DNA of 26,967 bases from a virus. Its lineage: Duplodnaviria > Caudoviricetes. The notes beneath the pieces are model-generated. The model made no database searches. It worked only from the letters and a program-made list of their open reading frames with translations, and had not been told where the DNA came from. Positions 1-26,967 of the stretch are shown here, piece after piece. Every line of letters begins with the position of its first letter. The stretch's first letter is position 1. The position numbers and the translations under genes are program-made. The stretch is taken from IMG/VR virus record IMGVR_UViG_3300032243_001851, positions 1 through 26,967 of that record; one strand, 5' to 3'.

Positions 1-98
1 CCATACCACTTCTCAGCCTGTCTCAGAGCATGATAGGTGTTGTAGGCTTGTACATAGCCCATTACCCTATAACCTTTCATCACAATATAAGTATCCAT
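1..98 (-). CDS. small hypothetical protein, runs off the window edge
   Basis: Hand-translated MDTYIVMKGYRVMGYVQAYNTYHALRQAEKWY...; ATG lies 2 bp beyond the stop of 101..643; not in the ORF track. Confidence 0.6.
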   Translation of the reverse strand, partial: MDTYIVMKGYRVMGYVQAYNTYHALRQAEKWY

Positions 99-100
99 AT

Positions 101-643
101 TCATATCATGTTCCTTTTCACAATCTTTCCACATGAACCATATTTCTCCACAAAACTATCAAAATTATCATAATAGTACATATTCATATTGTCGCAATAA
201 CCATCAAAAATCGGAGTATATCCCTCTTTACCCCGTTTAGCATTATTTTCCTCGGCCCACAAATCGATCATATCAGAATGGGTCCATTTAATCTTTACGC
301 CAGTGGGGGTCAGAAACATTAAAAAGACCACATCGCACAATTCTGGCTTAATCTTTTGAAAATAATAATAAGCACGATTCCCCCTGATCTTGATTGAAGA
401 CATCTTAACTTCAACCTTAATCTTACTATCGACCAGAATATCAAAATCACTACTAGAACCATAATGCTGCACAACAAACCCACTCATCATAAGTTTTTTA
501 ACCAGCATCTTCTCCCCAAACAAACCCCTGTCCGTACTATTTAACAGATTAATACGATAGGACAGCTCATTCTTTTCCACAGAATAAATCTTTTCCTTGA
601 CCAATTCAGCCTCGACCTCTTTGAAATCAGCTATTGTGAACAT
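101..643 (-). CDS. PD-(D/E)XK-type nuclease-like protein
   Basis: G.FGE...FDILVD...VEVK pattern (E..D..ExK) typical of restriction-like nucleases; own promoter at 686-714. Confidence 0.6.
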   Translation of the reverse strand: MFTIADFKEVEAELVKEKIYSVEKNELSYRINLLNSTDRGLFGEKMLVKKLMMSGFVVQHYGSSSDFDILVDSKIKVEVKMSSIKIRGNRAYYYFQKIKPELCDVVFLMFLTPTGVKIKWTHSDMIDLWAEENNAKRGKEGYTPIFDGYCDNMNMYYYDNFDSFVEKYGSCGKIVKRNMI

Positions 644-685
644 TGCTTGGGCCTTTTTTGTTTGGTATCGTTCTTCGATGTTCTT

Positions 686-714
686 AGGATACCATCACTA
701 TCGGCAACTGTCAA
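686..714 (-). promoter_or_regulatory. sigma70-type promoter
   Basis: TTGACA-17-TATCCT; GCCGATA in the spacer. Confidence 0.7.
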
Positions 715-732
715 TAGATTTATAAAATTAAT

Positions 733-814
733 CGTAAACCCATACGGCTTAAGGAGTTACGTCAAATTTGGCCCGCCGCCCGCGTCCTAAGTCCTTTGGT
801 GTCAAAGGGTTAGG
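733..814. repeat. composite intergenic element copy 1 (palindrome pair only)
   Basis: 29-bp palindromes at 733-761 and 786-814, 53 bp start-to-start; no sigma54 box seen. Confidence 0.85.
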
Positions 815-844
815 AGTTGGGCATTCTTTGGGCAGAAGCTGCTA

Positions 845-1249
845 CTAGAACAAGAGGCTAGCAATCTTACTGGTAAACAGCGTACCAGCGAGCAGCGGCT
901 TGCGACAATTAGTCACACGCTCTGCATAGAAGTTACGCACCTTGCCGTCAAACGTGCGACAAGTTACCAGATGATTCGTGCGAATGAAATTGGGATCATT
1001 AGCACGATACCGACTCTTCCTATTCAGCTTGCGAATTTGATCAGCAGTAAGCGTCTGCTTACCGATAACCTTAGCAAGGAACCGCTCATGAGTTCCATGC
1101 AATGGCTGTTCGTAGGTAAAGTTGAAAACCTGACCCTCAACAGCATTAGCAAGGCTAGTTCTAGAACCGCCATAGACAGCATAGAACAGGAAACCAGCAA
1201 CAACAGCAGCAGCAGCAAGAAGACCACCGATCACAAACAAATTATCCAT
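845..1249 (-). CDS. membrane-anchored protein with a WYL/Sm-like C-terminal domain (134 aa)
   Basis: Start moved to ATG 1249 (AAAGGG SD; the track's TTG start is the -35 box). Hydrophobic N-terminus, FNFTY..., and GKVRNFYAERV resembling the WYL R.F..DRI motif. Confidence 0.55.
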   Translation of the reverse strand: MDNLFVIGGLLAAAAVVAGFLFYAVYGGSRTSLANAVEGQVFNFTYEQPLHGTHERFLAKVIGKQTLTADQIRKLNRKSRYRANDPNFIRTNHLVTCRTFDGKVRNFYAERVTNCRKPLLAGTLFTSKIASLLF

Positions 1250-1289
1250 ATCAACCCTTTCGTTAGAAAACAACCGTTCAACTCTCAGT

Positions 1290-1318
1290 ATTCTACAACT
1301 ATTATCGACATTTGTCAA
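1290..1318 (-). promoter_or_regulatory. sigma70-type promoter
   Basis: TTGACA-17-TAGAAT; GTCGATA in the spacer. Confidence 0.8.
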
Positions 1319-1614
1319 GCTTCAACTTGAACAAAATTTTCTTTCCAATACTCTTGCATTTCTGCAAGGTTCACCGCACTATCATTCCATGCCACCATAT
1401 CGGGAGTCTGAAAAGCGATAGCCCTATAAGCATTTGACACTTTTCCAGCATGAAAATCTTCTACGGTATTCACTTCCTTCAAAGTCTCAGTAAATGAACC
1501 ATAGTCATCACAAGAGGCCGCAAGTTCGTGCAGACCTTGATCATTACTAATCCAAAGACAAACATTCCAAGTTTGATAATTAGCATAACCATTATATGTA
1601 GCATCGGGACTCAT
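1315..1614 (-). CDS. conserved phage hypothetical protein (YNG..NY.TW.V.LWI.ND motif)
   Basis: N-terminal motif recalled from uncharacterised phage proteins; start overlaps the upstream stop. Confidence 0.75.
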   Translation of the reverse strand: MSPDATYNGYANYQTWNVCLWISNDQGLHELAASCDDYGSFTETLKEVNTVEDFHAGKVSNAYRAIAFQTPDMVAWNDSAVNLAEMQEYWKENFVQVEA

Positions 1615-1841
1615 TAGAAATCCTCCCCATAGTAATCATGGAAAGCGTCTATATCATCACCGTAATGGCCGTAGTCCTCGTCGGTTCCCCATCCAGCGGA
1701 TGACAACGCACTGTCATGATCGCCATCCATACTATCATCATACGAATCATCAGCATCCTCATAAAAATCATTGTGATCGTCGTAATTCATATCATCCTCC
1801 AGAGCGTTATCGGGATCGAACAGGGGGTCAGGATGGCTCAT
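1614..1841 (-). CDS. very acidic small protein
   Basis: 75 aa, Asp-rich, DGDHDSALSSAGWGTDEDYG motif; AAAGGA SD. Confidence 0.75.
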   Translation of the reverse strand: MSHPDPLFDPDNALEDDMNYDDHNDFYEDADDSYDDSMDGDHDSALSSAGWGTDEDYGHYGDDIDAFHDYYGEDF

Positions 1842-1866
1842 GTTTCTTTTCCTTTCTTATAGAGAC

Positions 1867-1894
1867 AGTCTATCAAAAAAAGCTAGCTTGTCAA
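1867..1894 (-). promoter_or_regulatory. sigma70-type promoter
   Basis: TTGACA-16-TAGACT. Confidence 0.65.
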
Positions 1895-1898
1895 GAGA

Positions 1899-2045
1899 CT
1901 ACCACCCATTCCGGCGGTACTCTTCTCTCAAATCCTCTTCCTCTTCCATCTGGCGACGAGTAACAGCCGGACCTTCGCCGGTCAGGTAAGCGTCACGAGC
2001 AGCATCATAGCCGTCATCCGAATCATCATCATATCGACTCATCAT
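1899..2045 (-). CDS. acidic 48-aa protein
   Basis: Hand-translated MMSRYDDDSDDGYDAARDAYLTGEGPAVTRRQMEEEEDLREEYRRNGW; GAAGGTG SD and own promoter; not in the track. Confidence 0.7.
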   Translation of the reverse strand: MMSRYDDDSDDGYDAARDAYLTGEGPAVTRRQMEEEEDLREEYRRNGW

Positions 2046-2068
2046 TCACCTTCTCTTTCTTTCACTCT

Positions 2069-2097
2069 ATCCTACACTACTATTATCGGCTTGTCAA
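2069..2097 (-). promoter_or_regulatory. sigma70-type promoter
   Basis: TTGACA-17-TAGGAT; GCCGATA in the spacer. Confidence 0.75.
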
Positions 2098-2117
2098 ATG
2101 TCTTTTCTTGAATCTTT

Positions 2118-2291
2118 CTAGATTGAAAGATTGTCCGAATACTCTTCTGGCACAAAATCGTCCACCACACCGACAATATCGGCCCAGTCCCAAAAATCAA
2201 CTTCCACGTTGGGATCGTCAATCGGCTCAACAATCCCCTCGTCCACCATGCCAGCCAGAATCAGATTGATTTCATCAAAATCGTGAAGCAT
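2118..2291 (-). CDS. acidic 57-aa protein
   Basis: Start moved to MLHDFDEIN (AAGGA SD, downstream of promoter 2329-2356). Confidence 0.7.
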   Translation of the reverse strand: MLHDFDEINLILAGMVDEGIVEPIDDPNVEVDFWDWADIVGVVDDFVPEEYSDNLSI

Positions 2292-2328
2292 TGTTGGTTT
2301 CCTTAGTGGTTTCCCTTGTGATGCTGTC

Positions 2329-2356
2329 ATTCTACAGTATTTATCGGCCAATGCAA
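2329..2356 (-). promoter_or_regulatory. sigma70-type promoter
   Basis: TTGCAT-16-TAGAAT; GCCGATA in the spacer. Confidence 0.65.
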
Positions 2357-2389
2357 GAAAAATCTTTGGAATTTTTGAAATATAATGTC

Positions 2390-2521
2390 GTGCCAAATGA
2401 GAAATATTTTTGTGGCACAGCGTTTGCGTCAAAACTTGTCGTAAGTCTATGCTATCAAAGGAGTTACGATTTGCGGGGCGGCAAAAATTTGCCCTAAGTC
2501 GTTATAGGGCAAGGGTTTGCG
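2390..2521. repeat. composite intergenic element copy 2
   Basis: TGGCAC-AGCGT-TTGC at 2413-2427; palindromes at 2440-2468 and 2493-2521. Confidence 0.9.
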
Positions 2522-2522
2522 T

Positions 2523-2597
2523 TCAATTGGCTATCCAAGCAACAACACAACCCGCAATAAAACAAACAGCCCACAGAATATTATCCTGATTATTCAT
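2523..2597 (-). CDS. 24-aa hydrophobic peptide
   Basis: MNNQDNILWAVCFIAGCVVAWIAN; starts 1 bp after the upstream stop; not in the track. Confidence 0.55.
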   Translation of the reverse strand: MNNQDNILWAVCFIAGCVVAWIAN

Positions 2598-2598
2598 T

Positions 2599-2703
2599 TT
2601 ACCTATCCTTATATAATGGAAAAACCAATTCGGCAACCCATACACTACAAACCACACCCACAATCCATCCAATCCCCACACTGATCCAGTCTAAATGATA
2701 CAT
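2599..2703 (-). CDS. 34-aa single-TM peptide
   Basis: MYHLDWISVGIGWIVGVVCSVWVAELVFPLYKDR; AGGAG SD; promoter at 2738-2765; not in the track. Confidence 0.65.
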   Translation of the reverse strand: MYHLDWISVGIGWIVGVVCSVWVAELVFPLYKDR

Positions 2704-2737
2704 CCCTGTATCTCCTATGCTATTTGGTTATATCGTC

Positions 2738-2765
2738 ATTATACTGCATAAACTTAATTATTCAA
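2738..2765 (-). promoter_or_regulatory. sigma70-type promoter
   Basis: TTGAAT-16-TATAAT followed by GACGATATAA. Confidence 0.65.
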
Positions 2766-2854
2766 CCTAACAATATCGAAAGGTTCCCATAGCTCGCTGA
2801 CTATACCCAACTTGCCCAAACCCGAAGGGTTAGCTGAAACACGCAGACTATCTC

Positions 2855-3103
2855 CTATGCGTGATCGTGGCATCTTGTGCAGATTCCGTAATCGCTAATT
2901 GGAGCATCACAGCATGGACTAGTCTCCGTCAATTCTTCACAATTCTTATAATAGAGAGAACGATACTCTCCGTTGTCAAGCTTGACCAACAAGAGCCTAC
3001 CCTTATTCTCGACAATCCTATCCTTCTCCAGCGTACCATGGTACTCGCTACGCTTGCCAGTGGAATCGGTATAGATGGTATTGATTGTGCTTCCGATAAA
3101 CAT
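2855..3103 (-). CDS. small Sm/WYL-like beta protein with a C-terminal Cys cluster
   Basis: Y.D..G...LLVKLDNGEYRSLY, then SPCCDA...GICTRCHDH. Confidence 0.6.
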   Translation of the reverse strand: MFIGSTINTIYTDSTGKRSEYHGTLEKDRIVENKGRLLLVKLDNGEYRSLYYKNCEELTETSPCCDAPISDYGICTRCHDHA

Positions 3104-3145
3104 TTTACTTTCTCTCTTTCTTACTTTCTTTCTTCTGTCCTATTC

Positions 3146-3184
3146 CTTATATCGACATTATACAGGAACCTTCTTGAACGTCAA
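3146..3184 (-). promoter_or_regulatory. sigma70-type promoter with conserved downstream box
   Basis: TTGACG-16-TATAATGTCGATATAAG. Confidence 0.8.
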
Positions 3185-3228
3185 CTAAAAAATTTCCTTG
3201 CAATGTCGTAAGGTTTGCGGCCAAGTTT

Positions 3229-3337
3229 TGGCACGGGCTTTGCGTTTTAATTCGTCATAAGTTGTTATGCCACAAGGAGTTACGTCAAATTTTGCGGCGA
3301 AAATTTTTCCTAAGTCCTTATCCCACAAGGGTTTGCG
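3229..3337. repeat. composite intergenic element copy 3
   Basis: TGGCAC-GGGCT-TTGC at 3229-3243; palindromes at 3256-3284 and 3309-3337. Confidence 0.9.
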
Positions 3338-3502
3338 TCAAGTTTTTTCGCTCCTCCACCTATACAAAAGTTCACGGGCCACAACTCTAATGCGGTTTTT
3401 TACAACCCCCCTTTGTAGGTAGTGCTTTGTAGTTTCAAGCCTAATCTGTTCGGCCCGCAGAATATCTTGAAGTGTACGGGTGTTTACTGTAGCATAATCC
3501 AT
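3338..3502 (-). CDS. basic 54-aa protein
   Basis: Hand-translated MDYATVNTRTLQDILRAEQIRLETTKHYLQRGVVKNRIRVVARELLYRWRSEKT; AAGGA SD; stop abuts the palindrome; not in the track. Confidence 0.65.
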   Translation of the reverse strand: MDYATVNTRTLQDILRAEQIRLETTKHYLQRGVVKNRIRVVARELLYRWRSEKT

Positions 3503-3504
3503 TT

Positions 3505-3837
3505 TTATTCCTTCCAAGCAAACGGGGAAACTTCCTCACCACAAGCCAAGATAGCTTGATACTGTGAAGCCAGAGCCTCGACACGCTCACGCGAACCCGG
3601 CTTGCCAGCCTTGACGATCATAGTATCCTCACCACCGATATAGCGAGGATCGGCCTTTTCCTTCCTTATCTTACCCATATTCTTCAAGGCTTTCCGATTG
3701 AATTTGAGAATCTTCTCGGAACGGATTGGACCATACACCCCATCCGCAAGGGAAGGTTGATGGGGAACAGCAATTCCAAGGAAACACAGTCGGGCTTGAC
3801 GCTTGGCATTTTCGACGATAGGGAACTTAGCTTTCAT
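3505..3837 (-). CDS. hypothetical protein (110 aa)
   Basis: ORF with purine-rich leader and promoter; contains GKPGSRERVEALA. Confidence 0.75.
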   Translation of the reverse strand: MKAKFPIVENAKRQARLCFLGIAVPHQPSLADGVYGPIRSEKILKFNRKALKNMGKIRKEKADPRYIGGEDTMIVKAGKPGSRERVEALASQYQAILACGEEVSPFAWKE

Positions 3838-3862
3838 GGGTATCTCTCTTTCTTATATGGAT

Positions 3863-3890
3863 ATTATACCAAATCTTTTTTGCTTTCCAA
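3863..3890 (-). promoter_or_regulatory. sigma70-type promoter
   Basis: TTGGAA-16-TATAAT. Confidence 0.6.
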
Positions 3891-3910
3891 CCCCCCTTAT
3901 GGGTAGCCTA

Positions 3911-4114
3911 CTAAATTTTCCAGCAGGCGAAAACCAGCGTAAACTGCATATTCGGATACTTTTCCGCAATATACTTTTCAGCCGTAGACTTCCTATTGTC
4001 CGTAGCTCCCACACCTTGAACAATCTTCCCATCCATCACAACATTCCAAATCTTACGCTTCCGAATCTTAGGAAGGCTTGCAAGAAAACCATTAACGCTA
4101 GTAACCTTTTCCAT
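3911..4114 (-). CDS. basic small protein, paralog of 5849..6055
   Basis: 52 of 67 residues identical to 5849..6055 by hand alignment. Confidence 0.85.
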   Translation of the reverse strand: MEKVTSVNGFLASLPKIRKRKIWNVVMDGKIVQGVGATDNRKSTAEKYIAEKYPNMQFTLVFACWKI

Positions 4115-4143
4115 TTTTCTTTCTCTCTTTCTTTCTTCTTCTT

Positions 4144-4183
4144 CTTATATCGACATTATACCAGACGAATCTTTAGAAGTCCA
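4144..4183 (-). promoter_or_regulatory. sigma70-type promoter with conserved downstream box
   Basis: TGGACT-17-TATAATGTCGATATAAG. Confidence 0.7.
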
Positions 4184-4213
4184 GCAAAATCTTTCCTTAC
4201 AATATCGTAAGGT

Positions 4214-4435
4214 TCAGGCAAAATCCTCTTCACCACAGCAATCATCATCCGTACCCCATTCGCCGTCGTCAAGGCCCGGAATGTAGTCGGCCTCATCTTC
4301 CGGAATATCTTCCACCACACTGCACCACTCTTGGCATTCCATACAAATTCCGATTCGGTCCTCACCCTCGCCGGATTCAAAACCACAACCAGCACCACAG
4401 CAATCAGACACCAGATCGTAATTCAGATATTCCAT
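4214..4435 (-). CDS. acidic Cys-rich small protein
   Basis: SDCCGA...GICMECQEWC, then acidic tail with WGTDDD; GAGG SD. Confidence 0.7.
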   Translation of the reverse strand: MEYLNYDLVSDCCGAGCGFESGEGEDRIGICMECQEWCSVVEDIPEDEADYIPGLDDGEWGTDDDCCGEEDFA

Positions 4436-4464
4436 TTTCTTTTCCTCTTTTCTTTCTCTTTCTT

Positions 4465-4503
4465 CTTATATCGACATTATACCATGGATTCTTTAGGATG
4501 CAA
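4465..4503 (-). promoter_or_regulatory. sigma70-type promoter with conserved downstream box
   Basis: TTGCAT-16-TATAATGTCGATATAAG. Confidence 0.75.
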
Positions 4504-4549
4504 GAGAAATCTCTGATAGTTTCCTTGCAATATCGTAAGGTTTCTTAGA

Positions 4550-4691
4550 GCAAATATCGTGCCGAAAAAAGAATATTTGTTTTGGCATGGCAGTTGCGTC
4601 AAAACTTGATGTAAGTCGTTGGTACATAAGCACTTAGGAAAAATTTTGCGGCAAAAATTTGACGTAAGTCCTTTGGTGGTAAGGGTTTACG
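4550..4691. repeat. composite intergenic element copy 4
   Basis: Minus-strand CGGCAC-GATAT-TTGC at 4550-4564; plus-strand TGGCAT-GGCAG-TTGC at 4583-4597; palindromes at 4610-4638 and 4663-4691. Confidence 0.9.
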
Positions 4692-4725
4692 TCTCATTTT
4701 TGTGTATACAAATATTCGCCCCCTC

Positions 4726-4923
4726 TTAGGTGGCATGAATGAACACCCGTTCAGTTACTGTGTGATTGGTCACTGTCACGATCCAATTCTTTCCGCTACC
4801 ATCTTCACGCATGATATTGTTAATGATTCCAACATGAGCGTGTCCCTTAGTATCCAATACGCTACCATACTTGCCAGTACGCATAGCAGAAAAGATAGCA
4901 TCGAGATTGTTTGAAATTTTCAT
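4726..4923 (-). CDS. hypothetical protein (65 aa)
   Basis: ORF with AAGGG SD; contains I.REDGSG..W.VT. Confidence 0.7.
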   Translation of the reverse strand: MKISNNLDAIFSAMRTGKYGSVLDTKGHAHVGIINNIMREDGSGKNWIVTVTNHTVTERVFIHAT

Positions 4924-4924
4924 T

Positions 4925-4993
4925 TTATTTTCCCTTCTTCTGGTTCATTTCCATCACAATTTTCACAGTAATACCGATAGGATTGTTGCTCAT
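4925..4993 (-). CDS. possible 22-aa peptide
   Basis: MSNNPIGITVKIVMEMNQKKGK fills the gap exactly; ATGA overlap with the upstream stop. Confidence 0.4.
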   Translation of the reverse strand: MSNNPIGITVKIVMEMNQKKGK

Positions 4994-5205
4994 GATACAC
5001 CCATCCAAGAGGCATTTTCCACGCAATAATCATAAAACATATCATTCAACACTTCAACATAATTCTTTTCGGTCAAACGCCTACGATTTAGGATAGCCTC
5101 ACACTCTGCAAAATACTTGCCAGAAGCAACCTCATAAACAATCGTACAGGCATGGGATTCATCTCCCCAAATCTGAGCCTTAGTATCAATAAACTTTTTC
5201 ATCAT
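4990..5205 (-). CDS. hypothetical protein (71 aa)
   Basis: GAGGA SD; promoter at 5236-5263. Confidence 0.75.
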   Translation of the reverse strand: MMKKFIDTKAQIWGDESHACTIVYEVASGKYFAECEAILNRRRLTEKNYVEVLNDMFYDYCVENASWMGVS

Positions 5206-5235
5206 AAAATCCTCTTTCTCTCTTTCTTTCTTCCT

Positions 5236-5263
5236 ATTATACCTATTAATTTTTGCTTGTCAA
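5236..5263 (-). promoter_or_regulatory. sigma70-type promoter
   Basis: TTGACA-16-TATAAT, both boxes perfect. Confidence 0.85.
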
Positions 5264-5268
5264 TACCC

Positions 5269-5496
5269 TTACGGAAGATACATATCGCTCACAACGTTAC
5301 CGTTATCGTCGATCACAATCTCCCCACCATCATCGCAAAACCCGATTTCCTCGTCGATACTGATGGCATTGTTGAGAGATCTAACATGGTTGAGAAGATC
5401 ACCAGCGAAAAGAACCTCTCCAACCAGAGAGGGCATATCGTTGTTGTTCAGGAAGTTGGTCAGTTCAGCAACAGTGTTCAGCGTGATCATTTTCAT
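5269..5496 (-). CDS. acidic hypothetical protein (75 aa)
   Basis: AAGGA SD; acidic C-terminal half. Confidence 0.75.
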   Translation of the reverse strand: MKMITLNTVAELTNFLNNNDMPSLVGEVLFAGDLLNHVRSLNNAISIDEEIGFCDDGGEIVIDDNGNVVSDMYLP

Positions 5497-5523
5497 TTCC
5501 TTTTCTTTATCGTTCCCTTTTCT

Positions 5524-5562
5524 CTTATATCGACATTATACAGAGTATTCTTTAGGTTGCAA
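5524..5562 (-). promoter_or_regulatory. sigma70-type promoter with conserved downstream box
   Basis: TTGCAA-16-TATAATGTCGATATAAG. Confidence 0.75.
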
Positions 5563-5595
5563 GCGAAATTTTTGGAATTTCTCGAATATAATTTC

Positions 5596-5753
5596 ATGCC
5601 AAAAAGAAAAATATTTTATGGCACAACATTTGCTTTGTGCTAAGATAGGAGATAAAAACCAAAATACTGATCGTAAGTCGTTATGCCATAAGTACTTACG
5701 TCAAATTTTCGGGCAAAAATTCGTCGTAACTCCTTTGGCAGTAAGGGTTTACG
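5596..5753. repeat. composite intergenic element copy 5
   Basis: TGGCAC-AACAT-TTGC at 5619-5633; palindromes at 5672-5700 and 5725-5753. Confidence 0.9.
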
Positions 5754-5848
5754 TCGAGTTTTTGTACAGTAGTATACGGATTTACAGTGGTCGAAACTTT
5801 CCACTGTTTCTCAATCCCTGAACAAGAGTATCATAGTCGTTCGTGGTA

Positions 5849-6055
5849 TTAAATTTTCCAACCCTTAAACACAAGCGTAAACTCCTGATTGGGATACTTG
5901 CTGGCGATATACGCCTCAGCGGTTTCTTTTCGGTTATCGGTAGCACCGACACCCTGCACTACGTTTCCACCAATCACAACATTCCAGATTTTACGCTTCC
6001 GAATCTTGGGAAGCGAACCAATCAGACCATTCACACTCATAACCTTTTCCATCAT
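5849..6055 (-). CDS. basic small protein, paralog of 3911..4114
   Basis: Shares SLPKIRKRKIWNVV and VQGVGATDNRK with 3911..4114. Confidence 0.85.
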   Translation of the reverse strand: MMEKVMSVNGLIGSLPKIRKRKIWNVVIGGNVVQGVGATDNRKETAEAYIASKYPNQEFTLVFKGWKI

Positions 6056-6079
6056 CCACTCTCTCTTTCTTATGTCTTA

Positions 6080-6107
6080 ATTATACCATACTTATCGTCC
6101 ATTGCAA
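6080..6107 (-). promoter_or_regulatory. sigma70-type promoter
   Basis: TTGCAA-16-TATAAT; GACGATA in the spacer. Confidence 0.75.
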
Positions 6108-6140
6108 GCGAAAAATAAAATATTTTTGAAAAATAATTTT

Positions 6141-6270
6141 GTGCCAAATAAAAAAAATCTTCGGCATACCACTTGCGTCAAAACTTGCCATAAGTCCTTA
6201 CCCCATAAAGACTTATGAAAAATTTTCGGGGGCTGGTCTATCCTAAGTTGTTGTTATCATTAGGTTTAGG
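6141..6270. repeat. composite intergenic element copy 6
   Basis: CGGCAT-ACCAC-TTGC at 6162-6176; palindromes at 6189-6217 and 6242-6270. Confidence 0.9.
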
Positions 6271-6373
6271 GGGTTTTTTTGTTTTGCTTATAAGATCAGT
6301 AGAATTTGTGAAAATCCCCCGGTGGTCCAAAAACAATAAGCATCCCATATATAATTGGCCAGTTTAATAGCCA

Positions 6374-7618
6374 CTATTTATTAATCTTTCCACTCCATAC
6401 CACATTATTCCCCACTTTCACCACTACGCTATTTTCCCCCTTATGAAACCAAGTTGATGCTAGCCCCACATTAAATCCATGATAACTTGACCCTAACTGA
6501 TATTTAAGATCAGGTCTGTAATTATTAGCTATCGCCAACCTTATTACTTTATCATTTATTAAAATCTTTACCACTACTGGCTTGCTTCCACTAGAGCTAT
6601 CAAATGCCCATCCCTTGATCTGCTTCAAAGATAAAACTTCTACATTTCCCACCGGCACACTAACAACTGGTTGAGCCGCCACAGTTTGGGGAACAGATGG
6701 AGCACTTGTGCTTATAACAGGAGATTGAGACACTTTAAAAACTAAACTGTTATTTAAGATTCCCCCAGTTCCCACCCTGTCTATTAGCCCCCCGTTCTGC
6801 TCAACAGAGCTAAAGATATAACTTTTTACAGAGCTAACATTCCACGATGGATTTTTATCTCTCAAATAAGCCACAGCATCAGATACTATTGGAGTTGAAA
6901 AACTAGTTCCAGAGAAATATCCAAAAGTATTATTTAAAGACGATGAATATACGCTATTGCCAAAAGTTCCCAAATCCACACTATTTTTTCCATAATTGGA
7001 ATATCCTGCTAAAGTTCCATCACTATTAACAGAGGCCACACTAATAATATTAGAGCAATCATAAGAACTTGGATATCTTGGAGTCACATCATTATTAGAA
7101 GAACTATTACCAGCAGCCGCCACAAAAACTATATCGTTAGCTGCTGCCCTATTAATACTATCATATAATAAACTAGAATATCCCGTAGTTCCGCCCCAAC
7201 TAGCATTAATAACCCCCACATTAACATGATAATCTTTCTTCATCATATTAGCATAATCAATTGCCCTTATAGCATCCCCCGTAAATCCCACCCCCTGACT
7301 ATTCTGAAATTTTAAAATCATTATACTATCAACATTATTAGCAGATGCTAACCCCGCCACAGCAGTCCCATGACCATATCCATCCCCCACATTATTGTTA
7401 TTATCTGCAAAATTCCACCCATGAATATCATCTATATATCCATTGTGATCATTATCAATATTATCCCCTGGAATTTCCCCAGGATTAGTCCACAAATGAG
7501 AGCTAATATATGAACTATTAATATCAGCCCCACTATCAACCACCGCCACCACAGTACTAGAAACTGATAATACTCTTTTAGATTCTAAGCTTTCAAAGCT
7601 CAAAATGCTTTTCTGCAT
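6374..7618 (-). CDS. subtilisin-family (S8) serine protease with planctomycete extracellular N-terminal signature
   Basis: Catalytic motifs VAVVDSG, HGTAVAG, AAAGN, SGTSFSTP; N-terminal LSFESLESKRVLS; start moved to ATG 7618 (AAAGGA SD). Confidence 0.9.
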   Translation of the reverse strand: MQKSILSFESLESKRVLSVSSTVVAVVDSGADINSSYISSHLWTNPGEIPGDNIDNDHNGYIDDIHGWNFADNNNNVGDGYGHGTAVAGLASANNVDSIMILKFQNSQGVGFTGDAIRAIDYANMMKKDYHVNVGVINASWGGTTGYSSLLYDSINRAAANDIVFVAAAGNSSSNNDVTPRYPSSYDCSNIISVASVNSDGTLAGYSNYGKNSVDLGTFGNSVYSSSLNNTFGYFSGTSFSTPIVSDAVAYLRDKNPSWNVSSVKSYIFSSVEQNGGLIDRVGTGGILNNSLVFKVSQSPVISTSAPSVPQTVAAQPVVSVPVGNVEVLSLKQIKGWAFDSSSGSKPVVVKILINDKVIRLAIANNYRPDLKYQLGSSYHGFNVGLASTWFHKGENSVVVKVGNNVVWSGKINK

Positions 7619-7701
7619 GATGGAGTCCTTTCGTGTTGAGAGTCCAGTCACAACATATAGTGGTTTATATACGAAGAAACCACAAGATCAAGAGTTTTTA
7701 T

Positions 7702-7733
7702 AAAAAAAGGCAGGCTAAGCGCCCACCTTTCTT
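7702..7733 (-). terminator. intrinsic terminator
   Basis: Minus strand GGTGGGC-GCTTA-GCCTGCC followed by 7 T, downstream of 7759..7974. Confidence 0.7.
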
Positions 7734-7758
7734 TACTTATAATAATTCATATTAAATT

Positions 7759-7974
7759 TTATGTATTATCACTATTGCTTAAACTAGTTTTCTTTCGTCG
7801 TCCACGAGGCTTAACAATACCTAGCTTTCTTCGTTGACGCCTAATCATACTAGTAGTAACAGCTTCTGAGGTCATTTCGCTTAGCTTTTTAGCTAGCTCT
7901 TCATCACTAAAACCGGCTAAATTGTCCTTAATATAACTTAGTTCAGCATCATTCCATCTTTTATAAGTGGCCAT
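7759..7974 (-). CDS. small HTH-like DNA-binding protein
   Basis: W...E..YI....SDEELAKKL....T..MIRRQRRKLGI pattern; start moved to MATYKRW (AAGGA SD). Confidence 0.7.
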   Translation of the reverse strand: MATYKRWNDAELSYIKDNLAGFSDEELAKKLSEMTSEAVTTSMIRRQRRKLGIVKPRGRRKKTSLSNSDNT

Positions 7975-7988
7975 AAAATACTTCCTTT

Positions 7989-8016
7989 TTGACAAAAAGT
8001 GTACAAATCATAGTAT
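7989..8016 (+). promoter_or_regulatory. sigma70-type promoter for the rightward operon
   Basis: TTGACA-16-TAGTAT in the divergent intergenic gap. Confidence 0.55.
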
Positions 8017-8054
8017 ATAGTATACCATGACCAATTTAAAGCAAGAGGTTATCT

Positions 8055-8216
8055 ATGGATATTGACCACATTACCCCATCGGTGCTACACGTTACCGCTA
8101 AAGAAAACTTAAATATAGAACAAGATTTATTGGCCGTTCAAAACAAAAGCATATCTCAACTAGTTGAAGAACAAGCTAATGAAGAAAAAGAAGAATCTCA
8201 GTCCCAAGAAGGTTGA
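8055..8216 (+). CDS. 53-aa acidic protein
   Basis: MDIDHITPSVLHVTAKENLNIEQDLL...EEKEESQSQEG; GAGG SD; not in the track. Confidence 0.55.
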   Translation: MDIDHITPSVLHVTAKENLNIEQDLLAVQNKSISQLVEEQANEEKEESQSQEG

Positions 8217-8808
8217 TGAGCAGGAATTTCTTAATATTGTTAATATAATAGCCAAAAAATTAGCTTATAAATTTAAATTTGGCTATCATGATTTTGACGA
8301 TATGAAACAGCAAATTAGTATTTTTGCTTTAGAAGGACTTAAAAATTACGACCATAAAAGACCACTAGAAAACTTTTTGTGGACCCACGTTCGTAATCGC
8401 TTATTCAACTATAAAAGGGATAATTACCAAAGACCAGACAAACCATGTTTAACTTGTCCACTATATGATGCTAAGTGCAAAAAGAGTATTAGTGGATGTT
8501 TAGAATATTCTAATAAAAACGATTGTGAGCTATATTCATCTTGGACAGAAAGAAATTTAACCAAAAAAAATCTTATGCATCTTACCACCATAGATGAAAT
8601 TAAAGATTATTCTAATACTTTTACTAGTGACGATAATTCTATACTCAACAATATATCATCCAAAGAAATTTTTAATTTAATAGAAGAACATTTAATAGGA
8701 GATGAAAGAGTAACCTACTTAAAAGTCAAGTCGGGCAGCAAAGTTAGCAAAGCTGATATGAGTAAACTCACCATTAAACTCAAAGAAATTATGAAAAATC
8801 ATGGCTAA
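8179..8808 (+). CDS. phage sigma-factor-like protein (sigma70 region 2) with Cys-rich insert
   Basis: DDMKQQISIFALEGLKNYD..RPLENFLWTHVRNRLFNYKR matches the sigma region 2 pattern; start uncertain (8164 or 8179). Confidence 0.7.
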   Translation: MKKKKNLSPKKVDEQEFLNIVNIIAKKLAYKFKFGYHDFDDMKQQISIFALEGLKNYDHKRPLENFLWTHVRNRLFNYKRDNYQRPDKPCLTCPLYDAKCKKSISGCLEYSNKNDCELYSSWTERNLTKKNLMHLTTIDEIKDYSNTFTSDDNSILNNISSKEIFNLIEEHLIGDERVTYLKVKSGSKVSKADMSKLTIKLKEIMKNHG

Positions 8809-9613
8809 AAAACGCGGACAACTTAGCTTAGACGAAGAACAATTTATTAGAGAAAATATAAATATATTATCTATAGAAGAAATAGCTAATAATCTTAATC
8901 GCAATATAGATCCTATTAAAAGATATATTGATGAAGAGCAACTATATAGCTTGGATGATAAAAGTGAGAATGAGATACTAAAACGCAAGTTGCATAGTAA
9001 AACTTTCTGGAACGAGGTTCAACGCCAATTTGATCAAGATACGGGCGAACTAGCATATTTTGAAGATACGTGGGTTGGCCTTATTAAACAGTTTAGAGAA
9101 GATGTTCTTCCTGCTGAAGAAATGCAGATCAAACAATTTATCACTATTGATATATTGATTAATAGAAGCATGAAAGAGCGCAAGAGACATATTGCAGAAA
9201 CTGAGAAACTGCAAAAATTAGTAGATAAAGAATATGAAAAAAGCGAAGACCAAAGAGATATTCCAAAATTAGCCAACCTAGAATCTCAATTAAGTTTTGC
9301 TCGTAATAGTATTGCTAGTTATACTAATGAGTATACCAAATTATTAAATGAACAACAAAAAATTAGCAAAGATCTTAAGGCCACACGAGAGCAAAGAATC
9401 AAAAGAATAGAAGATGGCAAAAGTAGTTGGGTGGGTTTGATTCGCATGCTAGAAGATGAACAAATAAGAGAAAAAGAAGGCAAAGAGATGGTTATATTAT
9501 CTTTGGCTACCGACAAGGCTAAACAAAAACTTTATGAATACCACGAATTTGCTGATCGCAAAATAGATTCACCCATATTAAGTCCAGAGGCTTTAGACTC
9601 TCATGACTCGTAA
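8801..9613 (+). CDS. coiled-coil protein, possible small terminase subunit
   Basis: N-terminal HTH-like segment plus long helical region; function inferred from position only. Confidence 0.4.
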   Translation: MAKKRGQLSLDEEQFIRENINILSIEEIANNLNRNIDPIKRYIDEEQLYSLDDKSENEILKRKLHSKTFWNEVQRQFDQDTGELAYFEDTWVGLIKQFREDVLPAEEMQIKQFITIDILINRSMKERKRHIAETEKLQKLVDKEYEKSEDQRDIPKLANLESQLSFARNSIASYTNEYTKLLNEQQKISKDLKATREQRIKRIEDGKSSWVGLIRMLEDEQIREKEGKEMVILSLATDKAKQKLYEYHEFADRKIDSPILSPEALDSHDS

Positions 9614-9872
9614 TTACCAAGATCCAGAATATAAAAAATGGAGAGCCTATATCTACAGAAGAGATAAATTTCAATGTCAATGGCCATATTGTAAACAAAA
9701 AAATAAATTACACGCCCACCATATTCATAAGTGGGCCGATTTTCCCGGCTTAAGATACCACACAAACAATGGAATCACTCTTTGCAAAACTCATCATGAT
9801 CTTATCAAGAACAATGAAGAAAGTTATGCTCCGTTTTTTTTAAAACTTTTATTAAATAAGGATAAAAAATGA
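9603..9872 (+). CDS. HNH endonuclease
   Basis: RDKFQCQWPYC...HAHHI...NGITLCKTHH. Confidence 0.9.
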   Translation: MTRNYQDPEYKKWRAYIYRRDKFQCQWPYCKQKNKLHAHHIHKWADFPGLRYHTNNGITLCKTHHDLIKNNEESYAPFFLKLLLNKDKK

Positions 9873-10444
9873 AACTAAATAAAGAAATAACTATTATTCC
9901 TCCATCATATTTAATGAATGATCAAATAGTTCATCCTAATCCATTAAAAATAGAATATTTAAAAATTTCATATATTGATATTCCTGTAGATCAATTAGTT
10001 TATGCTACAATAGAAAACTTTCCAGCAGGTTTTTTACTTTGGCAAAATGATGACTATATTAATATTGGAGATTGGACACAAGCTCAAGCAGATGCCAGAA
10101 TACAACAATTTTTAGGAAACAGCCCCCATACTATACTAAGTAGTTTATTTCCATTAACGGGCGACAGCAATCCTAATGGAGCAGGATCTATTTTATCAGG
10201 AATGCTTAGTACTATTGGTATTAATAGTTCTCCAACGTGCGGGTGCAAAAAACATATTAAAGAGATGAATCTAAGAGGGCCAGACTGGTGCGAATCTAAT
10301 TTAGATACTATTGTAGGATGGTTAAAAAACGAAGCTGAAAAAAGAAAATTACCATTTGTGGAAATGGTGGCCAAAGCTATTGTGCGTAGCGCTATTAAAA
10401 AATCTAAGCGTCTCCTTAAAAAAACAGAGGCGCTGAATGTATAA
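9869..10444 (+). CDS. hypothetical protein with C-terminal CGC...MN..GPDWC motif
   Basis: ORF overlapping both neighbours. Confidence 0.7.
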   Translation: MKLNKEITIIPPSYLMNDQIVHPNPLKIEYLKISYIDIPVDQLVYATIENFPAGFLLWQNDDYINIGDWTQAQADARIQQFLGNSPHTILSSLFPLTGDSNPNGAGSILSGMLSTIGINSSPTCGCKKHIKEMNLRGPDWCESNLDTIVGWLKNEAEKRKLPFVEMVAKAIVRSAIKKSKRLLKKTEALNV

Positions 10445-10916
10445 ACAAGATGAATTTACAATTATAGTAGATACTAGAGAACAAATTCCGTGGGAGTTTG
10501 GATTTCATACTACCAGTAAAAGGAAGCTGGATACTGGAGACTATAGTATGGAAGGATATGAAAGCTTATTTACTATAGAAAGAAAAAGAAGCGTTAGCGA
10601 AATTGCTAATAATATCACCGAACCACGATTTAAAGATGTATTAAGCAGAATGTCAAAAATACCACACTCTTTTATGATATTAGAATTTAGTATTGATGAT
10701 ATTTATCAATTTCCAGTTGGAAGCGATATCCCGAAAAAGATGTGGGATAAACTTAAAATATCTGGCAACTATATTATGAAATATTTAGTACAAGCTCAAT
10801 TAAATCATAATATTCATATTTTATTTTGTGGATCTTCTGAGAATGCAGAGCGAACAGCTGTTAGTATAATGAAAAGAATTTATGAAAAATACTCTAGCAA
10901 ATCTAACAACATATGA
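10437..10916 (+). CDS. ERCC4/XPF-type nuclease domain protein
   Basis: IIVDTREQ, LDTGDY and IERKRSVSE match ERCC4 motifs (VD.RE, GDY, ERK). Confidence 0.85.
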   Translation: MYKQDEFTIIVDTREQIPWEFGFHTTSKRKLDTGDYSMEGYESLFTIERKRSVSEIANNITEPRFKDVLSRMSKIPHSFMILEFSIDDIYQFPVGSDIPKKMWDKLKISGNYIMKYLVQAQLNHNIHILFCGSSENAERTAVSIMKRIYEKYSSKSNNI

Positions 10917-12918
10917 TAATGCTTGGCTTGGTCTAGGAGATCTAGCCAATATAGCTATCGACCACAACCCTATGGTGGGACGAAGCAAAGAAGATATAGA
11001 AAATCCAGATCTACATTTATTAAGATTATTACATAATCCTCAATATTTTGGTTCTACCTGTAAATTACTATTTGGAATAGAATTACATCCTATACAAATA
11101 GCTATATTACAAGAATTTTGGATTAGACCATTTCCCATGTTTATTGCTAGCCGTGGTTTTGGCAAAAGCTTTATTATGGCTTTATATTGCGTATTAAAAT
11201 GTACGTTTGTACCGGGAACTAAAATAGTTGTGGTAGGTGCTGCTTTTAGACAAAGTAAAATTATCTTTGAGTATATGGAAACTATATGGCGTAATAGTCC
11301 TATTTTGAGAAGCATCTTTAATGGTAATGATGATGGTCCTAGACGAGATGTTGATAGATGCACTATAAGACTAGGTGAAAGCTGGACTATAGCAGTACCG
11401 ATGGGTGATGGTAGCAAAATTAGAGGTTTAAGAGCGCATATTATTATTGCAGACGAATTTGCATCAATTTCTCCTGATATTTATGAGACAGTAGTATCCG
11501 GGTTCGCAGCAGTAAGTGCTAGTCCAATTCAAAACGTTAAAGAAGAAGCTAAAAAACAAGCTATGATTCAGGCTGGTTTATGGAGCAATGAATTAGAAGC
11601 TATACAGATAAAAAAGGGGAATCAAGCTATAATTGCTGGAACTGCTGATTATAGTTTTAAACACTTTGCTTCATATTGGCAAAGATATAAAGCTATTATT
11701 AATAGTAGAGGAGATCGTAATAAATTAGAAGAAATTTTTAAGGGAGAAATACCAGATAGTTTTAACTGGAAAGATTACAGCATTATAAGAATGCCTTATG
11801 AATTAATACCAAAGGGCTTCATGGATGATAAACAGGTGAGCAGAGCCAAGGCCACTATACATAGCGGTATTTATAATATGGAATATGCTGCGTGTTTTAC
11901 AGAAGACAGCGACGGATTTTTTAGGCGCAGCTTAATTGAAAGTTGTGTAACCAATGAAACTAAACCCATCATTATTAATAATCAACCTATTATTTTTGAT
12001 GTGGCTACCAAGGGTAGCTCTGATCTTCAATATGTTTATGGTATCGATCCAGCTTCAGAAAAAGATAATTTTAGTATTATTATTTTAGAAGTACATCCCG
12101 ATCATAGTCGCATAGTTTATGGATGGACTACAAATCGTAATAATTTTAAAGATAGACAAAAAACAGGACTAGTAAATGAGCATGATTTTTATGGTTTTTG
12201 TGCTAGAAAAATAAGAAATTTAATGAAAACATTTCCTTGTATGAAAATTGGTATGGATGCTCAGGGTGGTGGTGTCGCTATAGAAGAAGCTTTACATGAT
12301 CCTGGCAAAATTGAAGAGGGTGAACTATTAATCTGGCCGGTGATTGATCCTGAGAAACCTAAAGACACAGATGATCAACAGGGAAGCCATATTTTAGAAC
12401 TGGTGCAATTTGCGAGAGCAGATTGGACAGCTCAAGCTAATCACGGTTTAAGAAAAGACTTAGAAGATAAAGTATTATTATTTCCACGATTTGATCAAGT
12501 AAGCTTAGCACTAGCATTAGATCGAGAAAATAAAGATATTATGACAGCAGATATGACCAATCTTTATGATTGTGAAAGTGAATGTATTTTAGAAATAGAA
12601 GAGCTAAAAAATGAATTGACCACTATAGTTATGACACAAACTAGCACAGGTCCTAATGCTAGAGATCGTTGGGATACTCCAGAAATTAAATTACCAAATG
12701 GTAAAAAGGGTAAACTTAGAAAAGACCGTTATAGTGCTTTAATAATAGCTAATATGTTAGCTAGACAAATTAGCCGCACATTACAGCCAATAAATTATGA
12801 GATAATTGGTAATAATTTGAATTTAGTAGAAAAAAAAGATGGTCAAATGTATAAAGGACCAAACTGGTTTACTGAAAATGCTAACTCTAATATATATACA
12901 GGCGTTTATCGTCGTTAA
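10882..12918 (+). CDS. terL: terminase large subunit
   Basis: Walker A SRGFGKS, Walker B IIIADE after IRGLRA, nuclease GIDPA and KDRYSA. Confidence 0.92.
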   Translation: MKNTLANLTTYDNAWLGLGDLANIAIDHNPMVGRSKEDIENPDLHLLRLLHNPQYFGSTCKLLFGIELHPIQIAILQEFWIRPFPMFIASRGFGKSFIMALYCVLKCTFVPGTKIVVVGAAFRQSKIIFEYMETIWRNSPILRSIFNGNDDGPRRDVDRCTIRLGESWTIAVPMGDGSKIRGLRAHIIIADEFASISPDIYETVVSGFAAVSASPIQNVKEEAKKQAMIQAGLWSNELEAIQIKKGNQAIIAGTADYSFKHFASYWQRYKAIINSRGDRNKLEEIFKGEIPDSFNWKDYSIIRMPYELIPKGFMDDKQVSRAKATIHSGIYNMEYAACFTEDSDGFFRRSLIESCVTNETKPIIINNQPIIFDVATKGSSDLQYVYGIDPASEKDNFSIIILEVHPDHSRIVYGWTTNRNNFKDRQKTGLVNEHDFYGFCARKIRNLMKTFPCMKIGMDAQGGGVAIEEALHDPGKIEEGELLIWPVIDPEKPKDTDDQQGSHILELVQFARADWTAQANHGLRKDLEDKVLLFPRFDQVSLALALDRENKDIMTADMTNLYDCESECILEIEELKNELTTIVMTQTSTGPNARDRWDTPEIKLPNGKKGKLRKDRYSALIIANMLARQISRTLQPINYEIIGNNLNLVEKKDGQMYKGPNWFTENANSNIYTGVYRR

Positions 12919-12920
12919 TT

Positions 12921-12934
12921 GTGTATATAAGTAT
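12921..12934 (+). promoter_or_regulatory. putative late promoter (GTGTAT box)
   Basis: Same hexamer at 15132, 15984, 18177, 23436 and 26133, each upstream of a start codon. Confidence 0.55.
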
Positions 12935-12965
12935 AAACATATTGTAAAGCTATTATAAAACTATT

Positions 12966-15146
12966 ATGCCTAGAAAAAAATATCTAAAAAGCGACGCTAT
13001 CCCAAATGCAGCACCAATAGTGCCTGAAAATGCATATGTAACTTGGGAAGATGGTAATTTAGCCAGTAAAAAAGACGCTTTAAATGAGGCTTCGAAAAGT
13101 TTAGAAGAATTTGGTATAGCCAATAAGTCAGTAGCTGCAACTAGCCGATTCAGAAATTTTATGAATCTAGATGGTTCAATTTCTGGTCGTCCCGGACTAA
13201 CAAAATCTGATTATGACTATTTTCGTCCAGACGAAGCTATCCCTACAGAGATCAAGGCCATTTTTGCTATGGCCGACCAAATTTATGATAGAGTAGGATT
13301 AGTAAAAAATGTTATTGATTTGATGGGCGATTTTGCTAGTCAAGGCATTAGATTAGTTCATCCTAATAAAAGAATTGAAAAATTCTATAGAAATTGGTTT
13401 GATAAAATTAAGGGTGAAGAAAGAAGTGAAAGATTCTTAAATAATTTATACAGAGTTGGAAATGTTATTGTTAATCGTCAAACAGCCAAAATTAGTGTTA
13501 AAGTAGCAGACAAACTTTATAGAACTGTTGCTTCTCCTGATCTTATTATTAATTCTGATGAAATAGGAGTAGAAAAAAGAGAAATTCCTTGGATATATAC
13601 TTTTAATGATCCTAGATGTGTTGATGTTATTGGTGGATCATTATCGTCTTTCGTTACTAATAAAACATATAGTATTACTTTACCAGCCACATTAAGAAAA
13701 TTAATTAATGCTCCTAAGACAGATGCTGAAAAAGCAATTGTAGATCAATTACCTAGTCAAATTATTGAAGCAGCCAAATCAAAAACACAATATATACTAG
13801 ATCCAAATAAAACACTAGTATTTCACTATAAAAAAGACGATTGGAAAACTTGGGCTTTCCCCATGATTTATTCCATCATGGACGATATTAGTATTGTTGA
13901 AAAGCTAAAACTAGCAGACCTAGCCGCTCTTGATGGGGCCATTAGTAATATTCGTATTTTTAAGCTAGGTAGTTTAGAACACAAAATAGCTCCAACACAA
14001 GCTGCCGCAGCAAAACTTAGCGAAATATTACAGGGTAATGTTGGTGGTGGAACTATGGATCTTGTGTGGGGTCCAGATATTGAATTAATTGAAAGCAAAA
14101 CTAGTGTTCATCAATTTTTAGGCGAAGCTAAATATACTCCTCACCTTAATAGTATATATGCTGGCTTGGGTATTCCTCCAACACTAACAGGAACATTTGG
14201 AGCTAGTGGTACTACCAATAATTTTATTTCATTAAAAACTCTAACTCAAAGACTACAGTATGGTCGTAAAGTTTTGACAGCTTTTTGGAAACAAGAAATT
14301 GCTATAGTTCAAAAAGCAATGGGATTTAGATATGCAGCAAAAATAGAATTTGATAGGATGGATCTTAGTAATGAGGATGCAGAAAAAGCATTACTTATTC
14401 AATTAGCTGATCGTAATATCGTATCTGATGAATTAGTACAAAGAATATTCGGATTTGATCCAGATACAGAGAAGTCTCGTCTTAATAGAGAAACCAGACA
14501 AAGAGATAGTGATCGTATGATTCGTAAAGCTGGTCCATGGTATAATCCACAACTTGAAGATAATCTTAAGAAAATTGCATTACAAACCGGAATAGTTTCT
14601 CCCAGCCAAGTTGGTTTAGAATTAGAGAAAAAGAAAAATGGAGAACAAAGTGCTTTAGATATGAAAGTTCCAGCAGTTCCTAAAAGCGCAGCCCCCGTGA
14701 ATAATCTTAGTGGACAACCACAACAAGGCAGACCAAAAAACAAAAAAGATGAGACAAAAAGAAAAACCAAAGTTTTCAAACCACAAACTGGAGCATCTTT
14801 ACAACTTTGGGCCATAGAAGCACAAGATAAAATTTCGCAAATATTAAATTCGTATTTTCTTGAGTTCTATAATAAAAAGAATATGAGAAGCTTATCTAAT
14901 TCTGAATATGATGAATCAGAAGCAGCAAAAACTAAGATCTTTCTTTCGCTGGATCCATTAGCTGCTATTACCGAAGAATTAGTTTTAGCAAAACTCAATA
15001 CTATCAATAGTATTGATATTAATCTTCAAACACAAAATTATAATACTCTTCTTAAAAATATTACTAATGAATTAAATAGACAATTAACCTCAGATGAGCT
15101 TAAGTATACAAAAGCCTATTTTTACCAACTGGTGTATACAGAATAG
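12966..15146 (+). CDS. portal protein
   Basis: Follows terL; portal-like segments (VKNVIDLMGDF, YRVGNVIV, IYAGLGIPPTL) and GRP tail. Confidence 0.8.
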   Translation: MPRKKYLKSDAIPNAAPIVPENAYVTWEDGNLASKKDALNEASKSLEEFGIANKSVAATSRFRNFMNLDGSISGRPGLTKSDYDYFRPDEAIPTEIKAIFAMADQIYDRVGLVKNVIDLMGDFASQGIRLVHPNKRIEKFYRNWFDKIKGEERSERFLNNLYRVGNVIVNRQTAKISVKVADKLYRTVASPDLIINSDEIGVEKREIPWIYTFNDPRCVDVIGGSLSSFVTNKTYSITLPATLRKLINAPKTDAEKAIVDQLPSQIIEAAKSKTQYILDPNKTLVFHYKKDDWKTWAFPMIYSIMDDISIVEKLKLADLAALDGAISNIRIFKLGSLEHKIAPTQAAAAKLSEILQGNVGGGTMDLVWGPDIELIESKTSVHQFLGEAKYTPHLNSIYAGLGIPPTLTGTFGASGTTNNFISLKTLTQRLQYGRKVLTAFWKQEIAIVQKAMGFRYAAKIEFDRMDLSNEDAEKALLIQLADRNIVSDELVQRIFGFDPDTEKSRLNRETRQRDSDRMIRKAGPWYNPQLEDNLKKIALQTGIVSPSQVGLELEKKKNGEQSALDMKVPAVPKSAAPVNNLSGQPQQGRPKNKKDETKRKTKVFKPQTGASLQLWAIEAQDKISQILNSYFLEFYNKKNMRSLSNSEYDESEAAKTKIFLSLDPLAAITEELVLAKLNTINSIDINLQTQNYNTLLKNITNELNRQLTSDELKYTKAYFYQLVYTE

Positions 15147-15175
15147 TTGAAAATTGCTTTCTTAATGGAAATAAT

Positions 15176-16639
15176 ATGAATATTTATCAAGCAGAGAAAG
15201 ACGCCGGTCTAACAGATCTATTATCTGCAAAATCTTCTATTGTATATGCTTCACTATTAGAAAAATCTACTATTGACATTAATAATAACACTAGACTAGT
15301 TGATAATAAAGCTTTTGCCGGTATAGAAGATTCTGATTTATATTATACTCAATCCATTTTAGTAACTACCTCTTGGAATAAAAATGATGACATTTTTGAT
15401 CCTAAAGAAGTATGGCTAGCTAAATCCACCCCTACACATAAGCCAACTAATCTTGAGCATGATGAAAGCCTGATAGTTGGACACATCACATCTAATTGGC
15501 CTATTGAGGATAATGGCCAACTTATTGAAGATAATACAGATATTAATAATTTACCAGAAAAATTTCATATTTTAACAGGATCAGTAATTTATAAAGGATA
15601 TACTGAACCAGATCTTAGAGATAGAGCATTAACATTAATTGATGAAATAGAGTCCGGTAATAAGTATGTTAGTATGGAATGTTTTTTTAAGGGATTTGAT
15701 TATGGATTAATCAATCAGAGTACTGGACAATATAATGTATTATCACGAAATGAAGAAACAGCATTTTTAACAAAATTTTTAAGAGCATATGGTGGCGAAG
15801 GACAACATCAAAACTATAAAATAGGCAGAGTATTAAGAGATATAACATTTTCTGGAAAAGGTTTTGTTAATAGACCCGCTAATCCAGATAGTATTATTTT
15901 CACTAAAGATAATCTTCCACTATCGAAGGAAGTGGCCAGTATTCAAATTAATGAAGAAAAAAAAGACGATTTCTTAAAAGAAGGTGTATTTTCAAATCAA
16001 GCCAATTTAAAGGAGACCAATATGAGTATTGAATCAGAAACTGTTCAGCCTGAAGTAGCAGAAATAACTGTTGAAACACCAACAATAGAAACTCCTGTTG
16101 CTGAAACTCAAGCTGAAGTAGAAACTGTCCAAGCTGAGACAGAAGAAGTAGCCAATCAAACAGCAGAAGAAATGAAGAGAATACAAGCTGCTCTTGATAG
16201 TGCTCTAGAAACTATTGCTGCTTATAAGAAAACTGAAGAAGAAGCAGCTAAGAAAGCAAAGAAAACCAAAAAAGTTGCCTCTCTTGTTGAGGCTGGTATT
16301 GCAGCAGATCTAGCCGATTCCGCAGCCGATAAATTTGAATCTCTAGACGACGAAGTTTTCTCCACTGTTCTTTCTCTAGTTGCTGCTAAAAAGGCAACCA
16401 AAGACGAAACAGACGAAGAAGAGAAAAAAGAAGAAGAAGCTGAAACCACAGAACAGAAGACCAAAGAAAAGAAAGAAATGGCTTCTGTTGATGTTTCCGC
16501 ACTAGAAACCGCCGAAGTTGAAGAATCTGTGAACCTTAGTGTCGGTAACGACCAAGACTCACAAATTCATAACACTAGAGCTGCTTTAGTTGATTTTGTA
16601 TGTATTAGACTAGGTAAAAAACTTAATAAGGGAGAGTAA
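15176..16639 (+). CDS. prohead protease with C-terminal scaffold
   Basis: NKNDDIF, NLEHD, VSMEC, FSGKGFVNRPANPDS; acidic coiled C-terminal half. Confidence 0.75.
   Translation: MNIYQAEKDAGLTDLLSAKSSIVYASLLEKSTIDINNNTRLVDNKAFAGIEDSDLYYTQSILVTTSWNKNDDIFDPKEVWLAKSTPTHKPTNLEHDESLIVGHITSNWPIEDNGQLIEDNTDINNLPEKFHILTGSVIYKGYTEPDLRDRALTLIDEIESGNKYVSMECFFKGFDYGLINQSTGQYNVLSRNEETAFLTKFLRAYGGEGQHQNYKIGRVLRDITFSGKGFVNRPANPDSIIFTKDNLPLSKEVASIQINEEKKDDFLKEGVFSNQANLKETNMSIESETVQPEVAEITVETPTIETPVAETQAEVETVQAETEEVANQTAEEMKRIQAALDSALETIAAYKKTEEEAAKKAKKTKKVASLVEAGIAADLADSAADKFESLDDEVFSTVLSLVAAKKATKDETDEEEKKEEEAETTEQKTKEKKEMASVDVSALETAEVEESVNLSVGNDQDSQIHNTRAALVDFVCIRLGKKLNKGE
16022..16639 (+). CDS. nested in-frame scaffold protein (205 aa)
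   Basis: AAGGAG SD before in-frame ATG 16022; GTGTAT box at 15984. Confidence 0.6.
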   Translation: MSIESETVQPEVAEITVETPTIETPVAETQAEVETVQAETEEVANQTAEEMKRIQAALDSALETIAAYKKTEEEAAKKAKKTKKVASLVEAGIAADLADSAADKFESLDDEVFSTVLSLVAAKKATKDETDEEEKKEEEAETTEQKTKEKKEMASVDVSALETAEVEESVNLSVGNDQDSQIHNTRAALVDFVCIRLGKKLNKGE

Positions 16640-16641
16640 AA

Positions 16642-17097
16642 ATGGCTTTAAAATCAGATCGCGTTGAAGCTTACACAGATATTTCTTACTTCTGCAACAG
16701 TACAGCAGAGCGTGGTGGTGTCGCTGTTCATCTTACTGGCGGTTCGGGCGTTGCTATGGACGATGCTGGTGCAGCCGTAGCTTATGCAGCTAACCAATCC
16801 GGTACTATTCCAGCGGGTCTATTGCTAAATGATGTTGTTAATCTTGATCTAACAAGACAGCACATCAACTGGCATCGTGACGAAGTACAGATTGGTAGTA
16901 AGGTATCACTATTACGTCAGGGTCAAGTTACAACAAATATGGTTGTATCTGGCGTATCACCAACAGTAGGTGCCGATGCTTACTATGGTGCAAATGGTAA
17001 ACTAACTACTGTCAGCACTAACAGTGTTAAGGTAGGTCGTTTTCTAAGCGTTAAAGATTCTGACGGTTACGTAAAAGTAGACATTAATATAACATGA
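16642..17097 (+). CDS. capsid decoration/cement protein
   Basis: 151-aa beta-type protein between scaffold and capsid genes. Confidence 0.6.
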   Translation: MALKSDRVEAYTDISYFCNSTAERGGVAVHLTGGSGVAMDDAGAAVAYAANQSGTIPAGLLLNDVVNLDLTRQHINWHRDEVQIGSKVSLLRQGQVTTNMVVSGVSPTVGADAYYGANGKLTTVSTNSVKVGRFLSVKDSDGYVKVDINIT

Positions 17098-17111
17098 TAA
17101 GGGAGAAAAAC

Positions 17112-18116
17112 ATGGCCAATAGAAAATTTGAAGCAACACCAGAGTTAACAGATCTTTTAGTTCGCTCTGGTTCTTTACACAAGGAAGAGGCTCTAGCAGC
17201 AAACCACGAGTTTGCCAAAGCTCTTGAGCTTCCTCTTCGTCAAGGCGTTCTTAGTGGTAACATTCTTGATAACATTTTCGAGCCAATTGCTTTAGCTCAA
17301 AGTGCTACTCCAGAATTTCCACTTGATTTCCTTGCTCCTGGTACTGAAAAAGACTTTGTGGCCTATACCATTCCAAATCATGGTTATATTCCACAGAAGC
17401 ATGTTGAAGGTGATTACGTCATGGTTCCAACCTATGATATTGGCGCTAGTATCGATTATCTTCTAAAGTATGCCCGCGACGCCCGTTGGGACGTTGTTGG
17501 TCGTGCTATGGAAGTTCTCGAAGCCCAATTTGTCAAGAAGATGAACGATGATGGCTGGCACACACTACTTGCCGCTGGCGTTGATCGTAACATCGTTGTT
17601 TATGATAGCGATGCTAACGACGGTCTTTTCACAAAGAGACTAGTTTCTCTAATGAAGACCGTTATGCGTCGTAACGGCGGTGGTAACTCTGCTAGTAATA
17701 ACCGTGGCATGCTAACTGATCTTTATGTTTCACCAGAAGCAATGGAAGATATCCGTAACTGGGGTCTAGATCAAATCGACGAAGTTACTCGTCGTGAGAT
17801 TTATACTGCTGCTGATGGCACACTAAACCGTGTTTTCGGCATCAACCTCCATGATCGTGATGAGCTTGGTGAGGGCCAACAGTACCAGCTATTCTATAGC
17901 AATGTACTAAGTGGCTCACTACCCGGCAGCAAGGTTGAACTAGTTGTGGGTCTTGACCTACGCAAGAGAGATAGCTTTATCATGCCAGTTCGTCAAGAAG
18001 TTCAAATCTTCGAAGACGACACTCTTCATCGTCAGAAGAGAGCCGGTTTCTACGGCTGGGCTGAACAAGGCTTCGCTGTTCTTGATAATCGTAGAGTTCT
18101 TCTTGGCGCTCTATAA
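17112..18116 (+). CDS. major capsid protein
   Basis: Position, about 334 aa, GGGAG SD at 17112, followed by a strong terminator. Confidence 0.85.
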   Translation: MANRKFEATPELTDLLVRSGSLHKEEALAANHEFAKALELPLRQGVLSGNILDNIFEPIALAQSATPEFPLDFLAPGTEKDFVAYTIPNHGYIPQKHVEGDYVMVPTYDIGASIDYLLKYARDARWDVVGRAMEVLEAQFVKKMNDDGWHTLLAAGVDRNIVVYDSDANDGLFTKRLVSLMKTVMRRNGGGNSASNNRGMLTDLYVSPEAMEDIRNWGLDQIDEVTRREIYTAADGTLNRVFGINLHDRDELGEGQQYQLFYSNVLSGSLPGSKVELVVGLDLRKRDSFIMPVRQEVQIFEDDTLHRQKRAGFYGWAEQGFAVLDNRRVLLGAL

Positions 18117-18142
18117 TCATCAAATAGGCTTATCGATAAAAG

Positions 18143-18174
18143 AAAAGGCTGGCCTTGCGCCGGCCTTTTTTTTT
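18143..18174 (+). terminator. intrinsic terminator
   Basis: AGGCTGGC-CTTGC-GCCGGCCT followed by a T run. Confidence 0.85.
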
Positions 18175-18220
18175 AGGTGTATAATATATTATTCAATAAC
18201 CTAGTAATATAGGAATTTTT

Positions 18221-18625
18221 ATGGCAGCAAGTAAATATGACTTTGCTATCGAACAAGGTACTTCTTTTAGATTTTCTTTAGTTTATAAGGATTCTACTGG
18301 TACACCCATAGATATTACAGGATGGTGCTCTAGATTAATATTAAAGACAAATATTGATACTACACAAATATATACTACTAATAATACTGACTATAATCTT
18401 TATAAATTTACTATTGACGAACCAAATGGTAAATTAACACTATTATTACCAGCTACAACCACCAACGATTTTACCTTTCACAATGCTAAATATGATCTAG
18501 AATTACAAAGTCCTGATGAAATATATAGTGGTGGTGGTAAATATATTACAAGAATTCTTTTTGGTACAATTACTATTTTGAAAAGATTTAGTCAGGTTGA
18601 AACAGCTTTGGAGTGTAATATATGA
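18221..18625 (+). CDS. virion structural protein (Ig-like adaptor type)
   Basis: IEQGTSF...PIDITG...YDLEL...RIL.G pattern often seen before fibre genes. Confidence 0.55.
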   Translation: MAASKYDFAIEQGTSFRFSLVYKDSTGTPIDITGWCSRLILKTNIDTTQIYTTNNTDYNLYKFTIDEPNGKLTLLLPATTTNDFTFHNAKYDLELQSPDEIYSGGGKYITRILFGTITILKRFSQVETALECNI

Positions 18626-18882
18626 GCAATTATATTATAGAGGTGTTAGAACCATCGGTGTATTTAATCGATGTTGAGACCAGTTTTGTAGATAATATCA
18701 ACAATATTGAAATAGAAAGATACGAATACTATAATATTGATATTATTAATACTGAAAAAATTATACCCAGCGATTTTCCAGATTATCCAGTTAATCGTAT
18801 TACTGGAGATTGGCCAGTTGATAGAATAAGCGGATTAAAAGAATATTTAGATAGTTATCATTTTGATTGTGGATCACCTTAA
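18622..18882 (+). CDS. hypothetical virion protein
   Basis: Coupled ORF ending FDCGSP. Confidence 0.6.
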   Translation: MSNYIIEVLEPSVYLIDVETSFVDNINNIEIERYEYYNIDIINTEKIIPSDFPDYPVNRITGDWPVDRISGLKEYLDSYHFDCGSP

Positions 18883-18898
18883 TAAATGGAGATAATCA

Positions 18899-20227
18899 AT
18901 GCCCGTTCAAACTAAAGTACAGCTCAGAAGAGGATCATCCGCCCAATGGTCAGTTTCTACCGACCCATTATCTATGGGTGAAATAGGATATGATACCACT
19001 CTTAAAAAATTCAAAATTGGAGATGGTACTAGTTTATGGGCTAGTTTAGACTGGGCCACAACACTACCATCTGAATTAAATGAACTTATTGATGATAGGG
19101 TTAATGATTTAGTAGTGGCTGGTAGTGGTATTGTTAAAAGCTATGATGACTCTGGAAATACTTTGACTATTTCTAGCCCCCTATCTGCTGGTAGCGGTAT
19201 TAGTTTATCCTATAGTGGCGGAACTTATACTATCAATAATACCGGCATAATTACTAATGCTGGCGATATTGTTGGTTTTGATACTCAAGTAAGAACAAAT
19301 AGATTAGACCAGATGGCTGCCCCATCGGGATCAGTATCTTTAAATAGTCAAAAAATTACATCATTAGCTACTCCAACATCTGATAGTGATGCTGCTACTA
19401 AAGCTTATGTTGATGCTGCTCGTAGCGGATTAGACGTTAAACAAAGCGTTAGAGTTGCCACAACGGCCAATATTACTTTATCTGGAACTCAAACTATTGA
19501 TGGCGTTAGTATTATTGCTGGTGACAGAGTATTGGTCAAAGATCAAAGCACAGCTAGCCAAAACGGTATTTATGATGTATCTGCTAGCGGCTGGAGTCGT
19601 TCATCTGATGCTGACTCTAATACTGAGGTTACAGCAGGAATGTTTACTTTCGTAACAGAAGGTTCAACAAATGCTGACAGTGGTTGGGTTTTAACAACCA
19701 ATGATACTATTACCCTAGGATCCACCAGCCTAGCCTTTGCACAATTTAGTGGTGCTGGTCAAATTACCGCCGGATCTGGTTTAACTAAAACCGGTAATAC
19801 AATAGATATTGGTACAGCTAGTTCTTCTAGAATTGTTGTTAATGCTGACTCTATAGATCTAGCTACTGTAACTAGATCCGATAGTAGCGGATCAGCAGGC
19901 TCAACCTTTTTACAGTCAGTAACCACTGACTCTTATGGTAGAGTTACCAGCTCAGTTTCAGGAGTTGTTCAAGACGCCTCAACTTCTGTTAAAGGAATAG
20001 CATCTTTTGATAGTGGGGATTTTAGTGTTAGTTCAGGAGCAGTAAGTATTAAAGCTAGTGGAGTAGATAATAGTCAATTGGTTAATAGTAGCATAACAGT
20101 TGGCTCAAGTTCCGTTTCATTGGGTGGCACTTTGACAAGTATTAATGGTTTAACTAGTATAAGTGGAGTTAGTGCTGGTAGTCCAACAACTCTTTACTAT
20201 TGTGCTATAGATGGTGGAACTCCCTGA
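18899..20227 (+). CDS. fibre protein with Mtd N-terminal-like domain
   Basis: QLRRG...W....GEIGYDT...KIGDG...W..L; DAATKAYVD...RVATTANITLSGTQTIDGV fibre module. Confidence 0.8.
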   Translation: MPVQTKVQLRRGSSAQWSVSTDPLSMGEIGYDTTLKKFKIGDGTSLWASLDWATTLPSELNELIDDRVNDLVVAGSGIVKSYDDSGNTLTISSPLSAGSGISLSYSGGTYTINNTGIITNAGDIVGFDTQVRTNRLDQMAAPSGSVSLNSQKITSLATPTSDSDAATKAYVDAARSGLDVKQSVRVATTANITLSGTQTIDGVSIIAGDRVLVKDQSTASQNGIYDVSASGWSRSSDADSNTEVTAGMFTFVTEGSTNADSGWVLTTNDTITLGSTSLAFAQFSGAGQITAGSGLTKTGNTIDIGTASSSRIVVNADSIDLATVTRSDSSGSAGSTFLQSVTTDSYGRVTSSVSGVVQDASTSVKGIASFDSGDFSVSSGAVSIKASGVDNSQLVNSSITVGSSSVSLGGTLTSINGLTSISGVSAGSPTTLYYCAIDGGTP

Positions 20228-20245
20228 TATTAGGAATTTAGAGCT

Positions 20246-21541
20246 ATGCCAGTTAATGATCTAATTACTATACGCAAGGGAACAGCTTCCCAATGGAGTA
20301 GTAATAATCCGGTTTTAGCTAGTGGAGAACTTGGTTTTGATACTACTAATAATATATTAAAAATTGGGGATGGATCAACATCATGGAATAGTTTAAGTAA
20401 TCATTCTCACTCTAGCTCTAATATTAGTGATTTAACCGAGAGTGTTCAAGATATTGTGGGGTCCGGCTTTTTAGTGGCTGGTACTGGAATAACTCTTAAC
20501 TATAATGATAGTGCTAATACTTTAACTATTAGTAGTAGTGGTTCTTCTGTAGCAGACGGTAGTATAACCACAGCTAAATTGGATGCTAATATAGTTATTG
20601 ACTGCGGCGCTTATTCAGCAATAGTTCCAAATGCTCCAACTGGTTTGACAGCAACGGCAAATAGCGGTGGAACAGTTAGTCTTTCGTGGACCGCCCCAAC
20701 CAACAATGGCGGCGTTTCCATAACCGACTATTCAATTCAATATTCAACTAATAGTGGATCATCATGGACATCTTGGAGCCACAGTGCCTCAACATCAACA
20801 AGTGCAACAATAAGTGCTCTTTCTGCAGTTTCTACTATATTCAGGGTTGCCGGTATCAATAGTGTGGGAACCGGAGCATACAGTACTTCTAGCAGTGCGG
20901 TAACCCCCATATCTTTCACAGCAGTTGCAGTTATTCTTACTAGCGGCACCAGCTATTCCATACCTTCTGGAGCCACAACAATGAAAGCTTGGGCTGTTGG
21001 TCAAGGAGGAGACGGAACTGTTGGCGGAGGCGCCGGTGGAACAGCTTACAAAACATGGTCAGTTTCGGCAGGAACAGTTTCATATGCCGTTGGAGCAACA
21101 GTCACCAGAAATAGTAGTGGAGCAAACACCACAGTAACATATGGAGGAACTACCATAAGTGGTCTTGGCGGTTATTATGAGCCAACAGGAGTGGCGACTA
21201 AGGCTGGAGGCAGCTATTCTGGTGGAGACGGGGGAGCCGATGGCGGTCCTGGGGTATTTTATAATGCCACAGGGCTAGACTGGCTTGGTGGCGGCGTTGG
21301 AGGTAACGGAGTGGTCAGATCTTGTATACGCAGACAAGCCACCGACGTGTCCGGTTTGTTTGCCGCCGTATCTTTGGCCGGAAGTACTGCAACTGAAACA
21401 TGCGGTGCTAATGCCGCCTTTGGTAGCGGAGGATACTATGACAATGAGGCTCCCACGCGTGTAACGGGAGGTTTGGGTGGTGGAAGTCCAGCTGGAGGAG
21501 CAGCAAGAACAACTGGAGCAGTAGTGCTTTATTTTACATAA
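20246..21541 (+). CDS. fibre protein: Mtd-N-like, FN3 and glycine-rich domains
   Basis: RKGTASQW...GELGFDT..KIGDG; PNAPTGLTA...LSWTAP...ITDYSIQYS...FRVAGINSVGTG (FN3). Confidence 0.8.
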   Translation: MPVNDLITIRKGTASQWSSNNPVLASGELGFDTTNNILKIGDGSTSWNSLSNHSHSSSNISDLTESVQDIVGSGFLVAGTGITLNYNDSANTLTISSSGSSVADGSITTAKLDANIVIDCGAYSAIVPNAPTGLTATANSGGTVSLSWTAPTNNGGVSITDYSIQYSTNSGSSWTSWSHSASTSTSATISALSAVSTIFRVAGINSVGTGAYSTSSSAVTPISFTAVAVILTSGTSYSIPSGATTMKAWAVGQGGDGTVGGGAGGTAYKTWSVSAGTVSYAVGATVTRNSSGANTTVTYGGTTISGLGGYYEPTGVATKAGGSYSGGDGGADGGPGVFYNATGLDWLGGGVGGNGVVRSCIRRQATDVSGLFAAVSLAGSTATETCGANAAFGSGGYYDNEAPTRVTGGLGGGSPAGGAARTTGAVVLYFT

Positions 21542-21576
21542 TGTACATGGTTAGAAACCATAAAGAGAGTTAAAAT

Positions 21577-21834
21577 ATGCCAAAAACAGTACAACATAAG
21601 CGAGGAACTGCTGTAGTCATGACAGCGAATAATCCAATTCTAGCCGCTGGTGAGATTGGTATTGAAACAGATACTCTCAGAATCAAAATAGGTGATGGGT
21701 CTACAGCATGGAACTCACTTAGTTATCAAGCACCGTCAGCTAGTGATATTACGCTAGGCACTTTAACCGATACCAAACTATCAACTAAAGCACAATCAGC
21801 ATTAAGTCTTTATTTATGGAGTAATTTCAAATAG
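21577..21834 (+). CDS. stand-alone Mtd-N-like domain protein
   Basis: KRGT....NPILAAGEIGIETDT..IKIGDGSTAWNSL. Confidence 0.75.
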   Translation: MPKTVQHKRGTAVVMTANNPILAAGEIGIETDTLRIKIGDGSTAWNSLSYQAPSASDITLGTLTDTKLSTKAQSALSLYLWSNFK

Positions 21835-21846
21835 GAGAAATAATTT

Positions 21847-22251
21847 ATGGCCACAAGTCCAAGTTTCGCAGCAACACCAAGAATAGGCAGTGTGAGTATT
21901 CCTCCGTCCGGCGGTGGCGGCGCAGATTCGTCTTATACAGCCCCAACCGCCGGAAATGTTGGCACCGTAATTACAGGAGCATCAACAGGAACCCGAATAG
22001 CAGAAATTGTGGTAAAGTGTGCGGCCTCATCATCACTAGCTATTGTACGAATATTTTTATATGATGGAACAACCTATTGGTTATTTGATGAAGTTACTAT
22101 AGCCGCAGCTACCGGCTCAAATACTGTTCAGCAGACAAGAGTTAGCACAAGCTATAACAACTTGATATTGCCTTCAGCTTCTTGGAGCATAAGAGTTACC
22201 ACTAGCGTTAGTCAAACAACACACGTTACAGCATTAGGGGCTGATTTATGA
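21847..22251 (+). CDS. putative virion protein
   Basis: AGGAG SD; Ser/Thr-rich beta protein within the fibre cluster. Confidence 0.6.
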   Translation: MATSPSFAATPRIGSVSIPPSGGGGADSSYTAPTAGNVGTVITGASTGTRIAEIVVKCAASSSLAIVRIFLYDGTTYWLFDEVTIAAATGSNTVQQTRVSTSYNNLILPSASWSIRVTTSVSQTTHVTALGADL

Positions 22252-23108
22252 ACGTAGGAATTTACGGTCTCGGCACCTCCGCTGCGGCGGGTGGACCATT
22301 TGGTGTCAACGGCGTTCCTGCCCCAGCGACAGTTCGCGTTTTGGTTGTTGCTGGTGGATCGGGCGGTATGAACGGCGGCAGCAGCAACGCAAGAGGCGGC
22401 GGCGGGGCGGGTGGCTTAATAGAAGATACGATTGTTGCTGTTCTTGGCGGAACTACCACATATCAAGTTTCGATTGGTGCAGGTGGTGCGGGATCAGCAT
22501 CTGGTGGTTATGGCAGCAATTCCCGTTTTGCTGGGATCGTTACGATTGGCGGCGGATATGTTGACACCGGAGGAGTTGACCGCCGCGGGGGAAGCGGCGC
22601 AGGGTCTATCACAGTGATTGCTGGAACTACAGTTTCTACTATTCAAGGTAACAACGGAGGTATCGGAAACGGAAACGTGCGTGGTGGCGGTGGTGGTGGT
22701 GCTGGTGGTACTGGTTCGGCCGCCGGTGCCACCAGCGGCGGGAACGGCGGTACCGGCAAGACTTCTACAATCACCGGCCTAACCTACGCCGGTGGCGGCG
22801 GTGGCGGCTGTCCAAGCGGCGGAACAAAAGGTAGTGGCGGATCAGCAGTTGGCGGCGACGGCGGCGACGGCACCAATACAGCAACGAATGGTGCAGTCAA
22901 TACAGGTTCGGGTGGCGGAGGGGGTGGTCAATCCGCAACCGCTGGAATTGCAGTCGGTGCATCTGGTGGCAGCGGCGTTGTAATAATCCGCTATTCAAAT
23001 CTGTTAAATATTAAAATAGGGTCGGGGCTTACATATAACGTTTCAAGTTCCGGCGGCGACCAAATAGTTACTTTTACAGCGGGAACGGATACTATTTCTT
23101 TTAACTGA
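22248..23108 (+). CDS. glycine-rich fibre/receptor-binding protein
   Basis: VLVVAGG.GG, YAGGGGG, NTGSGGGG, GGSGVVIIRY motifs. Confidence 0.8.
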   Translation: MNVGIYGLGTSAAAGGPFGVNGVPAPATVRVLVVAGGSGGMNGGSSNARGGGGAGGLIEDTIVAVLGGTTTYQVSIGAGGAGSASGGYGSNSRFAGIVTIGGGYVDTGGVDRRGGSGAGSITVIAGTTVSTIQGNNGGIGNGNVRGGGGGGAGGTGSAAGATSGGNGGTGKTSTITGLTYAGGGGGGCPSGGTKGSGGSAVGGDGGDGTNTATNGAVNTGSGGGGGGQSATAGIAVGASGGSGVVIIRYSNLLNIKIGSGLTYNVSSSGGDQIVTFTAGTDTISFN

Positions 23109-23116
23109 GGAAAAAT

Positions 23117-23428
23117 ATGGCACACTATGCATTTTTAGACGGGAACAATATTGTAACCGAAGTTATTGTTGGTAGAGATGAGGGAGAATTAGGAATTGAT
23201 TGGGAAAAATATTATGGTGATTTCAGAGGGCAAGTTTGTAAAAGAACCAGCTATAACACTTACGCTAATACTCATAAGAGCGGTGGAACTCCTTATAGGG
23301 GTAATTATGCTGGTATTGGGTTTTATTATGATGCTAATTTAGACGCTTTTATTCCACCACAACCATCCGAAACAGTCGTTTTAGACCCCTCCACATTCAC
23401 ATGGACAGATACATCAAATAATAGCTAA
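23117..23428 (+). CDS. conserved phage protein accompanying glycine-rich fibres
   Basis: MAHYA..D.NN.V..VIV...RTSYN...R.NYAGIG..YD...DAFIPP.P. Confidence 0.7.
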   Translation: MAHYAFLDGNNIVTEVIVGRDEGELGIDWEKYYGDFRGQVCKRTSYNTYANTHKSGGTPYRGNYAGIGFYYDANLDAFIPPQPSETVVLDPSTFTWTDTSNNS

Positions 23429-23485
23429 TATTTAGGTGTATTCTTAAGTATATAAAATTTTAAACTAATTCAATGGGGCATTATT

Positions 23486-24010
23486 ATGTCATGGCAAAAC
23501 CACCTAATTTCTGTAGTTCGCGTTCTAATTAATGATATGGATGCTCCATATGATTATAGTGACGAAAGAATGCAACAGGTTATAGCAGTAGCTGCCAAAT
23601 ATGTACAATTTGATGTTAATTTAACAACTACTTATAATATTAATGTGGTTGAACCTAGTATCACTCCAGACCCCGCAGATACTAAAGATGAAGTATTTTT
23701 AAGTTTTGTGGGACTTAAAGCTGCTTGTATTTTTGATCAAGGCACTTTTAGAACTAAAGCTGCAATGGAGGGTATTAGAACCTCTTTAGGATCAGCATCA
23801 TTACAAATGGGCGGCAGTTTAGTTGGTTGGCAGTCAATATTAGACCACGGGGCTTGTGCATTATATGAACAACTAACCTCTCATTGGGATATTAGAAATG
23901 CTACAGCATGGGCTGCTATTCTTAGTCCATTCGTTAATAATAAATTTGATCCAAGATATCTTAATGTGGGTCCATTTAGAAATGTTGGTAATAATGACTT
24001 TTATTCATGA
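23486..24010 (+). CDS. putative head-tail adaptor
   Basis: VRVLIND....YDYSDE pattern; position. Confidence 0.55.
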   Translation: MSWQNHLISVVRVLINDMDAPYDYSDERMQQVIAVAAKYVQFDVNLTTTYNINVVEPSITPDPADTKDEVFLSFVGLKAACIFDQGTFRTKAAMEGIRTSLGSASLQMGGSLVGWQSILDHGACALYEQLTSHWDIRNATAWAAILSPFVNNKFDPRYLNVGPFRNVGNNDFYS

Positions 24011-24018
24011 GATAAACT

Positions 24019-24528
24019 ATGTCTATTAATTTTCCTAATTTACAAACTATATATAATCAACAAATGGATATGGTTTTATCTCAGACCGGTCTTACCACAG
24101 AATGTCAATTAAATTTTGGTATTACTCAGAAAAATATTTGTCCTAATTGTATTTTTGATGCTAACTTAAAAAAATCTGCTAATAAATACAAAAGCGGCGG
24201 CCCAATTAATTTTCCTCTTGGTCAACTATGTCCATACTGTAATGGTGTTGGTTATTATGGTGAAGAAACAACTAAAACTATTTATTTAGCTATTATATCT
24301 GATAGTAAAAAATGGATTAATCCACCCATTAATATTGCTATACCAGACGGATCTATACAATCTATTTGTTCTAATATTTATTATGATGATATTATTAAAT
24401 CTAAAAGTTTAACTGTACTATACTATGGTTCTAAAAGAAGCAATCCTTCATATTCTCTATACAGCGACCCCAACCATATTGGTTTGGGTGATAATAATTA
24501 TATTAGTGCAATCTGGAAAAATATATGA
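24019..24528 (+). CDS. putative head-closure protein with Zn-finger insert
   Basis: CPNC and CPYCNGVGY; position in the neck module. Confidence 0.5.
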   Translation: MSINFPNLQTIYNQQMDMVLSQTGLTTECQLNFGITQKNICPNCIFDANLKKSANKYKSGGPINFPLGQLCPYCNGVGYYGEETTKTIYLAIISDSKKWINPPINIAIPDGSIQSICSNIYYDDIIKSKSLTVLYYGSKRSNPSYSLYSDPNHIGLGDNNYISAIWKNI

Positions 24529-25160
24529 GACTCTCATTAAGTTTGGTTGAAAGCAACAGCGAAATTCAACAGCGTATACTACAAGCGTTATTACCGGCCT
24601 GTGCAGATTATATGAATAAGGGAGTTAGTATAATTAAAACAGAACTACCTCTTATTATTTTTAATGCTATTAGTCAAACTCCAGAATATTTATCTTTAGT
24701 TAGCGGAAAATTAAGATTAGAATTAGGTATTCCAGAAGCACAATCAAAAGTATTAAGTATAGTACAACAATGGTCTTATAATATAGTTTATAATTATCAA
24801 AGTCCTGCGATTTCTGGTAATAGAATTAAGTCGTCTTTTAGTGCTAATGCTATTAAGGCTGATTTTTCTGATGTATTAAGTTCTTATGATGCTGAAGTGA
24901 TTGATAATAGTGGATATAAGTTGCCATGGTTAAGATGGTTATTATTAGAAGGTAATGTTCCTTTAGTTAAAAGACATGATGTGCTTATAGGTCCTAATAG
25001 TAGGTCTCGTACAGGTTTTGCAGTAATGACTCAATCAAATAATGATTGGCATGTTCCACCAGAGTTTGCTGGTACAGAGTCGGATAACTGGATTACCAGA
25101 GCTATAGAAAGCTCTCAAAATGAAATTAATAATTTATTAAATAAGGCATTTTCTCCATGA
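24525..25160 (+). CDS. putative neck/tail completion protein
   Basis: Position; coupled ORF. Confidence 0.45.
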   Translation: MRLSLSLVESNSEIQQRILQALLPACADYMNKGVSIIKTELPLIIFNAISQTPEYLSLVSGKLRLELGIPEAQSKVLSIVQQWSYNIVYNYQSPAISGNRIKSSFSANAIKADFSDVLSSYDAEVIDNSGYKLPWLRWLLLEGNVPLVKRHDVLIGPNSRSRTGFAVMTQSNNDWHVPPEFAGTESDNWITRAIESSQNEINNLLNKAFSP

Positions 25161-26119
25161 GCATATGTAATAATAACACTCAATTTAAGGGCGTTGACAA
25201 TATCTCTCAGGAGCTATTGCTCAATATTCTAGAGTCAAATTTTAAAACTTTTTTTGATTGGTCTTTTTTGCAAATAGGAGGATGGTTTGATGCTGTGATA
25301 CCCAATAGTGGCACTATTTATGGCTCTACAAACCCGTTTTATAAATTGATACCTGTGGATGACCCTTCTTATAATAATGGTTCTGTGTGGCAAGGTATTC
25401 GCAAAGATTGGGTGTGGGAGACTGGCGCTTGTTTTAATAGTGGTAATCCTATTAATATTAGTGGCATTTATTTGAATAATACTTTTATACCATATTCTAG
25501 TGGTAATTTTACAATAGACTATCCACAAGGTAGAATTATATTAGACGAATCTGTTAGTATTAAAAGTAATATTAAAATTAATTATAGTTATAGATATGTT
25601 CAAACATATCGGTCTAATGAAAATCCATGGTTTAATATTATTCAATATTCTTCTTTTCAAAACGACAATCCTGATATTAAACAAAATTCAGCCGGAGACT
25701 GGTCTATTGCTGGCAACCACAGAATACAATTACCAGCTATTGTGATAGAATCTATACCACGATCACGATCTCGTCCTTTTGAAGTTGGTAATAATAATTT
25801 GTTATTAGAACAAGATATTGCTTTTTATGTTTTAGCAGAAAATAAGAATGATCGTAATAAAATTTTAGATATTTTAAGATTACAACAAGACTTAACATTC
25901 TGGCTTTATGATACTAATAAATTAGCTCAAGATGACAAATATCCATTAAATTATAATGGAGATTTAAAGAATAATCCACTAATGTATCCTGATATTGTTG
26001 ATCAGTATCCTTGGAGAAAATGTTGGATTAAAAATATTAGCCTATTTGAGTTAGATTCTGTAACACCCAATTTACATAGAGGTTTAGCTAGAGCAACTGT
26101 TGAGATAGTTTCAGCATAA
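25157..26119 (+). CDS. putative tail terminator/completion protein
   Basis: QLPAIVIE motif; immediately upstream of the tail tube gene. Confidence 0.5.
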   Translation: MSICNNNTQFKGVDNISQELLLNILESNFKTFFDWSFLQIGGWFDAVIPNSGTIYGSTNPFYKLIPVDDPSYNNGSVWQGIRKDWVWETGACFNSGNPINISGIYLNNTFIPYSSGNFTIDYPQGRIILDESVSIKSNIKINYSYRYVQTYRSNENPWFNIIQYSSFQNDNPDIKQNSAGDWSIAGNHRIQLPAIVIESIPRSRSRPFEVGNNNLLLEQDIAFYVLAENKNDRNKILDILRLQQDLTFWLYDTNKLAQDDKYPLNYNGDLKNNPLMYPDIVDQYPWRKCWIKNISLFELDSVTPNLHRGLARATVEIVSA

Positions 26120-26215
26120 TTTTTAAAATTTCGTGTATCTTATAATCAGTGCAAAAACTCGTTCAATTTCTTATAATAGTAGCCAACACTCTTTATCAAT
26201 TAATGGAGATTAATT

Positions 26216-26967
26216 ATGGCCAATAATCGTATTTACTATGCAATTCAAAACGTAACACTAGGTCCTGTAGGCTCTTCAACACGAGTTCATGGTCTACAGA
26301 GTGTTGGTATTACAACTAATTTTAATCTAGAACAAGTCTTCGAAATGGGTCAGCTTGCTATCTACCAGAACGTAGAGAACGTACCCAATATTGAAGTTAC
26401 TCTCAGCAAGGTTCTGGACGGATATCCCATTCTCTATGCTTTAGCTACAGAAACAGGTTCAGGTGTTGGTTCAGGTCTTGTTGCTGTTAATCCCACAATT
26501 CCTGGCCGTCAAAATGCTCGTACAGACCTACAACTTGCTATTTATAATGATGCTAATATTAGTGCTAGCGGCACAGCACTAACAGCTGTTACATGCTCTG
26601 GTATGTATGTTAGTTCAGTAAGTTATACTTTCCCAGTTGATGGTAGTTTCAAGGAAGATGTAACACTAGTTGGTAACAATAAAGTTTGGGGAGCCTCAGT
26701 TACAACAGCTTTTGATAACAACGATGCCCCTCTATCATCAACTGGTGTTGCTCGTCGTCAATATCTAAATATGGCAGCTTGCAGATTCCCAACTCAAATT
26801 CCAGGTATTGATGGAGATGGTATTAATCAACAAATCGGCAGCGGTAGCGGCTATGCGACCCACTTTCAAAATGTAAGTGTAAAGTGCGACTTTGGTCGTG
26901 AAGCACAGCAAGAACTAGGTACTTTTGCCCCTTATCATCGTTATGTTAAGTTTCCTGTTGAAGTTAC
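26216..26967 (+). CDS. major tail (tube) protein, truncated by the window end
   Basis: Hand-translated MANNRIYYAIQNVTLG...VHGLQSVGITTNFNLEQVFEMGQLAIYQNVE; GGAG SD; not in the track. Confidence 0.7.
   Translation, partial: MANNRIYYAIQNVTLGPVGSSTRVHGLQSVGITTNFNLEQVFEMGQLAIYQNVENVPNIEVTLSKVLDGYPILYALATETGSGVGSGLVAVNPTIPGRQNARTDLQLAIYNDANISASGTALTAVTCSGMYVSSVSYTFPVDGSFKEDVTLVGNNKVWGASVTTAFDNNDAPLSSTGVARRQYLNMAACRFPTQIPGIDGDGINQQIGSGSGYATHFQNVSVKCDFGREAQQELGTFAPYHRYVKFPVEV

Follow-up and report, generated by a model that had tools for sequence, protein, structure and literature searches.

The sigma-54-type -24/-12 boxes in the early region of this phage form an optional part of a larger promoter cassette, which the sequence-only reading had overlooked. 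Judging by their conservation, these boxes are very probably read by sigma-54, and we tentatively propose that they dock host sigma-54 RNA polymerase, mostly silently, and thereby tune the sigma-70-type early promoter that lies back-to-back with them. The window is the whole stretch of 26,967 nucleotides that was analyzed, and its features are listed in Table 1.

The strict pattern YGGCAY-N5-TTGC occurred five times on the plus strand of positions 1-6300, relative to a mean of 0.026 (maximum 1) in 1000 Markov-2 simulations. All five reported 15-mers were present at their coordinates, with the GG-N10-GC spacing kept in 5/5. A looser search allowing one mismatch gave 10 matches against 5.97 expected, which alone is not significant, so the signal resides in the strict pattern. 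The five boxes had been described as pointing antisense to the early genes and all do so, but a sixth, complete box and three inverted -24 halves face the opposite way. An inverted TGGCA half is found 15-18 bp from four of the five plus-strand boxes, three of these halves being without a -12 element. It had also been stated that no credible plus-strand gene follows the boxes. None looks credible, but short ORFs of 50-91 aa begin less than 200 nt past four of them, and two of these ORFs, at 4702 and 5843, overlie genes of the minus strand. An Rfam search of the window returned no match.

Table 1 Features of the window associated with the promoter cassettes and with the inferred host
Feature	Position	Strand	Remarks
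P pair, IHF-like, no sigma-54 box	735-812 (cores 735-759, 788-812)		Upstream of promoter at 714
Sigma-70-type promoter, back-to-back with box 1	2329-2356	-	Consensus match only
Inverted -24 half alone	2390-2395	-	No TTGC at -12
Sigma-54-type -24/-12 box 1	2413-2427	+	Away from gene 2118-2291; 56 bp to -35 at 2356
P pair	2442-2519 (2442-2466, 2495-2519)		53-bp period; begins 14 bp past box 1
Sigma-70-type promoter, back-to-back with box 2	3157-3184	-	11/12 consensus
18-bp palindromic operator R beside -35	3196-3213		More copies 2766-2783, 4195-4212, 4523-4540
Sigma-54-type box 2	3229-3243	+	44 bp to -35 at 3184
P pair	3258-3335 (3258-3282, 3311-3335)		14 bp past box 2
Sigma-70-type promoter, back-to-back with box 3	4476-4503	-	
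Sixth, complete sigma-54-type box	4550-4564	-	Faces early gene; host-like layout, palindromes upstream
Sigma-54-type box 3	4583-4597	+	79 bp to -35 at 4503; complete inverted box back-to-back
P pair	4612-4689 (4612-4636, 4665-4689)		14 bp past box 3
Sigma-70-type promoter, back-to-back with box 4	5535-5562	-	
Inverted -24 half alone	5596-5601	-	
Sigma-54-type box 4	5619-5633	+	56 bp to -35 at 5562; palindrome pair 40 bp further on
P pair	5674-5751 (5674-5698, 5727-5751)		40 bp past box 4
Sigma-70-type promoter, back-to-back with box 5	6080-6107	-	
Inverted -24 half alone	6141-6146	-	
Sigma-54-type box 5	6162-6176	+	54 bp to -35 at 6107
P pair	6191-6268 (6191-6215 and degenerate partner 6244-6268)		14 bp past box 5
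S8 subtilase, host clue	6374-7651	-	PF00082; best two named homologues Pirellulales; similar N-terminal motif
Conserved three-helix HTH protein, 78 aa, candidate phage regulator	7759-7995	-	Head of region

Conservation in phage relatives supports the view that the motif behaves as a sigma-54 site there and in the window. Of 859 away-facing YGGCAY anchors, 168 were followed by TTGC at spacer 5, while each other spacer from 1 to 11 held at most 9; sites at exactly this spacer occurred in both orientations (168 and 78). The loss of GG-N10-GC spacing that had been named as the sign of a different TGGCA-binding factor therefore did not occur. The boxes and their spacing are kept as first described, but the five central bases do not vary freely in relatives: in a set of 168 dereplicated boxes, 99% have a purine in first place, 77% an A in fourth, and 88% a T in fifth. 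At positions that the search left unfixed, a purine at position 7 was found in 99% of phage boxes and 73-81% of host boxes, and A/T following TTGC in 87% and 81-86%, respectively. Phage boxes are nearer to the consensus than host promoters. Complete genomes carry 2-7 strict boxes, tandem boxes are present, and the boxes are concentrated in the first 5 kb (52/63), whereas the palindromes termed P are evenly distributed at 15-27 sites per complete genome.

The cassette runs in the order P pair (53 bp apart), backward box, A-tract, sigma-70-type promoter, and small gene. Strong sigma-70-type promoters recur between small variable genes, with about 13 leftward promoters in 6 kb, and terminator-like sites number 9 relative to 5.9 in shuffles, which is not a clear enrichment. 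Among 196 dereplicated cassettes, 78 had a strict box between P pair and promoter (65 with a box facing away, 29 with one facing toward the promoter, 16 with both) and 5 had one on the far side of the P pair; 118 of the 196 cassettes in relatives had none, so the sigma-54-type box is dispensable. The distance from the nearest away box to the -35 was helically phased, with R=0.61 for a 10.5-bp period over 92 distances; these come from 38 genome clusters of related phages and are thus not independent. Of 5000 jittered sets, 0 scored as high. These gaps are mostly 31-70 bp, with a single value below 31 bp. Box 3 of the window is out of phase (79 bp). Operators R and S are also phased and occupy the same slot as the boxes, and box phasing could be a passive outcome of theirs. 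Across 121 planctomycete genomes operator R showed no enrichment, with 7 genomes against 8 for the control.

P has the geometry TT-N7-AA with TTR 4 bp outside in both arms, and we take its kinks to fall at the TT and AA, as assigned from the H' structure. Two kink steps 9 bp apart with a TTR flank are features of IHF sites in the available part of 10.1101/382655. The WATCAR core is absent from the phage P consensus, which keeps just the final AA and a weak A-Y before it, and is complete in some bacterial P copies (L151, L152, L211). P is found at typical IHF locations, upstream of sigma-54 promoters and at tRNA integration sites, and visual inspection placed it next to tRNA or tmRNA ends at a minimum of 12 loci. 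Proteins of four of five planctomycete genomes carry the IHF-beta triad (R-x-E-x-R; Arg42/Glu44/Arg46), and the best NCBIfam match of planctomycete proteins was IHF beta in 5/6, with scores under the curated cut-off. These features suggest that a host IHF-beta-like protein probably binds P as a homodimer. We also considered P as a stem-loop terminator, which is ruled against by arm pairing: the arms of the core show no covariation, pairing across the variable N4 was 0.35 versus 0.42 shuffled for P1 and 0.42 versus 0.44 for P2, and the P2 outer flank was the sole part with pairing above shuffles. P begins 14 bp past the -12 for four window boxes and 40 bp past it for one, so placed that the predicted +1 is overlain by the IHF-like palindrome in 4/5 copies. 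In relatives, 42 of 71 away boxes have the P1 centre 22-28 bp beyond their -12, with no helical phasing between box and P1 (R=0.08).

The factors reading these sites would be supplied by the host. The search suggested in the earlier reading, for an RpoN homolog or a GAFTGA-type activator, found neither in complete relatives (PF04552 in 0/5), nor was IHF detected in the five. GroES was likewise missing from these five genomes, so the phage probably depends on host chaperones. The 78-aa HTH protein had no Pfam match at E 10, and its nearest folds were small terminase and the GcrA HTH, with sigma-54 chains ranked 34-38 at E about 2 and none below 0.001. With no PF04552 match and RpoN not the nearest fold, it was rejected as an RpoN domain. 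The host itself is, with good probability, a planctomycete, as homology of the neighboring subtilase suggests; RpoN (PF04552) is encoded in 198 of 201 Planctomycetota genomes.

Enhancer-dependent sigma-54 promoters of the -24/-12 type have been described (PMC12316311 for the consensus, PMC9723704 for the Flavobacterium SM4 regulon), and the phage boxes resemble those of planctomycete chaperone genes in core motif, spacing, and IHF-like site and, in a sister lineage, in sharing the palindrome Q. In Planctomycetota the order is activator site, IHF-like site, box, and chaperone gene; among 201 genomes, P precedes the box in 46 and follows it in 5 (control, 1 each). Phage loci show the reverse, with P upstream in 14 and downstream in 52. 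The sister lineage's palindrome Q precedes a box in 39 of 251 genomes and follows one in a single genome, and 27 of 30 host loci with Q upstream of the box precede DnaK, GroEL, Hsp20, or ClpB. Phage order is again inverted, which places the IHF-like or Q sites toward the +1; Q lies downstream of away boxes and begins 2-7 bp beyond the -12 in 37/48. Furthermore, the phage boxes lack a credible gene, with an ATG ORF of at least 85 aa past 14/138 compared to 26/30 host boxes, occur as tandem or back-to-back copies, and are linked to a sigma-70 promoter. The one window box with an IHF-like site upstream of its -24, as in hosts, is the inverted one at 4550-4564. A host-like layout was found in 29 of 196 cassettes, and these boxes could be real promoters. 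The reverse-of-host layout suggests that the boxes likely park host enzyme to tune nearby phage genes rather than make antisense RNA.

Under this proposal, host sigma-54 holoenzyme would dock at a box that backs onto the predicted sigma-70 early promoter and is helically phased to it. An IHF-beta-like protein over the +1, with no activator site upstream, would leave the complex closed, and the docked enzyme would act in cis on the neighboring promoter, likely raising its output. The sign of this effect is the weakest step, a boost being slightly favored over a brake. In the available text of PMC5175336, IHF and sigma-54 polymerase raise the divergent sigma-70 promoter of dmp Po/Pr in Pseudomonas putida about 4-fold with the cognate activator absent. 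That effect does not depend on phase, involves IHF located between the two promoters, and is attributed to transcription-driven supercoiling, so it is no proof that a complex without transcription could be of help. Where bound sigma-54 is documented to act in cis, it mostly represses promoters that it overlaps, as far as PMC4551910 was available. A more elaborate version is rather unlikely: that a family of planctomycete phages rebuilt host heat-shock promoter parts (sigma-54 box, IHF-like site, and heat-shock activator site) in reverse as a locked, phased dock behind its first early promoters, which would couple early output to host protein stress via polymerase-to-polymerase contact without a transcript from the sigma-54 site, P being the site of an undescribed homodimeric IHF-beta-like protein.

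Several known systems share parts of this arrangement; the sources are cited for the portions available. The dmp Po/Pr pair is alike in its non-overlapping divergent sigma-54/sigma-70 sites with IHF, and its sigma-54 side affects its sigma-70 side over 264 bp between starts (PMC5175336). In dmp, IHF and activator sites lie between the promoters, a real operon is transcribed, and phase is irrelevant, whereas the phage gaps are short and phased, with IHF-like sites outside the pair. The phasing and the outside position of P speak against topological coupling of the dmp type in the phage pair. At Mu Pe, an upstream host IHF site similarly supports a phage early promoter (PMC3820752). The phage P differs in its symmetry, its pairing at 53 bp, and its recurrence some 10-15 times per genome, and its probable reader is an IHF-beta-like homodimer. 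Silent or repressive sigma-54 sites in E. coli (PMC4591121, PMC4551910) are alike in binding holoenzyme without transcription, some facing away from genes, although binding to the phage boxes is predicted. The E. coli sites are scattered and repress mainly by overlap; the phage boxes are arrayed, conserved across the phage group, and clear of the -35/-10. T4-type PeSL cassettes (PMC2839356, PMC4122927) also repeat strong sigma-70-type promoters among small variable genes. PeSLs carry no sigma-54 or IHF sites as described in the available part of PMC2839356, and the phage cassettes lack a terminator stem-loop, their palindromes behaving as double-stranded protein sites. Capsid matches of the phage were not T4-like.

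Activators such as FleQ and FlrC act from downstream sites, and the boxes, with full consensus and intact -12, might be working antisense sigma-54 promoters fired by an activator of the host, which in the Q lineage would be that of the heat-shock response. Their transcripts would either interfere convergently with the first early genes and so lower their output, or stimulate the back-to-back promoter through negative supercoiling. The conserved antisense promoter of phiKMV-like phages and the sigma-54-like promoter of phage YuA (both in the available part of PMC10914365), the dmp coupling (PMC5175336), and away boxes beside predicted activator sites in 22 of 51 Q-lineage cassettes all fit this reading. 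We nevertheless consider it unlikely. The sigma-54-type motif that suggested antisense or non-coding RNA stands, but the role is weakened by the palindrome over the predicted +1, P1 or Q1, in a layout that hosts avoid. In addition, the window holds no Q site with one mismatch or fewer and no Q-type activator site 70-150 bp upstream of its boxes, long ORFs rarely follow phage boxes (though non-coding RNA is possible), and the phage keeps a phasing that dmp coupling does not need. Still less likely is that the sigma-54 likeness is incidental and another dimeric protein of host or phage, such as a Q-binding activator or the 78-aa HTH protein, reads TGGCA halves. Q consists of the same half-site as the boxes and TTGC is missing from 16 of the 28 inverted halves located 15-18 bp upstream of boxes, which leaves room for another reader, and the conserved HTH protein heads the region; but TTGC at exactly spacer 5 in both orientations, the identical motif serving as chaperone-gene promoter in hosts, and an inverted half within 60 bp of just 40 of 167 boxes argue against it.

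A decoy array is marginally less probable again. Boxes with P or Q pairs would titrate sigma-54 holoenzyme, IHF-like protein, and heat-shock activator during genome replication and so blunt the host stress response, in which chaperone and ClpB genes are under sigma-54. The close match to consensus, the tandem boxes, and the abundance of P suit such a sink, but strict boxes are few per genome, a phage without GroES probably needs host chaperones, and a sink requires neither orientation bias nor phase to the -35; as a pure decoy, the array leaves the phasing to the sigma-70 promoter unexplained. Least probable is a roadblock or insulator, in which closed complex and bent P pair would do the work of terminators and halt transcripts running in from early promoters upstream. 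The density of leftward promoters, the lack of clear terminator enrichment, and P arms without hairpin covariation are in keeping with it, yet the boxes cluster in the first 5 kb, where least read-through is expected, and the role is weakened by E. coli, where bound intragenic sigma-54 did not repress (PMC4591121, part available).

Silent sigma-54 binding sites are widespread and mostly without explanation, and phage use of sigma-54 is barely documented, with one promoter, that of YuA, in the literature searched. A phage group that keeps such boxes under selection, in fixed geometry to a neighboring promoter, would offer a compact system for cis effects of parked sigma-54. The comparison also points to a likely host phylum for these uncultured large phages and predicts a symmetric site for an IHF-beta-like protein; how specific such a protein is where IHF-alpha is missing is a question raised for Acidobacteria in the available part of 10.1101/2024.06.24.600358.

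Strict sigma-54-type boxes (YGGCAY-N5-TTGC, comprising the -24 and -12 elements) are clustered in the small-gene region of the phage. The five plus-strand 15-mers listed by the sequence-only reading were all present where it had placed them, and the strict pattern was seen five times on the plus strand of 1-6300, where 1000 Markov-2 simulations averaged 0.026 and never exceeded 1. One further complete box, the sixth, has the opposite orientation, and boxes 1, 4 and 5 each have an inverted half with only the -24 element at a distance of 15-17 bp. The GG-N10-GC spacing expected of sigma-54 sites is kept in relatives. Among dereplicated YGGCAY anchors facing away from the small gene of their cassette, TTGC followed at a spacer of 5 in 168/859 and at each other spacer in at most 9, while anchors facing toward the gene had it at spacer 5 in 78/760. 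Positions left free by the search pattern match boxes of the likely host phylum, and also the sigma-54 consensus quoted in PMC12316311. The relatives were 119 loci on viral contigs of up to 238 kb found with two protein queries, the first contributing the best 80 of 207 stretches; cultured phage DNA gave no match to the window.

The array has the sigma-54 core of the earlier assignment, but use as working promoters was weakened: the upstream-activator, upstream-IHF and downstream-gene tests all failed, and the array was thus not classed as a sigma-54 promoter. An ATG ORF of at least 85 aa followed 14 of 138 phage boxes versus 26 of 30 host boxes. The 99 similar pairs among short plus-strand ORFs probably reflect shadow frames and the cassette DNA that these loci have in common, and Rfam had no match in the window. 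Repetition of the cassette recalls PeSL-type promoter cassettes, although in the phage the stem-loop test failed. A literature search covering few subscription papers found nothing on sigma-54 box arrays in phages, on the host of this phage group or on palindrome P (below); a single sigma-54-like promoter is described in phage YuA (PMC10914365), and phage Q19 is predicted to encode a sigma-54-like protein (PMC7693777).

The window is a tailed-phage fragment. Its plus strand carries terminase and tail-fibre genes and a gene weakly matching major capsid proteins, and its minus strand in 1-6300 carries small genes of unassigned function. The latter are presumably early genes, given their size and approximately 13 host-type promoters. 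That the boxes serve as promoters read by the phage-encoded sigma-like protein is unlikely, because they concentrate in this region and not before structural genes. The conserved 78-aa HTH protein is a candidate reader of operator R or S, two sites near the -35 element; it was rejected as a stand-alone RpoN domain. Two small genes share 72% identity across 232 nt, a sign of cassette duplication. The non-coding block heading the region is conserved in 7 of the 15 long relatives listed, three viral contigs start within ~30 nt of it, and it is possibly a genome end, packaging site or origin.

Features of the window discussed in the text
Feature	Position	Strand	Remark
Boxes 1-5	2413, 3229, 4583, 5619, 6162	+	starts
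Sixth box	4550-4564	-	complete
Operator R	2766-2783, 3196-3213, 4195-4212, 4523-4540
Paralogous small genes	3911-4114, 5849-6055	-
Non-coding block	6268-6372		G-run, T-run, GGTGGT motif, short hairpin
Subtilase	6374-7651	-	inserted at head of small-gene region
78-aa HTH protein gene	7759-7995	-	three-helix, GcrA-like at best
Sigma-70 region-2-like gene	8164-8808		divergent from HTH gene

Boxes occupy a particular place in a repeated cassette. Along the direction of the small gene, the unit runs P2, 53 bp, P1, an optional slot, A-tracts, a sigma-70-type promoter and the gene, where P1 and P2 are members of a pair of the IHF-like palindrome P. Of 105 dereplicated pairs, 91 had a P-P period of 53 bp. 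In a sister lineage, a pair of another palindrome, Q, takes the place of the P pair (29 bp apart in 37/50), and P and Q seldom occur in the same locus. In 78 of 196 dereplicated cassettes comprising a P pair and a promoter, a strict box was found in the slot between the two (65 away, 29 toward, 16 both); five had one beyond the pair on the far side, and 118 had none. Away boxes concentrated near the sigma-like gene in 20 dereplicated long loci, 52 of 63 being no more than 5 kb from it, and P was evenly spread over 9 kb. When all viral contigs were scanned for two box layouts, ~840 and ~700 stretches were returned, most outside the cassette, with the P pair present in 40/132 and 14/124 loci of the two sets, respectively.

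Within the cassette, boxes were phased to the -35 element (R=0.61 at 10.5 bp for 92 values in 38 clusters, equalled by 0 of 5000 jittered sets), a statistic drawn from related phages that are not independent. They were not phased to P1. One alone of the 92 gaps between box and -35 element was below 31 bp, and a minimum of 31-33 bp is about the space that two abutting polymerases need, judging by footprint sizes. Promoters adjoining boxes had a spacer of 16 bp, not 17, in 106 of 130 cases. Many such promoters, at 686-6107 in the window and in relatives, have a common short motif right after the -10 element (family D8). In 16 genome clusters the usual distance between operator R and the -35 element is 9-11 or 21-22 bp, and in 21 clusters operator S stands 20 bp from that element. 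Operator R was rejected as a host site, as it is not enriched in planctomycetes.

Palindrome P has two-fold symmetry, a TT-N7-AA flanked by TTR at either end. It shares with IHF sites the kink distance, 9 bp, and the TTR flank (10.1101/382655), but its WATCAR core is incomplete. No covariation was seen between its arms, which led us to reject an RNA or single-stranded DNA hairpin, and a recombinase crossover site is unlikely because the 7-bp cores vary among copies within one genome. In genomes of Planctomycetota, the likely host phylum, P was upstream of a box in 46/201 and downstream in 5/201 (control, 1 each), and IHF acts at that upstream position on sigma-54 promoters (PMC7962754). The host order is activator site, IHF-like site, box and gene. 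In the phage the box is turned round: a search of the phage loci with these two patterns gave 52 cases with P downstream versus 14 with P upstream. P1 starts 14 bp after the -12 element in four of five window copies. An IHF-type protein covers ~35 bp, so that one bound at P1 would cover the predicted start. Among the matches listed, P also flanks tRNA ends by eye, and at one locus (L139) it stands beside DnaA-box-like sequences, again by eye, as IHF sites of replication origins would be expected to.

At least 124 loci in bacterial genomes carry P; a hand count of the matches listed gave 55 titled Planctomycetota, a few of them phage-like contigs binned with bacteria. Contigs binned with bacterial or archaeal assemblies (L140-L142, L164, L228, L242, L249, L154, L246) are phage-like, some of other phage groups; they have either the same P pair or a cassette of P and promoter, and a box is present in several. 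Q was found upstream of a box in 39/251 Planctomycetota, 5/101 Gemmatimonadota, 1/101 Verrucomicrobiota and 0/101 Bacteroidota genomes, with phyla assigned by titles of the centre loci. It lies 56-116 bp upstream, and downstream in 1/251 genomes. Genes behind the Q-box pattern encoded DnaK (13), GroEL (9), Hsp20 (4) or ClpB (1) in 27 of 30 fetched loci, and chaperone genes of Planctomycetota (L609-L638, L280-L284, L296, L298, L253) are laid out as Q, IHF-like site, sigma-54 box and gene. By this layout Q is likely a heat-shock activator site; none occurs in the window. At L288, Q follows a receiver-AAA-HTH activator gene, and in one planctomycete genome an element present in three copies (L639-L641) combines a Q-Q pair with a P-like site and a box, another Q lying downstream.

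RpoN was present in 198/201 Planctomycetota genomes. Planctomycetes encode an HU/IHF-family protein that has the IHF-beta triad (residues per 10.1101/2024.06.24.600358) and matches IHF-beta models best, below cut-off; as a homodimer, it would be predicted to recognize the TTR at each end of P. Among named homologues of the window subtilase, the best two are from Pirellulales and carry the N-terminal motif of the phage enzyme; many cyanobacterial matches come next. The origin of the subtilase is probably planctomycete. PF07595 did not serve as a host marker. Bacteroidota are an unlikely host, since their primary sigma factor recognizes a TAnnTTTG box (PMC9723704) and none of the 101 genomes had the Q-box pattern; Gemmatimonadota are a weaker alternative to planctomycetes. 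The sequence-only reading had proposed to search the rest of the genome for an RpoN homolog or GAFTGA-type activator; in five complete relatives, no RpoN domain was present. HU/IHF and GroES were also absent from these. Weak PF00158 (activator) matches occurred in four of the five, and the only one read, in the complete relative G001, was RuvB-like by eye without GAFTGA. At E 0.001, no activator was found in five Q-lineage records (one complete). The reader of the boxes must therefore be a host protein or an unrecognized phage protein.

We tentatively favor silent docking of host sigma-54 holoenzyme at the predicted sites, from which it would act upon the neighboring, back-to-back sigma-70-type promoter. 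The 118/196 cassettes without a strict box speak against docking, as most cassettes manage without one, and the phasing of boxes could arise passively from phased operators R and S. Antisense sigma-54 promoters fired by an activator would account for the conserved core, but this is unlikely with the promoter tests failing and so few ORFs behind the boxes. Another TGGCA-reading factor seems improbable alongside the retained TTGC spacing and the use of the identical motif before chaperone genes in the likely hosts, even though the -24-only halves carry just that element. A decoy array titrating host factors is about as doubtful, with few strict boxes per complete genome and boxes held in phase with -35, and a roadblock to polymerases on the small genes is the least probable, PMC4591121 reporting none at bound sites in E. 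coli.

Known cis effects of bound sigma-54 are mostly repression by overlap (PMC4551910), which also counts against docking. A precedent for a boost is the dmp system, in which a divergent promoter becomes ~4-fold more active through IHF and sigma-54 polymerase even when the cognate activator is missing (PMC5175336); that this effect is phase-independent and transcription-driven again counts against docking. If host sigma-54 holoenzyme does dock on the phage boxes, it would be slightly more likely to boost than to brake the promoters of the putative early genes.
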